From IMG/VR virus record IMGVR_UViG_3300033388_006651, positions 64,001 through 128,000 of that record: DNA of 64,000 bases; one strand, given 5' to 3'. The DNA is from a virus. The notes under the pieces are model-generated. The model was not told where the DNA came from and made no database searches. It saw only the letters and a program-made list of their open reading frames with translations. Position numbers and translations under genes: made by a program. Shown here piece after piece: positions 1 through 64,000 of this stretch (position 1 is the first letter of the stretch; each line of letters begins with the position of its first letter).

Positions 1-12
1 GCCCGTTGGAGA

Positions 13-330
13 ATGCGAAAAGCCGAACAGGCCGGTGAGGTAACCCAAAATTACAAGGATGCAATGCTGGAAGCTCTCGACCATTGTTGCCCGGTTTGCG
101 GAATCCGTTTTCACATGGGCCCCGAGCGCGTTCCAGAACAGTTGACCTGGGATCACGTTGTACCTCTCAGTGAGGATGGCTGCGATGATGACGCTAACCT
201 GCTTCCCCTCTGCCGACGATGCAATTGTACGAAAGGCGAACGTGGGTTTGAAATATGGCTCCAGCGTCCTATCCGCTGCATCGCAGATTTGCGGGAACCC
301 TGGCTAAGGGAAGAGATGTTTGGTGGATGA
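13..330 (+). CDS. HNH endonuclease
   Basis: CPVC...WDHVVPLSEDG.D...NLLPLCRRCN..K HNH/Zn motif. Confidence 0.85.
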   Translation: MRKAEQAGEVTQNYKDAMLEALDHCCPVCGIRFHMGPERVPEQLTWDHVVPLSEDGCDDDANLLPLCRRCNCTKGERGFEIWLQRPIRCIADLREPWLREEMFGG

Positions 331-348
331 CATGATGAAGTACTTTAG

Positions 349-422
349 TGAGCCCAGAAGGATTTGAACCTTCGACCGTCGGATTAAAAGTCCGTTGCTC
401 TACCAGACTGAGCTATGGGCCC
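349..422 (-). tRNA. tRNA-Lys(UUU)
   Basis: Reverse complement GGGCCCA-TAGCTCAG..ACGGA CTTTTAA TCCGA..GGTTCAAATCC..TGGGCTC-A. Confidence 0.95.
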
Positions 423-450
423 AAAGAAAAGGTGAAATGAAAAAATCGGC

Positions 451-840
451 TTGGGGTATGCTGAGAATATGAGGTCGTTCTTCCGAAAATTGCTGACGAG
501 GATTGGGTTTTTGTCCGAGCCTCTGCCCCGGCCCAAAATCTCCTTTAACCTCAGTAGACAAGAGCGGTTGGATTTCCTTTCAGAGCATGGAGGGCGAACC
601 GAGAAGAGTCTTACCGCGCTTATGAATACCCACGGCCCGCATGAAGCCTTAGCCTGCTTGACGGGATCGGAGTTGTTCGGGGTCCAGCAAAGTCGGGTGG
701 GGGTGCCGTCGAAACTCTTTACCCTCGTCTGCTTGGGAATCACAAACCAGAATGGGGAAATGACTAGCTTTGGGCTAACTTTCGCCTATGCCTTGCAGGA
801 GCACCCCATCCAAGCCGTGCTTGAAGGCTCTATCATCTGA
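451..840 (+). CDS. hypothetical protein
   Basis: 129-aa ORF between tRNA and HNH gene; start may be the ATG at 469. Confidence 0.55.
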   Translation: MGYAENMRSFFRKLLTRIGFLSEPLPRPKISFNLSRQERLDFLSEHGGRTEKSLTALMNTHGPHEALACLTGSELFGVQQSRVGVPSKLFTLVCLGITNQNGEMTSFGLTFAYALQEHPIQAVLEGSII

Positions 841-841
841 G

Positions 842-1279
842 CTATGAGCCGAATTCAAGTTTCTTGTACCAGCCAAGCGTTCTGGCCGTTTTTTTCCGGT
901 GACAGTTTGCGCACCGGATCTCACATTTGAGGATTTCTGCTGCTACGCGTTTCCAGGATGCGTCTCGGATCATTTTGGACACGTTGCCTTTTTTCTTGCC
1001 CCGGACATGATCAAAGTCCAAAACAATTGGATCATCTTCACCGCAGTCCACACAGGGATGTGCTTCCAGATACTCCAAAGAACGCCTGTAGTTTTCCCGT
1101 TTCAGATTCAGAGCGGATTGCCGTACCGCAGCGCGTGTTTTGGGGCTCTTTCGGTAATGCTTTTTAGATGCCTCACTTGCACAGGCTTTGCATAGAGACT
1201 GAAGGCCGTCTCGTTTTTGTGCGTTTTTGTAGAACTCTGCACGTTTCTTTTCACTTTTGCATTTAGGGCAGGTCTTCAT
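842..1279 (-). CDS. HNH endonuclease with N-terminal Zn ribbon, within the tRNA-Lys cluster
   Basis: CPKC...CKAC, then CVDCG....LDFDHVRG.K...C.IRCANCH phage HNH pattern. Confidence 0.85.
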   Translation of the reverse strand: MKTCPKCKSEKKRAEFYKNAQKRDGLQSLCKACASEASKKHYRKSPKTRAAVRQSALNLKRENYRRSLEYLEAHPCVDCGEDDPIVLDFDHVRGKKKGNVSKMIRDASWKRVAAEILKCEIRCANCHRKKTARTLGWYKKLEFGS

Positions 1280-1295
1280 TTCTCCATCTTAGCGG

Positions 1296-1368
1296 TGAGC
1301 CACCCGGGAGTCGAACCCGGCTTGACGGGGTAAAAACCCGTTGCAATAAACCGCTCTGCCAATGGCCC
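1296..1368 (-). tRNA. tRNA-Lys(UUU), variant
   Basis: GGGCCAT/GTGGCTC acceptor, ACGGG TTTTTAC CCCGT anticodon arm, GGTTCGACTCC T arm. Confidence 0.9.
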
Positions 1369-1371
1369 TTT

Positions 1372-1439
1372 GGGGGCCAGCAGATCACAGCCGTTGCGGG
1401 GTAAAAACCCGACGTAACAAACCACTGTACTACCGGCCC
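1372..1439 (-). tRNA. degenerate tRNA-Lys(UUU)-like RNA lacking a canonical T arm
   Basis: GGGCCGG/CTGGCCC acceptor and TTTTTAC loop as in the neighbour, but no GTTCRA. Confidence 0.55.
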
Positions 1440-1494
1440 AAGGTTGGAGCGGGAGTACGTTTGAGTGTGTCGTGATGGAGATACATGGTGTCCT

Positions 1495-1647
1495 TTAGCG
1501 GCGAACAGGCCGTGTGGAAAAGTGATGCCCGCAACTGGAGCAGAGGTAAGGTAACGGTGGCCTCCGACGCCTCCAACGTGGCTGGGTGCAGAGTGTCGTG
1601 TCAGTGCTTTCGCACTTCGGACATGGGGGTATGGGCTTGGAATCCAT
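1495..1647 (-). CDS. small Zn-ribbon protein
   Basis: MDSKPIPPCPKC...YLCSSCGH; ATG just after the tRNA 3' end. Confidence 0.55.
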   Translation of the reverse strand: MDSKPIPPCPKCESTDTTLCTQPRWRRRRPPLPYLCSSCGHHFSTRPVRR

Positions 1648-1657
1648 CGTTTTGTAG

Positions 1658-1730
1658 TGAGCCAGGGTGGAATTGAACCACCGCATCCGGGTTAAGAATC
1701 CGACGCTCTAACCAACTGAGCTACTGGCCC
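1658..1730 (-). tRNA. tRNA-Lys(CUU)
   Basis: GGGCCAG acceptor, TTCTTAA loop, GGTTCAATTCC T arm. Confidence 0.9.
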
Positions 1731-1819
1731 TAAATGGCAGCAGGTTCACGGCACGACGCAACGCCGACGTGTCTGCTACCCGTGATCGGCATCGGTCTTT
1801 CGTACCGTGCCGATCACGT

Positions 1820-1896
1820 TGGTGAGCGGGGAGGGATTTGAACCCTCGACCCAGTGATTAAGAGTCACTTGCACAACCAGACTGTGCTTCCCGCCC
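1820..1896 (-). tRNA. tRNA-Lys(CUU), CCA encoded
   Basis: GGGCGGG/CCCGCTC-ACCA, AGTGA CTCTTAA TCACT. Confidence 0.95.
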
Positions 1897-1949
1897 GGAG
1901 ATGATTCGCTACTACGCCCGTAAAGGACGGAGCGATCCATCCCCACGGG

Positions 1950-1982
1950 CTACAGCTTGGATTTCAGTTTCATGCAGAACAT
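1950..1982 (-). promoter_or_regulatory. Lys-rich leader ORF MFCMKLKSKL* followed by a long hairpin
   Basis: ATG TTC TGC ATG AAA CTG AAA TCC AAG CTG TAG between promoter and tRNA-Lys cluster. Confidence 0.65.
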
Positions 1983-1992
1983 GATGTGTTCC

Positions 1993-2021
1993 GTTCTAGG
2001 GGAGCAAGACGGCGAAGTCAA
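1993..2021 (-). promoter_or_regulatory. sigma70-like promoter of the tRNA-Lys cluster
   Basis: TTGACT-N17-TAGAAC. Confidence 0.65.
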
Positions 2022-2126
2022 GCACCTCATTCAATTTTTCCTGGGGATCACCGAACGCCTCCCCAGGTGCCCGAACATCATTGAGAAAAGCAACGGTTCC
2101 CAACACGGCTGCGTAAAAAGAAGGCC

Positions 2127-2927
2127 ATGGAAACTCTTGCAGCGATCCCCATCATCCCCGACAACGCAGCCGGGTACTCCACCATCGCCAACGCCAAGAA
2201 CGCTCTGGACAAGGCTCAGATGCCAGATGGCTCTGTCAGTCTGTTCCTCCTCGTGCACCATTTTCTGGAGGGGATGCCCGAGGCTATCGCAGGTACTCGC
2301 GCTCTTCCGGGCACGCGTGGCCCAAACTCCACAGAGTCACCCCTCTTCGACAAGATTTTCCATGTCCCTCTCCCCTGGAAAGGTGGGGATGTAGACCTCC
2401 CCGAAGAAAGAAACCCCGTTGCTTTACTCAAGGCGCTGGATCGGTCCGGCAACCTGACGGCCCCGTACAAGACGGACATCGTGGTCTACGATCATGCGGA
2501 TCGCGGCACCCTCAAGATCACCCAGTGGCACGCTGATGACCCTCGTGGTGAACACCCCCACAATCATCCTTGGGCGGACGAGGAGCACACGAGTTTCGTC
2601 AGCTACATTGTTCGTGGCGGCTACACCGAGACGATCACCGACAACAACGGGGAGACCACGAGTCGTGATTACCGAGCTGGGGACCTCAACATCGCCAAGT
2701 ACACGGACTTTCACGCGGTCAACAACATTCTGCCCGGCACCTTGACCATCCTCATGTGTGCCCCCCGAGCAGTGGTCAAAGAAAAGGGAACGGAGTGGGG
2801 CTACCTGCTGTTTGAGGAGGGTCGTTCCGAACGGGTGGGCATGAACGATCCCCGGGTGAAAGATGAGACGTTCTTGCAGCGCGCGGCCGTGCAAAACGCG
2901 TCGCTGCGTTTCATCTACAAGAAGTAG
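2127..2927 (+). CDS. cupin-fold protein
   Basis: HPHNHPW...GGYTE...FHAV metal-binding cupin pattern. Confidence 0.65.
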   Translation: METLAAIPIIPDNAAGYSTIANAKNALDKAQMPDGSVSLFLLVHHFLEGMPEAIAGTRALPGTRGPNSTESPLFDKIFHVPLPWKGGDVDLPEERNPVALLKALDRSGNLTAPYKTDIVVYDHADRGTLKITQWHADDPRGEHPHNHPWADEEHTSFVSYIVRGGYTETITDNNGETTSRDYRAGDLNIAKYTDFHAVNNILPGTLTILMCAPRAVVKEKGTEWGYLLFEEGRSERVGMNDPRVKDETFLQRAAVQNASLRFIYKK

Positions 2928-2936
2928 CGCAACCGG

Positions 2937-3308
2937 TCACGCGTACTCAAGACCCCGAGCGTAAAGCCGCGCTCGACCGCCGACGATCTTGCCGACAAGT
3001 TCGTCGGCCCCGACCACGGGACGTTCTCCGCTGACCGTGACGAAGTGATCGAAACGGTATGGGTCATAGGTGATACGACGCCAGCCCCGAGTGGAGGGGG
3101 CCGTCTTCGGAGCCCGGTCTTCACCCCGAACCCCGGCGTGGACATTTTTGCGTTTCTCTCGGATGACACGCTGACGCCCCGACTCGCTCACGGAGAACTT
3201 CACGTTCTCCAGGTGAACGAAGTCGGCATGGCGTTGGACACGGGTGCCTCGACGCACCGAGTAGCGGTCCTTGTGGAGGTTCCAGTAGACGTAAACGCGT
3301 CCAGGCAC
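2937..3308 (-). CDS. phage hypothetical protein (YWNLH...RKNVHAG family)
   Basis: Clear paralogue at 18200-18574. Confidence 0.7.
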   Translation of the reverse strand: MPGRVYVYWNLHKDRYSVRRGTRVQRHADFVHLENVKFSVSESGRQRVIREKRKNVHAGVRGEDRAPKTAPSTRGWRRITYDPYRFDHFVTVSGERPVVGADELVGKIVGGRARLYARGLEYA

Positions 3309-3311
3309 CTC

Positions 3312-3665
3312 CTACTCTACCGGCTGAATCAGGGACGCGTAGGAGAGCAGTTCGCAGTAGATCTGTTCGCAGAACAGGAACAGCTCCAGGTGGTCTTCAC
3401 CCCTCTCCGGGCGCCAGTCTCGGGCGAACGTGAGGTAGTACGCTTGGCGAGCGCGCTCGAACACTTGTAGGTAGTCGAGGAAGGTTCTGTAGGAGGTGAC
3501 TTGCCCCTGGCGCTCCAAGGTCGCCTCCCGCAGCTCCTTGGCGGCTCTGTATTTGCGATTCGCCCGAGCGGGGTCCCCTCTGAACTCGGTGGCTACGTGC
3601 ACGGGGGTGAACTCACCCACCGTGATCACGCTGTCCCAGTCGCTGTCTTCGTTTTCGTCGCTCAT
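3312..3665 (-). CDS. hypothetical protein
   Basis: ATG ORF in a minus-strand run. Confidence 0.6.
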   Translation of the reverse strand: MSDENEDSDWDSVITVGEFTPVHVATEFRGDPARANRKYRAAKELREATLERQGQVTSYRTFLDYLQVFERARQAYYLTFARDWRPERGEDHLELFLFCEQIYCELLSYASLIQPVE

Positions 3666-3715
3666 ACCCCCTAGACGGATGGGCCTCAGAAAACTCCCCT
3701 CTTTCCTCAGATTTT

Positions 3716-3991
3716 TTAGAGGAGCCCCAGTTCCCGAAGCTGCTCACGAAAAGACCACTCGGAAAGTACCTCCTGACGTGACCGCGGCTCTGACCATTTC
3801 CAGGATTTGACCGCACGCCCGTTAAAACGACGAGGGTTCCCACAACCTGAACAGCTACACCACGCCAAGTTGTCGGCGTACTGAGCAGCGACCCGAGTCA
3901 ACTCAGGCTCCTCCACTCCCCAGCGTTCATTCATCCGGTACGCACGGGCCACCATGCGTTGACGGTGATGACGACGAAGCGCCCTAGACAT
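3716..3991 (-). CDS. small basic CGNPRR-motif protein, paralogue 1
   Basis: MSRALRRHH...CSCSGCGNPRR; start reassigned to ATG 3991. Confidence 0.7.
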   Translation of the reverse strand: MSRALRRHHRQRMVARAYRMNERWGVEEPELTRVAAQYADNLAWCSCSGCGNPRRFNGRAVKSWKWSEPRSRQEVLSEWSFREQLRELGLL

Positions 3992-4292
3992 CGACCCATC
4001 CCCGAAGCTCATCAAGCTCCTCTTGAAGCTCAGCTTCCGCCTGTTGCTCAGGAATGGTGAGCGGTGAGTACCAACCCCCACGACGGGGGTTCCCGCAACC
4101 GTGGTAGAGTTTTGAGCAGACCTTGAGGTGGTCGTGGTACTTGACGGCCCGAGAGTCGGCCAGGGTGTGATCCGGGCAGGTGAGAGGGTCGTTCCAGTCT
4201 TGGTCGTAGGAGCTATGCCAACGACGGGTGACGGTACGGGCTTTTGCGATCATGCGATCGCGATGATGACGGCGGAGTGCTCGTTGGGACAT
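3984..4292 (-). CDS. small basic CGNPRR-motif protein, paralogue 2
   Basis: MSQRALRRHH...CSKLYHGCGNPRR. Confidence 0.7.
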   Translation of the reverse strand: MSQRALRRHHRDRMIAKARTVTRRWHSSYDQDWNDPLTCPDHTLADSRAVKYHDHLKVCSKLYHGCGNPRRGGWYSPLTIPEQQAEAELQEELDELRGWVDV

Positions 4293-4347
4293 GCAGGGCT
4301 TTCGGCCCCAGCCCGGTCCTGAGAAGCACTATGCAGCTCAAGCCGGG

Positions 4348-4563
4348 CTAAGGCGTGATCTGCTTGTCCGGCGGATCGTCCATCTCCAACGCGAGACCCA
4401 CGAGCGTCTTTTTTCCATCGCGCTCAGCCATGCTGTTCATAAACTGGTCCCAAGGGACCGCACGCTTCGGAGGCGCTCCGACGAAGATGTACATCTCATG
4501 GCGTTCGGTGCCCGAGAGCATTTCGTCGAGCTCGGCGATGCCGGTTTTGAGTTCCTCAGCCAT
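4348..4563 (-). CDS. hypothetical protein resembling a RecA/DnaB N-terminal fragment
   Basis: LKTGIAELDEMLSG..YIFVG, but no intact P-loop. Confidence 0.45.
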   Translation of the reverse strand: MAEELKTGIAELDEMLSGTERHEMYIFVGAPPKRAVPWDQFMNSMAERDGKKTLVGLALEMDDPPDKQITP

Positions 4564-4596
4564 TCGTGAAAAGACTGCCCGACTATTACACTCGTG

Positions 4597-5604
4597 TCAA
4601 GAAGGGCAGAACGTGACGGTGTAGTTCACCAGGCCATTGGTTTTGCGGCAGTTGAAGGTCGCGGCTTTGTCATCGAACATCCAGGCGTACACCTGGGGAC
4701 AGCTCGCTTTGACGTTGGCGATGTAGCTCTGGCTCGTCGCATCCCAGGCCCGAGCTTTGTTGCTGTCCCAGGGGTTGCAGGTCTGGCCCTCCGGGTTGGG
4801 AGGGGTGCTGTAGGGAGAGCACCCGTAGGCGCACTTGGCGTCCCCACAAACGATCGGTTTCGACATCGAGCACGAGCAGCACAGCTTCGTCTGAGTGCTC
4901 GCAGGGTCCCCGCTGTTGACCGCGTTCTGGCACGGGCTCCAGCAGCTATCCCCTCCGGCGCTCAGACCACTGGGGCACGTCGGGGTCGAGGTGCAGCCCG
5001 ACACCGTGCACCACGGAGCCTGGAGACCAGGATCGGGTACGGGGTTGAAGGTCCCAGCAACGGCCACGATGGCGACAGGCTCGCTCCACCCGTCCACGAA
5101 GCTCACGTCGTAGGTGTCGTACGGACCCAGTCCTCCCATGGCATCGAAGGTGAACTCGGCGATCCCCACGGGAGCTTTCCCCGAGTAGGCGCACTCGAGC
5201 CCGAAGGTCTTGTTGTCCGAGGTGAGGCACGATCCGCTGGTGCAGCACGGCGTGAAGCCGTCGCACAGGTTCTGGTTGTTGAAGGTGCAACCGGTACGGG
5301 GCCAGATGCGACCGCTCCATCCCACGTCCACTTGGAGGGTCGTGGTGTCGGTGCCAGATCCGGCCGCTCCCATCTCCCAGCCACCGTTGTTGAGCCCGCT
5401 GAACCCGCTGTTGCCGACCGAGCCGACCCACACAGAGCTGGTGCACTTGTTGACGAAGTTCACCGTGTGCGTGGTCGGCGGGGTCCCCATGTCCAGTTTG
5501 GCCACTTCCGTGGGGGGATCAACGGCTGCTTCGCCGTCGGATCCTTTACAGGCAACCAGGGCCAGAGAGAACGCACCGAGGGACCAGAGTTTGCGAGCCA
5601 TCAC
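4597..5604 (-). CDS. thaumatin-like (PR-5 family) lipoprotein
   Basis: FVNKC..VWVG, GRIWPRTGC, EFTF, YDVSFVDG, CWSPC, CPQVYAWMFDD; LVAC lipobox. Confidence 0.9.
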   Translation of the reverse strand: MMARKLWSLGAFSLALVACKGSDGEAAVDPPTEVAKLDMGTPPTTHTVNFVNKCTSSVWVGSVGNSGFSGLNNGGWEMGAAGSGTDTTTLQVDVGWSGRIWPRTGCTFNNQNLCDGFTPCCTSGSCLTSDNKTFGLECAYSGKAPVGIAEFTFDAMGGLGPYDTYDVSFVDGWSEPVAIVAVAGTFNPVPDPGLQAPWCTVSGCTSTPTCPSGLSAGGDSCWSPCQNAVNSGDPASTQTKLCCSCSMSKPIVCGDAKCAYGCSPYSTPPNPEGQTCNPWDSNKARAWDATSQSYIANVKASCPQVYAWMFDDKAATFNCRKTNGLVNYTVTFCPS

Positions 5605-5638
5605 TCAAGGAGGTCCTCATAGGGGTAAAAATGATGAC

Positions 5639-6844
5639 ATGCTCGTCCTGTTCCCGTCTGACCCTTTTGAGACCTACAAGCCCGAGCCGGACTACGTCCA
5701 GGAGATCGAGATCGCAAAAGAGTGCGGCCACGAGGTTGCCTTCATCCATTGGGAAGCCCTGGTGAACGATGACGACGCTGCCGCGGCCATCAGGAAGGTT
5801 CCTGTTTTCGAGGATTCCACCCCTGCCATCTACCGGGGTTGGATGCTGACCTCCGAGCAGTACGAGAAGCTCTACGCAGAGCTCCAGATCCATGACGTTG
5901 ATCTGTTGACCACTCCCGACGCCTACCGTAAGGCCCATGAGTTCCCTGGGTGGTACTTGGAGATCCCGAAAGCGACTCCGGCGTCGGCGATCATCCAGAA
6001 GCATGAGATCAGCATGGAGAGGCTGCTCAGCAGGGCCAAGGAGATGCTCGAACAGTACGAGCACGGCATCATCATCAAGGACTACGTGAAAAGTCGGAAG
6101 CACGAGTGGGAGGAGGCGTGCTTCATCCCCGATATGTCCAAAGCTGAGGTGGTGATCGCCAACTTCCTCGAGCGCCAGGGTGACGCTCTCCAAGGCGGCG
6201 TTGTGCTCCGGGAGTTCGTGCCGCTCAAGTCGATCGGTAAGCACCCTGACTCGGGGATGCCAATGGGCGAGGAGTTCCGCATCTTCTGGATGAACGGTCG
6301 AGTGGCCGCCGCTGCGGAGTACTGGCCTTCCGAGTTCTACATCGGTGAGGAGCGTGAAGATGAGAACGCAGGTGACGGGAGCACGTACCGTGTGCCTCAT
6401 GCCCTGAGCACTCTCCCCGATCCACAGTCGCTTCTCGAACTCCTCGAAAACATCGACAACCCGTTCGTCTCGATGGACCTTGCGCGTGCCGAGGATGGTG
6501 AGTGGTTCGTCATGGAGATCGGCGACGGTCAGGTCTCTGGGCTCCCGCGCCCCAAGCTCGATGCCCGGCTCATTTACAGCCGGCTCGATCGGTTGCTCGG
6601 GCCTCCTGGGCTTGCCTCGGACGCGACACCGATGACCCAGGCACAGTTCGCCGGTATGACGTGCCACGCCGAAGGCTGCGACCACACCGGCCACGACACC
6701 GAGATGTACCTGCACCCCAAGTGCCACGTCGGTTCTCCGACCTGGGCGATTTACGAGGACGGCGTCATCAACGTGAAGTGTGCCGAGTGCAAGACGCTCG
6801 TGGTCAGAATCGCGGTTGACCCCGGTACGGTCGTCGAAGATTAG
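5639..6844 (+). CDS. ATP-grasp protein (R2K-like) with C-terminal Cys/His domain
   Basis: IYRGWML, IIKDYVKSRKHEW.EACFI, EFRIF, MDLA..EIGDGQVSG; start reassigned to ATG 5639. Confidence 0.75.
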   Translation: MLVLFPSDPFETYKPEPDYVQEIEIAKECGHEVAFIHWEALVNDDDAAAAIRKVPVFEDSTPAIYRGWMLTSEQYEKLYAELQIHDVDLLTTPDAYRKAHEFPGWYLEIPKATPASAIIQKHEISMERLLSRAKEMLEQYEHGIIIKDYVKSRKHEWEEACFIPDMSKAEVVIANFLERQGDALQGGVVLREFVPLKSIGKHPDSGMPMGEEFRIFWMNGRVAAAAEYWPSEFYIGEEREDENAGDGSTYRVPHALSTLPDPQSLLELLENIDNPFVSMDLARAEDGEWFVMEIGDGQVSGLPRPKLDARLIYSRLDRLLGPPGLASDATPMTQAQFAGMTCHAEGCDHTGHDTEMYLHPKCHVGSPTWAIYEDGVINVKCAECKTLVVRIAVDPGTVVED

Positions 6845-7050
6845 AGGGCGTGGTCTCGAATGGCCTTGGTCAGCCGGCGCACTTTATTGGTGAAAATAGA
6901 GTAGAACCGGGGGTCCACTTCGTGCAGGAGATGGAGGAGAGATTCGATCTCGGCCTCGGCATCTTCCTGGTCCACGATGTTCTTGGCGACGGCACGGGTG
7001 CAGTCGGGCTGAGAGGTGAGCCAGTGGTTGATGCGTTCTTCGTAAGTCAC
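6841..7050 (-). CDS. hypothetical protein
   Basis: 69-aa helical ORF. Confidence 0.5.
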   Translation of the reverse strand: MTYEERINHWLTSQPDCTRAVAKNIVDQEDAEAEIESLLHLLHEVDPRFYSIFTNKVRRLTKAIRDHAL

Positions 7051-7119
7051 GATCTAGGTGTATCGCAGGGTCTTGATCCGCCTCGGATCAAGCGCCGTCG
7101 AGAAAGTTGAAGAATTCGT

Positions 7120-7148
7120 TTGACTCGGCGTCTTAGTCCGCGTACACA
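7120..7148 (+). promoter_or_regulatory. sigma70-like promoter of the main tRNA operon
   Basis: TTGACT-N17-TACACA. Confidence 0.65.
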
Positions 7149-7195
7149 GAAATGGTCGCCGTCCCTTGGCAGGAACGCGACTCAAAGTCCCCGCC

Positions 7196-7288
7196 ATGAA
7201 ACACTCCACGACATACACAGCTACGACAACGACTACGGTCGTCGTGGCCGTCGTATTGCCCATTATGGGCGATATGACCTCGTGTTGA
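7196..7288 (+). promoter_or_regulatory. Thr/Val-rich leader peptide MKHSTTYTATTTTTVVVAVVLPIMGDMTSC*
   Basis: 9 Thr and 5 Val in 30 codons; followed by hairpin TTCCCGGCG/CGCCGGGAA. Confidence 0.75.
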
Positions 7289-7380
7289 GCATTTCCCGGC
7301 GTTGACCAAAACATCAAACGGCGCCGGGAACCCCCAAAGGGTTTGCTTCGCACGTTCAAAGGCCACGCTGGCTCCCATTC

Positions 7381-7456
7381 GCCGGTGTAGCTCAATTGGT
7401 AGAGCACTGGTTTTGTAAACCAGGGGTTGCGGGTTCGAGTCCCATTACCGGCTCCA
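7381..7456 (+). tRNA. tRNA-Thr(UGU)
   Basis: CTGGT TTTGTAA ACCAG; CCA end. Confidence 0.95.
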
Positions 7457-7487
7457 AGTATTTCTCTTCACCCAAGGAACAGACAAC

Positions 7488-7562
7488 GCCTTTGTAGCTC
7501 AGTGGTAGAGCAGCTCATTCGTAACGAGCAGGTCGTGGGTTCGATTCCCACCTTGGGCTCCA
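7488..7562 (+). tRNA. tRNA-Thr(CGU)
   Basis: TTCGTAA loop; CCA end. Confidence 0.92.
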
Positions 7563-7564
7563 AG

Positions 7565-7603
7565 CACCAACACCAACACCAACACCAACACCAACACCAT
7601 CAC
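7565..7603 (+). repeat. (CACCAA)n hexamer tandem repeat between tRNA-Thr genes
   Basis: caccaa x5 followed by caccatcac. Confidence 0.9.
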
Positions 7604-7611
7604 CGACATAA

Positions 7612-7686
7612 GCCCTTGTAGCTCAGTGGAAGAGCGCTTCCTTGGTAAGGAAGAAGTCACGAGTTCGATTCTCGTCTTGGGCTCCA
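7612..7686 (+). tRNA. tRNA-Thr(GGU)
   Basis: CTTCC TTGGTAA GGAAG; CCA end. Confidence 0.93.
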
Positions 7687-7837
7687 GGAACGCAGGACCC
7701 TCGTTCGAAGGTCACAAGCAAAAGGTAAAGACATCTGTTTTTCACACAGAAGACTGCGAGTTCGATTCTCGCCTTCCCCGCCATTTATGGGGAAGTGGTC
7801 ATAAGACGCACTCACCCCGCACACTCTCCTGCGTTCC
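7687..7837 (+). ncRNA. CACAAGC-module RNA carrying a circularly permuted tRNA-Glu(UUC)
   Basis: Outer stem GGAACGCAGGA/TCCTGCGTTCC; tRNA 3' part (7724-7783, ends GCCA) precedes the 5' part GGGGAAG-TG-GTC (7789-7804). Confidence 0.8.
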
Positions 7838-7854
7838 TTAATTTTCACCCTAAT

Positions 7855-7937
7855 CCCAGCGCCTCGTAGAGCGAGGCACACGACAGCAGCTTCGCTTCGA
7901 GGCGAAAATGGCAGGCGACCGGACGGCCTGTGGGATC
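7855..7937 (+). ncRNA. putative multibranch structured RNA
   Basis: ATCCCA/TGGGAT closing stem around three hairpins. Confidence 0.4.
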
Positions 7938-7998
7938 AAACAACCGATTTTTCTCAACCCCAACTTCAACCCCCAACGAACAGAAAGGACCGAGCACG

Positions 7999-8136
7999 AT
8001 GAACATCGAAAACGATGACTGCGATGATGTAGATGATACCTACGGAGCAGTGGCGCAGTTGGTAGCGCACTCGGTTGTCAGCCGAAAGGTCGCCGGTTCA
8101 AGTCCGGTCTGTTCCGCCAAGGGGGTGTTGGTCTAG
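7999..8136 (+). promoter_or_regulatory. Asp-rich leader ORF MNIENDDCDDVDDTY... reading through tRNA-Asp
   Basis: GAAAGGA RBS; 6 Asp in 8 codons directly before tRNA-Asp; stop inside the second tRNA-Asp. Confidence 0.75.
8044..8119 (+). tRNA. tRNA-Asp(GUC)
   Basis: TTGTCAG loop; GCCA end. Confidence 0.92.
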
Positions 8137-8198
8137 TTGGTTATGACGCTTCCCTGTCACGGAAGAAATCGCGGGTTCAAGTCCCGCACATCCCGCCA
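8122..8198 (+). tRNA. tRNA-Asp(GUC)
   Basis: CTTCC CTGTCAC GGAAG; GCCA end. Confidence 0.95.
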
Positions 8199-8204
8199 TT
8201 TTTT

Positions 8205-8279
8205 AGTCCTGTAGCTCAGTGGAAGAGCATTCCCGTCACATGGGAGAGGCCATCGGTTCGACCCCGATTGGGACTACCA
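8205..8279 (+). tRNA. tRNA-Val(CAC)
   Basis: TTCCC GTCACAT GGGAG; ACCA end. Confidence 0.88.
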
Positions 8280-8288
8280 AGAAAACAT

Positions 8289-8363
8289 AGCTCCGTAGCT
8301 CAGTGGCAGAGCAACACCTCGACATGGTGAAGGTCGTCGGTTCGATCCCGACTGGGGCTACCA
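8289..8363 (+). tRNA. tRNA-Val(GAC)
   Basis: ACACC TCGACAT GGTGA (C33); ACCA end. Confidence 0.88.
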
Positions 8364-8422
8364 ACACAACAAGTTACTAAGACACAAGGCCCTCCGTTCC
8401 ATTTTGTGCTACGCTCAGAAGA

Positions 8423-9097
8423 GTGAAGCCGGACAAACAAAAAGAGGCGCGTAGACTGCGTAAGCAGGGCCTTTCTTTGAGTGAGATCGTTACCAAAATT
8501 GGATGCGCAAAAAGTTCGGTTAGCCGCTGGACCCGGGATATCCCTCTCACTAAGACTCAAGTCAAAAACCTTCGACGAAAGGAAGATCAAGGACGACTTA
8601 AAGGCCGTATTGCAGCCGCTACCCATCCCAACTCTCCGAAACAGGTGTGGGCTAAAAAACGAGATGAAGCACGTCAAAAAGGGCACGAAGAGATTTCCCG
8701 GATCGATGACATCTCTCTCAAAATACTCATCGCGGCACTGTACTGGGGGGAAGGGTCAAAGGGTCGTAACAGTTTTTCCATAGCGAACACGGACCCTGCA
8801 ATGGTCCGCCTTATTGCCGCCTTTCTTCGAAAACATTGTCAAGTTCCTGAAGAGCGCCTTCGTTTTCGCGTCTACATTCATCCTCATTTGAGTCTCCGAA
8901 AAGCTCGTATTTACTGGGCTAAAATTGCAGGAACCTCCCCTAAAAATATCGCATCCACCACCGCTGTAAGCTCAGCTAGCCAAGGAAAGAAGGACTCGTG
9001 CCCTTACGGCACTTTTCAAATCACGTACTGTGACACCCTGTTTCGGTCTCGCATAGAAGGCTGGATGGATGCCTTGAAAGAACAGATACCGGGTTAG
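8423..9097 (+). CDS. HTH plus LAGLIDADG-like endonuclease inserted in the tRNA-Val cluster
   Basis: N-terminal HTH (GLSLSEI..KSSVSRW), ALYWGEG..F.IANTDP motif; more AT-rich codons; stop lies inside tRNA-Val(UAC). Confidence 0.7.
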   Translation: MKPDKQKEARRLRKQGLSLSEIVTKIGCAKSSVSRWTRDIPLTKTQVKNLRRKEDQGRLKGRIAAATHPNSPKQVWAKKRDEARQKGHEEISRIDDISLKILIAALYWGEGSKGRNSFSIANTDPAMVRLIAAFLRKHCQVPEERLRFRVYIHPHLSLRKARIYWAKIAGTSPKNIASTTAVSSASQGKKDSCPYGTFQITYCDTLFRSRIEGWMDALKEQIPG

Positions 9098-9161
9098 CTC
9101 AGTGGTAGAGCGCTGCCCTTACAAGACGGATGCAAGAGTTCAATTCTCTTACCCGGTACCA
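9088..9161 (+). tRNA. tRNA-Val(UAC)
   Basis: CTTACAA loop; ACCGGGT/ACCCGGT-ACCA. Confidence 0.9.
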
Positions 9162-9201
9162 GACCTCAAACCTCAACCTCTAACCACGAAAGGAACCGAC
9201 C

Positions 9202-9264
9202 ATGGAAAAAGAAGACAGCGACATTAGCGACATTATCTACTCGGCCCGTGGTCCAGTCTGGTAA
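9202..9264 (+). promoter_or_regulatory. Ile-containing leader ORF MEKEDSDISDIIYSARGPVW* reading into tRNA-Ile
   Basis: GAAAGGA RBS; ATT, ATT, ATC codons just before tRNA-Ile(GAU); stop in the D-loop. Confidence 0.65.
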
Positions 9265-9316
9265 TGGATGTCGCTCTGATAAGGCGAAGACGGAGGTTCA
9301 AATCCTCCCGGGCCGA
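9242..9316 (+). tRNA. tRNA-Ile(GAU)
   Basis: TCGCT CTGATAA GGCGA; CGGCCCG/CGGGCCG-A. Confidence 0.9.
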
Positions 9317-9326
9317 CCGACTACAT

Positions 9327-9403
9327 GGACGTGTAGCTCAGTTGGTTAGAGCGCAGCCCTGATAAGGCTGAAGTCGAAAGTTCAAATCTTTCTACGTCCA
9401 CCA
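9327..9403 (+). tRNA. tRNA-Ile(GAU)
   Basis: CAGCC CTGATAA GGCTG; ACCA end. Confidence 0.95.
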
Positions 9404-9424
9404 AGAGATTTCCAAAACACATAT

Positions 9425-9499
9425 AGCGGGATGGCGCAGTCAGGTAGCGCGCTGGGCTCATAACCCAGAGGTCGTCGGTTCAAATCCAACTCTCCGCTA
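9425..9499 (+). tRNA. tRNA-Met(CAU), initiator-like
   Basis: CTGGG CTCATAA CCCAG with three G-C pairs; small acceptor-stem irregularity. Confidence 0.88.
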
Positions 9500-9505
9500 C
9501 TAAGG

Positions 9506-9663
9506 GCAGTAGAAGTCTGCTTGCGAAATATCTCCCTTCACCGGGAAGAGACGCTAGCGAACAAAACTTCATCCTCGCAACGGAGTTGAGGGGAGAGCAG
9601 TAGGAGATCTGCTTGCGACAATAGGCCCCGTAACTGGGTATCGAAGATAGCGAACAAAACTCC
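9506..9663 (+). ncRNA. tandem pair of a structured RNA motif (GCAGTAG..TCTGCTTGCGA-hairpin-TAGCGAACAAAACT)
   Basis: Two copies, 9506-9570 and 9597-9663, with conserved flanks and different central hairpins. Confidence 0.65.
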
Positions 9664-9672
9664 AACACTTGA

Positions 9673-9750
9673 CGCGGGTTGGGGAAGTCCGGCCATCCCG
9701 GTGGGCTCATAATCCACAGACCCTCGGTTCAAATCCGAGACCCGCTACCA
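9673..9750 (+). tRNA. tRNA-fMet(CAU)
   Basis: C1-U72 mismatch, CTCATAA loop, ACCA end. Confidence 0.92.
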
Positions 9751-9809
9751 AATCCAGTTCGACAGTGTGCGCCCGTGCGAGCCGAACCGAGTGTAGAAAC
9801 GGGCCTCAT

Positions 9810-9887
9810 GCCAGAATAGCTCAGTTGGTTAAGAGCGCTCCCCTCATAAGGGAGAGGTCATCGGTTCAAATCCGATTTCTGGTACCA
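9810..9887 (+). tRNA. tRNA-Met(CAU), elongator or Ile2 type
   Basis: CTCCC CTCATAA GGGAG; ACCA end. Confidence 0.9.
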
Positions 9888-9904
9888 CAAGAAACCAAGA
9901 AGCC

Positions 9905-10018
9905 ATGAACATCCACCTGAAACAGTTGCCCATCGGCACGGCCAGTCGCATCTCGTTGTTTGCGGCCGGACAGGTGTGTTCTGCCTATCTCCCCAATCTG
10001 GAGACAGGTAGCGGATAA
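9905..10018 (+). promoter_or_regulatory. 37-aa leader peptide of a putative attenuator
   Basis: MNIHLKQLPIGTASRISLFAAGQVCSAYLPNLETGSG* just before alternative terminator/antiterminator pairings. Confidence 0.55.
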
Positions 10019-10041
10019 CCCTCAGCTCGATCATGGCGCCT

Positions 10042-10077
10042 AAAAGCCCGTCGAGCTCCCTGCTCGCCGGGCTTTTT
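10042..10077 (+). terminator. intrinsic terminator (attenuator)
   Basis: AAAAGCCCG-TCGAGC..GCTCG-CCGGGCTTTTT; AGCTCGA at 10024 can sequester the 5' arm. Confidence 0.75.
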
Positions 10078-10245
10078 CGTGCTCGGGCCAAGGATCAACG
10101 GCCCTCTCGAGCCCTTTTTCGCCAAACCCTCCCTGGGCCCTCCTTTTCGGACATTTTCACGAACTTTTCACGAACCAAACCAACCACGGGGTACAAGGGA
10201 CGAGCCCGAGTGCTCTGCTTTTCACGAATCAGGACAGACAAGCCA

Positions 10246-12114
10246 ATGGACAACAAAGAAACACTCGGACCCGCAGAGACCATCATCCAGTCACTGCTGG
10301 CCTACTCAGATCACATCTACCACGGCCGCCCCGGCGTCGTGGTGCCCGACGCGCGATCCACGACCGGAGTGCGATGGGACCCCGTCACCCACAAGGTCGG
10401 AGAGGACGGCGTCAAGACCGTTCTTCGCCTCACGCGAAACGGCAAGAAGACCATTCGTACCGAGATCGGCACGATGAACGGCGACAATCGTGTGAAGAAC
10501 GCGGGTGCCGATGTCGGCCTGTACCGCAAGAGCGGCCTCTTCCCAGAGGTTGCCCTGTGGTTCTACAAGCAGATCGCTGAGGTGTGGACGCTCGACAACG
10601 AATTCGCTGCTCGGTGGGCGTCGTACGCCTTCCGTCAGGAGCACCGTGACCTCAAGGTCATGCTCGCTGCGTTCATGCTCGTTCAGTCGCGTAAGGGCGA
10701 CCCCGTCATGGACGGGGGTGAGCGTCTGTTCGACGACGAGGACTACCGTGACGTGGGCGAGGCCATGGTCCTTCTCCTTGAGAAGGGCAACGACCTCAAC
10801 CCGAAGCTCCTGCTTCGGATCTACGATGTCCTGAACCTGCCCGAGATCGCAAAGATCAACCACGAGCTCGGCTTCGGCAAGTCCGCCAAGCGTCCGTTCC
10901 TCGGTCGTTGGCCCAAGGCGATCGACAAGTACCTTCGGTACCGCGAGGAGAACCCGAAGCTGCTCGAAGGGCTCGTCAACAAGGCTGCTTTCGGCAACAC
11001 CGTCAAGACTCTGGCTCGGCGTATCGGCTACAAGCCAACGTCCGACAAGTTCTTCGCTACCCTACGCTGGAAGCAGAAGCAGGCTGAAGACGGGCGTCGT
11101 GAGATGGCCATCGGTAAAGCCGTGAGGGCTGCTGAGTCGTGGGATCACCTCGACGAAGCCGGTGTTTGCGAGCTCATCGAGAAGAACAAGCCTGGCTGGA
11201 AGCGGATCGTGGGTCTCCTTCCTGCGAAGATCGGGGTCACCCGTGCGGTGATGGCTGCGACCATCGAGTCGGGCGGTCTCTCGGACAAGGATCTCATCAT
11301 CCTCACTCCAACGATCGAGGATCTTGGTCTGTTCAAGGTCCAGGAGATCAAGGCGCGTCATGCTGCGGCTCTCGCCAAGGCAAGCGACATGCGTGCGGCT
11401 AACATCGCCCGCAACGTTCGGTCCAAGGATCTCAAGGAGGAGATGGAGACCGGTGCCGACAAGGCAGCTCAGAAGGCTGCTGAGGAGGTCATCAAGAACC
11501 TGCGCCTCTACGTCGTCATCGACCGTTCGGCGTCGATGCAGGGAGCACTGGAGAAGGCGAAGCCACTGATCGCCAAGCTCATTCAGGCAATCCCAGCCGA
11601 GCGTCTGCACGTTTCGACGTTCAACACGATCGGTAAGGTGATCACCTTCAAGCACCACTCGACCGCTGGGGTCGAGGCAGCTTTCCGGGGCGTCAACGCC
11701 GGAGGGGGCACGGTGCACGCAGAAGGTGTTCGGGTTCTGGCTCAGTTCCCGCCTGCGGCAGACGAGGACTCCCTGATGATCTTCATCGGGGACGAGGGCG
11801 AGCGTCGGCACTTTGCCGAAGCTGTGGAGGCATCTGGTCTCCGTCCCCTGGCCTTCGGGCTCCTCGCCACGGTGGGTCCTCGTTGGGGTCGCGGTCAGGC
11901 GATTCGGGACACGGCTGCTCGACTGGACATCCCGTGCTTCGAGATCGATGACCGCACCTTTGATGGCGACCCGTACGCCATCCCGCGTACGATCAGGAAC
12001 CTGATCGCGGCTACCCCTGTGGGGGTGAACACCGGTCGTCGCGTCGTCCCGCGCGTGACGCTGGTGGGTCAGATCCTGGAGACCGAGATTCTCCAGAAGC
12101 CCAACTGGGCATAG
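10246..12114 (+). CDS. Ro60/TROVE-like protein with C-terminal vWA domain
   Basis: Long basic helical N-terminal region plus VIDRSASM MIDAS, GGGT, FIGDEG; the Ro60 relationship is inferred from architecture and ncRNA context; start reassigned to 10246. Confidence 0.6.
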   Translation: MDNKETLGPAETIIQSLLAYSDHIYHGRPGVVVPDARSTTGVRWDPVTHKVGEDGVKTVLRLTRNGKKTIRTEIGTMNGDNRVKNAGADVGLYRKSGLFPEVALWFYKQIAEVWTLDNEFAARWASYAFRQEHRDLKVMLAAFMLVQSRKGDPVMDGGERLFDDEDYRDVGEAMVLLLEKGNDLNPKLLLRIYDVLNLPEIAKINHELGFGKSAKRPFLGRWPKAIDKYLRYREENPKLLEGLVNKAAFGNTVKTLARRIGYKPTSDKFFATLRWKQKQAEDGRREMAIGKAVRAAESWDHLDEAGVCELIEKNKPGWKRIVGLLPAKIGVTRAVMAATIESGGLSDKDLIILTPTIEDLGLFKVQEIKARHAAALAKASDMRAANIARNVRSKDLKEEMETGADKAAQKAAEEVIKNLRLYVVIDRSASMQGALEKAKPLIAKLIQAIPAERLHVSTFNTIGKVITFKHHSTAGVEAAFRGVNAGGGTVHAEGVRVLAQFPPAADEDSLMIFIGDEGERRHFAEAVEASGLRPLAFGLLATVGPRWGRGQAIRDTAARLDIPCFEIDDRTFDGDPYAIPRTIRNLIAATPVGVNTGRRVVPRVTLVGQILETEILQKPNWA

Positions 12115-12125
12115 GAGTAAACCTC

Positions 12126-13058
12126 ATGGGATGGAGAGACCTAATCACAACCAAGGAGGAGACCACCACTCTTCCGTGGACCGGAGGACGGTCTCTCCAC
12201 TCCGGGTCCCGAACCTTCAAGCTCGGGGCCCGGCCTCGGGACTTTGGCTGGTACACCTTCGACCTCGAAGGCAACAAGGCCAAGGACCCGAAGCCCGCTG
12301 ACCCAGTTCCTGAGATTCTCAAGAGCTCCGTCAAGGGCTATCTGGTCGGGGACCGTCTGGTCCCCGATGACACCCGGATCGATCCCGACCCGGCCAAGAT
12401 CATCAACTACTCGGAGAAGGTCTACCTCCTTCCCGAAGAACTCGACCGGTTCTCGCGTGTGCGAGCCGGCCGCATTTACCCCGAGGGGCCTCTCATTTTT
12501 CTTGAGCAGGAATTCCCCCTCGGCCCCGAGGACGAAGTCATGGAAGCATTCTTCGACAACAAGATCAGCACCTTCGGTATCCGAAGCGTCGCGCCCGCAC
12601 TCGATGCGGCTTTCCGTATGGAGGTCTACCAGCGTCAGCAGGCAGAGTTCCGTCGGCAAGAACTGATCCGGCTTCGTGCCGAGGAGGAGGCACGTCTTGC
12701 CAAGGAGGAGCGCCGCAAGGAGATGATCGAGAAGCTCGGGGATGGCGCTGGCCGTCGTGCGATGGCCCAGGAAAACTTCGGTGAAGCCGCTCGGGCTGCC
12801 CTCATGGTCGGTGGTGCTCAGTACCTCGACCACCGAAAGGGAGGGCGTAAAGGTGAATGGGTCGTCAAGTATCGCGTCGATGGGCAACGCCTTGAGTGCG
12901 TGTGCGACACCAACCTCCAGATCATCGACGCAGGCGTTTGCCTTGTCGATCACGGAACCAACGAAAAGGGCGACACCTACTTCACCCTCGAATCACTGCC
13001 TGCGGTCATCCGTCAGGCCATCCGCGAGCACAAGCTCGTCGTATGGAGACACATCTAA
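12126..13058 (+). CDS. hypothetical protein of the vWA-JAB-Ubl-E1 operon
   Basis: AGGAG RBS; coiled-coil middle; ECVCD..DAGVCL C-terminal region. Confidence 0.75.
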   Translation: MGWRDLITTKEETTTLPWTGGRSLHSGSRTFKLGARPRDFGWYTFDLEGNKAKDPKPADPVPEILKSSVKGYLVGDRLVPDDTRIDPDPAKIINYSEKVYLLPEELDRFSRVRAGRIYPEGPLIFLEQEFPLGPEDEVMEAFFDNKISTFGIRSVAPALDAAFRMEVYQRQQAEFRRQELIRLRAEEEARLAKEERRKEMIEKLGDGAGRRAMAQENFGEAARAALMVGGAQYLDHRKGGRKGEWVVKYRVDGQRLECVCDTNLQIIDAGVCLVDHGTNEKGDTYFTLESLPAVIRQAIREHKLVVWRHI

Positions 13059-13633
13059 TGGAATTCAAAGACATCAACATCAAGGCCGTCGGCACCGAGG
13101 TTCTCCTCGTGGGCGGCGTCTGGGCTGGCCAGGGTCAGACCTTCGTGTGCCTGTATCCGCAAGAGGAGCAGGAAGGGGACGTTCACGTCCTCGACATGAC
13201 CCGCGAGGATTGGGCCGCACTGCTTCGGCAGTCGGACCTGATGGAGACGGAAGTTCTGGCGAAGGCCGAGGACGGAAAACTCTACAAGGCCATCGCTCGC
13301 AAGAGCCAACGCAACATCGACCAGGGCACTTCCTGGAACGTGTTCCGACGGGACGGGTACGCCTGCCGCTACTGCGGCAACGACAAGATCCCCCTTACCG
13401 TGGACCACCTCGTGCTCTGGGAAGAGGGCGGTCCTTCTCTCGAGGAGAACCTCCTGTCCGCTTGTCGCAAGTGCAACAAGGTGCGTGGCAACACGCAGTA
13501 CGCGGACTGGCTCAAGCACCCCTTCTACCTGGGGAAGTCCAAGAACCTGACGCCCGAGGTCCGAGCCGCCAATGAGGCGATCCTCGGGACTCTCGACGCC
13601 ATCCCACGGCACACCAAGAAGAGGAAGCGATAG
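13058..13633 (+). CDS. HNH endonuclease
   Basis: VFRRDGYACRYCG...TVDHL...GG....NLLSAC.KCN; start at ATG 13058. Confidence 0.85.
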   Translation: MEFKDINIKAVGTEVLLVGGVWAGQGQTFVCLYPQEEQEGDVHVLDMTREDWAALLRQSDLMETEVLAKAEDGKLYKAIARKSQRNIDQGTSWNVFRRDGYACRYCGNDKIPLTVDHLVLWEEGGPSLEENLLSACRKCNKVRGNTQYADWLKHPFYLGKSKNLTPEVRAANEAILGTLDAIPRHTKKRKR

Positions 13634-13635
13634 TC

Positions 13636-14007
13636 ATGATCGAAACAGGTCTAGTCGTAACTGACGCTGGTCCCGTCTACTGGCACCTGCCGCGAGGCAG
13701 GACCGGTGGCAGCCTTCCCGACAGCCGCTCGCTGTGGGACGTGCTGTGGGAACTCCGTAGGGAACCGTTCCTGGGAGTCGCCCACAGCCATCCGGGCTCG
13801 GGAATTCCCGGGCCGTCCATGACGGACATCACTACCTTCTCCGGGGTCGAGCTCGGGCTTGGCCGTCGGCTCACCTGGTGGATCACCAGCTCATCACACA
13901 TGATCGGCCTGAACTACGCAGGACCGACCAAGTACAACTACAACTCTTTCCCCGTGAAGGAGCCCTACTGGGCTGCGCAACTGCGGGAGTTCTCGAAAGG
14001 ACAATGA
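13636..14007 (+). CDS. JAB/MPN+ metalloprotease
   Basis: N-terminal E (ETG) and HSHPGSGIPGPSMTD JAMM motif. Confidence 0.85.
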   Translation: MIETGLVVTDAGPVYWHLPRGRTGGSLPDSRSLWDVLWELRREPFLGVAHSHPGSGIPGPSMTDITTFSGVELGLGRRLTWWITSSSHMIGLNYAGPTKYNYNSFPVKEPYWAAQLREFSKGQ

Positions 14008-14267
14008 ACATGGAAAACAACGAAGCACGCGTCAACATCACCTACGGGGGGAACAACGGGGATCTCCCTGACCCCGTCCTGTTCGACTCCACTGATGGCG
14101 ACATCAAGGGGTGGATCACGGAAGCTGTCGCAGGGGGTTCCGTCCCCGGTATCCCGGCGGACGGCAACGTGGATTTCACGGATTTCGTCGTGGATCGCTT
14201 CTCGGCTAACGCTGAGCGCGACTACAATTTAATTCAGATAAGACCTAAAACTCCATTCGGGTGTTGA
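14004..14267 (+). CDS. ubiquitin-like (beta-grasp) protein
   Basis: About 87 aa with a beta-beta-alpha-beta-beta pattern ending IRPKTPFG-C, between JAB and E1. Confidence 0.65.
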   Translation: MNMENNEARVNITYGGNNGDLPDPVLFDSTDGDIKGWITEAVAGGSVPGIPADGNVDFTDFVVDRFSANAERDYNLIQIRPKTPFGC

Positions 14268-14280
14268 CCGAAGACACCGT

Positions 14281-15243
14281 TTGGTCTACGATCAAACGGT
14301 GCCAGAAGATCTCGACCTGGATGCTCTCGTGAGCCGGTACGAGGAGGGGGCGAGTGCCGCTTCTCTCGGCCGGGATTTCGGGGTCAGCACCTGGACGGTT
14401 CTGAACCGTCTCAGGGGTGCTGGGATCCGTATTCGTTCCAACAAGGAGCAGAACGAGAAACGGCTCGATCTGGATGAGGTGCAACAGCGGCGTCTCGTTG
14501 AGATCGTAGACGGGCTCCTCCTTGGAGATGGGTCCATTGATCCCAAAGGGAGTTTGCGCATCGAACAGACTCAGGACCATTTGGGTTGGTTCGATTCGAT
14601 CCAACAAGCCCTTGGGAGTGTCGGGGCGGTTTCGCGACGCACCCCTGTCGCACCTCGCGTCCGTTTCATTAAGGATCATGAGGCGCACGGCAAAGGAGGC
14701 GCCGTCTTTTACACGCCCTGCTACGTTGAGCTCCAAGAGCAGCGGCAGCGGTGGTATCCGAAAGGAAAGAAGCGCGTCCCCGAGGATGTGCTCCTCACGC
14801 CTCTAAGCATTGCCTACTGGTTCTGTGGGGATGGTTCCTATGACAAGCCGGGATCGCTCGTGTTCTACACCAACTCTTTTTTCAAGAAGGAGACAGAGCG
14901 TTTGGCTCGGGGCCTTACCAAGCTCGGTGTTCGGGCCCGGTGTCGTCCTGTGGGACAACACCGATACCGCGAATGGAAAATCCACATCCTTCGGCGTGAC
15001 GATGCCCTGCGGCTTCGTGAACTGATGGGGGATCATGTGCCGGAGTGTTTCCAGTACAAGTTCGTATACGTCCGAGCGGCCATTCCACCAGGTTCTACGA
15101 CCGCTAAGCTGACTTTCACGCAGGCCCAGGAAATCCGGGAGCGTACAAAGAACGGGGAAACCCAGACGGCGCTGGCCAAGGAATTCGGGGTCTCCCAAAC
15201 CGCGATCCGCCAGATCGTTCGCGGGAAAGTCCACAAGCCATGA
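14281..15243 (+). CDS. free-standing LAGLIDADG homing endonuclease with HTH domains
   Basis: GLLLGDGS and AYWFCGDGS motifs; WYPKGKK.VP. Confidence 0.85.
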   Translation: MVYDQTVPEDLDLDALVSRYEEGASAASLGRDFGVSTWTVLNRLRGAGIRIRSNKEQNEKRLDLDEVQQRRLVEIVDGLLLGDGSIDPKGSLRIEQTQDHLGWFDSIQQALGSVGAVSRRTPVAPRVRFIKDHEAHGKGGAVFYTPCYVELQEQRQRWYPKGKKRVPEDVLLTPLSIAYWFCGDGSYDKPGSLVFYTNSFFKKETERLARGLTKLGVRARCRPVGQHRYREWKIHILRRDDALRLRELMGDHVPECFQYKFVYVRAAIPPGSTTAKLTFTQAQEIRERTKNGETQTALAKEFGVSQTAIRQIVRGKVHKP

Positions 15244-15464
15244 AACCCAAACACGAGAAAACTCTTGAGGTAGCAAAGCGCTGCCTGGAGTACCCGGAGA
15301 CAGAGCTGAGCCGTTTGGAGATCAAGAACCTCTTACTCTGTTACAGAGATGCAATAGAGAGCCGCTACGAGACTTGGGAGATCGCTGAGGCTTGGGACAC
15401 GGATAGTCCGATGGGCACGTTGAGGCGGTTGGGACAGAACCGAGAAAAGGAAATGGGAACGTGA
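15240..15464 (+). CDS. hypothetical protein
   Basis: ATGA-coupled 74-aa ORF. Confidence 0.5.
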   Translation: MKPKHEKTLEVAKRCLEYPETELSRLEIKNLLLCYRDAIESRYETWEIAEAWDTDSPMGTLRRLGQNREKEMGT

Positions 15465-15729
15465 AAATTACGATCATGAAAATTACGATCATCGATTGCA
15501 GGGACACTCGTGTGTCTAAGGAGCAGAACTCGTGATCGGGAAATACATTCTGGCCGGCAATACCTCCCACCTGTGGGGGTGCGAAATACATGTCTGCTCT
15601 CTTTGTGGGCAACATCAAGACTCGGCCGAAGAAACATGTCCTGAAGGGCGCCGCATGATGGGTTTTCGAATTTCGACTGGGGATGCCAAAAGCATCAAGG
15701 AGATACCAACATGAAAATTACGATCATCG
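15461..15729 (+). repeat. direct repeats of the ThiF gene start (TGAAAATTACGATCA) x3
   Basis: Copies at 15462, 15477 and 15712. Confidence 0.85.
15532..15714 (+). CDS. small Cys-rich hypothetical protein
   Basis: HVCSLCG...TCP; coupled to the ThiF start. Confidence 0.45.
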   Translation: MIGKYILAGNTSHLWGCEIHVCSLCGQHQDSAEETCPEGRRMMGFRISTGDAKSIKEIPT

Positions 15730-16280
15730 GAGTCGGAGCACTGGGCTCACACCTCGTGCAAGCTCTTCGGAACGAGAAGGTGACCCTCAAGGTCATCGAC
15801 TTCGACCGCGTCGAGATGAAGAACGTCGCTTCTCAGTTTCACTTCAAGAACGGAGTGGGCAAAAAGAAGGTCGATGCTCTCAAGCAGGCGATGCAATTCT
15901 GCTACGGCCGGAAGATCGAGATCGTGGGCAACAAGCTCACGGCGGACAACGTTGACCAGCTCCTGGGCGACGCTGACCTGCTCGTGGACTGCCTGGACAA
16001 CGGAGAAGCCCGGACGCTCGTCCAGGGCTTCGCTCGAGCCAATGGGGTGCCGTGCGTGCACGGAGCTCTTGCGGCCGATGGTGGCTTCGGTAGGGCCGTA
16101 TGGACTTCCGGTTTTGTTATTGACAGCGAGACATTGGGTGCGGCAACATGTGAAGACGGTGCCTTCCTCCCGTTCATCCAGCTCGTTGCCACACGCCTCG
16201 CGTACGTCGTCCAGCGATTCCTCCAAACTGGGGAGAAGCACAACTTCAACATCTTCCCCGGCGGCGTCACTAAATTCTAG
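15711..16280 (+). CDS. ThiF/MoeB/E1-like adenylyltransferase
   Basis: IIGVGALG, IDFDRVEMKN..SQ, GKKKV, VDCLDN..AR; candidate catalytic Cys in ATCED. Confidence 0.9.
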   Translation: MKITIIGVGALGSHLVQALRNEKVTLKVIDFDRVEMKNVASQFHFKNGVGKKKVDALKQAMQFCYGRKIEIVGNKLTADNVDQLLGDADLLVDCLDNGEARTLVQGFARANGVPCVHGALAADGGFGRAVWTSGFVIDSETLGAATCEDGAFLPFIQLVATRLAYVVQRFLQTGEKHNFNIFPGGVTKF

Positions 16281-16284
16281 GGCC

Positions 16285-17265
16285 GTGTGTCGAGGGACCC
16301 GGCGCACTGCTCACCTCGACATTGACGCGCTCGTGCGGGGTTACGAAACCGGCGACAGTGCCCAGACGCTGGCGAAGAAATTCAACACTGGACGTTCCAC
16401 CGTACTCACCCGGTTACGGGAAGCCGGGGTGCGAATTCGGCGTCCTTCTGAATGGGAAGAGAAACATCTGGTTCTCCTCCCCCAACACGAGGAACCTTTC
16501 ATCGAGCTCCTTGATGGCCTCATGCTCGGAGACGGCACTCTCCCTCGTGACGGGGGGCTTCGCATTGAACAGAGCCATGTGCGTCACGGGTGGTTGAAAG
16601 ACATCCAACAGGAGCTGCGGGGTTTTGGGGTGAAGAGTACGATGGACGAAGTTATACGGCCCGAAAGGGCCCGCAAAGACGGACGAATCCTTTCGGCCTA
16701 TAGGGGGTTTCTTTTGCGCACTCCTGCTTACGTTGAACTTCGCTCACAACGACAGCGATGGTATCCAGGTGATGTAAAACGCATTCCTGACGATGTGCGT
16801 ATCACCAAAAAATCTGTTGCGGCCTGGGTAAGTGGGGACGGCACAGGAGGTAAGAAGGGCACGCTGGTTCTTTGCACCGATGATTTCACCGAAGAAGGAG
16901 TCGGTCTGCTGATTGACCGACTCAAAGAGGTTTTTAATGTTAAGGCTCGACGCGTTTCAGGTGAACGACCTCGAGTCGGCCTTTACCGGAAAAATGATGT
17001 GCTCCGACTTCGTGAGGTCCTTCTCCCACACATGTCGAAATGCTGTCGGTACAAGTTCCAACACGCCCGTGGCGCCCAAAGGAAAGGGAAACTCCCCGAG
17101 GCGTCCGTGCAGGCTATTCGTGGAAAGTACGACGAGGGGGTCACGTTGAGCGTGATCGCAAAGGAGCATGGGCTGAGTCGGTCAGCCGTCAACAACATTG
17201 GTCTGCGGAAAGTGTACAAGTGGGTGGCTGAGACGGCCGTTCCAGCCACCGTCGAAGAAAGTTGA
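16285..17265 (+). CDS. free-standing LAGLIDADG homing endonuclease, paralogue of 14281
   Basis: GLMLGDGT, AAWVSGDG, YVELRSQRQRWYP shared with the paralogue; start uncertain. Confidence 0.85.
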   Translation: MCRGTRRTAHLDIDALVRGYETGDSAQTLAKKFNTGRSTVLTRLREAGVRIRRPSEWEEKHLVLLPQHEEPFIELLDGLMLGDGTLPRDGGLRIEQSHVRHGWLKDIQQELRGFGVKSTMDEVIRPERARKDGRILSAYRGFLLRTPAYVELRSQRQRWYPGDVKRIPDDVRITKKSVAAWVSGDGTGGKKGTLVLCTDDFTEEGVGLLIDRLKEVFNVKARRVSGERPRVGLYRKNDVLRLREVLLPHMSKCCRYKFQHARGAQRKGKLPEASVQAIRGKYDEGVTLSVIAKEHGLSRSAVNNIGLRKVYKWVAETAVPATVEES

Positions 17266-17275
17266 AAAAAAGTGG

Positions 17276-17304
17276 TTGACTTCCCTCAGCCCCCGATCCA
17301 ATCT
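17276..17304 (+). promoter_or_regulatory. sigma70-like promoter of the ncRNA array
   Basis: TTGACT-N17-CAATCT. Confidence 0.55.
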
Positions 17305-17317
17305 GTTCGTCCAGGCT

Positions 17318-17401
17318 GTTTCCCACGCGCAGGTCTCACAAGCACAACCCCGGTCCGAAGTGACCGGGACACTGAAGCCTCCCAGACCGCGCCCTCGAAA
17401 C
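17318..17401 (+). ncRNA. CACAAGC-module RNA with a simple hairpin payload
   Basis: GTTTC/GAAAC P1, GGTCT/AGACC P2, CACAAGCA. Confidence 0.6.
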
Positions 17402-17414
17402 TACCTACAACTAA

Positions 17415-17547
17415 GCCGGATATGACCCGTGGTGGGTCACCAACCTTCCAAGTTGGCTAACAATCCGACACCTGCACTCACCCCTTCACAGGGGTACTCG
17501 GCAAAATGTCTACAAGCATCTGCCTGGTTCGACTCCAGGATCCGGCT
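17415..17547 (+). tRNA. tRNA-Gly(UCC) with a ~60-nt module insertion in the variable loop
   Basis: GCCGGAT/ATCCGGC-U, CCAAC CTTCCAA GTTGG, CCTGG TTCGACT CCAGG. Confidence 0.75.
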
Positions 17548-17552
17548 CTAAA

Positions 17553-17678
17553 GAAGCAACCACTGCCCGTAAGGCTCACAAGCAAAGTAGCTCAGTGTAG
17601 AGCGTCTGTCCTGAAAACAGAAGGTCGCGGTTTCATCACCGTCCTTGCAACAAACCAGCTTTTCCACTCGGTCGCTTC
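17553..17678 (+). ncRNA. CACAAGC-module RNA with a degenerate tRNA-like payload (CCTGAAA loop)
   Basis: GAAGCAACC/GGTCGCTTC P1, GGCT/AGCT P2, TAGCTCAG..AGAGC D arm. Confidence 0.72.
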
Positions 17679-17716
17679 TTAACTTTTTCACTCAGCAGCA
17701 GTACACAACATAACAT

Positions 17717-17848
17717 GGAGGACATGACCCCGATGGGGGGTCGCCCGACGGTAAATCGGTAAAACCGACACCACCACTCGCTTCTTCACGGAAGCACTCG
17801 GCGAATGTCTACAAGCAACTCTTGGTTCGAATCCAGGGTCCTCCACCA
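17717..17848 (+). tRNA. tRNA-Tyr(GUA)-like with a ~60-nt module insertion in the variable loop
   Basis: GGAGGAC/GTCCTCC-ACCA, CGGTAAA loop (G33), GGTTCGAATCC. Confidence 0.72.
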
Positions 17849-17978
17849 GAAGCAACCACCACGCCTAGACTCACAAGCGAAAGTAGCTCACTCGGTAGAG
17901 CGCGTCCCTGATAAGGATGAGGAGCTGGTTCGATCCCGGCCCTTTGCAACAAAACAGTCTTTCGACTCGGTCGCTTCT
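17848..17978 (+). ncRNA. CACAAGC-module RNA with a tRNA-Ile(GAU)-like payload
   Basis: Same P1 as 17553, AGACT/AGTCT P2, CGTCC CTGATAA GGATG. Confidence 0.75.
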
Positions 17979-17986
17979 AACTTTTC

Positions 17987-18134
17987 GATCAACGCACCAG
18001 ATCAATCTCACAAGCAAATTGTTGGTTCGATTCCAACCTTCCCCACCTATGGGGAAGTGGGCAAATGGTAAAGCCACCGGTATATTAAACCGGCGTTTCA
18101 AAACGCAACTCCAGGTTTTTCACTCGCGTTGATC
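17987..18134 (+). ncRNA. CACAAGC-module RNA with a circularly permuted tRNA-like payload
   Basis: GATCAACGC/GCGTTGATC P1; order is T arm, CTTCCCC-loop-GGGGAAG, D arm, anticodon arm. Confidence 0.78.
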
Positions 18135-18146
18135 AACTAACCCCGT

Positions 18147-18190
18147 CCCCGGGCGCTGCTCCTCAAAGAGCCGCCCGGGGATTTCTTTTT
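18147..18190 (+). terminator. intrinsic terminator closing the ncRNA array
   Basis: CCCCGGGCG...CGCCCGGGG followed by ATTTCTTTTT. Confidence 0.75.
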
Positions 18191-18199
18191 AAGAACGAC

Positions 18200-18574
18200 T
18201 CATTCGTCCCGGAAGACGAGGCCCTTCGCGTAGACGTGGGCGGTCCCGAATTTCACGAACATGCGCACCAGGTCGGCTCGGACCACAGGGCGCTCGCCGT
18301 GGGCCGTGACGAAGCTGTCGTGCTCTCCAACCTCGTAGATCACGCGCACCCAGTCGCCATCGATCTCGAGATCTTGGAACAGGACCTCACCACGGATGCC
18401 CGCATGGACATTCCGACGACCTTTCTCGAGCATCCGCGCCCGCTCCTTCTGATCTATCTCAAACTCGGCATCCTGGAGGGTGAGACTCATTTTGTGGCGG
18501 CTCACCCGTCCCGTCAGGCGGCACCGCACGGTGAACCGTTTGTCATGCAGGTTCCAATAGACAAACTCTTTCAC
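18200..18574 (-). CDS. phage hypothetical protein, paralogue of 2937-3308
   Basis: VYWNLH...RRNVHAGIRG...GERPVV.AD. Confidence 0.7.
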   Translation of the reverse strand: MKEFVYWNLHDKRFTVRCRLTGRVSRHKMSLTLQDAEFEIDQKERARMLEKGRRNVHAGIRGEVLFQDLEIDGDWVRVIYEVGEHDSFVTAHGERPVVRADLVRMFVKFGTAHVYAKGLVFRDE

Positions 18575-18610
18575 GATCTCTCCTATTTAGGGGTTCGGTA
18601 TAGTCTCAAA

Positions 18611-19294
18611 ATGAAGACGATTCTGCGCGACCGGAACGAAGAGTTGGTTGAAGCCTGGAAGGGCTGGTTCAAGGATGAGCCAGTGCTCCCCGATAGCGAG
18701 ATCGTCATCGAGCAGGGTGACATCTTCGATGGGCCCGGCGACTGCATTGTGAGCCCGGCCAACAGCTTTGGCATCATGAACGGCGGCATCGATCAGGCGT
18801 ACACAGATCGTTTCGGCATCATCGTACAGGAGCGTATCCAGAAGATCCTCCGTGACAAGTATTGGGGCGAGCTCCCCGTTGGCTGTGCCGTCATCGTGCC
18901 CACCGACGACCCCGAGTTCCCTTGGTGTGCCAGTGCTCCGACCATGCGTGTGCCCGAATCCGTCAGCAACACGCTCAATGCCTACCACGCGTTTCGAGCA
19001 GTCCGGTTGGCGGTCGAGCGTCACAACAAGGACCCGCGTGCCGCCGAGCACCCGAACTGGACCATCAAAAGCATTTTGTGTCCCGGTCTCGGAACCGCCA
19101 CCGGCAAACTCGACTACGACCTGTGTGCTCGTCAAATGCTGTGTGCCTACCGGGCGCCGGACTGGCCCGGTGACTGCTCCGAGAATTTCACGACGCCCTG
19201 GGCGATGGGACGGTTCATGCGGGGAGAGGCCGACATGGCCGGGGTCTCAACGATTCACCAGACGCCCCAGTTTAAGGTCATTCAGGCGGATTAG
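18611..19294 (+). CDS. macro domain (ADP-ribose processing) protein
   Basis: GDIF..IVSPANSFGIMNGGID, APTMRVP, PGLGT.TG; start at ATG 18611. Confidence 0.88.
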   Translation: MKTILRDRNEELVEAWKGWFKDEPVLPDSEIVIEQGDIFDGPGDCIVSPANSFGIMNGGIDQAYTDRFGIIVQERIQKILRDKYWGELPVGCAVIVPTDDPEFPWCASAPTMRVPESVSNTLNAYHAFRAVRLAVERHNKDPRAAEHPNWTIKSILCPGLGTATGKLDYDLCARQMLCAYRAPDWPGDCSENFTTPWAMGRFMRGEADMAGVSTIHQTPQFKVIQAD

Positions 19295-19318
19295 CTACTG
19301 GCGCATCTCCGGGGGTTG

Positions 19319-19344
19319 TGTAAATTCTTCCTCTTCCCCGTGCA
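19319..19344 (+). promoter_or_regulatory. TGTAAA-N14-CGTGYA promoter-like motif
   Basis: Four copies with identical spacing (19319, 23054, 29565, and 59728-59753 on the minus strand). Confidence 0.6.
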
Positions 19345-19350
19345 TGTGTT

Positions 19351-19923
19351 ATGGCCGCCCAATTCGACAAGCTGCTGGTGCTGGACTTGGATGAGACTCT
19401 CATCCACACCACCGGTTTTGGGTTCCCTGGAGACCCTCCGGAGAACACCGCGGACTTTTTCGTGGACGACGGATTCTTCGCCGTCCACAAGCGCCCCGGA
19501 GTGGGGGCGTTCCTGGCCTGGTGCCTGGAGAATTTCCGAGGGGTGGGCGTCTGGACTGCGGGGACTCGGGGCTATGCTCTGGAGATCCTCCCGCACCTGT
19601 GCGACCCCAACGATTTCATGTTCGTCTGGGGCCGAGAGCGTTGTGGGTCCCGGCGCGACATGGAGGCCCAGGAGACGCACTGGGTGAAGGACATCGCCAA
19701 GCTACACAACCTCGGCTTCTCCAAATCCCAAATTTTGTGTGTGGATGACATCCCGCAGAATTTCGCGCGTAGCTATGGGAACTATATCCAAGTGCGGCCG
19801 TTCCAGGGGGACCGCTCCGACAACGAGCTTGAGTACCTGCGTCGCTACCTCGAGACACTCGGCTCGGTGCCCAACGTGCGTACCATCGAGAAGCGAGGAT
19901 GGCGCCCTACGAGTCCGGCATGA
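19351..19923 (+). CDS. HAD phosphatase of the FCP1/NIF family
   Basis: LVLDLDETLIH, KRPG..FL, WTAG...YA, KD, VDD. Confidence 0.9.
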   Translation: MAAQFDKLLVLDLDETLIHTTGFGFPGDPPENTADFFVDDGFFAVHKRPGVGAFLAWCLENFRGVGVWTAGTRGYALEILPHLCDPNDFMFVWGRERCGSRRDMEAQETHWVKDIAKLHNLGFSKSQILCVDDIPQNFARSYGNYIQVRPFQGDRSDNELEYLRRYLETLGSVPNVRTIEKRGWRPTSPA

Positions 19924-21523
19924 TCGTGATCAGGGTTCCGTCGAACTTCCGAAGGTCGAACCCTGTGATCGTCTCGTTGTAGGTGGCCAGCACGTTTTTG
20001 AGGTACTGGATGGCGACCTTTTCACCAAGCAGGATGCCCTCGTCACCGTCGCTGCGGTAGTGGACGCCGGCCATGTTGCGGGCCGTGGAGAGGTTGCTGG
20101 CGAGTTTTCCGAGTTCGGAGCTGACCGTGATCACATCGACCACGGCAGGGGTGGTGATGGCGGCAGCATCAAGCTCGGCCATCGTCTCGTCTCCGGTGAT
20201 GGATTCCACGATTTTGAAGGTCCCGCTGTCCAGGTCCTTCATCAGGGTGTCGCCGTCGAAGAACGCCTTGAGGAGCGTCGCACAGGCCCCAGAAAGGACG
20301 GCATGGCCTGCCGGGTAACTCGGGTGCGTAGGACTACCCTCCGGGTACATGAGCGGCAGGAGGTACGTGGCGCTTCCGTTGAGGGTGTTGGCTGCCAGCA
20401 TGTTGGCTGTGGTCGTTGCACCCAAGACGGAGGCATCCAACAAGTAGTCCTGGGCATCGTCGAGGGTGAAGTGGACGCGACCGGCGTAGACCTCTGGACG
20501 TAGACGCATGTGGGCCACCCACTTCTGCCGCCACGCTGCTTTGAGTGCCAGCTCTGAGACGTGAAAAACGCGGTCGAGAATCTCGCCGGCTCCGAGAGTG
20601 ACGAAGCCGTCCTCGTTTGCCAGGACGGGGATGTTCGGGTCCAGGGGCGCACCGTTCTGGAGCAGGATCTGCGCTGCGTTGAAGAACGCCAGGCCAGGAG
20701 GGTCGTTGTGAACGTAGCTTCCGAGTACTCGAGGAGAGAACGCGCGTTTGCGGGTGCCCGTCAGGTTGGCGCCGTTTGGCGTGATGCCATTTTGGATGTC
20801 GAGCCACCCTGCGGTGGTGATCGATGGAGCCGCATCGCTCTCGGTTTCGATCTCCTGGGCGACGGCGATGTTCCCCATGTTGAAATCGTGCAGGAGAAAT
20901 TGGCTGACGTACGGTCCCACCGTTTCGTCGTACCCAGTTCCACGAAAGAGCGTCCCGCGCGTGACGACGCCACCGTCTTTGGGCCCCATGAACGATCCAG
21001 CCAGGGCGTTTAGATCGGTGAGGAGGGAGGTGACGACGGGTTCTTGAGATGTGGTGCCGTTCTGGATTGCGTTGAACGATTCGTCACGAAGGAGGGCCAT
21101 GCCGTAGACCTCGATCATCTCGCCACCGGCCTCGGTAGAGGTCATGGACGGGGCTGCTGGCATCGAGACCGAGTAGGCATCTGCGCCGCTGAGGCTGAAC
21201 GCCAGAGCGGCCTGGGGATTCGTCAATTTACGAACCGCACCGGTGGCACGCACGATGCGATCGAAGTAGCTCTGGTCCCCGCTGCGGAGGGCCACCTCCA
21301 TATTCACGAAGTTCTGATCGGTGACTTCGCCGTAGCTGTTGTGCGGCAGTGTTTTCGAGTAGAGCGCCGTGCGGTAGAGAGTGCCGGCGCGATCGATGAC
21401 GAGGGCCCGATCGTTGTTGAGCGGTTGGACGACATCTGCCTCTGACCGTTGGAAATTTGCCCGGTCGATACGGAAGTCGTATGGGAGCCCGGTGGGGTCG
21501 GAGGGATCTTGGCGCTTCGGCAT
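19907..21523 (-). CDS. vanadium-dependent haloperoxidase
   Basis: QKW..H.RLRPE, SPTHPSYPAGHA, RNMAGVHYRSD vanadate-binding motifs. Confidence 0.9.
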   Translation of the reverse strand: MPKRQDPSDPTGLPYDFRIDRANFQRSEADVVQPLNNDRALVIDRAGTLYRTALYSKTLPHNSYGEVTDQNFVNMEVALRSGDQSYFDRIVRATGAVRKLTNPQAALAFSLSGADAYSVSMPAAPSMTSTEAGGEMIEVYGMALLRDESFNAIQNGTTSQEPVVTSLLTDLNALAGSFMGPKDGGVVTRGTLFRGTGYDETVGPYVSQFLLHDFNMGNIAVAQEIETESDAAPSITTAGWLDIQNGITPNGANLTGTRKRAFSPRVLGSYVHNDPPGLAFFNAAQILLQNGAPLDPNIPVLANEDGFVTLGAGEILDRVFHVSELALKAAWRQKWVAHMRLRPEVYAGRVHFTLDDAQDYLLDASVLGATTTANMLAANTLNGSATYLLPLMYPEGSPTHPSYPAGHAVLSGACATLLKAFFDGDTLMKDLDSGTFKIVESITGDETMAELDAAAITTPAVVDVITVSSELGKLASNLSTARNMAGVHYRSDGDEGILLGEKVAIQYLKNVLATYNETITGFDLRKFDGTLITIMPDS

Positions 21524-21574
21524 CTCACTTGAGTCCCGGCTATAGGAGGGTCAGTGGTTTTCTGAACAAAACCC

Positions 21575-21602
21575 TTGACTCTGCGTCTGAGGCGAGTACA
21601 TT
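21575..21602 (+). promoter_or_regulatory. sigma70-like promoter of the His/Phe tRNA cluster
   Basis: TTGACT-N16-TACATT. Confidence 0.6.
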
Positions 21603-21680
21603 CGGTTTCAAGGTAACTCTCATGTTGACGCAAGCACATACCCAGCTCCCCGATGCGGGAGCCGACTACAACACCATCAT

Positions 21681-21757
21681 GGTGTCCGTAGCTCAGTTGG
21701 TAGAGCGTTCGCTTGTGACGCGAGAGGCCGCGGGTTCAAACCCCGTCGGACACCCCA
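21681..21757 (+). tRNA. tRNA-His(GUG)
   Basis: G-1/C73, TTCGC TTGTGAC GCGAG, CCA end. Confidence 0.95.
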
Positions 21758-21842
21758 AAAACCGCACTTCCGTGCAGTTTAGCTAGCCGAGGCTTCCCTT
21801 CGTCTTTGGGACGAAGTGGAGCTTCGGCACGCCGCATTTTAT

Positions 21843-21917
21843 GCCGCGGAAGCTGACTTGGTACGCAAGCGCTGGACTGAAAATCCGGAGGTGACAGTTC
21901 GATTCTGTCCCGCGGCA
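21843..21917 (+). tRNA. tRNA-Phe(GAA)
   Basis: GCCGCGG/CCGCGGC-A, CTGGA CTGAAAA TCCGG. Confidence 0.92.
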
Positions 21918-21939
21918 CAACCTAGAAGGAAACAAGACA

Positions 21940-22134
21940 ATGTCACTCATGTTCACTAATTACGATCGCCACACCATGTGCACGCATGCTGGCCTCCTTG
22001 GTCAAAAGGCCAAGGACGGAACCCAGACGTGTGTTCGTTGCGGCAAGACGGTTCTCCCTGCAGATGTGGAGCGCTTTACGAGGCCGGCTGGACGCAAGTC
22101 CGGTCGGCAGACTCAAGGCACTACCCCTTTGTAG
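21940..22134 (+). CDS. small Zn-ribbon-like protein ending inside tRNA-Phe
   Basis: GAAGGA RBS; CTH...CVRC. Confidence 0.5.
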   Translation: MSLMFTNYDRHTMCTHAGLLGQKAKDGTQTCVRCGKTVLPADVERFTRPAGRKSGRQTQGTTPL

Positions 22135-22201
22135 CTGAGATAGATTCAAGCGCGCGGTTGAAGCCCGCGAGACTCGGGTGCGAGCACCGACTGAGGGACC
22201 A
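22125..22201 (+). tRNA. atypical tRNA-Phe(GAA)
   Basis: CGCGG TTGAAGC CCGCG; ACCA end; non-canonical T loop GTGCGAG. Confidence 0.7.
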
Positions 22202-22219
22202 CAACGGTAGGATAGCAAC

Positions 22220-22735
22220 ATGATTCTCTGCACAGACGTGGACTACAACGACGACGGAACAGCCGTCGCCGCAGGCGTGACTCTCGAGAACTGGTCGGAC
22301 GACCACGCGCTCGAGGAGCTCGTGGTGCACGTCGATGCCGTCGAACCTTACGTGCCCGGTCAGTTCTACAAGCGAGAACTTCCGTGCATCCAAGCCATCA
22401 TGGCGAAGCTGACTGGTGTCAGCCTCGTCATCGTGGACGGGTACACGTGGCTCTCGCCAGGACGCCCAGGTTTGGGAGCCCACCTGTGGGGTGATCTTGG
22501 GGGCTCGATCCCAGTGGTCGGTGTCGCCAAGGCGTACTTCAAAGATACGACGGCCACCGAAGTGTTCCGAGGTACCAGCAAGCGCCCGCTGTATGTGTCA
22601 GCCCAAGGGATGGACGACAGCGACGCGAGCATCCTGGTGCGCAACATGGCCGGGCGCAATCGGTTCCCGGAGATGCTCAAGCGCGTGGATCACCTGTGCC
22701 GGGGCCATGTTCTCCCGAAAGCGACGGCGTCATGA
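22220..22735 (+). CDS. nfi: endonuclease V
   Basis: DVDY, PYVPGQFYKRELP, VDGY, G.HL, VGVAK. Confidence 0.88.
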   Translation: MILCTDVDYNDDGTAVAAGVTLENWSDDHALEELVVHVDAVEPYVPGQFYKRELPCIQAIMAKLTGVSLVIVDGYTWLSPGRPGLGAHLWGDLGGSIPVVGVAKAYFKDTTATEVFRGTSKRPLYVSAQGMDDSDASILVRNMAGRNRFPEMLKRVDHLCRGHVLPKATAS

Positions 22736-22941
22736 TCTCGGGATTCGGCGGGTTCGGCGGTGCCGCGCCTGCAGCCACCCTCGTCACGGGGGATCACTGT
22801 GGTGCCGTGAGCACCGCATAGAGGTTTTCTGGAACTACAAGCGTGGAAGCCTCTCCTGGGAGGATTTCGTGCAGTACTACGGAGTTGACCCGGAAAGAGG
22901 CTCGATCGTTTGTCGGGAACCCGGGTATAAGGACTGACCAC

Positions 22942-23044
22942 GCCCAAGTAGCTCAGTGCAAGTCTGCGGTCACACGTTTCTTGCTTGGTAGAGCGGTCGG
23001 CTTAAACTCCGATGCGTCGAAGGTTCAAATCCTCTCCTTGGGCA
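22942..23044 (+). tRNA. tRNA-like RNA with a D-loop hairpin insertion and 8-nt CUUAAACU anticodon loop
   Basis: GCCCAAG/CTTGGGC-A, GCTC/GAGC D stem interrupted by GCAAG..CTTGC, GGTTCAAATCC. Confidence 0.65.
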
Positions 23045-23087
23045 CCGAAATTATGTAAATTCTTCCCCCGCTCCGTGTACCTCTCAG

Positions 23088-23312
23088 ATGATTAAGATCG
23101 ACCATACACAGCCGAATGCTGAGAAACTGGTAGGGCGTCTCGCGAACTGGAAGTTCAAGTCAGCCCTCCAGCACCTGGAGGGTCAATCGGACGAAGTCGT
23201 GGAGACGGTGAAGACACTCTCCACCATGTTCAGCAACTCGGGATGGTTTGAGGGCAACATGGGGCATCTAGTTAGTGTGGTCGTTCAGACCCTCGTGGAG
23301 TCCCACGAATGA
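23088..23312 (+). CDS. hypothetical protein
   Basis: 74-aa ORF just after the TGTAAA motif. Confidence 0.6.
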   Translation: MIKIDHTQPNAEKLVGRLANWKFKSALQHLEGQSDEVVETVKTLSTMFSNSGWFEGNMGHLVSVVVQTLVESHE

Positions 23313-23321
23313 GACAACATC

Positions 23322-24167
23322 ATGGAGAAATTAACTGTAGCAGGCGTGACCCTCGAAGGGTTCGCGCAAGGAGGGTGGCAGACTTCGATCTACTGCCCCG
23401 AAGTGAGAGCGGTTTTTGACGCGGGCTACGCCTTGCGTGCAAACGTAGAGAACTACTTCATCACGCACAGCCATCCCGACCACATCATGGCGCTCCCCTA
23501 CATTGTGGGGCGCCGGGCGGTGTCGGCTGAGCGCAAGAAGATGATCATCCACGTCCCCGAGCAGATTCGGGAACTGACCGCTACGGTGATCCTCGGAAGC
23601 TGTCGCCTCTTCGGCGATCGGTGTCCCGAGGACTTCGTCGAAATCGTCGGGGTCAAGCCCGGCGACTCGATCACGCTCAGCAAGCAGCACAGCGTCCAGG
23701 TGCTGCCTACGGTTCACCGTGGGCCCACCGTGGGTTACGTGGTCATGCAGCACACCCAGAAGCTCAAGCCCGAGTACGAGGGCATTGAGGGGCGTGAGCT
23801 GGGCCGTCTCCGTGGGGAGGGGGTCGAGATCACCGCAGCCCGTGTGTCGCCGATGCTGGCGATCCCTGGTGACACCCAGATCGAGTTCCTGCTCAACAAC
23901 GAGCTGGCTCGAAAGGCCAAGGTCCTCGTTCACGAGGTCACGGTCTGGGACGAGGGGTTCAACAACGTCGAAGGCTGCCGTCGCTACGGCCACACGCACA
24001 TCGCGGAGATGGTCGAGCACGCGCACAAGTTCGAGGGAGAGGCTCTCGTGCTTTGCCACCGCTCTATGCGGTGGACCCGGAAAGAGATCGAGGCGATCGC
24101 TCGTCGTCGGTTCCCAGAAGAGGTGCTCAAGAAGCTCCACTTCTTCGACGGTGGCGATCGCCTGTGA
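23322..24167 (+). CDS. RNase Z-like metallo-beta-lactamase (tRNA 3' processing)
   Basis: FDAG, ITHSHPDH, H.GP..GY, KLKPEY..L.G arm, GDT, HE.T, GHTH, LCH.S.R. Confidence 0.82.
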   Translation: MEKLTVAGVTLEGFAQGGWQTSIYCPEVRAVFDAGYALRANVENYFITHSHPDHIMALPYIVGRRAVSAERKKMIIHVPEQIRELTATVILGSCRLFGDRCPEDFVEIVGVKPGDSITLSKQHSVQVLPTVHRGPTVGYVVMQHTQKLKPEYEGIEGRELGRLRGEGVEITAARVSPMLAIPGDTQIEFLLNNELARKAKVLVHEVTVWDEGFNNVEGCRRYGHTHIAEMVEHAHKFEGEALVLCHRSMRWTRKEIEAIARRRFPEEVLKKLHFFDGGDRL

Positions 24168-24279
24168 TACCTTGGCGATGATGGCAGGCGCGCTCTGGTT
24201 CCTGTCCATCGCCCCTCTCCCTGACCAAGCTGCGTATCCCTGGCCCGGGGAACGCTAGCCGGGAGAGGGGCCAGGGCGC

Positions 24280-24813
24280 TTACGGGTTGAATTTACCGCC
24301 GGGGAAATCGTAGATCGTCACCGGGATTCCGTGAGTCACGAAATGCTCGTCGATGAGCACTTCGATCCGAGCCCAGGAGCCGCCTGCGAGCCAGCAGCCC
24401 AGCCTGGGCATGTGAATTGAAACATTGCGTTCAGGGTTCTTGAGAGCGTACGCAGCCAGGTATTTGAATCCCTGGCTGATGGCCTTGTAGCGGATGGGGG
24501 GCTCACCGCCTTTGGCGGTACGGATGCCCTGTTGTCCGATGATGTTGGCGACCGCGATGTTCTCTTCAACAGGGACGAGCTGCATCGCCCCGAGGGGAAG
24601 TTTGTTGTCCCATTTCGATGCCCATAGCCGGTACATCTCTTCGGGGCGAGCCCATTGCTTGGAGAGCGACATTACGAATCCGGCGCCCCATGCCCCGATA
24701 CTGTTTGAACAATGTGCGATGATCTTGAGACCGTCACCCTCTGGCGCAGTGGCGTCGCCCTCGACATACATGACGAGGGGGGAGGGGGTCTGCTTTTTCG
24801 CGGCTGCCATCAC
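24280..24813 (-). CDS. macro domain protein (Poa1/TARG1-like)
   Basis: YVEGDAT, IAHCSN..G.WGAGF, HMPRLGC.LAGGSW. Confidence 0.85.
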   Translation of the reverse strand: MMAAAKKQTPSPLVMYVEGDATAPEGDGLKIIAHCSNSIGAWGAGFVMSLSKQWARPEEMYRLWASKWDNKLPLGAMQLVPVEENIAVANIIGQQGIRTAKGGEPPIRYKAISQGFKYLAAYALKNPERNVSIHMPRLGCWLAGGSWARIEVLIDEHFVTHGIPVTIYDFPGGKFNP

Positions 24814-24825
24814 CCATTATACGCG

Positions 24826-25818
24826 TCAGCTCAGGGCGAGTTCCCGTTTCTGGGCGTTCTCCGGGATGGAGGCCATTGCACGAAGATCGGCCATTGATCC
24901 CCGGAAGTAGTTGGCGTCCATCTCACCGCTCGTACCGGGCGGTCTTCCGTCTGGACGAGGCTCGTTGTTGGCGTGCTGGTGGATCACCCAGTCCCAGCCG
25001 GGGATCTCCCCAGTGGGTTCCTCGTAGATCCCTTTGTAGCCAGAGACGATCCACAGCGGGCACTGCGACAGCGACATCGTCTTGGCCAGCCTGTATTTCC
25101 AGAAGTTCGGCCCGGTGTAAACGATGGGCCAGACCCCAAGTTCGTCCTTGATGTACTGGATGAACGCCTCACAGAAGACGACCACGTCGTTGGCTTTCAC
25201 GCCGGCCTTGGTCGCGCGATCGTCCCACTCGATGTCCAACACGGGCGGCAGCATCCCGGGCAGGATCTCTCGGCCGTAGTGATCCAGGAACCATTCGGCT
25301 TCGTTGCGGCCATCCTCGGCGAACCCTTTTTCGCCGTCGCTGTTCTTGAGGGAGACTCGAGCGAAGTGGTAGGCGCTCCAGATCTTGCCGGCCGCGATCG
25401 CCTTCTCCTTGTTCTCAGCGAAACGGGGATCGGCGTAGCCTTCGCCTTTCTTGTCCTTGCCGCCTTCCGTGGCCTTGAGGATGACGAAGGGGAAATCGAC
25501 CATCCTTTCGTGATCGACGGGCCCTTGATGTTTGGCGACATCGTAACCAAGCACGTCGTCGCGCTCGGTGAAGGCCGTCTCCCAGAGTTTGTGCGCTAGA
25601 CGGAGGACCTCTGGCTCAGGGGCTTTGGGTTCTGGGAGTTCGGCGCCCTCGTTCGTCCACTTCGTGTTCTCAATGTGGAGTTCCTCGGTGGGTTTCCCTT
25701 TGGGAGCACCGTCCCGTGGAGGGTTCGAGAAGAACCCCAGGATACGCGCAATGAGGTCCGCGAAAGAGAACACGGGGACTTTGTCACCGTGCATCTGGTC
25801 CCTGATTTCAACTTCCAC
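24826..25818 (-). CDS. GH25 muramidase (lysin)
   Basis: GYDVAKHQG, KATEG, AYHFA, PPVLDIE, IVYTG, W..HQ, MDAN. Confidence 0.88.
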   Translation of the reverse strand: MEVEIRDQMHGDKVPVFSFADLIARILGFFSNPPRDGAPKGKPTEELHIENTKWTNEGAELPEPKAPEPEVLRLAHKLWETAFTERDDVLGYDVAKHQGPVDHERMVDFPFVILKATEGGKDKKGEGYADPRFAENKEKAIAAGKIWSAYHFARVSLKNSDGEKGFAEDGRNEAEWFLDHYGREILPGMLPPVLDIEWDDRATKAGVKANDVVVFCEAFIQYIKDELGVWPIVYTGPNFWKYRLAKTMSLSQCPLWIVSGYKGIYEEPTGEIPGWDWVIHQHANNEPRPDGRPPGTSGEMDANYFRGSMADLRAMASIPENAQKRELALS

Positions 25819-25859
25819 ATAAAGGGGCCATCGATAGGGAGGCTATCGCGACCCCCTCG

Positions 25860-26897
25860 GTGATGGCTGAGATGATCCAGGGACTCGATGTAGCTCACCA
25901 CCAGGGCAACGTAGATTTCGCGGAAGTCGCCGGTGATGGTTTCCGCTTCTGTGTGTGCAAGGCGACGGAGGGGGCCGACTACGAGGACCCGAAGTTTCGT
26001 GAAAACATGCGGAAGATCGCGGAGCTGCGTGTGGTCGATCCGTCCTTTTTCGGGGGCGCGTACCACTTCGCTCGACCGGACAACCGCACCGGCCGTGCTG
26101 GCGGTGAAACCGAAGGTCGCTGGTTCTCCCAGATTCTCAACGAGGTGTCGGCCGAGTACGGGTTCTCCATCGAGCATGATTTTCTCGAACCCGCACTCGA
26201 CTTCGAGAAGTACAGCGACTCAAGCGGCACCGACAACATCCCGTGGATCGAAGGGTTCCTCGATGTCCTCAAGAGTGAGACGGGTCGCGACGGGATGATC
26301 TACACGGGACCGAACGTGTGGATGTATGAGGTCAGCAACACGACCCAGTTCAACGACTACCCACTCTGGGAAGTCACTTACAGTTCGCAGGGATCGAACC
26401 CCGATGCCCAACCTCCCCGGATGCCGAAGAACGAACCCGACGAGCCGTACTGGGAGTGGACGTTCTGGCAGTGGAGCGGTGGAGGAGACTATGCCTACTA
26501 CCACCGACAGTTCGGGGACATCGCCGGCATCCCCAGCGGCATCGCGGATGTGAACCGTCTCAACGGAGGTGAAGAGCGGTTGCTGGAGCTCGCCAACGCT
26601 GGCCATTTGCCACCTCCCCCGGTGAACGTGACGTGGCCTCGACCTCCTGAGCAGATCGATCTGAACGATTTGCGTGGTGCGTACTCCGAGTACGTGTCCC
26701 GCGTGCAGGGTCTCCTGCTGGCGCACAAGTACGGACCCAGCGGACTCACCGGTTCCAACGGTTTGCCCGACGGGTTGATGGGCAACAAGACCGAGACCTA
26801 TCTCGAGGACTTCAAAGCGAAGCGTGCCCTGCCAGCCGATACGGTCGTGGACTGGGACACCTGGTGGGCCCTGGCCTACGACAACCTGCGGGCTTAG
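25860..26897 (+). CDS. GH25 muramidase with C-terminal peptidoglycan-binding domain
   Basis: GLDVAHHQG, KATEG, GAYHFARP, LDFE, WQWS; V.RVQ.LL...DG.MG.KT. Confidence 0.9.
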   Translation: MMAEMIQGLDVAHHQGNVDFAEVAGDGFRFCVCKATEGADYEDPKFRENMRKIAELRVVDPSFFGGAYHFARPDNRTGRAGGETEGRWFSQILNEVSAEYGFSIEHDFLEPALDFEKYSDSSGTDNIPWIEGFLDVLKSETGRDGMIYTGPNVWMYEVSNTTQFNDYPLWEVTYSSQGSNPDAQPPRMPKNEPDEPYWEWTFWQWSGGGDYAYYHRQFGDIAGIPSGIADVNRLNGGEERLLELANAGHLPPPPVNVTWPRPPEQIDLNDLRGAYSEYVSRVQGLLLAHKYGPSGLTGSNGLPDGLMGNKTETYLEDFKAKRALPADTVVDWDTWWALAYDNLRA

Positions 26898-27319
26898 GCG
26901 CCCATCGCTTCACGGACGGCCGCGAGGGCATCCGTGTACGACTTCGTCGTGCCACGTTGCCGCATCTTGGGGTCGGCGGTGTAGTGCCAGGTCGAACCGT
27001 CCCACGCGATGTTCTGACCATGGCGCACGGCGACGGTGCCATCGGTGATCATTTCGCCGTAGACCGTGACGGTCTTGAGGCAGCGGCAGGCGGCTTCCTG
27101 GATCTGGTCTTCGTCGAGTACATCGAGCACTTCACCGAGCTTGGTGTAAACGCGCATCAGTCCTTGGATGGCGTCGTAGTGCGTCAGGTGGAGGGCGTCT
27201 TTGAACGTCAGTCCGGTGATGGCCATCCAGGGTCGGAGTACATCGATGATGGGGACGTTGGTGTCCTCGCGGAGGTTGCCGATTTCGACGATGGCGTCTT
27301 TGAGCGTGATTTGTGACAT
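26894..27319 (-). CDS. hypothetical protein
   Basis: AGGA RBS; 141-aa ORF. Confidence 0.65.
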   Translation of the reverse strand: MSQITLKDAIVEIGNLREDTNVPIIDVLRPWMAITGLTFKDALHLTHYDAIQGLMRVYTKLGEVLDVLDEDQIQEAACRCLKTVTVYGEMITDGTVAVRHGQNIAWDGSTWHYTADPKMRQRGTTKSYTDALAAVREAMGA

Positions 27320-27568
27320 GTGGTTTTGTGTCCTGTGTGGGTGAGGTCGAACCCCAAAGCCATGTTACCCACCGAAAAGTGCAGTCAAGTTGCTTTCGCC
27401 TGCATTTCGGGGCTCTCAGGGGCCCTCAGACGCCTCAAGAACCCCGAGGGCGCGTAGGAGGTCCCCGAGGCCCCGCCAACGCCCTCCGGGCCCCTGGTGG
27501 CGACCCTACGGCCGGGGTCTGGGCCTACCGCGCACCGGTAGTCGTCCTATCAGGAGCCCTTTCGTGAG

Positions 27569-28309
27569 ATGCGCATGAAGACTTCGACCTCGCCGGGTGG
27601 CCGCGAAGTGGGTTCTCCGAGTTTCACGAAACGGGAGACGAGCCCCATGGTGTCTGGTTCGATCAGCACGGCGCTTTCGGCCCGGATCATTCGGCTCGCA
27701 CATTCGCGCCCGGAACTGCGCGATGCGCTCCAGCCGCTGCTCTACGTGATCGCGGCCAAGCAGGACTCGGCCAGTTCGGAGCTCCGGCGGAAAGAGCAGA
27801 GGGAGTTCTCCGAACTCTTGAGCTTCGGTCCTCGGTTCGGCGTCATTTCGGCTCACGACGGGAAAGACAGCACCCAGAACCGGATCCGTCGAGCGAAGCT
27901 CATCACGGACCTTTCTCGACTGGGCTACCGGAAAGTGTCACCGATGCGAGGAAACTGGGAGCTGCTCCCGGAAGACTCGTTGATGATCCAGAACATCCGC
28001 CCGCAGGACCTGTTCCAGCTTGGCCGCAAGTACGGCCAGGAGTTTGTGGTGTTCTCTGACGAGCCTGGTCTCGTTGGTTTCTACTACCTGACCGGCGACC
28101 CGAAGACGCGCATCATCGTGGACCCCAAGGGTGACACGACGTTCCGTTCGTTGACGGACATGACGCCTTACTCTCGAGCCCGTGGTCTCGATGTGGAGTT
28201 CGGTTTGCTGTGGTCCCAGGAGTTTCCGTGGGACGGCGGTGATCATCTCGATCGTCGTCGCGTCCGTACCGAGCTCAAGAACCAGGGCCTCCAGAACGTG
28301 ACGCCGTAA
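27569..28309 (+). CDS. hypothetical protein, possibly virion-associated
   Basis: Preceded by the CCTAT motif; RLAHSRPELR..L.PLL segment. Confidence 0.65.
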   Translation: MRMKTSTSPGGREVGSPSFTKRETSPMVSGSISTALSARIIRLAHSRPELRDALQPLLYVIAAKQDSASSELRRKEQREFSELLSFGPRFGVISAHDGKDSTQNRIRRAKLITDLSRLGYRKVSPMRGNWELLPEDSLMIQNIRPQDLFQLGRKYGQEFVVFSDEPGLVGFYYLTGDPKTRIIVDPKGDTTFRSLTDMTPYSRARGLDVEFGLLWSQEFPWDGGDHLDRRRVRTELKNQGLQNVTP

Positions 28310-28472
28310 CCGGTTCGTCAAGTTCTTTGGCGATCAGCTCTTCGAGCTTGTCGAGATCGATCTGGTGAACGTGCAAAGGCACTTGCGAGGAAAGCCATTC
28401 TCGCTTTCGCCAGAAATCCACGATTGCCTTCGCTCGGGAGCGAGGGTTAGAGACAAGGGCGGCGGCAGCCAT
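28275..28472 (-). CDS. hypothetical protein
   Basis: 65-aa ATG ORF. Confidence 0.45.
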   Translation of the reverse strand: MAAAALVSNPRSRAKAIVDFWRKREWLSSQVPLHVHQIDLDKLEELIAKELDEPVTASRSGGPGS

Positions 28473-28747
28473 GGCTCAACCGTACCGATGAGAAGGGGGC
28501 GCGACGGCCGCGAAAAAGTCCAAAGTCTACGAAAACGGGGACTTTGGGAAATTTGTCGGAGCGGCGTCGGGAGATCTCTTACTCCTGTGGATCGGGCACA
28601 GCCTGTTCGTGAAGTTCTGCGACCCGGCTACTGCGCGCCGCTTCTTTGGCTTTGGCCTTGGCGTCTTTTGCCTTCGCCCCATTTTTGCGGGTGATTACGG
28701 GTGGTTCGCTAGCCATCATTCAGGGGAAGCTGATAGGCCCGTTATCG

Positions 28748-29525
28748 TCAGAGTTTCCCTTTTCGGGATCGAGCGACTTCCATCATCGGACTCACGTCCA
28801 CCCACCCGGGCCAGGTGATGATGTCCACGCTCACGAACTCTTTCCACCGTTCGTGCTTGGTGAGATCGTTCCACACCGTCCGGCGCCACGCCCACTTCTG
28901 TGTGCTCACCTCATCGGGCTTGTCGGTGTTGTTCCAGTAGGCGAAGTCCTCGAGCCGTTTGTCGTCGGCCATGAAGTCGAGGAGCCCGCCGAGGTGGCAC
29001 CGACGATCGCAGTAGGGGATGAGGTAGTACTTGCTTCGGTAGACCCGCATGGTGATCGAGGCATCGAGGGCCCACAGGTCCCAGGTGTGTTCGGCCAAGG
29101 TTTTCCCGTACTCCTTGTGCATCCACGAGTCGATATCGAAGGCCCCGGGTTTGTCTCCTTCGACGTGGGTGCGCTTCGACGCTTTGAGTATCTCTTCATC
29201 GCTCACGGCCATCAGATCTTCGAGGCGTTTGAGCTCGGGAGGACAGTGCTCGATGATCCACTCTCGGTAGAGGCTGACCCATTTGGTGGGCACGTCGGTG
29301 TCGGGGTGGTGCTCCTTGAGCCATGCGGCGAAGAGGCGGTTTTCTTCTTCGACCTTGAGCCATGCGTCGCTTGAGCGGCCGTCGAGAATGTCGTGGAAGG
29401 TCTTGGAAGGTCTTGGCGAGGCGCTCTTTGGCAGCGTCCTGACCCTGCCGTTTGAGATCCCAGAGCAGCTCGTAGGGATCAACCCCCTTGGCGACCCGAT
29501 ATGCCTCGTAGATCTTGATACTCAC
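28748..29525 (-). pseudogene. hypothetical protein frameshifted by a 10-bp tandem duplication
   Basis: VSIKIYEAY..KERLAKTF joins HDILDGRSS if one TGGAAGGTCT copy (29394-29413) is removed. Confidence 0.7.
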
Positions 29526-29688
29526 ACCCCTTGTACGCTTTCGTGAAAAGTTGGGATCCGTTTGTGTAAAAAGTTCGCCCCCTCCGTGCACAGGGTGAGA
29601 CCAAGATGGCCACCACGTATCCGCGAATCGCGCACATCCTTTGGAGTCCGGGTGAGTCACATGATCCCCAGGTCTTTTTGGAGCACCT

Positions 29689-30465
29689 ATGAACCGCATC
29701 ACCAACGGCACCGACCTCATGAACCTTCTGGAGAGCATCAAGATGGTCGGCACCCGCTTGGCCGAGTGGGACTTCCGATGGGCGATGCAGGAACTCAAGA
29801 CCGGCGATGTTGACGGCTGGCTCGTGCAGTGTTCGTTCGAGCGCCCGGATGTCAACGGAGAGTTTACCGAGCAGGGGCTCGGCTATGGCCGCGAGTGGTT
29901 CATCGCCAACGGGGCGCCGGACACCGGCGTGGTGTTCACGGCCTGGGAGGCGATGAAATTCATCGTCTTCCATGAGCTCCACGAGGCGTTTACTGTGGTG
30001 ATCGATGGGAAGCGCGTGCGCCTCCTGGACCCCCACAAAGAGCTGACCGACTTGGCTGTTGGGAGCCGTTATGTCGGGGGGGAGATCGAAGGACGGTTTC
30101 CGGCAAAGATCGAAGGACAGTTTCTGGCAGCCCGTGAAGACAAACCGTTCTCTCCTGAGAACTGGGTCCTCAAGTCCGAAGACAAGAAAGAGACCTCTTG
30201 GAGTCTCTGTGGCTCCAGCGACGGCGGCTTCCTCATGATCTTCGGGCTGAACCGCGAGGCCGGGGACTGGCTCCTCAACCTCGACGGCCCACAGCCCAAA
30301 GGCCCGTGGCGGATCGAAGGCAACATGGGCAACTACCTGTTGATCGGAACCGACGACGAGAAACTTGGTTGGGGTGTTCAGCCGGATCTCGCCCGCTGGA
30401 TGGTCCGCCACAAGCTGGCCACGAGCACGGACTCTTACCTGACCCGAGAAAAAACTACATCATGA
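29689..30465 (+). CDS. hypothetical protein
   Basis: GGAG RBS; HELHEAF segment. Confidence 0.7.
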   Translation: MNRITNGTDLMNLLESIKMVGTRLAEWDFRWAMQELKTGDVDGWLVQCSFERPDVNGEFTEQGLGYGREWFIANGAPDTGVVFTAWEAMKFIVFHELHEAFTVVIDGKRVRLLDPHKELTDLAVGSRYVGGEIEGRFPAKIEGQFLAAREDKPFSPENWVLKSEDKKETSWSLCGSSDGGFLMIFGLNREAGDWLLNLDGPQPKGPWRIEGNMGNYLLIGTDDEKLGWGVQPDLARWMVRHKLATSTDSYLTREKTTS

Positions 30466-30647
30466 AGATCAAATACATAGATTTTGAAGGCGTCGAGCGC
30501 GAGGTGGAAGCGAAAGTATCCGTGGACCTCGAGAGCGGCCACATCAACAGCAAACTCGACTGGGAAGAGCAGAAGCTGGTCCTTCGCGTCGGCGGCAGTG
30601 TCATTGGACGCAAGAGCCTCTGCTACCGGGAAGTAGAACGAAAATGA
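30462..30647 (+). CDS. hypothetical protein
   Basis: ATGA-coupled on both sides (MKIKYIDFEG...). Confidence 0.6.
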   Translation: MKIKYIDFEGVEREVEAKVSVDLESGHINSKLDWEEQKLVLRVGGSVIGRKSLCYREVERK

Positions 30648-31723
30648 GTGATCGAAAACGAGAAGCCATCGCCGCCCTAGCCCTCGAACATTCCCGCGAG
30701 ATGCAGGAACTCACCGGGGACAGCAAGACCGAAGCCAGGGCTGCGTTCCTCGAACTCTACACCTGGACTCCCGAGTGGATGGACAACGAGCCCCTAGCGA
30801 AGCGTTTGAAAAAGGCGTACCACGCCAACGGAGCTGAGAAAGGCGAACTGCCGCCGTTCCTTTGCAACCTCGCGGTGTTCGAGATGCTCGGCAAGGATCA
30901 GTCGCGGACGTTCGGTGCCATGCTGCGGATTCTCGCTGAGGCCATCGGTATTACCAGCGACGACATGCGCAAGGCCATGCGTGACAGTGACCGGAGCGAA
31001 GAGGAAGTCGCGGAGAGGGAGATCACCAAAGAGACCCCTCTGTCCGCCGAGGATTTTGACGCCATCGAGTTGACCCTCCGGAAAGATGGCAGTTACCTAT
31101 TCGACGGTAACGACGGCCGACAGAAGATGCAGCGCGTCTTCCGAGCCCTCAACGCGACGCGAGCCATCTATGATGCTCCGCACGATCCAGACTGGGAGTA
31201 TTTCAGTGTCAAGCCCAAGGACCTGCGCATCGGTGACGAGATCGTTCGCCGTGGCCAGTGGAACCAAGTGCTCGGATTCTTCCTGCACGAGGAGGACAAG
31301 CGTTGGACCGACAAGGGCATGACCTTCTCGGAGGTCCCTGTGGGGTCCGAGGAACTCGACTGGAATGATGAGCCCAAGGAGTACTTCGTGAAGACCGCAT
31401 GGGGCAGCGACTCCGGCGAGAATTTCAAGGGCCAAGAGAAAATTGCTATCCGTCGCCGCAAAAGTGTGGGGGCCCCTCCGGCTAAGTCAGAAGCACCCAA
31501 AAAGACGCGGGCCAAGAAGTACCATGAGAAGCGTGGGCCAAACGGAAGACCGGAGGCCACCAAGAAGAAGACCACCAAGAAGAAGACCACCAAGAAGAAG
31601 ACCACCAAGAAGAAGGGCGCCAGTAAGAAGACCACCAAGAAGAAGGGCGCCCGTAAGAAGAAAAGCGCCCGCAAGAAGACCTCCAAAAAGAAGGCCACCA
31701 AGAACCGAAGGAGCGCAGCATGA
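30644..31723 (+). CDS. hypothetical protein with a Lys-rich histone-like tail
   Basis: (KKKTT)n C-terminus encoded by 15-nt repeats. Confidence 0.75.
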   Translation: MSDRKREAIAALALEHSREMQELTGDSKTEARAAFLELYTWTPEWMDNEPLAKRLKKAYHANGAEKGELPPFLCNLAVFEMLGKDQSRTFGAMLRILAEAIGITSDDMRKAMRDSDRSEEEVAEREITKETPLSAEDFDAIELTLRKDGSYLFDGNDGRQKMQRVFRALNATRAIYDAPHDPDWEYFSVKPKDLRIGDEIVRRGQWNQVLGFFLHEEDKRWTDKGMTFSEVPVGSEELDWNDEPKEYFVKTAWGSDSGENFKGQEKIAIRRRKSVGAPPAKSEAPKKTRAKKYHEKRGPNGRPEATKKKTTKKKTTKKKTTKKKGASKKTTKKKGARKKKSARKKTSKKKATKNRRSAA

Positions 31724-32100
31724 ACGAGAGCATCAAAGTTGAAGACCACACCAAGCACCCCCCCATCCTTGACGTTCGTCTGGATGGGGAGAAGACGGTT
31801 GTCATCGTCGATGTGCAGCAGATGTTCCGGAACATTTTTCCGGACGGCAGCACGAACGGGGACCCTGGTGTCTGGGGCGTCATCCTGGCGGACACGGTGC
31901 GGCACCTTGCACGAGCGCACCGTCAGGCTCTGGTGCGGCTTTCGGAGGGCGGCGGTGGCCCGATACCCCCTCCCGAGGAAGCCATCCTCGACCGGATCAT
32001 GCAGATCCTGGTGGACGAGATGTCAAGCGAAGATCTCCCCAAGATCGAGTCCCACACCGTCGTCACCGGAGACGGGCCCAAGGGCCCCAAGGTGAGTTGA
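31720..32100 (+). CDS. DUF5076-like protein
   Basis: WGVILADTVRHLARA motif. Confidence 0.6.
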   Translation: MNESIKVEDHTKHPPILDVRLDGEKTVVIVDVQQMFRNIFPDGSTNGDPGVWGVILADTVRHLARAHRQALVRLSEGGGGPIPPPEEAILDRIMQILVDEMSSEDLPKIESHTVVTGDGPKGPKVS

Positions 32101-32558
32101 TGCCAGGCAAGCACGTCAAAGTCTCGGTCCCCATCCACATCGGAGGGACCCGCAACGAGAATCTGTTTGCGCTTCCCACCGACAAGCCGGATCATTTCAA
32201 GATCAACTCGATCCCATTCCACGCCTACGGCCTCAACGATGGGGACATCGTCCGCTGCGACAGTTCGCGCAAGGTTTTGGAGGTCGTCGAGGCCAGTGGG
32301 TTCCGGACGTTCCGTGTCGTGTTCGCACCTGGAACCGACATGGAGGCCATGAACGCGGTGGCCAAGCGTTTTCATGAACTCGAGGCCGGTTTGAACCTCG
32401 GATACCCTGGGTTCATGTCCCTCGACATCGGCCCCGACAAGGACCACGAGGCCCTGGTCGCGTACCTGGACGAGCTTGAGGGCCAGGAGAGGATTCAGTA
32501 CGAGAGTGCAGAGCAACGGGCCGAAGGGAGTTTCAGTGACCCAGAGCAGGAAGGGTAG
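32097..32558 (+). CDS. DUF4265-like protein
   Basis: ENLFA...NSIPF.AYGL..GDIV...SG.RT.RV. Confidence 0.65.
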   Translation: MMPGKHVKVSVPIHIGGTRNENLFALPTDKPDHFKINSIPFHAYGLNDGDIVRCDSSRKVLEVVEASGFRTFRVVFAPGTDMEAMNAVAKRFHELEAGLNLGYPGFMSLDIGPDKDHEALVAYLDELEGQERIQYESAEQRAEGSFSDPEQEG

Positions 32559-32566
32559 AGTGCCCC

Positions 32567-32773
32567 ATGTCCCGGGAGCCCGTGGAGGTCGAAGTCCTGG
32601 ACAAGGACGGGACTCCTGCGATTCCGGAGAAACGGGTCACGGGGCCTCTAAGCCCGATCATCAACACGCTTGCGGCCGTGTTCGCTGTCCTGACCGCTCT
32701 CATGATTTTACTCATCGCCCTCGCAGCCACTTTGGCGAAGCAGGACGATGAGTCACCGCCGGACCCGGAATAG
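32567..32773 (+). CDS. small single-pass membrane protein
   Basis: One long hydrophobic segment. Confidence 0.55.
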   Translation: MSREPVEVEVLDKDGTPAIPEKRVTGPLSPIINTLAAVFAVLTALMILLIALAATLAKQDDESPPDPE

Positions 32774-32811
32774 GTCCACGATTTTCACGGTACACCCCCC
32801 TGGAGGACTAC

Positions 32812-33570
32812 ATGGAACTAGGAAACATCCACGATCACGAACAACATCACCAATCTTTTCACCCAGACGCCAACTCTCGTCCCGCTCCTGATCCCAGTGC
32901 TGGCATCGGTGCCTTCATGGGCACCGTCTATGCCTGGATGACCGCTGGCCTCGCGCTGTCGGCCGGCACCGCCTACTGGCTCAGCACGCAACCCGAACTC
33001 CTGGTGAGCCTCTTTTCCGGCGTCATGGGTTGGGTGCTCCTGCTCACCCCGTTCGTCCTGATTTTCGTGCTCGGGTTCCGTATCGAGAAGGCGTCTCTTG
33101 TCGAGAACGGGTTCTGGTATCTGCTGATGACCGGCATCATGGGAACCTGGCTGACCGGCATCGCCGTGCAAGCCGGTGAGGACCCGGCCTTCGCCACCTC
33201 GGTGTTTCAGACGCTTGGAGTGACCGTTGCCATGTTCGGTGGCATGTCGCTGACTGGATGGATCACCCGCAAGGACCTGTCCGCGATGGGCAGTTTCTTC
33301 GCCGCAGCCCTGTGGGGTCTGATCGCCATGATGCTCATGAACAGTTTCATGTTCCAGAGCCAAGCGATGGGCCTGGGTATTTCCGCCATTGCCATCGTGA
33401 TTTTCGCGGGCCTCACCGCCTACGACACGCAGAAGATCAAGGAGTACTACTACTCCCACGGTGCCCATCACGGGCTCGCCATCTGGGGTGCGCTGACGCT
33501 GTACCTCGACTTCGTCAACCTCTTCATCCACCTGCTCCGGTTCTTCGGCGCTGGCGGCAGCGACGACTAG
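32812..33570 (+). CDS. Bax inhibitor-1/YccA family membrane protein
   Basis: FM..VY.WM..GL, TRKDLS.MG, AYDTQKIK, GALTLYLDF.NLF..LL. Confidence 0.92.
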   Translation: MELGNIHDHEQHHQSFHPDANSRPAPDPSAGIGAFMGTVYAWMTAGLALSAGTAYWLSTQPELLVSLFSGVMGWVLLLTPFVLIFVLGFRIEKASLVENGFWYLLMTGIMGTWLTGIAVQAGEDPAFATSVFQTLGVTVAMFGGMSLTGWITRKDLSAMGSFFAAALWGLIAMMLMNSFMFQSQAMGLGISAIAIVIFAGLTAYDTQKIKEYYYSHGAHHGLAIWGALTLYLDFVNLFIHLLRFFGAGGSDD

Positions 33571-33615
33571 GAGTGCGGGTGAAATAACCTGGGCTCGCTC
33601 GGGTTAGGAACTACG

Positions 33616-33879
33616 ATGGAACAAACGAACACAGACACGTCCTGGACTCCGTTCTACTACGAGAGCAACCAGTACTTCGGTTGGATCGAAAGCCCCACCG
33701 ACTGGGAAAAGGTCAAGACGGCCTACTCGCAGCGGGGCGGAATCCTGACCACGGACGAGTTGCTCGACAAATCCCACGTGGCGCCCGGTGCACCGCACAT
33801 CAAGTACGGGCTGCGCAGTGAGTGTGACGGGGACAAGACGCTACGAGAGTTTTTCACTGAGCAGGGCATGGCGCCCTGA
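33616..33879 (+). CDS. hypothetical protein
   Basis: AGGA RBS; 87-aa ORF. Confidence 0.55.
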   Translation: MEQTNTDTSWTPFYYESNQYFGWIESPTDWEKVKTAYSQRGGILTTDELLDKSHVAPGAPHIKYGLRSECDGDKTLREFFTEQGMAP

Positions 33880-33995
33880 TCAGGGATCAGTTGGCCTAGA
33901 CGGGGATTTGTCCTCCATCGGCCCTGTCTAAGCTCCCAGAGGGCACCAGAACGGTTCTGGTGCCCTCTCTTTTTGGTGAGGGGTACAAAGAGAGC

Positions 33996-34313
33996 ATGAC
34001 GCCAACGATCTCCCAGGTGGTTGTGATGGCGCTGGCCATCGGCACCGTGTCCATGACCATCACGAAGGCCAGTTTCTTCGAGTGGTTCCGTAACTGGCTC
34101 GAGGATCACACCGACTTCCTGGCGGACCTGTTCTCGTGCCCCTACTGCATGAGTCACTGGGTCGCCCTGGGAGTCATGTTCCTGTACCAGCCGCTCATCC
34201 TCGACACGGGGAATAAGTGGCCCGATCTAATGATGTCCTGGTTTGCGCTGGTCGCCTTGGGTTCGCTGGTCGCCGGAGCGATTTCCCGGATTTTCGGAGG
34301 CGTTCACGAGTAA
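33996..34313 (+). CDS. DUF1360-like membrane protein
   Basis: FEWFR...LFSCPYCMSHW; three hydrophobic segments. Confidence 0.7.
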   Translation: MTPTISQVVVMALAIGTVSMTITKASFFEWFRNWLEDHTDFLADLFSCPYCMSHWVALGVMFLYQPLILDTGNKWPDLMMSWFALVALGSLVAGAISRIFGGVHE

Positions 34314-34485
34314 GGGTCTTGCGCTTCCCTCGGGGAGTGCCCAGCTCCATTTGACAAGTTACGTTGTTGCGCCCACTATGACATTGACGATCAGCCAAAG
34401 ACCAAGTCGGTCACCGGATCTGATAGCCGAGGCATGTCGCCTCTTCGTCTTGCCCAGCTTTTGCTGGAAAGGAGAAGAAGAAGCG

Positions 34486-35259
34486 ATGTCCCAAAAATAC
34501 TACGTCTACGTCTATCTGGATCCCCGGCACTATCCTCCTGAGCCCGTCTACGTTGGTAAAGGTCATGGGAAGCGGGCATGGGCCCATCTGTCCTGGACCC
34601 ATAACGCGTGGCTGCGTCGGAAACTTCAGCGTATTCGCCGTGCAGGTTTGGAACCTGTCGTCGAGATTCTCCAAAAGGGGCTCACTGCTGGAGAAGCGAA
34701 TGAACAGGAACGGCTGCTCATTGCACAGCATGGAAGAGCCGACCAAGGAAAGGGCACCCTCTGCAATTTCACTGACGGAGGGGAGGGCACGCCCGGCCGG
34801 GTCCCGACCCCTGAGACCCGAGCACTTTGGTCGCAACAACGCTCCCGACCTCAGACCCCTGCGCAGTATGCAGCCAACTGTGCCAGGACTCAGACGGCGC
34901 AGTCTCGATCTCGTATTTCGGAAGCGACGAAAGGTCACCAGTGGCATACGCCAGGGCAGATCGAAGCTATCCAACGATCAAATGCTACGCGAAAGGTAAG
35001 TGAAGAGACACGTACGAAGATGAGCGTGACGCGAAAAGCCAAAGGTCTGTCGGGGTCTCGACAGGAGAAGATGCGAACCGCCAAAAAACGCGCTCAGGAA
35101 TCACGCACCCCCGAAGAACAAGCCGCTATCGTAGAGAAGACTGCCAGTAAAAATCGTGGCAAAAAACGTTCGGAAGAGACTAAACGCAAGCTGAAAGAGG
35201 CATGGGCGAGAAGACGGGAAAAATGGGGTCCTTCCGGGCAACCCCCGAGGGAACAGTGA
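34486..35259 (+). CDS. GIY-YIG homing endonuclease with NUMOD3-like repeats
   Basis: YYVYVY..YVGKG..R, N.TDGGEG, SEETR.KMS repeats. Confidence 0.85.
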   Translation: MSQKYYVYVYLDPRHYPPEPVYVGKGHGKRAWAHLSWTHNAWLRRKLQRIRRAGLEPVVEILQKGLTAGEANEQERLLIAQHGRADQGKGTLCNFTDGGEGTPGRVPTPETRALWSQQRSRPQTPAQYAANCARTQTAQSRSRISEATKGHQWHTPGQIEAIQRSNATRKVSEETRTKMSVTRKAKGLSGSRQEKMRTAKKRAQESRTPEEQAAIVEKTASKNRGKKRSEETKRKLKEAWARRREKWGPSGQPPREQ

Positions 35260-35768
35260 CTTGGAGATGGCCACTCTGGGGCGCTCCGCCCCGGCTCCCT
35301 GATGAGCCGGGACAGTTCGGCGCCGTGCGCAAGCACGACATCCACACGGGAGTCGACCTCTACACCTATCCCGGCTCCTGTGTCCTCGCGGTCGAGGATG
35401 GTGTGGTGGTCGCCATCGAGGATTTCACCGGTGCCGTGGCGGGATCACCTTGGTGGGCCGATACCCAGGCAATCCTCGTTGAGGGGAAATCGGGCGTAGT
35501 GTGCTACGGGGAGCTGATAGCGCCCAGAAGGCTCGCTGTGGGGGACCGGATTCAGGCGGATGGATTCCTCGGGTGCGTAAAAACAGTGCTGCGGCAGGAC
35601 AAGGGCCGACCCATGACCATGCTCCACTTTGAACTGTACACGCACGGGACGCGTGAGACCGTCTGGTGGCGCCTGGGAGAGCCCCGCCCTGCCAATCTCT
35701 TGGACCCCACCGAGCAGCTTACCGAAGCTCTGGAGACCACACAGGCGCTCACGGAGGTGCGTCCATGA
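35256..35768 (+). CDS. M23 family peptidase
   Basis: HTGVDL, V.AVEDG.V, LHFE. Confidence 0.8.
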   Translation: MTWRWPLWGAPPRLPDEPGQFGAVRKHDIHTGVDLYTYPGSCVLAVEDGVVVAIEDFTGAVAGSPWWADTQAILVEGKSGVVCYGELIAPRRLAVGDRIQADGFLGCVKTVLRQDKGRPMTMLHFELYTHGTRETVWWRLGEPRPANLLDPTEQLTEALETTQALTEVRP

Positions 35769-36139
35769 AGTGTCAGCGATCCGGCCAGTGCTGCATCACG
35801 ATGGCCGTCGTCGTCCCGGTATGGACGCAAGATGGTGTCCGTGCACGCTACAAGCCCGGAGATATGCCGTGCCCTCACCTGTCCTACGAAGGTCCGATAG
35901 CTTCATGCGCCGTGCGTGACAAACCCGAGTACATCGGCTCCCCGTGCTGGACCTACGGGAACTCTGATGTGGATCCCGACTTCGTATCCAAACGTGGCCG
36001 ACCGTGCCCCGTGGGCAAACTGATCCAAAACCGAGGGGGTGTCCCCCTCGTGTTTCCTGACCGGCTCAAGCGTCGCGTTGTCGATGTCATGCTGGAGGAC
36101 CTGGGGCCGTGGCCTGAAGAAAATGAGCGTCCCTCATGA
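35765..36139 (+). CDS. Cys-cluster (YkgJ-like) protein
   Basis: CQRSGQCC...CPHL...CAV...C. Confidence 0.65.
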   Translation: MKCQRSGQCCITMAVVVPVWTQDGVRARYKPGDMPCPHLSYEGPIASCAVRDKPEYIGSPCWTYGNSDVDPDFVSKRGRPCPVGKLIQNRGGVPLVFPDRLKRRVVDVMLEDLGPWPEENERPS

Positions 36140-36239
36140 TCTCGCCGCCCATTTGCCAGTTCTGCTACAGCGCGGGACTCCTCGATTGGCGCCGGGACCA
36201 GGAAATGCCATGTCCCAAAGGTCGCCTCAAGGGGGCCGC

Positions 36240-36698
36240 GTGTTGACCACCCTCTACTGCGATGCTTCGTTCTGTCCTGACAAGAAAGTGGGAGGCTGGG
36301 CCATCTGGCTCCGGAGCGAGCACGGACGCATCGTCGAGGACGGCCCGACGCCAGAGTATTGCCAGAATTCCTACGAGGCTGAGCTGGCTGCGATTTACGC
36401 GGGCATCTACCGGACCTCAAGACGCTGGCCGATGACGGCCGCGATCCTGGTGCGCTCAGACTGCCAGACCGCACTCGATCTCATGGAGAACCGTTACGAA
36501 GCTCGGTCGGGCGGTGGGCGCCGTTTGGCGACCAAGATCCAGGAGCTCAAAGCTCGTCACGACCTCCGACTCATCCCTCGATGGGTCAAGGGGCATCAGC
36601 GCGGGTCCAAGACGGATGCGTGGCTCAACAACAAGGTGGACGAGCTGGCCCGCAAAGTCATGGAAGCCGAGCGCCTGAAAGCAGGAACAACACAATGA
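36240..36698 (+). CDS. RNase H (type 1)
   Basis: YCDAS, AEL.AI, SDCQ, WVKGH, N.KVDELA; start uncertain. Confidence 0.85.
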   Translation: MLTTLYCDASFCPDKKVGGWAIWLRSEHGRIVEDGPTPEYCQNSYEAELAAIYAGIYRTSRRWPMTAAILVRSDCQTALDLMENRYEARSGGGRRLATKIQELKARHDLRLIPRWVKGHQRGSKTDAWLNNKVDELARKVMEAERLKAGTTQ

Positions 36699-37138
36699 TG
36701 GACCTCTGTTACTTCTGTTCTAACACCGGGTTCGTCGACTGGGCCGAGGCCCAAAAGGAGCCGTGCCGTAACGGGTGCGAGCCTCCGGTACCGATGACCT
36801 CCAAACAGCGAACGGCTTACCTGCGCCGTCTCGAGCTGAGCGGAGTACGGGCCCGCAGGAAAGGGTCCCAGGACCACACACGGCAGTTCACGAAGATGCT
36901 GTTTTGCGGTGCAGGAGACCAGACGCGATACGACGTTGCGTGTCTTCACGAGCGTATCGAGAACGCTCTCAACCATCTCAGTGGGCGGCAGCAGGGTCCG
37001 CACTGGCAGCAGCAACCGAGCCAGGAAATGCTCGACCGCGAGAAACAGCTCAACGACGAAGCCGAACTTGTGTGCGAGCAAGTGGCCAGGGACGTTGCCA
37101 TGGCCCTCACGGGCAAGAGCATTACCTTCGTGGAATAA
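36695..37138 (+). CDS. hypothetical protein
   Basis: ATGA-coupled; N-terminal CYFC..G..C..C. Confidence 0.6.
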   Translation: MMDLCYFCSNTGFVDWAEAQKEPCRNGCEPPVPMTSKQRTAYLRRLELSGVRARRKGSQDHTRQFTKMLFCGAGDQTRYDVACLHERIENALNHLSGRQQGPHWQQQPSQEMLDREKQLNDEAELVCEQVARDVAMALTGKSITFVE

Positions 37139-37177
37139 CCTCACGCTGACCTAGGTAACGAGAGGGAAGGAGAAAAT

Positions 37178-37519
37178 ATGGCATACGGAGATGAAGGAGC
37201 CGTTTGGCTCAAGATCATGGTGTTCGGAGCGCTCGCTATGGGTGCGTTAGTTCTTGGAGCGGGCAACTGCGAGGCCGACGGGACCGCCAACACGCACGTC
37301 AAGGAGATGCTTCACAAGAAGGGCTACACCGACGTGAAGATCACCCACTCGGAGAACCACTGGGGTGCGCCGATCGGATGGGCGTGCGGTGAGAACGACT
37401 ACCACTTGGTCGAGTTCAAGGCGACGAACGTGGCCGGCAACGAAGAGGAAGGCTTCGTGTGTTGTGGCCGGATGGAACCCATCATCGGGTACTCCAAGGG
37501 CTGCACGATCAGGAACTGA
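37178..37519 (+). CDS. membrane-anchored Cys-containing hypothetical protein
   Basis: AAGGAG RBS; N-terminal TM segment; GFVCCG..KGCTIR. Confidence 0.7.
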   Translation: MAYGDEGAVWLKIMVFGALAMGALVLGAGNCEADGTANTHVKEMLHKKGYTDVKITHSENHWGAPIGWACGENDYHLVEFKATNVAGNEEEGFVCCGRMEPIIGYSKGCTIRN

Positions 37520-37842
37520 TGCGGTTCGTCAAGAACGGTACGCACCTCATCGCAGTGGATCGCATCGAGTGGGCGAACTACGACCGCATCGAGGAGCTCA
37601 TTCTGATCGTTGGGTTCCAGGATCAGACGATCCAGATCACGGGCATCGATGCGCTCGAATCGGCGATGGCTTTGCGCCCGTCCATTCTCGAAAGCAAGCG
37701 CCTGGACTGGCCGAAGTTCATGTGGGCCGTGCACAACCTGATCGGTCATCCGGTGATGCAGATCCTCGCGTTGTTCAAGTTTTACGATGCGGCTTTTTGG
37801 GTTCACGATGTGACGGTCCCGAAGCCGAGCGGCGCCAAGTAG
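37519..37842 (+). CDS. hypothetical protein
   Basis: W.VHNLIGHP...W.HD.TVP. Confidence 0.65.
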   Translation: MRFVKNGTHLIAVDRIEWANYDRIEELILIVGFQDQTIQITGIDALESAMALRPSILESKRLDWPKFMWAVHNLIGHPVMQILALFKFYDAAFWVHDVTVPKPSGAK

Positions 37843-37890
37843 TTCCACGAAAGGGATCGCAAGGGTAGCTAGCCTATAGCTCTCCCTCTT

Positions 37891-38109
37891 ATGGAGGACC
37901 TCCTCATGGCAGTACGATCCACAACATCTCAGCACCAGCCCATCCCACCCAACTACACGACGAATGCCAACGCGTTCCACAACATTGGCCGCTACAAGGC
38001 CATCAACAGCGATCCCGCGACCCGTCGTCCCGTCGGCGCCAACATGAGCACCGCTCCGACGACCGCGAACAAGACGCAGTACTTTTACGTGCCCGGTTTG
38101 AACGGCTAG
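37891..38109 (+). CDS. small hypothetical protein
   Basis: Follows the CCTAT motif; start may be ATG 37906. Confidence 0.55.
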   Translation: MEDLLMAVRSTTSQHQPIPPNYTTNANAFHNIGRYKAINSDPATRRPVGANMSTAPTTANKTQYFYVPGLNG

Positions 38110-38172
38110 GGGAGTTAAAACCTCCGTTCGTAGGCGGTCCCTCGCGCGTATAGTCAGTGCGAGGGACTTTTT

Positions 38173-38787
38173 TTGTCCGTAGGACTCTCAAAAACTGTTG
38201 AAACCGGGTTTCTAAGGGACTTTCACTTCTCCACTTTGGCGGACGTGGTCCTGACCGAAGTGTTTGGGGAGCTTCCCCAACCAGGCTGGGTGAAATTCGA
38301 GATCGTGAACCACCTGGACATACCCCGGGACGCGTTTCTTTTCACGATCGTTGTCCACATCACCCCACATAGCCGCTCTGTTGTGGTCGATGGCCGCGTG
38401 ATCCAGTCCCGGTTCAACCGGAACAAACATTTCAAGTTCGAGTTCCCGCTCCCACGCAGTGTCGTCGAGCAGTTCCGCAGCGAAGTGCCCAAGCTCTTCG
38501 TCAAATGGATGAAGGAGACGCTGCTCAAGAACGCGTACCGCATCTACGAGTTCGACCCACGCATCGGGTTCACCTGGGAGGGCGGTGACGGGCTCCCTGC
38601 GTGCCCTCTATTCGATCCTCCCGAGGATTTCTCAAGGACGGGCCTTTCCATGGAGGGGAAGGATGGATCGTTTCTGGAGCCTTCCTGCGCCTTCTGCGGG
38701 GAAGACCATACCGACGACGAGGCACCGGTCTGGGGCGGCGCCAACATGATGTGGCTGCACCGGGGATGTTGGAGGACGCCTTCGTGA
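38173..38787 (+). CDS. hypothetical protein with C-terminal Zn-binding motif
   Basis: CAFCG...WLHRGCW; start uncertain. Confidence 0.55.
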   Translation: MSVGLSKTVETGFLRDFHFSTLADVVLTEVFGELPQPGWVKFEIVNHLDIPRDAFLFTIVVHITPHSRSVVVDGRVIQSRFNRNKHFKFEFPLPRSVVEQFRSEVPKLFVKWMKETLLKNAYRIYEFDPRIGFTWEGGDGLPACPLFDPPEDFSRTGLSMEGKDGSFLEPSCAFCGEDHTDDEAPVWGGANMMWLHRGCWRTPS

Positions 38788-39275
38788 AAAGGGATGTCCT
38801 GGAACATGACCGCGTAGAAGCCTGGAAGGTCAACTCTCCCAGGCAATGGTGGGCATTTGTACAACTAGACGAAGGGGACACGCTGCACGACCGCGTGCTG
38901 GCTGCGGTTCTCGGGGGTCGTGGCGACGACGAAGCCATCGACGAATTGATCCGTTTTGCGGAAGCACTGGAAGCCCATCGCCGAGCGTCCAAGGCGGGTA
39001 CGGTGAAGGCTCCTCCGGCGGTGGGGGAGCGGCGTTCGTTTGCCATCACCGTCAGCAGGATGACGCGCATGGTTAATCCTGCTGGCCCTTTCTTTCGTGT
39101 GGATTTCGTTTGCTCTGACGGGTGGGGCGGTCATTTCGACACAACCAGTCCTGATGTCGTTGAGACGATTTCGAGGTTGAGAAATCGTGCAAAACCGCTA
39201 ACCATCGTCGGCGAAATTTCCCGGCGTCCCTACGAGTTCTACGTCGAGCTCCAAAACAGCGTCAGAATCGTGTGA
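38784..39275 (+). CDS. hypothetical protein, possible OB fold
   Basis: GTGA-coupled; beta-rich C-terminal half. Confidence 0.55.
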   Translation: MKRDVLEHDRVEAWKVNSPRQWWAFVQLDEGDTLHDRVLAAVLGGRGDDEAIDELIRFAEALEAHRRASKAGTVKAPPAVGERRSFAITVSRMTRMVNPAGPFFRVDFVCSDGWGGHFDTTSPDVVETISRLRNRAKPLTIVGEISRRPYEFYVELQNSVRIV

Positions 39276-39282
39276 GGAACAA

Positions 39283-40119
39283 ATGCCCAAGGCCAAGCCC
39301 TACTCAGGTCCAGTAGAAAAAAGCGTCGCACGACAACTCCTGAACAGCACAGGACACTCGGTCGAGATCAACGGGCAGCCTCTGTTGTTGGGGGACGCTC
39401 TGTTGGCCGCGGCCGAGCAGCTCGAAGAACTGGTTGCCGAAGCGAACTCGCAGCTCGAAGACAACGAGTTCGCCAAGATCATCGCAGAGCATTTGGCCAT
39501 CGAGCTGAACCGACGCGGCGGGGCCGAGATCGCGGTCACCGACAGCGGCACCGTTCAGCTCTACGTCAACTACAAGAATCATCCTCGAAGTCGGAAGCCG
39601 CAACGCAAACGCAAGTTGCCGTTGATGGAGGAGCTCAAGGTTCGAGCCGAAGAGCTTGGGGTGGGGATTCCCTCGGAGCTGGGCATCAAGCGCTCCCAGA
39701 TCGTTGCGTGGCTAGATCAGGTGGAGAAGGGTGAGACCCCGGTTATCAAGAAGGCCAAGCCCAAGAAGACCAAGCCGAAGAAGGCGATAGTTCAGACCGC
39801 CGACGATCCACCAGAGGCGGACGACGGCCCCATGTCCGCGGGCCCTGACGAGACCAAGGTGTCGCGTCCGTTGGACGATGTGGTCCCTCCTCCGAAGAAG
39901 CGGGGGATCGTGAAAACATCGGAGCCGGCTCCAGGTCCGGTCGTTGTGGGCGCCGAAGCGGTGGCAGATTCTCCGGCCCCGAGCCCGAAGGAGATCAAAA
40001 CCCCGAAATCCGGGGCCGATGGTGCTTCTAAGGCCAAAGGACGGAACATGCGGCAGCTTGTTGAGGACAGCAAGGACGTGAGCATCGCGGACCTTTTGGC
40101 CTCCGATCCGCCTAAATAG
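39283..40119 (+). CDS. hypothetical protein
   Basis: GAGG RBS; low-complexity C-terminus. Confidence 0.7.
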   Translation: MPKAKPYSGPVEKSVARQLLNSTGHSVEINGQPLLLGDALLAAAEQLEELVAEANSQLEDNEFAKIIAEHLAIELNRRGGAEIAVTDSGTVQLYVNYKNHPRSRKPQRKRKLPLMEELKVRAEELGVGIPSELGIKRSQIVAWLDQVEKGETPVIKKAKPKKTKPKKAIVQTADDPPEADDGPMSAGPDETKVSRPLDDVVPPPKKRGIVKTSEPAPGPVVVGAEAVADSPAPSPKEIKTPKSGADGASKAKGRNMRQLVEDSKDVSIADLLASDPPK

Positions 40120-40151
40120 CGCGAATCCTCCTATGGACTTCTACTCTGTAG

Positions 40152-40598
40152 ATGTCCCTGAATCATTGTCGGGTCTGCGCACAATGTACGCAGCATCCAT
40201 GCACCTGCATTTCCAACTTCTGGATTCTCCCGGAGTCGGGAAAGAACACCCTCAAAGGGTGTGAGTGCGACCCCGAGAATCCGATTCGGCTCCAGGACTG
40301 TTTCGTGATGCACGCGATCCAGCACTCGCAGAAGGCTCGAAACGATTTTTGCGATCTCTACCCCTCCTTGTTCCCCTGCGAGAAGGAACGTTTCGATCTC
40401 CTGTTCGGCGACAATCAGTACATCTCGCAGCTCGTGGTTGATCAGACGACTGATCAAGACACGTTCCAGCGACGGATGAACAACATCCCCGTCCATACGG
40501 CCGGGCGCGATGGTGGTCTGCGGCTTCCCGTGGGGTCTGTGACGGTGAACTTGCCGCCCCATTTGCAGCCGACCCGACAACCAACAAAATGTGGCTGA
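40152..40598 (+). CDS. Cys-rich hypothetical protein
   Basis: Follows the CCTAT motif; CRVC..C..CTC. Confidence 0.6.
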   Translation: MSLNHCRVCAQCTQHPCTCISNFWILPESGKNTLKGCECDPENPIRLQDCFVMHAIQHSQKARNDFCDLYPSLFPCEKERFDLLFGDNQYISQLVVDQTTDQDTFQRRMNNIPVHTAGRDGGLRLPVGSVTVNLPPHLQPTRQPTKCG

Positions 40599-40600
40599 GC

Positions 40601-40966
40601 ATGGCTGAAAACTCTGGAAGCAACCCAACTCTCGACAAGCTCGTCGAACCTGCTGATCACCATCACGAAAAAGCGTGGTGGCAGTCCAAGAAGTTCATCG
40701 CCTTCCTGCTTTGTGAGCTTGGGTTTTTCCTCCTGATGGGAGCAATGCTTTACCTACAGGAGATGGATAAGCTCGGGGAAAACATCGCGTTCATGGTCCT
40801 CGCCGTCACGGCTGGCTTTGGCATGGTGGGATATTGCCTTGGCCAGAGTTATATCGATCGCTACATTCGCGTGGCTGCGATCATGGTTGGAAAACCGATG
40901 GGCGGCGAAGAGGAGCCGGCAAAAATTCCTGAGCTGGATGAGGAGAAGGATGGGCCGACTGATTGA
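40601..40966 (+). CDS. two-TM membrane protein (holin-like size)
   Basis: WQSKKFIAF..TM..TM..GQSYID; acidic tail. Confidence 0.6.
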   Translation: MAENSGSNPTLDKLVEPADHHHEKAWWQSKKFIAFLLCELGFFLLMGAMLYLQEMDKLGENIAFMVLAVTAGFGMVGYCLGQSYIDRYIRVAAIMVGKPMGGEEEPAKIPELDEEKDGPTD

Positions 40967-41720
40967 CCTGACCGGCCAGAAGTTCGGTTCCCGATTGGTT
41001 CTTGGACCCGCATGCACGGGTCGGTGGGGACGTAGGTGGAGGGTGCGCTGTGTTTGCGGTCGGGAGGACGATGTGTACGGGACGAATCTCCGAAACGGTA
41101 AGAGTCTACGGTGCCGCTCCTGTCGTGATCAGCCTCGGTGCAAAATTCCACTGGACCTGACCAATCCAGATTGGTGCTGGCTTCTTGGTGTATTTCACGG
41201 TGACGGGCACGCACGAATTGGAACGAAGGGCGGCGGGGAAGTGTTTTTTGCGTGCAAACCGGAACCGGACCAGGACAAACTGGTAGAGGCGATGCGACGC
41301 CTTGGGGTGTGCTCTACGGCGTCGAAGGGTGGCGTAGGAGTATATTCGGTCCACTTAGCTCGACAGCTTTTCAAGTTCAAAGTCTGCGGAGTAGACCAAG
41401 AAGCATGGATGCTGCCGGAGGCCCCTTGTCATGTGGGGGAGTGGTTGGCTGGTGGTTTTGATGCAGATGGGCACGTGAGCCTGGAAGGGACGGAGATCAC
41501 CTTCTCCCAGAAATCTCATGGAGGAATGACGCTGATTGGGCAGGCGTTGGCCGGTTTTGGCATCAAGTTCTCGACGTACCATGAGGACGCTCGCGGGACT
41601 TCTCGTGCTCGAGATCGATTACGCATTCGCGCGGCCTCCCGTGAACTTTTCCGAAACAACGTCCATCCCCGTTACCCCAGAAAACAGTCTCGCCTGACGC
41701 AGGCACTCTCTTCAAACTGA
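40950..41720 (+). CDS. LAGLIDADG homing endonuclease
   Basis: IDLTGQKFG N-terminal domain, WLLGVFHGDG, WLAGGFDADG. Confidence 0.85.
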   Translation: MGRLIDLTGQKFGSRLVLGPACTGRWGRRWRVRCVCGREDDVYGTNLRNGKSLRCRSCRDQPRCKIPLDLTNPDWCWLLGVFHGDGHARIGTKGGGEVFFACKPEPDQDKLVEAMRRLGVCSTASKGGVGVYSVHLARQLFKFKVCGVDQEAWMLPEAPCHVGEWLAGGFDADGHVSLEGTEITFSQKSHGGMTLIGQALAGFGIKFSTYHEDARGTSRARDRLRIRAASRELFRNNVHPRYPRKQSRLTQALSSN

Positions 41721-41730
41721 AAGGAATCAA

Positions 41731-42192
41731 ATGTCAAGACACGCTCCGCCGATGTATCGCAAAGTCCGCAGGAAAGTCCCGCCTCGCCCCACTCGTCCGA
41801 TCACCGGACCCGTTCCGGCTGCTGTCCCTGAGACCGTAGCGGCGCCCGAAGCACCGAAGAAGAGGGTGGCGAAGAAAACGGCCAAAAAGAAAGCCGTGGC
41901 GAAGAAGGCTCCGGCCAAGAAGAAGGCGGCCAAGAAAAAAACCGTGGCGAAGAAGGCTCCTGCCAAAAAAGCTGCTCCCAAGAAGAAGGCTGCGGCAAAG
42001 AAAGCCGCTCCCAAGAAGGCAGCCAAGAAGGCCACCAAGAAAAAGGTGAAGGCCATCAAGTGGGACGAGACGATGACCCAGAAGGCCCTCTACAAGAAGG
42101 CCAAGACTGCGGGACTCGACGTGAAGGCGCGGGACTGGAAGTCCGAGATCATCGCCGAGATCAAGAAGCACAACAAGAAAGCTGCCAAGTAA
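41731..42192 (+). CDS. histone H1-like Lys/Ala-rich protein
   Basis: KKA(P)AKK repeats and a small C-terminal helical domain. Confidence 0.75.
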   Translation: MSRHAPPMYRKVRRKVPPRPTRPITGPVPAAVPETVAAPEAPKKRVAKKTAKKKAVAKKAPAKKKAAKKKTVAKKAPAKKAAPKKKAAAKKAAPKKAAKKATKKKVKAIKWDETMTQKALYKKAKTAGLDVKARDWKSEIIAEIKKHNKKAAK

Positions 42193-42202
42193 GGAATGCG
42201 CC

Positions 42203-42577
42203 ATGCAGAAGTGGGTGAAGTACACGATTCTCGGACTCGTCGCAGCGACAACGCTGGGCGCCTGCAAAAAGGGGGTCGTTCTACGTGACCCGGAGACCTA
42301 TAAGAATGAGGTCTACCTGCTGCAGATGGCCATCGAGCAGGACACAGAACTGCTGGCCGAACACATCAATGACGGTTCGTGCTCCTGTGACGAGGACGGC
42401 GCATGGAACAATGACGTTTGTGAGGCGTCTGCGTTCAACGTCGTCGTGATGCGCAAGCGCCTGGACTGGCACATCGCGGTGATGCTGTACCTCGGGGGCA
42501 TCGAAGAAGAGAAGCCTGGCGACGAGCCTCCCGTTTCGGAAGATGAAGTCGCGGAGCTCTGTCCTGACAACGGGTAG
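42203..42577 (+). CDS. lipoprotein
   Basis: LGAC lipobox. Confidence 0.7.
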   Translation: MQKWVKYTILGLVAATTLGACKKGVVLRDPETYKNEVYLLQMAIEQDTELLAEHINDGSCSCDEDGAWNNDVCEASAFNVVVMRKRLDWHIAVMLYLGGIEEEKPGDEPPVSEDEVAELCPDNG

Positions 42578-42755
42578 CGTAGTTCATGGCCATCAAAACT
42601 GATCAGCAGTATTTCATCGACGAGGATGGTCAGCTTCTCCTCGGGGACCTGAGCTGGATAAATTGTTCTGACGATGATCCTGACCGGTCACCTGGAACTG
42701 AGGGACAGCGCTTCGTCGTGATCGAGAAAAGTCCTCTAACCGAGAAGGGATAACG

Positions 42756-43136
42756 ATGAGCTACAAGAAGAAACTCAAGAGCCTTGCGTCAAAAGTTGGC
42801 GAAGAAGGTGTCGATAAGCTGGCTGCCGTCCTCGACGACGAAGCCGCCAAAGCCGATGAGCCCTGGAAGCGCACCCTCCTGGACCTCCTGGCTGATGGCG
42901 CCCGTCGCCATGGCCCAGAGGGCTTCAAGATGGCCCAGGACGCCGCTGAGCGGTTCCTGGACGGTAGCGATGTCGATATCCGGAAGGTGACCAAGAACTT
43001 ACTGATCGCCAGCAACATGGTCGCCCAACTTCAAAAGGCAGAAATGGAGCGCAAAGAGCGGGCGCGAAAGTGGCTCCGTGCGGTTGGCGAAACTCTGGGT
43101 ACGATCCTCAAGGCGGCACTCGGGACAGTCCTGTAA
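42756..43136 (+). CDS. hypothetical helical protein
   Basis: GAAGG RBS; 126-aa ORF. Confidence 0.65.
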   Translation: MSYKKKLKSLASKVGEEGVDKLAAVLDDEAAKADEPWKRTLLDLLADGARRHGPEGFKMAQDAAERFLDGSDVDIRKVTKNLLIASNMVAQLQKAEMERKERARKWLRAVGETLGTILKAALGTVL

Positions 43137-43163
43137 TCCGCCGGGAATCCCGGACCTTGCGCT

Positions 43164-43613
43164 GTGGGAAATTTCGTCCGCAAACGAATGCGGGTCCTCA
43201 AGTACCTGCCAAAGAAACTGTTCGGCTTCGTCGTGGATGACGAGGGCCAACAGGTGTTCTTCCACATCCGTGCCTTCAAGTGGGGAGATTTCCCCACGAA
43301 CCCCCCACCGATCATCGGTGAGGAGGTCGATGTCGAGTACGACGAAGGTGGTCCCTCCAACGGGAAGGCGCCGAAGGCTCGGACCGTCTACAGGCTCTCG
43401 GAGCCCAGACCCGCCTTCGGGATCGTTGACGATTTCAACGAAAAACGTGGGTACGGGTTCATCAAATCCGAGGATGGGCGTTCCCACTATCTCCACCGTT
43501 CAGAGATGAAAGATGGCCGCCTTCCCATGCCGGGAATGGTGGTCACGTTTTTTGAGGGGTTCAAGCAAGGTCGCCCTCGAGCTTGCTACGTGAGTTTGAC
43601 GGAAGGAAGCTAG
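43164..43613 (+). CDS. tandem cold-shock domain protein
   Basis: KLFGFV..VFFHI and KRGYGFI..HYLH RNP motifs. Confidence 0.85.
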   Translation: MGNFVRKRMRVLKYLPKKLFGFVVDDEGQQVFFHIRAFKWGDFPTNPPPIIGEEVDVEYDEGGPSNGKAPKARTVYRLSEPRPAFGIVDDFNEKRGYGFIKSEDGRSHYLHRSEMKDGRLPMPGMVVTFFEGFKQGRPRACYVSLTEGS

Positions 43614-43615
43614 AG

Positions 43616-44248
43616 ATGAGCGACAAACGCAATCCATTTGGAGGCAAGAACCCGCACGGCATGTACGTGCCCATGACCGACGAGGAGATCGAAGTCCTCC
43701 ACCGGATTGCCGAGGCCGGTGAGTTCAAGGTCGTCATCAAAGGGGAGGGTCAGAAAGGTGTATCGATCGACTGGGGCTACGTCACCGGGTTCAAGATCGG
43801 CGCCTACCCAGGTCCGGGCCGATACCAGGGAGAGCCCATCGTCACGATCGGTGACAAGCGCCTCACCTTTTTCCTTCGGATGAACTTCAACGCGCCTGTT
43901 CTCCCGCAGCCCAACTGGTTCTTCGACATGGAGGTCCACGCGATGGGGCGCCTGTTTTTCTCGCAGCGGTTTCCGACGGCCAACGGAGGCAACCCGATCC
44001 AGATCTGCGCCGGCATGTTCCACGACTTCGCCCTGGACGTGGCCATCGACCAGATCGATCCTGCTCTCGTCAAAGAGGTGAAGCCCAAAACCCTCGGTCT
44101 CACCACGAGGCATGGCAACATGCGGCTCGATTCTTTCACCCAGCGTCTTTTGCATAAAACGCAGCAGGGGGAGCAGGCGGTTCGTAAAATCACGGCCGAC
44201 GAGGCCCGTAAAGCCACTGCGGACAAGAAGAAGGCAACGGGTCAGTAA
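43616..44248 (+). CDS. hypothetical protein
   Basis: 210-aa ORF from ATG 43616. Confidence 0.65.
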   Translation: MSDKRNPFGGKNPHGMYVPMTDEEIEVLHRIAEAGEFKVVIKGEGQKGVSIDWGYVTGFKIGAYPGPGRYQGEPIVTIGDKRLTFFLRMNFNAPVLPQPNWFFDMEVHAMGRLFFSQRFPTANGGNPIQICAGMFHDFALDVAIDQIDPALVKEVKPKTLGLTTRHGNMRLDSFTQRLLHKTQQGEQAVRKITADEARKATADKKKATGQ

Positions 44249-44421
44249 CGGTCCTATAGGGGCCCCTCTGCTAGAAGGATGCTCCTCCCCAACGGCAAAA
44301 AGCCCAAGGTCATCGTGAGCCAAGGGCGCAAGAACTCCCGGATCGTGGTCTCTCCCAGAGATCCACGAAACCGGTACAAATTGCACACCACGATGCCAGC
44401 CCCAGGAGGAGTGGGGAGTAT

Positions 44422-45219
44422 ATGTCTGACCATCGGGGGATGTTGATCCTGAAAAGGCACTTTGTCCGCAAGGCGATGGGTCTCGAGCTTGAGCTTGAGA
44501 TCACGTCCGAGGAACTTGGGCAGCTCTGGAGCGCTCACCAGGAGCTGCACATCACCCAGCTCGTGATGGGTGCGGACCAGAAGGACAAGCCCCAAGAGGC
44601 TGACATGGAGGTCGATGGCGAGTCCATGGACACCGACTGGGACGAGCCGGCTGATGATGCTTGGACGAGCGCCAAGAAGACCGCGGTCCGCAAGGTCGTG
44701 GCGTGTCTCATGAACGACGCGGCCAACCTGCCGCAGATCGGTCGCCGGGTTGATCGTATCGTCCGTCAGGTTGGGACTGCGGACATCTACTTCGACGATG
44801 GCTCTTTCGTTTCGGCTACGGTCAGCGATCCACAGCCTCGTACGAGTGAGGAGGCGGCCATCATCGAGTCCGTGTACGGGCATCCGGCTCCGGCCAAATC
44901 CTGCGGATGCAAGCAGGCGTGCACCCACAAACAAGCGGTGCCGGTCATCGACATGGTGGCGGCTGTTTACAAAAACCAGCTCCTGGGTGCGATGGACGTG
45001 CGCAAGCATGGAGCCCGGGACCCTCGGTTCTGGGGCTACAAAGTGGACGGCCCTTTCGAGCTTCACAAGCTCACTGACGTGCCGATGGACCTGGCTCGAG
45101 CCCTCACGGATTTCCCCACGCGGAAGGGTCGGTTGAGGGATCCCAGGCACGCCTGGAGGACGGTGCTGGAGCTCGCAGCGGGACGACCTTTCAAACGGGT
45201 ACAACGCCGCGCTTCGTGA
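44422..45219 (+). CDS. hypothetical protein
   Basis: GGAG RBS; 265-aa ORF. Confidence 0.65.
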   Translation: MSDHRGMLILKRHFVRKAMGLELELEITSEELGQLWSAHQELHITQLVMGADQKDKPQEADMEVDGESMDTDWDEPADDAWTSAKKTAVRKVVACLMNDAANLPQIGRRVDRIVRQVGTADIYFDDGSFVSATVSDPQPRTSEEAAIIESVYGHPAPAKSCGCKQACTHKQAVPVIDMVAAVYKNQLLGAMDVRKHGARDPRFWGYKVDGPFELHKLTDVPMDLARALTDFPTRKGRLRDPRHAWRTVLELAAGRPFKRVQRRAS

Positions 45220-45346
45220 AAAGAGCCTCTCGTTTTTCGAGATAGGCGCGCTTTTTTCGCTATGCGCGATTTGAGCGCATTTTGGAGGTCCACGGGTCTC
45301 GGTTTTCGGTTGATAGGCGCCCCTCTACCAGAGAGGCAATCAACCG

Positions 45347-46060
45347 GTGGCACAATTCTCGAACTTTGCAGCCCTACTGAACTTGGGGGGAGGCGGCGGT
45401 GGCGGTGGCGACCTGGCCAGCGTCCTTGTTACTGGGAACACCACTGGTGTTGACGATATCGAGTTCAGCTCGGGAACTGGGATCGTCACAACGGGCAATG
45501 CTGTTGGCCCTGGTTTCGATCTGGGCATCACCGCAGGAGACTCCACCGCAGGAGCCTTTGACGGCGGCGATCTCATCCTCAGTGGAGGGGCCGGCTCTGG
45601 CGGCAACCCCGATGGTGAAGTTCGCGTTGATGGCGATCTGACCGTCACGGGAACGCTGACCATGAGCAATCTGCTCGTCGGAACAGGGACGCCCGAAGGA
45701 GCGGTAGCCGCTCCGCCTTCGACGTTGTTTCAACGAACGGACGGCGACAGTTCCACCAACGCAAACCTCTACGTCAAAATGTTGGGCGTTGGAGTGACCG
45801 GGTGGGCGCCTTTGGTGCCCCCGGTCTTCGAGACATTCGTCGCGGTCGGCGTCACCACCTTCGTGACGAGTCGAGCCGTGTTCCCTGACGCCGCTGGGGT
45901 GGGCATGGAGAACATCGCTGTCTTTTGGAACGGCGTCTACCAAAGGCTGGGTGCGTTGGACGACTACACCATCGTGTTCGCCGGGGCCTTCGCCACCATC
46001 ACTTTCACTTCGCTGCCACCGAACGGTGACTTCATCACCATCCGGTACTTGCCGGCCTAA
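45347..46060 (+). CDS. virion fibre-associated protein
   Basis: LASVL..GNTTG, GTGTPEG.V.A..G.L motifs; C-terminal WNGVYQ..DY domain. Confidence 0.7.
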   Translation: MAQFSNFAALLNLGGGGGGGGDLASVLVTGNTTGVDDIEFSSGTGIVTTGNAVGPGFDLGITAGDSTAGAFDGGDLILSGGAGSGGNPDGEVRVDGDLTVTGTLTMSNLLVGTGTPEGAVAAPPSTLFQRTDGDSSTNANLYVKMLGVGVTGWAPLVPPVFETFVAVGVTTFVTSRAVFPDAAGVGMENIAVFWNGVYQRLGALDDYTIVFAGAFATITFTSLPPNGDFITIRYLPA

Positions 46061-46108
46061 TCCACTGGCAATCGTAGCCGCACTCGTAGCCGCTGCAAGA
46101 AACACACC

Positions 46109-49100
46109 ATGGCACTCGCACCCACGAATCTTGATCCCGATGGCCAAATCCGGAACATGCTCGTCTACGACGACGAGGTGCTCCCCGGCTCCGGACTCGA
46201 AGTCACTGGCGGTACGATCGAGGACAACCTCCACGGCATCATCTCGCAGATCAACCGCATCCTGAATGCGACGGCGGTTGGCAACGAATGGTGGGTCGAT
46301 ATCAACACGCCCTCCTCGTTCGAGAATGGTGCGAAGCGTGGTGTTCTTGATCTCAACACCGACCTGCACGACCTCCAGCGTAAGCGCATCCTCAAGAGGG
46401 TCAGTGCGATCGCTCTGGATGTTCCGGTCACGACTGCCGCGACCTCGACGCTGACGGGTACTGCCAACTTCGCGAACACCGAGACGGTTACGATCGACGC
46501 CAAGGTTTACACGTTCCAGACCGTTCTGACGGACGTAGACGGCAACGTGGCGATCGGTGTTGACCTTGCCACGAGTCTTTCGAACCTGGCGGGCGCCATC
46601 AACCTCACGGGTGTCGCTGGTACCGATTACGCCACGTTGATGACGCTCCACCCGACGGTGTTTTCGTCGGCGATCACGGCCACCACGATGGTGGTTACGG
46701 CCAAGACACAGGGTGCCGCTGCTGACTCCATCGTTACGACCGAGACAGGCGCCAACGCTTCATGGCCTGGCGGCACGCTTGGAGCGGGAACCGGTGGTGG
46801 TAGCACGACCGATTTCATCGTTCTGGCCAACAGCCAGCTTCCGTCCACGACCACCGCGGCCATTGGATCCGTGACGACCCTGGGTCTTGTTGTTGCGACG
46901 GCGGGATCTTTCGGGACTGCTGGTAGCCTCGACGAGGTCACTGGTGCCAATGCCCTGCAACCGAAGAACCTGTGGATCCTTGTGGATTCCGCTACCGGTG
47001 ATCCTCTGACCCGTACGGGCGGAGTTGCCGATGACACCCAGGTCTACGGACTTGCACAAAGTCAGAGTGCCATTGATGGCTCGACCATCACGGGTGGTTC
47101 CGGCAACGGTTTGCAGATCAGTTTGGTGGTCCGCGACGGTGCGGGTGCTGATCTCGAACTGATCACCGCTGGTGATGTTCCAAGCTCGGTGACGATCGAC
47201 TACGCATACGTGCGTCGTGACGCTTTCGAGGACTGCCCGGAAGAGGCATGGCTCGGTGGTGGGTTCGTCGATTCCGGTGTGTCCACCGCAACTCGTCAGG
47301 CGGCCTACGACAACCAGGGTGTTGGGGTCGTTACGACGGGTACGAACGCAACTCTCGACGTGGGTCTTGGGTTCATTTGGGAGATCGGCGATGGGGCCAG
47401 TGCGCCCGTGTTCACGGTCACCGAAGACTCGGGTGGTAGCGCGACTTCCGTAGTCATTGGAACTGCGGCGGACACGTACACGAACAATGCGCTCGATGTT
47501 GATTTCACGCAGGGTATCCAGGTCGATACCGACGCCACGATCAATCTCGGCATCACGGCGAACCAGATCGATTTCACGGCTGCCGGTAAGGTGACGGGAA
47601 CCGGCACGATGCTGTTCACGGCCGACTCGGCCAACGTCACGGTGAGCACGACGACAGGCGGCAACGTGCTCCTGAGTTCGGCGGCAGCTATTGATGCGCA
47701 AGCTGTCGGAGCGGTCACGATCGACTCTTCCGGTGGTGCGATCGGTATCGGTACGGACGCGGACACCGGAGCCGTCAATGTCGGCACCGCAGGGGCCCGT
47801 GCGGTCACGGTTGGCAGCGTCACAGCAGGCACAACGCTTCTACTCAACTCCGGTTCGGCCGGTGTTGATCTCAGTGCCCCTTCAAATCTTGGCGAACTAT
47901 TCACGCTGACCAACACGGATGGCACCAACGGCCACGCTGTTGAGATGTTCGTCAACGACGTGACCACGAACCCCGACACAGTGGGTGTTGCGGCTCCTGT
48001 TGGTTCTGTCATGTGGAAGGACTCTTCCGGTGGCGGCGTTGGTGTGGGTGAAGCGTGGCTCAAAACTGGCCCGAACGACGACGATTGGGAGCAAATCCAA
48101 ACAGGCGCTGACACCTCCAACTCGCTCCAGCAAGCTTACGTGGCTGGCAACACCATTACGGTGGACTCGACCGAAGGTGCTCTGGAGTTCATCGGCACGG
48201 TTGATGATGCGACTACGGTTCTGACTCTTACTGGTGGAAACCACACGGGTGCGACCGCTGGAAACATCCTTAACATCAGCAATGATGCCTCGGCGCTTGG
48301 CGATGCTGTCTTCATCAATAACCTTGGTGGCGGTTCCGCTATCGAGGTTCAGGATGGCGGCGTCGCGGTTATGGACATCGCAAGCACAGGTGCCGTTACG
48401 TTCACCCCGACTTCGGGAACGGATTTCACGGTTACGACGGCGGTTGCAGGCAATGTGGACATCAACGCGGGTACGGCGGTTACGATTGATGCAACGCTTG
48501 GTGGGATTTCTCTCGATGCAACGGGTGCTTCGAACTTCACGACCACTTCGGGCAGTTTGACCCTCAGCACAGCGGATTCGACGGCTGGGCAGAACGTGGT
48601 CGTCTCCGCGGGTGATTCCTCGGTGGCAGCGACAGTCGGTGGTGCTATTTCGGTCACGGCCGGTGACGGCGCAACAACCGCAGCGGGCGGCGCTCTTGAC
48701 TTGGATGCAGGTGCAGGTGGTGCAACCGGAACTGGTGGTGCTGTCACTTTTGACTCTGGTGCTGGTGGTGCAACATCCGGTGCTGGTGGTGCAATGACCT
48801 TCACCGCGGGTGCTGCGGCCACTTCGGGTGCCGGTGGTGTTTTCACCGCCACAGCAGGAGCCGGTGCTGGGAACGGCAGCGGCGGTGATATGGCCCTCGC
48901 TGCCGGCACGAACGGTGGAACTTTCCCAGGAATTGCGGGCATTGCAACCCTTACAGGTGGTGTCGGTGTAGCAGCCAGCGGAGGCGACGCGCGGTTGACA
49001 GGCGGTTCTGCGACAGTGGGCTCGGGTGGTCGTGCGCAGGTTACGGGAGGTGCTGGGGGTACTACTAACGGCGACGGAGGTGATGTTCTTGTCACAGGTG

Positions 49101-50902
49101 GTGCCGGTGGTGTGACCAACGGCCAAGGTGGCGACATCATTATTGCCAGTGGTGTCGGGGCAGGTTCTGGTGGTGACGGCACCATCGACATCGGTATCAC
49201 GGGTACTCCTCAGATCACGATCGGTGGCGCCACGATGGCGGACGGAATCAGTTTCGTTAGCGGGAGTGGCGAAGTGGACGCTTTCCTGTCTTACGACAAC
49301 TCGGCAGGCACCCTTGGCGATGCCGCCTCAATTTACATTGGCGATTCGGATCCCACGGCTGCCACTTGGGGTGCGAATAACGCTTCGGAAAGCTCTCTGT
49401 TCCACCGTGGAACGGCAACGGCCGGTGAGCTTTGGCTGAAAACGGGGGCCGCGGCAACGGCGTGGACTCGGATCGCAACGACTGCCGATACCGGCTCCAC
49501 ATTGGAAGCTGCATGGACAGCCGCAACGGGTGCGGGTGCGACTCTGGGCACTTCTGGGTTCACGGGTCGAATCACCGACACGGACATTTATCTCATCGAG
49601 ACGCTGACCACGAATGACCGGTTGCTGTCTTTGGCGGCGGTTGCAGGTGCAGATGTGGTGGGCATCGGAAACTCCATCGGGGCCTCCGTTCTTGACCTGG
49701 ACTCGGGTACAGGCGGCACGGCCATCGACTCGACGGGTTCAATCGACATCACCAGTTCTCTTGCTGGGGTTTCGATTGATGCGACGGGGGGTGGTAACTT
49801 CACCACCGTTGGTGGCGACCTGACTCTGAGCACAGGGAACACAGGTGTCGCTGCTGACGTTGTGGTCTCTGCGGGCGATTCGTCCACGGCAACCACGATT
49901 GGTGGTGGGGTCTCAGTCACAACAGGAGACGGCAACACCACAGGCGCAGGCGGTGTCCTTGCACTCACAGGTGGCCTTGGTGGAGCAACTGACGCCAGCG
50001 CTGGCGGTGCCATCAACATCACGAGTGGCTCCAGCGCAGCGGCCAACGGAAACAGCGGTGCCATCAACATCGAAGCTGGTGCCGAAACAGGCACGGGTTC
50101 CGAAGGTGCCATCAGCATCGGTGCAGTGAACGCAGGTGCGATGCTCATCGGCATCAACGGTGGCGGGGTGCGAATCGCAGATTCTTTGAGCCTTGGTTCC
50201 ACGGCGGGCATAAGCGCTACCGCGGACACCACCATCACGTTGACCACTTCGGACATCGCGGATGCTTCGGGCAGCGACATTTCGGTCAATGCGGCCACCT
50301 CTTCTGGTGCGGGCAACGACGGTGCTTCCATCCGACTCCTTCCTGGTGATGGTGGAACCACGGGTGCTCACGGTTCCGTGGATATCGACGGTGCTTTCGA
50401 TGCGGACGAAGCCTTCCTTACGCTGACGGGTAGCGGTGCTTCGGGCAACTCTGATCTCTATGCTGGTTCGACACTGCCTGCTCACACGGCGGCTGCCGGC
50501 TCGTTATACTTCCGCAACGTCGGGTCGGGCCTCACCGGAGGCTCTGTCTACGTTCAGGTTGATGCTTCTACGGCGGGTGAGGGTTCGGATTGGGAGCAAC
50601 TCGCGAGCAGTGGTGCTGCCCTCACCCGTCAGCACTTCCAAACGACGATGTTTGCGGACGTGTCGGCGGGCAGCCCCATCAACACCGCGGCCATCAACGG
50701 AACGATGCCGTCCAAGCCGGCTTCGGGTTTCACGTTCAACGACGACACGGACATGTACCTCAACGGGATCATCCTCTTCAACGGGACGGAGGTTGAGGAC
50801 GGTACGGGTGATGACATCGATGTGACCGCCATCACGGGTCCCACGTTCCGCGTCGATGACGTGATCACCATCATCTACTACACGAACTCCACTGCCGGGT
50901 AA
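46109..50902 (+). CDS. giant Gly/Thr/Ala-rich tail-fibre-like protein (1597 aa)
   Basis: Repeated GG.I.I.AG units, LQ.AY modules, no signal peptide. Confidence 0.75.
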   Translation: MALAPTNLDPDGQIRNMLVYDDEVLPGSGLEVTGGTIEDNLHGIISQINRILNATAVGNEWWVDINTPSSFENGAKRGVLDLNTDLHDLQRKRILKRVSAIALDVPVTTAATSTLTGTANFANTETVTIDAKVYTFQTVLTDVDGNVAIGVDLATSLSNLAGAINLTGVAGTDYATLMTLHPTVFSSAITATTMVVTAKTQGAAADSIVTTETGANASWPGGTLGAGTGGGSTTDFIVLANSQLPSTTTAAIGSVTTLGLVVATAGSFGTAGSLDEVTGANALQPKNLWILVDSATGDPLTRTGGVADDTQVYGLAQSQSAIDGSTITGGSGNGLQISLVVRDGAGADLELITAGDVPSSVTIDYAYVRRDAFEDCPEEAWLGGGFVDSGVSTATRQAAYDNQGVGVVTTGTNATLDVGLGFIWEIGDGASAPVFTVTEDSGGSATSVVIGTAADTYTNNALDVDFTQGIQVDTDATINLGITANQIDFTAAGKVTGTGTMLFTADSANVTVSTTTGGNVLLSSAAAIDAQAVGAVTIDSSGGAIGIGTDADTGAVNVGTAGARAVTVGSVTAGTTLLLNSGSAGVDLSAPSNLGELFTLTNTDGTNGHAVEMFVNDVTTNPDTVGVAAPVGSVMWKDSSGGGVGVGEAWLKTGPNDDDWEQIQTGADTSNSLQQAYVAGNTITVDSTEGALEFIGTVDDATTVLTLTGGNHTGATAGNILNISNDASALGDAVFINNLGGGSAIEVQDGGVAVMDIASTGAVTFTPTSGTDFTVTTAVAGNVDINAGTAVTIDATLGGISLDATGASNFTTTSGSLTLSTADSTAGQNVVVSAGDSSVAATVGGAISVTAGDGATTAAGGALDLDAGAGGATGTGGAVTFDSGAGGATSGAGGAMTFTAGAAATSGAGGVFTATAGAGAGNGSGGDMALAAGTNGGTFPGIAGIATLTGGVGVAASGGDARLTGGSATVGSGGRAQVTGGAGGTTNGDGGDVLVTGGAGGVTNGQGGDIIIASGVGAGSGGDGTIDIGITGTPQITIGGATMADGISFVSGSGEVDAFLSYDNSAGTLGDAASIYIGDSDPTAATWGANNASESSLFHRGTATAGELWLKTGAAATAWTRIATTADTGSTLEAAWTAATGAGATLGTSGFTGRITDTDIYLIETLTTNDRLLSLAAVAGADVVGIGNSIGASVLDLDSGTGGTAIDSTGSIDITSSLAGVSIDATGGGNFTTVGGDLTLSTGNTGVAADVVVSAGDSSTATTIGGGVSVTTGDGNTTGAGGVLALTGGLGGATDASAGGAINITSGSSAAANGNSGAINIEAGAETGTGSEGAISIGAVNAGAMLIGINGGGVRIADSLSLGSTAGISATADTTITLTTSDIADASGSDISVNAATSSGAGNDGASIRLLPGDGGTTGAHGSVDIDGAFDADEAFLTLTGSGASGNSDLYAGSTLPAHTAAAGSLYFRNVGSGLTGGSVYVQVDASTAGEGSDWEQLASSGAALTRQHFQTTMFADVSAGSPINTAAINGTMPSKPASGFTFNDDTDMYLNGIILFNGTEVEDGTGDDIDVTAITGPTFRVDDVITIIYYTNSTAG

Positions 50903-50975
50903 CCGGTGAACTAGGGGCCCCCGGTCAGTGACCGGGGGTTTTCAGGGCTGTGCAAAACAAATGGGAGAAAACAAA

Positions 50976-51539
50976 ATGCCGGACGGAAACCGACTTCGAG
51001 AGCAAGTCGATGACATGACCATGCGGGCCGAAGTGAGCGCTGCCGTGGCCAAGGATCATCAAAAGATCACAATCGATCGCCAAAACCTAGCGAATCGAGA
51101 GCTCCAAAAACTGCGTCTTTTGGCGGGGGTTTTTGCGATGGGGGAACAGGTCCTTCGGCAAAAGCAGAAGAGTCTTCTCGAAGGCGACGAAACGCCCAAC
51201 GAAATCGCACTCGGTGGGCTCGAGGACGCGATCGTCAACGTGCTGGGACTTGCCAAGCAGGCCGACCGCCACATTTCACATAACGAAGGGGCTGTGGCTG
51301 CACTTCAAGCCATGGAAGAGACCTTTCGACAAAAGGCCCAGGACGCAACGTCCAGAGCCCGTGGGATGGGCGTGGTGGGGAAACGAGCCATCGGGGTCGC
51401 GGAGTCCCGGAACCCTCCCCAAACCGCTCAGGGAGCGCCTCAGAGCCTTGACCAGACACCCCTGGCCTCTTCGGCTCAGGGGGTCAGTCCCCTGTCGGGT
51501 TTTTTCGACGCGACGCCCACCGTCCGCACGTCGGACTGA
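50976..51539 (+). CDS. coiled-coil hypothetical protein
   Basis: GGAG RBS; helical. Confidence 0.6.
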   Translation: MPDGNRLREQVDDMTMRAEVSAAVAKDHQKITIDRQNLANRELQKLRLLAGVFAMGEQVLRQKQKSLLEGDETPNEIALGGLEDAIVNVLGLAKQADRHISHNEGAVAALQAMEETFRQKAQDATSRARGMGVVGKRAIGVAESRNPPQTAQGAPQSLDQTPLASSAQGVSPLSGFFDATPTVRTSD

Positions 51540-51619
51540 TTCCGCGAAAGAGCCTATGAGCCGCCCCTAAGCAGGGGTGGCCTCTAGGCGGTCACCCCGC
51601 GAACGGAGCCTAAGTAACC

Positions 51620-54600
51620 ATGGCAAACCCTCCCGCCAATCGACGCCCAGGTGTAGACGCCGACATTTTTCAAGGAACGTGGCTCCGCGGATTCGACGTG
51701 CCGGCGGGCAACAACGATCCCGCTGCGAATCCTTGCGATCTGATCATCTCGAACGGCAAAAGTCAGATCGACGAGACCGTCTCCGATCTGTACATCTGGA
51801 ACAGGACGCTAGATCGGGAACAGCCCATGTTCATCTTCGCGGTGGGGAACGACTTTACGTCCCTCGTTGCAAAGTTTGGCGTTTACGCGGGAGTTCTGCC
51901 TGATCCTAACGGGATCCTCACGGATGAGATCGGGTCGCTTTACCTTTCCAACAATCCGGCTGCTCTTTGGCAGAACCAAAACGGCGGCGACACTTGGGAA
52001 AAGATCTCCGACGACCTCGGTGGGGAGAGCCTCCAGGAGACGTTGGCCATCGGCAACGTCACCGGCGGTTTCAACCTCCAAGTCACCAACGGTGACTTCA
52101 TCATTGGTGTAGAGAACAGCACCGGTGGTACTGGCGCTGATGTCCAGGTCTTTGGTGGTCCCGCTACTGGGATAACTGGAGACGGTGGCCAAGCCGTCAT
52201 CGTCGGAGGCACTTCGGTTGGCGGCAACACGGGTGCTGTTGGGGTGTTCTCTCGAGACACCACCAACGCTGGAGTTTCAGGCAACGTTAATGTCCGTACC
52301 GGTACTTCCCTGTTGGGTGGCAACAGCGGTAGCATCGACATGCGGACTGGCAACACGGGAGCTCCTGGAATTCTCGGCGTCAGCGGTGTTTTCGGGTTCA
52401 TCGGTGGTGATTCGCTCACGACAGGTGCGCTTGGAGTAGGTGGCCAGCTCTTTGCTCGAGGTGGTAGCGCAACCGAGGACGGTCAGGGCGGCAACATGCT
52501 GCTCTACGCTGGCCATGCGGTTACCGTACCGCCAGCTCCGTTCATTCCGGTCAACGCTGCGGGACAGGGCGGCAACGTCCTTCTCCAGAGTGGCAACTCG
52601 TCCGGCACTCGGGCCGGTGGCCTTGTTGTTCTGACGGGTGGCACGGGAGGGTCGAGCGGAGGAGTCGGTGGCACCATCATTCTCGACCCCGGTGCGGGAG
52701 GTGGTGGCGCCGGTGACGGTGAGGTCGTCGCCACAAAAGTTCTGCGTGCCGACAACATCAAGCGCGGGGATTCGGATCCCAACTCAGTCGTCTCCGGCAA
52801 CGAAGGTGATGTCTACCAGCGCACGCAGGGTGGGATTGGTCAGGTGTGGGTCAACACCAACGGTTCGATCACGGGTTGGAAACAGCTCGCGTTCGCTGGT
52901 GATCTGGTTGAAGCCCTCCAGCAAATGCAGAACGGCTATGTGTCGCCGTCCATGATGGGGTTCGGAGGCACAGACGAAGAACTCTACAGTGACGTAGGAC
53001 TCTACAAGGGCCTTCGCACTGACGAAAGTCTGGGAGGCACGGTCGATGGCTCTTTCGTTGACAGTGGTCCTGTTCTCCGTTTTGCGGTCTCTGAATCAAT
53101 TGGCGCTCTAAACCAACGTGCCGGTTTGGACATGATCACATCCGGGGTCATGGGACCTGGTGTGCGTCTTGAAAATCGGTTCTTCGCTACCTTTGCGTTC
53201 AATACCCGTTCCCTGGACTCGAACACTTGCCGGTTTTTCCTTGGATTGACCGGCAACACGTTGGCGGCCCAACTGGGCACGGATCTACCTGGCGGTGATT
53301 ACATCGGGTTCATGCGCAGCAACTTGAACGCCAACTGGTTGGTGGTTCATCGTGGCGGAGGTGCCGCGAATTTTGCCAACACGGGCATCGCAAAAACCAC
53401 GACGGACGTTGATACGGACGTTTACTATTTCATCGTTGACGCCACGGATGGTTTAACTCCGCTCGTTCGGTTCTTCATTCTTGATCCGGACCTGAACGTC
53501 ATCAGTAGCATCACGGTCAATTCGGATCTTCCTGATGTCACGGCGACTGAGTTGTGGCCCGCAGTGGGTGTTCAAAACGTCAATGGTGCGGGTGGCGGAA
53601 CCTCTTTCCTCAAAATGTCCCATGCGGGCATCACCACCAAAGCGGCGACTGTTGCCCAAGGTGGGGGAACTGGCACCGGTGGCCTCACGCTTGGTCAAGT
53701 TCTCCTCAACGGGAACCAAACCGACGCCATACTCATCGAGGTCAACCAAGGTAGCGGCCTGTTGGGCGTCGTGGACGACAACGCTGGAGACGGTGCCGAT
53801 GTCCTTGTCTTCGGTGGTGCGACGACCCTGGTCGGCAACGACACTGGCGGCGTCATTGTTGCGTCCGGTAGTGCTTTCGGAGGCGGGGCCGAAGGGGCCG
53901 GAGCCACGACGGGCGCTCTCGTTCTGACATCCGGATTCCAGCTTGTTGTCACGACTCTTGGCGACACCGGCATCGTCGATATTCAGAGCGGTGACCATGC
54001 CGGCACTGATGGCACGACGGGTGACTTTTTTCTTCGTACCGGTGGTTTCACCAACGGCGCTGCGGGTACTCGGGTTCAGGGCGACATTCTGATCGCCGCT
54101 GGATCGTTCATTCCGAACACGGCAACGACCACCGGTGAGATCATCATCAAGGGTGGTAGCTCGAGCCTCACGGGCGTGGATGGTGGCGATGTCACCATCA
54201 TGTCGGGTGAGAACAATTCGGCGATCGGCGACACGGGTGACATCGACATCGAGACCTTCGATGCGAACCTGGATGGTGACTCCGGTGTCCTGGAGTTGGC
54301 CACTGGTACGGGCGGCTCGAACGCTGGTGACTCGGGTTTCCTTACACTCGCAACTGGGGCCGCGATTGCCGGCAGTTCTGGCGCCATCGGATTCGGTACG
54401 GGTGCTGCGGGTAACGGCGCAGCCGGCGGCATCCTGATGCTTATCGGTGACAGCACCGTGGGGAATGGTAGCGCAATCGCTCTGTTCTCCGGCACCACCA
54501 CGGACGCGGCTGGTTTTGGTGGAGACATCGAATTTACTCCGGGCACCGGTCCTCTTGGGGACGGTGCGGTCATCATCAACGGCAAGTTGACGGTCACGGG

Positions 54601-57600
54601 TGCGATCGATCCGACCGCGCTTCTCCTGGACGGACAGGCCGTCATCCCGCCAGAAGTCGTACCCACTGCTTCGCAGGGAACCCTGTGGGTCGATAACACC
54701 GGGGCCACCGGTCAACTGATTTACACGAACTCGGACGGCGACAACAACATCAGCACCGGCGGCGGCGTGACCACCCTCGATGCTCTGACCGATGTGACGG
54801 TTACGGGGCCGGCTGCTGGCGAAGTCCTCATGTTGGATGGGGCGCTCCAGTGGGTGAACGCGGCTGGGGCCGGTGGTTCTCCGCTCGCTACTATTTTGGC
54901 AATCGGCAACACGACGGGAGCCATTCCCATCGTGATCGAAGATTCGCTGGGAGCTCGTCTCACTTCGGACGGTGATTTGGTACTGGACCCGTCGGTGACA
55001 CCCGGTGATGCGGTCGTCATCGATGGTCTTCGTTGGCCCGAGGCTGATGGCGCTGGGGGCTTCGTGCTCACGACCAATGGCATCGGGCAGCTCAGTTTCC
55101 AGGCCCCTGGTGGGTCGAGTGGTCTTTCGTTCGCTGAGTCCTTCACCCGTATGCAGTGGGGCTCCATCCAGCCTTCTCTGGGTGTCGTGAACTCGACGGG
55201 CATTTTTGCTCCGGCCTTTGAGATCGGCTCTGTACTGACCACCAGCGATACGGTTGAGGGCGTACGTCGGAACTTCTCGACGGCTGCGATTGCGGCGGAT
55301 GAAGCTGGTGTGCAGGGTGTCGGTAGTGGCATCACGATCGGCTCGCTCCCATTCGTCACCATCAAGTTCGATGGTGTGACACCTGATACGGGGGTCCGCT
55401 TTTTCGCGGGTTTGACGAACGACCTGACTCCGCTGAACACACCTACGGTTCAGTTGAATAGTGCGTTGCCGGCTCGGCGTTACATCGGTGTTCAGATTTA
55501 CACGGACGTTCCCCAGACAACGCTTCAGTTCGTCACGGATGACTCCACGGGAGCGCCGCTGACCTTCAACACGACGATCTCCCCAGCCGGCTTGGTTGGG
55601 TTGACGTTGACCATTGATGGCACGACGGCTGGCCAAGTCACGTTGACCTTGTACGACAGCACGGGGGCTCAGCTTTCCACGACTACGTTCGCTGCGAATC
55701 TGCCAACAGCCACGGCGGCACTTTACCCGTTCTGTGCTGCGCACACGATCGACGGAATCGTCAAATCGTCGGCGATGTATGTGATGCAGGGGGTGACTCG
55801 AGCCGACCTGCTTAACGCGGCCGGCGGAGGCGGTGGAAACCAAGATCTCACGTCTGTCCTTGGCTTCGGAGCCAATACTGGCGGCATCCCGATTCAGGGA
55901 GACGACAACGCTGGCGGTGGTGGCGGAGGTCTCGACCTCATCGCCGGCAGTTCCACGGGCGGTGGCGGCAGCGGTGGCGATGTCACTGTGCTGGGTGGTT
56001 CTCCTGATCCGGCTGGCAACGGCAGCGGTGGGAGTACGTTCTTCACGGCGGCTGACGGTGCGGGTACTGGCATCGGTGGTGAGCTCATTTTCAATGCTGG
56101 TGAGGGCGGCGTTCTAGGAGGCAACGGTGGTAACATCGCCTTCACTCCGGGTGCTGGTCCCGGTGCGGCATCGGCAGATGGCGGCTCCTTCTTCGTCTTC
56201 GGAGCGCCTGGTGGTGGCACCGGTGGTGACGGTGGTCGGGTGGGAATCGTGGCCGGCGATGCTCTTGCGGGTAACTTCGACGGAGGCCCTATCGAGTTCT
56301 CGGCCGGTGACGCTTCTGGCACCGGTATCGGTGGTGAATTCATCTTCAATGCTGGTGACGGCGGCGCCGGTGGTGGTGATGGTGGTTCCCTCACCCTCAC
56401 GGCGGGTGCCGGATTGGGCGGCGGCTCCGATGGTGTCATTACGCTTGATGGGGAAGTCTTCATCACCGGCAAGTTGAACGTCACTGGGATGATCGATCCG
56501 CCTGGGCTCCTTATGTCGAGCTCGGGAGTCATCCCGTTCACGCCTGTTGGTACCGAGGGCGGCATCTGGGTCAACAACGCAGGTGAGCTGATTTTCTCGA
56601 ACCTCGGCGGCGACCTGAACCTGTCCACGGCCATCGGCGGTGGCATGACGTTCCTGGACGCCCTCCTGACGGCCCAGTACGGTTTCCTGGGACCGGGCAA
56701 CACCTTCGGGGGACCACAGAGCTACGGAGTCTTCGGAAGCTCTGTGAACACCGCTGTGAGCCCTGGACCGCCTCCCGCTTCGGCGACGATCGGCCAGGAC
56801 AGCGATGGGCCGTTCCTCAACCTGGCGGTGGCCGCCGATGCTGGTGGATCCGAGGTGTTCCTCGGGACGCTCGATCTGCAAATCCAGCGGGATTCGCAGT
56901 TCAAGGCTCGGTTCAAGTTCCAAGTCACGTCGCCTGCACACACGGACGAGCGCATCTTTATCGGTTACACCGACGATGCGACATCCACGACCCCGAGCCC
57001 GCAGCTTGCATTGGATCACCCGGTTCCGGGCCTCCAGTACATGGCTCTTGCTCAGAGTCTTGCCGGGTTCAACCTCGAGTTCGTGGCCCAAGGCTCCGGT
57101 GGTGCGATGGGGGCGGTGTTCGCCATCCCGACCGACGCACTGGTCCACTACTTCGAGATCGATGCCAGCGCTGCTAGCGGAGATGTGACGTTCAGGGTGT
57201 ACGCGGCTGATGGGGTTACCATCGAAGCCGCCCACACGGAGCTGGCGTCATTCCTGCTTCCTGATCTGTCTCTTCCCACACGTCCGTTCATCGGCATCAC
57301 CAACAGCACGACGACCACGACGCCACGTTCGCTCGATTTCTACGATGCGACCGTCGTCACTCGGGCCGACGTTGTGGATGCGGTCACGGGTGGTGGTTCC
57401 GGCGGAACCTCAACGCTCAGCGCAGTGCTCGCATCCGGCAACACGACGGGTGCCAATGGCATCGAGTTCTCGTTGTTGAACACGGGGATTACGACTGAGA
57501 CCAACGCGGGCGGCAACGGCCAAGACCTTCTCATCGCAGCCGGTGACGCCGGTGCTGCCACGAGTTCGGGCGGTGTTCTCGAACTTCGTGGTGGTTTGGA

Positions 57601-58918
57601 CACGGGCGCACCGGGTAAGCCGGGTTCTGTTTCGATTAAGGCAGATTCCACGGCCAGTTCTGGTGGGACCGGGGCTGTCGACCTGCTTGGTGGCAACATT
57701 GCCAGTGCAGGCGGCGCCCTACTTACTGTAGCTTCGGGAGATCCGAGCGGTCCTCGAGGCGGTGGTATTGCCCTCCAAGCCGGCTCGGGCACCGGGGTCA
57801 ACGTCCCGGGCGGCACTATTTCCCTGAACGCAGGTCAGAGTCAAGGCACCGAAGCCGGCGGGGATGTCTCCTTGAGTGCGGCCACCGGCGGTGTGGGTGC
57901 AGGCACCGGCGACGGTGGACGTGTCGTGTTGGCCAGCGGTATCGCAGCCGGTACCGGGGGCACGGGCAACATCGACCTGGTTGTCGGAAGTGGAACGGTA
58001 CCGCCGGTTCAGTTAGGCAACCTGAACTTCATCTCGCAGCCCGAGGGCGGCGACGATCTCACCTCGAGCGTCTTCACGATCTCCGGGGCGAGTTCGGCAT
58101 CGGGTGGTGGTTATTTCATGCGAGCAGGTCGTGCCGATGTCGGCAGTACCGGCGACGGTGGTGACATCAGGCTGCTGACCCAAGATGGGGATGCGGGCGG
58201 AGACCCGGGCGCGATCCATCTTCTTGCGGACGGCGCTACTCCGGCGGTAGTCGGGGGTGGCGACATCCAAGCGGTTGCCAAGTTTACGGCCACTACTGGT
58301 GAAGGCGGTAAGCTGCGTTTGACTGCGGCTGCGGGCGGTGGGGTTGGTTCAGCTTTCCTCAGTGGTGGCGATGCCGATGCGGCGTCGGCCCTCCCTGGGG
58401 GCAGCGCGTCGGTATTGGGTGGCGCTGGTGACACTACAGGACCCGGTGCGCCAGTCCTCCTCATGGGTGGGACAGGAGGCGCAACCGGAGACGGTGGCAA
58501 CGCGAGAGTGGCTGGCGGCACTGCTACTGGTGGTGCCAATGTCGGTGGTGATGTTATCCTCTCCCCGGGCGCAGGTCCTGGTGGGTCCGGTGTGGTGGAC
58601 GTGGACGGTCCGATCAATCCGGCTGGCGCAGGGCTCCAGTTCAGCTTCGGAGGTTCCGTTGGCGTCTCCGCCGTTCCAGGAATCATTGACCCGACTCTGT
58701 TGGTTGCCGGGGCACCACCGATCTCGTTCGTGGTGCCATTCAACGCAGCGTTCCTGGCCGCACCCCAAAACGTGCAGGTCACGTTGGCCCTGTTCGTTCC
58801 TGGGCCGTTGGCATCGATCTCCTACGCCATCACGTCGATCACAGCTACGGATTTCACGATCGTGTTCGATGGCGCTCCGCCCGCGGGATTCGGGTTTACC
58901 TGGGACGCGAAGCTGTAG
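51620..58918 (+). CDS. giant tail-fibre-like protein (2432 aa) with three internal beta-sandwich repeats
   Basis: L..VL..GN.TG modules, Gly-rich shafts, R.F.G.T lectin-like repeats, C-terminal VPF..AF...P..V.VT (H-lectin-like). Confidence 0.78.
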   Translation: MANPPANRRPGVDADIFQGTWLRGFDVPAGNNDPAANPCDLIISNGKSQIDETVSDLYIWNRTLDREQPMFIFAVGNDFTSLVAKFGVYAGVLPDPNGILTDEIGSLYLSNNPAALWQNQNGGDTWEKISDDLGGESLQETLAIGNVTGGFNLQVTNGDFIIGVENSTGGTGADVQVFGGPATGITGDGGQAVIVGGTSVGGNTGAVGVFSRDTTNAGVSGNVNVRTGTSLLGGNSGSIDMRTGNTGAPGILGVSGVFGFIGGDSLTTGALGVGGQLFARGGSATEDGQGGNMLLYAGHAVTVPPAPFIPVNAAGQGGNVLLQSGNSSGTRAGGLVVLTGGTGGSSGGVGGTIILDPGAGGGGAGDGEVVATKVLRADNIKRGDSDPNSVVSGNEGDVYQRTQGGIGQVWVNTNGSITGWKQLAFAGDLVEALQQMQNGYVSPSMMGFGGTDEELYSDVGLYKGLRTDESLGGTVDGSFVDSGPVLRFAVSESIGALNQRAGLDMITSGVMGPGVRLENRFFATFAFNTRSLDSNTCRFFLGLTGNTLAAQLGTDLPGGDYIGFMRSNLNANWLVVHRGGGAANFANTGIAKTTTDVDTDVYYFIVDATDGLTPLVRFFILDPDLNVISSITVNSDLPDVTATELWPAVGVQNVNGAGGGTSFLKMSHAGITTKAATVAQGGGTGTGGLTLGQVLLNGNQTDAILIEVNQGSGLLGVVDDNAGDGADVLVFGGATTLVGNDTGGVIVASGSAFGGGAEGAGATTGALVLTSGFQLVVTTLGDTGIVDIQSGDHAGTDGTTGDFFLRTGGFTNGAAGTRVQGDILIAAGSFIPNTATTTGEIIIKGGSSSLTGVDGGDVTIMSGENNSAIGDTGDIDIETFDANLDGDSGVLELATGTGGSNAGDSGFLTLATGAAIAGSSGAIGFGTGAAGNGAAGGILMLIGDSTVGNGSAIALFSGTTTDAAGFGGDIEFTPGTGPLGDGAVIINGKLTVTGAIDPTALLLDGQAVIPPEVVPTASQGTLWVDNTGATGQLIYTNSDGDNNISTGGGVTTLDALTDVTVTGPAAGEVLMLDGALQWVNAAGAGGSPLATILAIGNTTGAIPIVIEDSLGARLTSDGDLVLDPSVTPGDAVVIDGLRWPEADGAGGFVLTTNGIGQLSFQAPGGSSGLSFAESFTRMQWGSIQPSLGVVNSTGIFAPAFEIGSVLTTSDTVEGVRRNFSTAAIAADEAGVQGVGSGITIGSLPFVTIKFDGVTPDTGVRFFAGLTNDLTPLNTPTVQLNSALPARRYIGVQIYTDVPQTTLQFVTDDSTGAPLTFNTTISPAGLVGLTLTIDGTTAGQVTLTLYDSTGAQLSTTTFAANLPTATAALYPFCAAHTIDGIVKSSAMYVMQGVTRADLLNAAGGGGGNQDLTSVLGFGANTGGIPIQGDDNAGGGGGGLDLIAGSSTGGGGSGGDVTVLGGSPDPAGNGSGGSTFFTAADGAGTGIGGELIFNAGEGGVLGGNGGNIAFTPGAGPGAASADGGSFFVFGAPGGGTGGDGGRVGIVAGDALAGNFDGGPIEFSAGDASGTGIGGEFIFNAGDGGAGGGDGGSLTLTAGAGLGGGSDGVITLDGEVFITGKLNVTGMIDPPGLLMSSSGVIPFTPVGTEGGIWVNNAGELIFSNLGGDLNLSTAIGGGMTFLDALLTAQYGFLGPGNTFGGPQSYGVFGSSVNTAVSPGPPPASATIGQDSDGPFLNLAVAADAGGSEVFLGTLDLQIQRDSQFKARFKFQVTSPAHTDERIFIGYTDDATSTTPSPQLALDHPVPGLQYMALAQSLAGFNLEFVAQGSGGAMGAVFAIPTDALVHYFEIDASAASGDVTFRVYAADGVTIEAAHTELASFLLPDLSLPTRPFIGITNSTTTTTPRSLDFYDATVVTRADVVDAVTGGGSGGTSTLSAVLASGNTTGANGIEFSLLNTGITTETNAGGNGQDLLIAAGDAGAATSSGGVLELRGGLDTGAPGKPGSVSIKADSTASSGGTGAVDLLGGNIASAGGALLTVASGDPSGPRGGGIALQAGSGTGVNVPGGTISLNAGQSQGTEAGGDVSLSAATGGVGAGTGDGGRVVLASGIAAGTGGTGNIDLVVGSGTVPPVQLGNLNFISQPEGGDDLTSSVFTISGASSASGGGYFMRAGRADVGSTGDGGDIRLLTQDGDAGGDPGAIHLLADGATPAVVGGGDIQAVAKFTATTGEGGKLRLTAAAGGGVGSAFLSGGDADAASALPGGSASVLGGAGDTTGPGAPVLLMGGTGGATGDGGNARVAGGTATGGANVGGDVILSPGAGPGGSGVVDVDGPINPAGAGLQFSFGGSVGVSAVPGIIDPTLLVAGAPPISFVVPFNAAFLAAPQNVQVTLALFVPGPLASISYAITSITATDFTIVFDGAPPAGFGFTWDAKL

Positions 58919-58958
58919 CGGCGTAGGAATCTAGACGCAGAAAAGCCCGTGGAGCTGG

Positions 58959-58975
58959 AGCCCTACGGGCTTTTC
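58959..58975. terminator. 3' arm of a bidirectional terminator (AAAAGCCCGTGG...CTACGGGCTTTT)
   Basis: Inverted repeat 58941-58974 between convergent genes. Confidence 0.7.
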
Positions 58976-58983
58976 GCTGTGGT

Positions 58984-59706
58984 TTAGTCCTTTTTCACGC
59001 ACACCTTGATTGATCCGGTCCAAGTATCGCACTTCATTGTTCCATCGAGGCAATCATCGTCGGTTTCACAGAAACGAGTGCAGCAGAAGTCATCCCAGGA
59101 TTCGCTCGGCCACTGGTTATCGGCTGCGGGGTCAATCTCGCACCAGTCCATGGCAAAGAGGTCCGACTCGACGCAGGCCAAATGGAGGCAGCCCGTGTAG
59201 GTCGTGTTGAACCCGCCGCCACTCCACTGATCGCAACCGCTCTTGTGCGAAGTGCCGTCCCCTTCGCTGTCGCGAAGGGGGAGGCAGTACATGCCCGTGA
59301 CCTCTTGTTGACCCGGTCCAGGTGAGACGAAGCCGAGGACACAGGTGTGGGGAACGATTTGGCTGTCAGGGTTGTAGAGAACCATCGGACCATCGGCGCA
59401 TTGGCCGATGCCCTCGTGCATCTCAATTGGGTTGCAAGGGTAGTAGGGCGCGATGGGTTCCTGGGCCGTGCCGGTTTCACCATCGCCGTCGCCGTCGCCG
59501 TCGCCATCGCCCGTGGAACCATCATCAGTTTCACCTTCGGCATCGCCCGTTTCGGATCCATCGGTGCCTTCGGCCGTGCCTGCTTCTGAGGCGTCGGATC
59601 CTGTCAAGGTGCCGTCTGTGGCTCCCTCGAGGTTAGGGGAGAACTCTGTGGCGCAAGCAGTCAGGAGGCTCGCGGCCAGCAACATCGTGAAAAAAGTTCG
59701 GTTCAT
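58984..59706 (-). CDS. Cys-rich lipoprotein with GDGDGD repeat
   Basis: LTAC lipobox, TGDGDGDGDGDG linker, CCTRFC..C. Confidence 0.8.
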   Translation of the reverse strand: MNRTFFTMLLAASLLTACATEFSPNLEGATDGTLTGSDASEAGTAEGTDGSETGDAEGETDDGSTGDGDGDGDGDGETGTAQEPIAPYYPCNPIEMHEGIGQCADGPMVLYNPDSQIVPHTCVLGFVSPGPGQQEVTGMYCLPLRDSEGDGTSHKSGCDQWSGGGFNTTYTGCLHLACVESDLFAMDWCEIDPAADNQWPSESWDDFCCTRFCETDDDCLDGTMKCDTWTGSIKVCVKKD

Positions 59707-60128
59707 CGGGAAACTACCTCCACAACATACACGGAGCCCCGGAAGATTTTACATCAAACTCTTGATCCGCCTGGGATAACGCTTCGCAAAAAGCCCTCGG
59801 AGCCCTACTAGGGGCCCCCTATAGGGGAAAACATGTTTTTGGCGCTAGGAACGCATTGCGATCCCGCGAAAGGAGCCTTCTGGAGCCCTTGGGCGGAGTG
59901 CGCAGCGAATTCTCCTATGGGCGCCCCTCAGATGAGAAGGCCGGATGAACACCACACCCAGCATTTTTTCGTCGATCTCGTTGGCGCGCAAAGCGGCCTT
60001 TTCCTTTTCCACGAATGCGTGGAGTTCGAGGGGCGTGGCCGAAACGTGCGTCCTGGTTTCGCAAACTTCGCGTCAACGCACGCGGTTTTAATCCCTCTAT
60101 GGGCCTCCCTTCATAGGAACGCACGTAG

Positions 60129-63100
60129 ATGTCTACTCCTTTTGCAACCCGAGGGACCGGGGATCTCATCATCAGAGACGGGGACACCGTCTCTGGTGAC
60201 AGTGCTACGGGTGGCGCAGGCGGCAACGTCACCGTGGAGGGTGGCAACGCCACCGCAGCATCAGCCACCGATGGCGGCGATGTTATTTTGCAACCCGGTC
60301 TCGAGGACGGCGCTGGATCGATTGGTGAAGTTTCGGTCACGAACCGAACCGGCACCGAAGACGACCCGATCATCGCGTTCAGTTCGGCTTCGGGAAATTC
60401 ACATACGATCCGTTGGCGCGTCGGCACCATCGAGCCGAACTCCGACCTCGTGCCGGCTTCGGCCGGTGGCGATCTTTACGTTCGCAGCGATGGCACGATG
60501 TGGATCGCGACGACTTCGGGAACGGGAAACTGGTCCCAGGTCGGGAGCGGTGGAGGCACCACTCGGATTGCGCAGTCGGGTGTCATCACTGAGGCGCTTC
60601 AGTTTTTCGTTGATTTCAACAATCAGAGTTCTTGGACGCCCAACCAACTAACGACGTGGACCGATACCATCGCGGCTGTAGCAGGCACAGCCTCAAATAC
60701 TTCGATTGTAGACGGCCATCTGAATTTCAATGGCACCACCTCTTTAGTGAACTTTGGGGTTCTCCCGACCGCTTTGGTGGACCTCTTCGCGGGAGGAGGA
60801 ACTCTCGCTGCGTGGGTTCGTCCTGAATCTGCGGGTGAAAGTTCCATTGGGCGTATTTTTGACACCACCGATGGGAGTAACTCAGACGGGTACTATTTTC
60901 GCGTCAACAGTTTATCTGGCGGGATGATCGGGCTGCGTCTCGATATGGCCTTTAGCACGGGGTCTGTTCAGTGGGATACCACCAACCGAGATTTGACGAT
61001 CGACGAGTGGAACCACGTGGTCGTGGTGTTCGACTCAGACGCGGCGAACACCACTCCTCCGGTGTTCTATGTGAACGGTGTCCTGGTTACGTCTGGTGCG
61101 GCGACTACAGCGGGAACATTAGATACGGATTCCGGTCGTCAACTGATCCTCGGCAATCGTTCGACCGGAGTGGCGACTTTCGATGGGGACATCGAAATCG
61201 CCATGATGTACGACGGTATCAAATCGGCGGAAGAGGTTTCGGATATCTATAAGACTCAATCACCTCGATTTTTCGGGGGGTGGGGGCCGGATCTTGTAAT
61301 CAGTAACACTTCCGACGGGACCGATGTCGTTATGACCGACGGCGACACCTTCCGGGGCGTTGATGCCACGTCAGGGTCAGCTTTCGATCTAGCTATTCGG
61401 GGCGGTACCACGACCGACACTGCTGTCAGTGTCGATGGCGGCGACCTTCTCCTCACGGGTGGCTCCACGGGCAGTACGAGTTTTGTTGGTAGCGCGAACG
61501 GTGGGCACGTCCGTATCACTGGTGGTGGAACCGCGGGTACAGGGTCGGCGTCGGGCGGTGGCGTTTTCATCACGGGTGCGACGCCGACAAGTGGATCCGG
61601 AACCGGTGGTTCGGTCACGATCGCTTCCGGTGACGGGGCGACCGGTGGTGGAAACGCGAATGCCGGTGATGTGTCCATCACCACGGGTGATGGAGCGAAC
61701 GCCTCGGCCAGTGGCGGAAGTTTCTCAGTAATCTTGGGAGCGTCGGCGCCAGGCAGTGGTGCAGCCGGCAGCATCACCATGACGGCCGGCGCCAACCCGG
61801 GCACCACGCTGGGTACCCCGGGTGGTGATGTCACCATCACATCGGGTACTTCACTTGGCCGTACAGGAAGCGTCTTCATCCGGAGCGGGGACAACCTCGA
61901 CACCGCTGTTCCCGGGTTAACCAACACAATCGGCAATATCACGATCGAGACGGGAACCGTCACTGGTGGTTCCGAGGATTTCACTGGTGGTTCGATTTCG
62001 ATTACGTCGCAGGGAGACACCAGCGGCGGCGCCGATAGCGTAATCGGTGGCAGCGTTTCCATTTCTGCGGGCAACACAGGGTTCTCCAACCAAAACGGCG
62101 GTGACATCAGTCTCACGGCTGGCGACACCAACGGGTCCAACCAACGGTTCGGTGGCAACATCAGCCTGACGGCTGGCAACCAACTTCTCGGGGGTGCTTC
62201 GTCTACTTCTGAAGGTGGCTCCATTGTGATGACGCCCGGTACGTCTGCGGCCGGCACCGCTGGGCGTGCCAAGATCGCCGGCACCGGCACCTTGGAGATG
62301 ATCGAACGCACCACCGCGCTCGATTTCATCGCCGGGTCTGGATACTTCTGGGTTCGGGATGACGGACCCAACGTCCCGATGTTCACCGATGATGCGGGCA
62401 TGGACTGGCAGCTTGCGGGTTCGGGAACAGGTCTTCAAAGCGCATACGAATCTGACAACAGCATTATCACAGACGCGGGAAACGGAAATTTCGATGTCAG
62501 TGGCACGGAGGCCATTAGCCTCGACGCTTCTGCTGCCTCGAATTTCACGGTCGCAGGTGCGAACCTAGTTCTTGCCACTACGACATCAGGAACCATTGAT
62601 ATCGACGGCGCGTCAAACGTCACGATTGACAGTATATTTGGCGGCATCGCCCTCGCCTGTACCGGGGCCGGAAGTTTCACAACTTCAACTGGTGATTTGA
62701 CCCTCAGCACCTCCAACGCAACGACGGCCGCGGATATCTTCGTTACAGCAGGCAACTCTTCAGGTGCCGCGACGGCAGGTGGTGCCCTTACGCTAGATGC
62801 GGGTGATGGCAACACGGCCGGAGCAGGCGGTGCCCTCACCGGAACGGCCGGAGCAGGTGGCACAACAGGTACAGGCGGTGCTGTCAGTTTTACAGGAGGC
62901 GACGGTGGCCTGGCTGGCGGTTCGATCAACCTCACATCGGGTGAGAGCACCGACGTAAACAACACGAGTGGTGACATTCGCCTTACCGCGGCGAAGGGGG
63001 TTGGTATTGCAGGAGCGATTCTCCTTACCACGGAAAGCGATGATCTCACCTCAGCCCCGGTGACGATCGATACCCAAAGTGGTTTTGCAGACCAGGGTGA

Positions 63101-63491
63101 AAACAAACGGACGTTTGGACGTTCGGAAGCGATTGCGCTTTCAACGAGCAACCAAGCAGTCGTCGCTCTTGGAGCGATTAGTTCCAACGGCGATCAGATG
63201 CGCATTGAGGTCAAATTGACCGCGGTGGATACCCTCGTTCCTACGAACGTGATCTCGTATCGTTTTGATGGGGATTTTTACCGCGACACCGGCACCGTCA
63301 CCGCGATCACACCCCACACAGACACAAACGTGTTGGTTGGGGTGGCTGCGTTCACGGATAATCTCAGTTTCAGCATAGGCATCAGCGGAGGCACCCTCCA
63401 GTTGGAGTTGACTAACGACGACGGGTCCAACGCGTACACTCTCAAGATTTCGGCAACTTTCATCACCCAGCTCGGCGGTGCCTCCTCGTAG
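60129..63491 (+). CDS. tail-fibre-like protein with LamG/concanavalin-like domain
   Basis: FNGT..V, T..AWV.P, W.HVVVV, FYVNG, L.LGN, FDG.I; Gly-rich shaft. Confidence 0.78.
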   Translation: MSTPFATRGTGDLIIRDGDTVSGDSATGGAGGNVTVEGGNATAASATDGGDVILQPGLEDGAGSIGEVSVTNRTGTEDDPIIAFSSASGNSHTIRWRVGTIEPNSDLVPASAGGDLYVRSDGTMWIATTSGTGNWSQVGSGGGTTRIAQSGVITEALQFFVDFNNQSSWTPNQLTTWTDTIAAVAGTASNTSIVDGHLNFNGTTSLVNFGVLPTALVDLFAGGGTLAAWVRPESAGESSIGRIFDTTDGSNSDGYYFRVNSLSGGMIGLRLDMAFSTGSVQWDTTNRDLTIDEWNHVVVVFDSDAANTTPPVFYVNGVLVTSGAATTAGTLDTDSGRQLILGNRSTGVATFDGDIEIAMMYDGIKSAEEVSDIYKTQSPRFFGGWGPDLVISNTSDGTDVVMTDGDTFRGVDATSGSAFDLAIRGGTTTDTAVSVDGGDLLLTGGSTGSTSFVGSANGGHVRITGGGTAGTGSASGGGVFITGATPTSGSGTGGSVTIASGDGATGGGNANAGDVSITTGDGANASASGGSFSVILGASAPGSGAAGSITMTAGANPGTTLGTPGGDVTITSGTSLGRTGSVFIRSGDNLDTAVPGLTNTIGNITIETGTVTGGSEDFTGGSISITSQGDTSGGADSVIGGSVSISAGNTGFSNQNGGDISLTAGDTNGSNQRFGGNISLTAGNQLLGGASSTSEGGSIVMTPGTSAAGTAGRAKIAGTGTLEMIERTTALDFIAGSGYFWVRDDGPNVPMFTDDAGMDWQLAGSGTGLQSAYESDNSIITDAGNGNFDVSGTEAISLDASAASNFTVAGANLVLATTTSGTIDIDGASNVTIDSIFGGIALACTGAGSFTTSTGDLTLSTSNATTAADIFVTAGNSSGAATAGGALTLDAGDGNTAGAGGALTGTAGAGGTTGTGGAVSFTGGDGGLAGGSINLTSGESTDVNNTSGDIRLTAAKGVGIAGAILLTTESDDLTSAPVTIDTQSGFADQGENKRTFGRSEAIALSTSNQAVVALGAISSNGDQMRIEVKLTAVDTLVPTNVISYRFDGDFYRDTGTVTAITPHTDTNVLVGVAAFTDNLSFSIGISGGTLQLELTNDDGSNAYTLKISATFITQLGGASS

Positions 63492-63499
63492 GTGTAGCT

Positions 63500-63832
63500 A
63501 TGGTTGTCATCAAACAAAATGGAATTCCAGGGGGAGCTATAAAGTTCACGTCCGTTAAGATCGCGGCCTACGACATTTTGGCTGACGAACACATCCAGTA
63601 CGACCCGACTGCGGGGGGCTTCACTTTGAAGTTGCCCCCTACGGCGGCAACGAACACCCAGGTTGGTTTCAAAAACTGCTCCACAAGCACTAACAGCGTC
63701 ACCATCGACGGGAACGGGCACAACGTCGAAAACCCTTCAACTCCGGGAGCGACGGTCGCATCTTTTGTGACAACGACTGCGGGTCTATCAATCATTTGCC
63801 AGTTCAACGGAACCGAATGGTGGATCATTTAG
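63500..63832 (+). CDS. small fibre-module protein
   Basis: FTL.LP..., VTIDGNG, FNGTEW. Confidence 0.65.
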   Translation: MVVIKQNGIPGGAIKFTSVKIAAYDILADEHIQYDPTAGGFTLKLPPTAATNTQVGFKNCSTSTNSVTIDGNGHNVENPSTPGATVASFVTTTAGLSIICQFNGTEWWII

Positions 63833-63837
63833 GAGAA

Positions 63838-64000
63838 ATGTTTTGACCTACATCCCCGCCACCCCTGTATTTGCGTGCTGTCCTTTTGGAGCCAAAAGTG
63901 ACGACACGGGAAAGTTTCTACTCGCCAATGGCAGAGCAACCGATGCGGATACTGCCTCCAAAGCGAAAACCCAACAGCCGATCGGGCTCACCGGGACGCT
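63838..64000 (+). CDS. hypothetical protein, truncated by window end
   Basis: AGGAG RBS then ATG; open to the end of the window. Confidence 0.55.

What the first reader, a model, noticed from the sequence alone, without database searches (positions are those of the whole stretch)
17415..17848. tRNA-Gly(UCC) and tRNA-Tyr(GUA) with the inside-out module in the variable loop
Both have complete acceptor, D, anticodon and T arms and the expected discriminators (U73, A73). Each carries a ~60-nt insert GACA..CACTC-[hairpin with TTCAC]-ACTCGGC..TGTC-TACAAGCA. Both also share unusual GACCC/GGGTC D arms. The insert is too short for a group I intron and in the wrong position for a canonical tRNA intron; standard tRNA finders would probably miss these genes.
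Basis: seen in the sequence. Interest (0 to 1): 0.8.

Follow-up and report, generated by a model that had tools for sequence, protein, structure and literature searches.

The report
tRNA-shaped Y-like RNAs, Ro60 handle
Two tRNA look-alike genes in a giant phage each carry the same folded 50-base extra arm, which is most likely a permanent docking handle for the phage's own Ro60-like RNA-binding protein rather than an intron, making them an undescribed tRNA-shaped form of Y RNA.

Summary
At 17415-17547 (Gly-UCC-like) and 17717-17848 (Tyr-GUA-like) there are complete cloverleaves. Each has 60-66 extra bases between the anticodon stem and the T stem. Standard finders miss both.

The insert core, about 53 nt, is a real structured element: a 4-bp helix P1, a conserved internal loop, a covarying hairpin P2 and an unpaired YACAAGM tail. 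I found 72 distinct copies in 37 related giant-phage loci. Sixty sit at this same place in a tRNA-like body. All 82 model matches lie on the strand of one conserved gene.

That gene (window 10246-12114) has no Pfam TROVE match. Its predicted N-terminal fold matches only Ro60 proteins at the top of an unbiased search (Z 11.5, 9.9, 9.2, next 6.3), and it ends in a vWA domain.

My best reading (about 0.55) is that these are Y-RNA-like partners of a divergent phage Ro60, with the handle kept in the mature RNA. They are tRNA-topology relatives of YrlA but do not match its Rfam model. Excision as an intron is less likely, because the leftover linkers would give no canonical variable loop and no splicing motif is present. 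There are no expression or binding data.

Earlier notes of this scan describe similar handle-bearing tRNA look-alikes beside Ro60-like genes on other DNA. I did not check those notes.

The parts
17415..17547 (+). Gly(UCC)-like tRNA-shaped RNA carrying the handle in the variable region
   Evidence: Sequence. Acceptor inverted repeat I10. MFE fold is the cloverleaf plus arm, z -3.5. ARAGORN calls tRNA-Gly(tcc) after in-silico removal of the insert.
17465..17518 (+). Handle (module) copy 1: CC, P1 GACA/TGTC, internal loop CACTC / ACTCGGCAAAA, P2 hairpin ACCCCT/AGGGGT, tail TACAAGCA
   Evidence: Model R1 71.1 bits, E 1.7e-16. Model R2 65.9 bits. Covariation.
17717..17848 (+). Tyr(GUA)-like tRNA-shaped RNA carrying the handle; encoded A73-CCA; anticodon loop CGGTAAA (G33)
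   Evidence: Sequence. Acceptor inverted repeat I11. Fold z -3.0. Orthologues in L086, L088 and L090 share the same loop.
17765..17817 (+). Handle copy 2; contains GGCGAATG (17800-17807), which fits the YrlA motif GNCGAAN0-1G
   Evidence: Model R1 72.1 bits, E 8e-17. The motif is defined in PMC4201824.
10246..12114 (+). Gene for a 622-aa divergent Ro60-like protein (TROVE-like helical-repeat fold plus C-terminal vWA), the proposed partner
   Evidence: Pfam hits only VWA_2. Foldseek's only full-length hits are Ro60 entries. The N-terminal 415 aa searched against 48,161 chains gives 1yvp Z 11.5, 2nvo Z 9.9, 9l5y Z 9.2, next 6.3. More than 1,300 homologues exist.
17329..17412 (+). 'Unit 0': the same handle right-side-out with only a small hairpin as cargo (YrlB-like)
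   Evidence: Read from the sequence. CTCACAAGC at 17335. Conserved in L087 and L088.
17551..17680 (+). tRNA-like RNA (Rfam tRNA hit 17581-17650) whose leader and trailer form the handle; terminal stem AAGAAGCAACC / GGTCGCTTCTT
   Evidence: Inverted repeat I5, 91% complementary. Rfam tRNA 42.4 bits.
17848..17978 (+). Second leader/trailer-handle tRNA-like RNA (Ile-GAU-like, 17877-17948)
   Evidence: Inverted repeat I6. ARAGORN and Rfam hits.
17987..18134 (+). Permuted tRNA-like RNA in the order T arm, acceptor closed by loop ACCTAT, D arm, anticodon arm; closed by handle stem GATCAACGC / GCGTTGATC
   Evidence: Inverted repeats I8 and I12. Partial Rfam tRNA hit 18051-18113. The stem covaries in L087.
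18146..18190 (+). Probable terminator of the RNA array: 10-bp GC stem followed by TTTCTTTTT
   Evidence: Inverted repeat I4, 100% complementary, and sequence. The simple scanner did not flag it because the loop is 16 nt.
17276..17281 (+). TTGACT, a -35-like hexamer about 50 nt upstream of unit 0; TTGACA sits at the same place in relatives
   Evidence: Seen in the sequences of the window, L087, L088 and L089. Not flagged by the scanner, so this is an inference.
7686..7838 (+). 'RNA A': another handle-closed permuted tRNA-like RNA 2.4 kb upstream of the Ro60-like gene; its 5' strand reads GTTCGAAGGT, which by my recollection resembles the metazoan Y RNA 5' strand GGUCCGAAGGU
   Evidence: 12-bp perfect terminal stem. 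Partial Rfam tRNA hit 7717-7772. GGUCCGA is named as the Ro60-contacted motif in PMC4201824.

Best explanation
The two genes encode tRNA-shaped Y-RNA-like RNAs. Each is a near-complete tRNA body with an open 7-bp acceptor end, D arm, anticodon arm and canonical T arm. Its variable region holds a roughly 53-nt structured handle joined by short unpaired A-rich linkers.

The handle has this layout: CC, 4-bp helix P1, an internal loop with conserved YCUC and ACYC, covarying hairpin P2, the P1 return strand, then unpaired YACAAGM.

I propose that the handle stays in the mature RNA and docks the phage's own divergent Ro60-like ring protein, encoded 5 kb upstream on the same strand. The tRNA part would be the effector end, presented to tRNA-binding factors such as synthetases, modification enzymes, anticodon nucleases or the ribosome. 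This parallels the way YrlA's tRNA-like domain is thought to work.

The topology is YrlA turned inside out. Here the protein-binding stem is closed by a hairpin and the acceptor end is free. In YrlA the acceptor is closed and the binding stem carries the RNA's ends.

Shown here: the anatomy, the conservation and covariation, the linkage to the gene, and the Ro60-like predicted fold. Inferred: binding to that protein, retention of the handle, and the cellular role.
For: 1. The handle is a conserved RNA structure.
- With 11 sequences, 90% of cells pair and 9 of 12 pairs show double changes, reached by 0 of 500 shuffles.
- With 72 distinct copies, P2 is 96.7% paired, 244 cells carry compensatory changes, and pairing falls to 32-49% when partners are slid.

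2. Position and linkage.
- 60 of 72 copies lie between a tRNA 5' part and a T arm, with at least 6 of 7 acceptor pairs.
- All 82 R2 matches in 1.03 Mb, searched on both strands, are on the strand of the Ro60-like gene, in 37 loci.
- DNA pattern scans that do not use the protein found true copies only on contigs carrying that gene: 4 of 4 viral contigs and one MAG contig with the gene 3.4 kb upstream on the same strand.

3. The gene product looks like Ro60.
- Only Ro60 entries match the model over its full length.
- The N-terminal domain searched without Foldseek gives Ro60 from Xenopus, Deinococcus and Thermus phage as the top three hits (Z 11.5, 9.9, 9.2), then 6.3.
- A vWA domain follows, as in Ro60.

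4. Known Y RNAs lie within about 4 kb of Ro60 on the same strand. They carry a tRNA-like domain and a stem-loop-stem with a (GN)CGAA motif (PMC4201824; PMC12135203). The Tyr-like handle has GGCGAAUG in its internal loop.

5. The same handle occurs in other topologies that an intron cannot explain.
- It forms the leader and trailer of tRNA-likes, and the closing stem of permuted tRNA-likes.
- In L089:14858-14912 it sits where the anticodon arm should be.

6. Retention fits better than excision.
- The linkers left behind total 5 to more than 15 nt and vary in length, so no canonical 4-5-nt variable loop would result.
- In Salmonella YrlA the two modules are likewise joined by short unpaired loops (10.1101/312249).

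7. The bodies depart from working tRNAs. U8 is present in 20 of 60 copies, against 638 of 764 canonical tRNAs in the same loci. The Tyr-likes have G33.

8. In two near-complete relatives (G002, G003), the anticodons called for their handle-bearing genes (Glu-UUC and Val-UAC; Met, Cys, Gly and Tyr) also occur in canonical tRNAs. They are therefore not needed to fill decoding gaps.
Against: - There are no binding, expression or end-mapping data. No RNA run was listed for this stretch.
- The Ro60 assignment rests on a predicted fold. Pfam TROVE does not match the window protein or any of 25 homologues. The PDB sequence profile search finds only vWA.
- Neither Rfam YrlA nor Y_RNA matches.
- The CGAA-type motif is present only in the closer relatives and is absent from the Gly-like copy (GGCAAAAUG).
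- Several features fit a chargeable, possibly decoding tRNA. Acceptors are perfect, many copies encode CCA, and most anticodon loops have U33 and a purine at 37. By my count, against E. coli identity rules recalled from memory, about two thirds of discriminators fit the anticodon.
- One 92%-complete relative (G001) has canonical tRNAs for 19 amino acids but none for Tyr. Its only Tyr-like gene carries the handle.
- The handle could instead bind another product of the conserved operon.
Confidence: 0.55

Rival explanations
1. The insert is a new kind of tRNA intron or processing cassette. A protein or RNA enzyme cuts on both sides of the handle and a ligase (RtcB-type, from phage or host) joins the halves to give ordinary tRNA-Gly and tRNA-Tyr. 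The same cassette at the ends of the permuted and leader/trailer forms would direct circularisation or end trimming, as in the permuted tRNA genes of Cyanidioschyzon and archaea.
For: - The position between the anticodon stem and the T stem is constant.
- After in-silico removal, ARAGORN of 72 copies as tRNAs.
- The same motifs flank a permuted tRNA whose acceptor loop begins with ACC (ACCTAT).
- G001 encodes two RtcB genes and has no other tRNA-Tyr.
- Many copies encode CCA.
Against: - No cut sites give a canonical product. The linkers outside the handle sum to 5 to more than 15 nt and vary between orthologues.
- There is no bulge-helix-bulge. P1 is 4 bp here but 7-8 bp in L096 and L115 (read from the sequences), and no outer helix exists.
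- No ribozyme or intron family matches at E<=10.
- The 146-kb fragment has no RtcB. G002, 94% complete, has neither RtcB nor an Rnl2-type ligase.
- One family member carries the handle in place of the anticodon arm.
- Conserved unpaired bases plus covarying helices fit a stable RNP site.
- U8 is lost in two thirds of copies.
- No insert-free copy of these scaffolds was noticed in the arrays I read; I made no systematic search.
Confidence: 0.15
2. They are working decoder tRNAs that keep a giant variable arm, an extreme form of class II tRNAs. The arm may recruit a protein that protects or regulates them, and they are charged and used on the ribosome.
For: - The cloverleaves are complete and the T loops canonical (TTCGANT in 54 of the 60 tRNA-embedded copies).
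- Many anticodon loops have U33 and a purine at 37, and discriminators often fit the anticodon.
- Bacterial tRNA-Tyr naturally has a long variable arm at this site (own knowledge).
- G001 lacks any other tRNA-Tyr.
- The anticodons recur: Gly-UCC 7, Asn-GUU 7, Met-CAU 6, Tyr-GUA 5.
Against: - A8-U9 replaces U8 in both window genes, and only 33% of the family has U8.
- G33 is conserved in the Tyr-likes of four phages.
- Several members have 8-nt, 6-nt or stop-reading anticodon loops.
- The anticodon changes on an otherwise constant scaffold between close relatives.
- G002 and G003 already have canonical tRNAs with the same anticodons.
- A roughly 50-nt rigid arm on long single-stranded linkers has no precedent in ribosome-active tRNAs (own knowledge).
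Confidence: 0.15
3. The handle is real but its partner is not the Ro60-like protein. It might bind another product of the conserved operon, such as the 310-aa unknown protein or the JAB / ubiquitin-like / E1 set. Alternatively it acts on its own as a ribozyme, a sensor or a packaging signal.
For: - The operon Ro60-like, 310-aa protein, (HNH), JAB, Ubl, ThiF-type E1 and then the RNA array is conserved as a block. Linkage therefore cannot single out one protein.
- The canonical Ro60-binding sequence is only weakly recognisable.
Against: - Ro60 is the one protein family known to pair with adjacent same-strand tRNA-like RNAs (PMC4201824, PMC12135203).
- Some arrays lie directly upstream of the Ro60-like gene rather than after the E1 gene (L128, L132, L123, L148).
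- No ribozyme family matches.
Confidence: 0.12
4. They are decaying tRNA pseudogenes disrupted by a repeated selfish element.
For: Two LAGLIDADG homing-endonuclease genes lie next to the array. tRNA finders miss both genes.
Against: - Stems are perfect, and compensatory changes keep P1, P2 and the tRNA stems intact across 37 loci at 50-90% protein identity.
- The insertion point is constant and the strand is always the same.
- The array lies between a conserved promoter-like site and a terminator-like hairpin.
Confidence: 0.03

Closest known systems
YrlA-type bacterial and phage Y RNAs with Rsr/Ro60 (Rfam RF02553; Chen et al. 2014, PMC4201824; Wang et al. 2018, 10.1101/312249)
   Same: - Small RNAs encoded a few kb from a Ro60-type gene on the same strand, often several in tandem.
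- One part mimics a tRNA with canonical T and D arms.
- The other part is a stem / internal loop / stem, with a (GN)CGAA-type motif in the closer relatives here.
- The two modules are joined by short unpaired linkers.
- M. smegmatis YrlA even acquires a free CCA end after RNase P cleavage.
   Different: - The order and topology are those of a normal tRNA: open acceptor, anticodon arm present, and the handle closed by a hairpin in the variable region.
- The Rfam YrlA model does not match. Its best hit in the genome scores 24 bits against a cut-off of 69, and that hit falls on tandem canonical tRNAs.
- The handle's conserved bases (YCUC, ACYC, YACAAGM) are not the published motif.
- The partner protein is too diverged for Pfam TROVE.
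Thermus phage phiLo Ro60 with Yrl1/Yrl2 (PMC12135203; PDB 9KOP, 9L5Y)
   Same: A phage-encoded Ro60 has adjacent Y-like RNAs with a 5'-3' stem flanking a loop that carries CGAA. 9L5Y is the third-best structural match to the protein here (Z 9.2).
   Different: As described in the passages I read, the phiLo Yrl RNAs are plain stem-bulge-stem RNAs, and no tRNA-shaped or anticodon-bearing form is mentioned there. The protein here is about 160 aa longer, and its model shows a beta-sheet segment at residues 30-94.
Class II tRNAs (Leu, Ser, bacterial Tyr, Sec) with a long variable arm
   Same: An extra helical arm emerges between the anticodon stem and the T stem of an otherwise standard cloverleaf.
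   Different: Natural variable arms are about 10-25 nt with no conserved internal loop (own knowledge). Here there are 60-66 nt containing two helices, conserved unpaired motifs and long linkers, and the arm occurs on Gly-, Asn-, Met- and Arg-type bodies that are never class II.
Non-canonical and permuted tRNA genes processed through bulge-helix-bulge motifs (archaea, Cyanidioschyzon merolae)
   Same: Inserts occur at unusual tRNA positions, and permuted tRNA-like copies sit in the same locus with matching flanks.
   Different: There is no BHB geometry, no splicing-endonuclease context and no consistent junction that would give a canonical tRNA. The setting is a bacteriophage genome.

Membership tests
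YrlA (Rfam RF02553) | Covariance-model score at or above 69 bits | tested here: not met
   Search of the whole 146.8-kb record. The best score is 24.4 bits, on tandem canonical tRNAs. The only match that touches the finding is 9.9 bits (E 6.8), spanning window 17798-17931. The cmscan at E<=10 lists no YrlA or Y_RNA match.
YrlA (Rfam RF02553) | Domain order T arm, acceptor closed by a loop, D arm, with the RNA's ends in the Ro60-binding stem | tested here: not met
   Both genes have the normal tRNA order with an open acceptor and an anticodon arm. The neighbour at 17987-18134 and RNA A at 7686-7838 do have the YrlA order.
Y RNA in the broad sense (Ro60 partner RNA) | Encoded close to a Ro60 orthologue on the same strand | tested here: met
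   The array starts 5.2 kb after the end of the gene in the window. The gap is about 2.6-3.6 kb in relatives that lack the homing endonucleases. All 82 model matches are on the gene's strand.
Y RNA in the broad sense (Ro60 partner RNA) | GNCGAAN0-1G / CGAA motif in the internal loop of a stem-loop-stem | tested here: inconclusive
   The Tyr-like copy has GGCGAATG (17800-17807). The Gly-like copy has GGCAAAATG. Relatives show CGAA, TGAA or unrelated bases.
Y RNA in the broad sense (Ro60 partner RNA) | Physical binding to Ro60 | not testable with these tools
   Needs EMSA or RIP. The complex-prediction tool takes no RNA chains.
Ro60 / TROVE proteins (the proposed partner) | Pfam TROVE (PF05731) sequence match | tested here: not met
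   No match in the protein, in the six-frame search of the record at E<=1, or in 25 homologues at E<=1.
Ro60 / TROVE proteins (the proposed partner) | Helical-repeat ring fold followed by a vWA domain | tested here: met
   The AF2 model of residues 1-415 (pLDDT 82.6) was searched against 48,161 chains. The top three are Ro60 entries: 1yvp Z 11.5 (295 aligned), 2nvo Z 9.9, 9l5y Z 9.2, and the next is 6.3. The vWA domain at residues 417-590 scores Z about 15. Whether the predicted repeat closes into a ring was not examined.
tRNA (Rfam RF00005, canonical elongator) | Model score at or above 29 bits, or detection by ARAGORN, as encoded | tested here: not met
   After in-silico removal of the insert, the Gly-like gene is called tRNA-Gly(tcc) in 59 of 176 deletions. 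The Tyr-like gene is called in none.
tRNA (Rfam RF00005, canonical elongator) | 7-bp acceptor stem, T loop TTCRANY, GG in the D loop | tested here: met
   The T loops are TTCGACT and TTCGAAT.
tRNA (Rfam RF00005, canonical elongator) | U8 and U33 | tested here: not met
   Both genes have A8-U9. The Tyr-like gene has G33, while the Gly-like gene has U33. Across the family U8 occurs in 20 of 60 copies, against 638 of 764 canonical tRNAs in the same loci.
Group I intron | Catalytic core of roughly 200 nt or more with P3-P9 helices, usually in the anticodon loop | tested here: not met
   The insert is 60-66 nt, lies in the variable region and matches no Rfam intron family at E<=10.
Bulge-helix-bulge (archaeal/eukaryal) tRNA intron | 4-bp helix flanked by two 3-nt bulges and outer helices | tested here: not met
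   No outer helix can form between the A-rich 5' linker and the YACAAGM tail. P1 length varies from 4 to 8 bp across the family (read from the sequences). This was judged by inspection of the alignments, not by a dedicated BHB scanner.

The most novel reading that the evidence does not exclude
The anticodon-bearing, handle-tagged tRNA look-alikes are baits. Each would present the anticodon loop of a tRNA that host defence nucleases or toxins attack. The recurring types are Tyr, Asn, Arg, Met and Gly, which by my recollection resemble the target lists of colicin E5/D-type, VapC-type and retron or PARIS-type effectors. The bait is tethered to a phage Ro60 ring, which may also recruit a host exonuclease. 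The RNP would then soak up, report or dispose of anticodon-nuclease damage, acting as an RNA-based counter-defence. The fast turnover of anticodons on a constant scaffold between related phages would be the arms-race signature.
Probability: 0.15. Interest if true: 0.85.

Novelty: new variant of a known kind. Interest (0 to 1): 0.7.

Why it matters
Y RNAs and Ro60 are conserved from bacteria to humans, yet what the tRNA-like end of bacterial Y RNAs does remains unknown. In this large family the effector end is a whole tRNA with a free acceptor end and a specific anticodon.

That gives concrete, testable handles:
- which synthetase, nuclease or ribosomal site each member engages;
- whether they are charged;
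- whether Ro60 is thereby brought to the translation or tRNA-damage machinery.

It also provides intermediate forms bearing on the proposal that Y RNAs descend from tRNAs. It extends Ro60 to a very diverged, widespread giant-phage clade that sequence models miss. And it warns annotators that 130-nt tRNA-shaped genes are invisible to tRNA finders.

Tried and rejected
- Megablast of 10 kb around the site against 50,697 phage records gave no match.
- The exact motif scan ACTCGGN{3,10}GTCTACAAGC over viral contigs gave 82 loci, all chance hits inside coding sequence.
- The search for related loci with the neighbouring macro-domain protein found no relatives.
- Rfam at E<=10 over the array and over RNA A found no ribozyme, intron, Y_RNA or YrlA match.
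- Sequencing runs: no RNA holder was listed.
- The promoter/terminator scanner flagged neither the conserved TTGAC(A/T) site nor the terminal hairpin.
- The PDB sequence-profile search found only vWA domains.
- The VIA re-alignment of the full-length model was filled by vWA hits. I therefore folded and searched the N-terminal domain alone.
- My first working idea was a small intron or processing cassette cut and re-ligated. I set it back after the linker-length table, the lack of any junction rule, the anticodon-arm-replacing member and the Ro60-like fold.
- The apparent pairing between 17329-17337 and 17467-17475 (I9) is not conserved in L087 or L088. I take it as a by-product of two handle copies resembling each other.
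Full report
**Where the window lies.** The window is bases 64001-128000 of a 146.8-kb IMG/VR giant-phage fragment that CheckV estimates at 28% complete. It carries many canonical tRNA genes.

**Observation.** I read the region directly.
- The Gly-like gene (17415-17547) and the Tyr-like gene (17717-17848) each have a perfect acceptor stem, seen as 8-nt perfect inverted repeats.
- Each also has a D arm, a 5-position anticodon stem with a 7-nt loop (CTTCCAA and CGGTAAA) and a canonical T arm.
- The discriminators are U73 and A73. The Tyr-like gene also encodes CCA.
- ARAGORN, Rfam at gathering score and Rfam at E<=10 miss both genes.
- The Gly-like RNA folds at minimum free energy into the cloverleaf plus a separate insert arm (z -3.5). 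The Tyr-like RNA keeps the acceptor, D, T and hairpin helices (z -3.0).
- With the insert deleted in silico, ARAGORN calls the Gly-like gene tRNA-Gly(tcc). It does not call the window's Tyr-like gene, but it calls its orthologues in two relatives tRNA-Tyr(gta).

**Finding relatives.** Exact-motif and single-protein searches led nowhere. The 622-aa vWA protein encoded at 10246-12114 has more than 1,300 homologues at 50-75% identity on giant-phage contigs of up to 619 kb. Its neighbourhood is conserved: this gene, a 310-aa unknown, an optional HNH, JAB, a ubiquitin-like protein, a ThiF-type E1, and then a 0.7-1-kb gene-free stretch. In each relative read (L085-L089) that stretch holds the same kind of RNA array as the window, behind a TTGAC(A/T) hexamer in the four arrays read in full (the window, L087, L088 and L089); three of the four (not L089) end in a GC hairpin with a T run. 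An alignment-based scan brought in 60 more loci.

**The insert is a structured, conserved element.**
- Eleven hand-picked copies gave this structure: CC, P1 (GACA/UGUC), an internal loop, the P2 hairpin, the P1 return strand and YACAAGCA. In it 90% of cells pair and 9 of 12 pairs show double changes, reached by 0 of 500 shuffles.
- Model R1 and the broader model R2 found 82 matches at E<=0.05, of which 72 are distinct, in 37 loci.
- On this larger set P2 is 96.7% paired with 244 compensatory cells. Pairing drops to 32-49% when partners are slid by 1-3 columns. This alignment was fitted to the model, so the numbers lean towards the structure. The hand alignment is free of that bias.
- Conserved unpaired bases are CC before P1, YCUC before P2, ACYC after P2 and YACAAGM after P1.
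- Sixty of the 72 copies sit between a tRNA 5' part and a T arm, with at least 6 of 7 acceptor pairs.
- After in-silico removal, 62 of 72 are called tRNAs with many different anticodons. Some recur: Gly-UCC 7, Asn-GUU 7, Met-CAU 6, Tyr-GUA 5, Arg-ACG 3.

**The same handle in other topologies.** Within the window's array the handle also appears right-side-out.
- Its two strands form the leader and trailer of the tRNA-likes at 17581-17650 and 17877-17948.
- They also close the permuted tRNA-like at 17987-18134, and RNA A at 7686-7838.
- Terminal stems of 9-12 bp take the place of the P2 hairpin.
- Unit 0 (17329-17412) carries only a small hairpin as cargo.
- In L089 one member has the handle where the anticodon arm should be.

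**The linked protein.** Pfam sees only a C-terminal vWA domain. TROVE does not match the protein, the record or 25 homologues.
- The AlphaFold model of the whole protein (pLDDT 78.7) has full-length Foldseek matches only to Ro60 entries: 9kop, 9nep, 2nvo, 1yvp and 9l5y, at E 1e-6 to 1e-4.
- vWA hits swamped the re-alignment, so I folded residues 1-415 alone (pLDDT 82.6) and compared the model with 48,161 representative chains without Foldseek.
- The top three are Xenopus Ro60 (Z 11.5, 295 residues aligned), Deinococcus Rsr (Z 9.9) and Thermus phage Ro60 (Z 9.2). The next hit is Z 6.3.

A TROVE-like repeat domain followed by vWA is the Ro60 architecture. I take the protein to be a highly diverged Ro60 relative, on fold evidence only.

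**Linkage.**
- All 82 model matches are on the strand of this gene.
- A three-block DNA pattern that does not use the protein found four viral contigs, all already known to carry the gene.
- The same pattern over 185,579 genomes gave one true hit. It is a contig binned with a Gemmatimonadota MAG, with two handle-bearing tRNA-likes 3.4 kb downstream of a 73%-identical copy of the gene on the same strand. The other eight hits are chance matches in coding sequence.

**Comparison with known Y RNAs.**
- Chen et al. 2014 found YrlA RNAs within about 4 kb of Ro60 on the same strand in more than 250 bacteria and 22 phages. These RNAs have a tRNA-like domain and a GNCGAAN0-1G motif thought to contact Ro60. 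M. smegmatis YrlA is cut by RNase P and receives CCA (PMC4201824).
- In Salmonella YrlA the two modules are joined by short unpaired loops (10.1101/312249).
- The Thermus phage phiLo Ro60 binds two adjacent Y-like RNAs that have a stem, a CGAA-containing bulge and a stem (PMC12135203).
- Here the Tyr-like handle carries GGCGAAUG in its internal loop, and RNA A carries GUUCGAAGGU.
- The motif is not kept across the family, and the Rfam YrlA model does not match.

These RNAs therefore work like Y RNAs by design and context but are not members of the curated YrlA family.

**Intron or permanent arm?**

Against excision:
- The linkers outside the handle are 3-15 nt on the 5' side and 0-10 nt on the 3' side, and they differ between orthologues. 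No junction rule gives a 4-5-nt variable loop.
- There is no bulge-helix-bulge, and P1 ranges from 4 to 8 bp.
- No ribozyme or intron family matches.
- RNA ligases are patchy. There is none in this fragment. G001 has two RtcB genes. G002, at 94% completeness, has neither RtcB nor an Rnl2-type ligase.
- The member in which the handle replaces the anticodon arm makes no sense as a spliced tRNA.

Against plain decoding:
- U8 is present in only 20 of 60 copies, against 638 of 764 canonical tRNAs from the same loci.
- The Tyr-likes of four phages share G33.
- Several members have 8-nt or stop-reading loops.
- G002 and G003 already have canonical tRNAs with the anticodons called for their handle-bearing genes.

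In favour of some tRNA-type activity:
- Acceptors are perfect, CCA is frequently encoded and most loops have U33 and R37.
- Discriminators often fit the anticodon.
- G001 has canonical tRNAs for 19 amino acids, but its only Tyr-like gene carries the handle.

**Verdict.** The most likely explanation (about 0.55) is a tRNA-topology Y-RNA-like family whose handle stays in the RNA and docks the phage's Ro60-like protein. The rivals:

| Rival | Probability |
|---|---|
| Excised cassette | 0.15 |
| True decoders with a giant arm | 0.15 |
| Handle with another partner or activity | 0.12 |
| Pseudogenes | 0.03 |

Binding, retention and function are inferences, because no transcript data were available. 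I found no description of such RNAs in the searchable literature, and that library is incomplete. Earlier notes of this scan report similar handle-bearing tRNA look-alikes beside Ro60-like genes in other phage genomes. They agree with this reading but are not independent evidence, and I did not check them.

Noticed in passing
L150:521-627 (-), = G001:C1:26521-26627: In the 619-kb relative there is a 107-nt Rfam tRNA match that ARAGORN misses. It has a normal acceptor stem and T arm but about 33 extra bases inside the D loop. These include CTCGG and TCAAGAA, which recall the handle. The anticodon loop also looks like 8 nt.
   Followed up: partly
G001 (record of L087/L093), whole genome: This 92%-complete relative has canonical tRNAs for 19 amino acids but none for Tyr. 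Its only Tyr-like gene is the handle-bearing one, with the 8-nt loop CATGTAAA (L087:14640-14790).
   Followed up: partly
window 12126-16280 and relatives L085-L089: A conserved block sits between the Ro60-like gene and the RNA array: a 310-aa protein with no family match, an optional HNH, a JAB/JAMM-like protein, a small ubiquitin-like ORF and a ThiF-type E1. An E1 plus Ubl next to tRNA-like RNAs could mean sulfur transfer to RNA or protein tagging. I did not examine this.
   Followed up: no
window 14281-15243 and 15874-17265 (LAGLIDADG domain from about 16500): Two LAGLIDADG homing-endonuclease genes with HTH domains are inserted in the window's operon. One lies before the E1 gene and one lies between it and the RNA array. 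They are absent from L087-L089, which accounts for the larger gene-to-array distance here.
   Followed up: partly
L128:6329-6380 and L144:430-480: Two relatives carry handle-bearing tRNA-likes whose anticodon is TTA, which reads the stop codon UAA. G003 also has a canonical-looking tRNA with anticodon TTA.
   Followed up: no
L182 (JBDHAB010000014.1, Gemmatimonadota MAG contig, 72 kb): A contig binned as Gemmatimonadota carries the Ro60-like gene (73% identity) and two handle-bearing tRNA-likes. It is either a mis-binned giant-phage contig or a hint to the host.
   Followed up: no
window 17581-17650 and 17877-17948: The two leader/trailer-handle tRNA-likes share an A-C mismatch at acceptor pair 6-67. 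After the discriminator A each continues with CA rather than CCA, so the 3' end reads GCAACA. The handle's AAGCA doubles as the start of the acceptor stem.
   Followed up: partly
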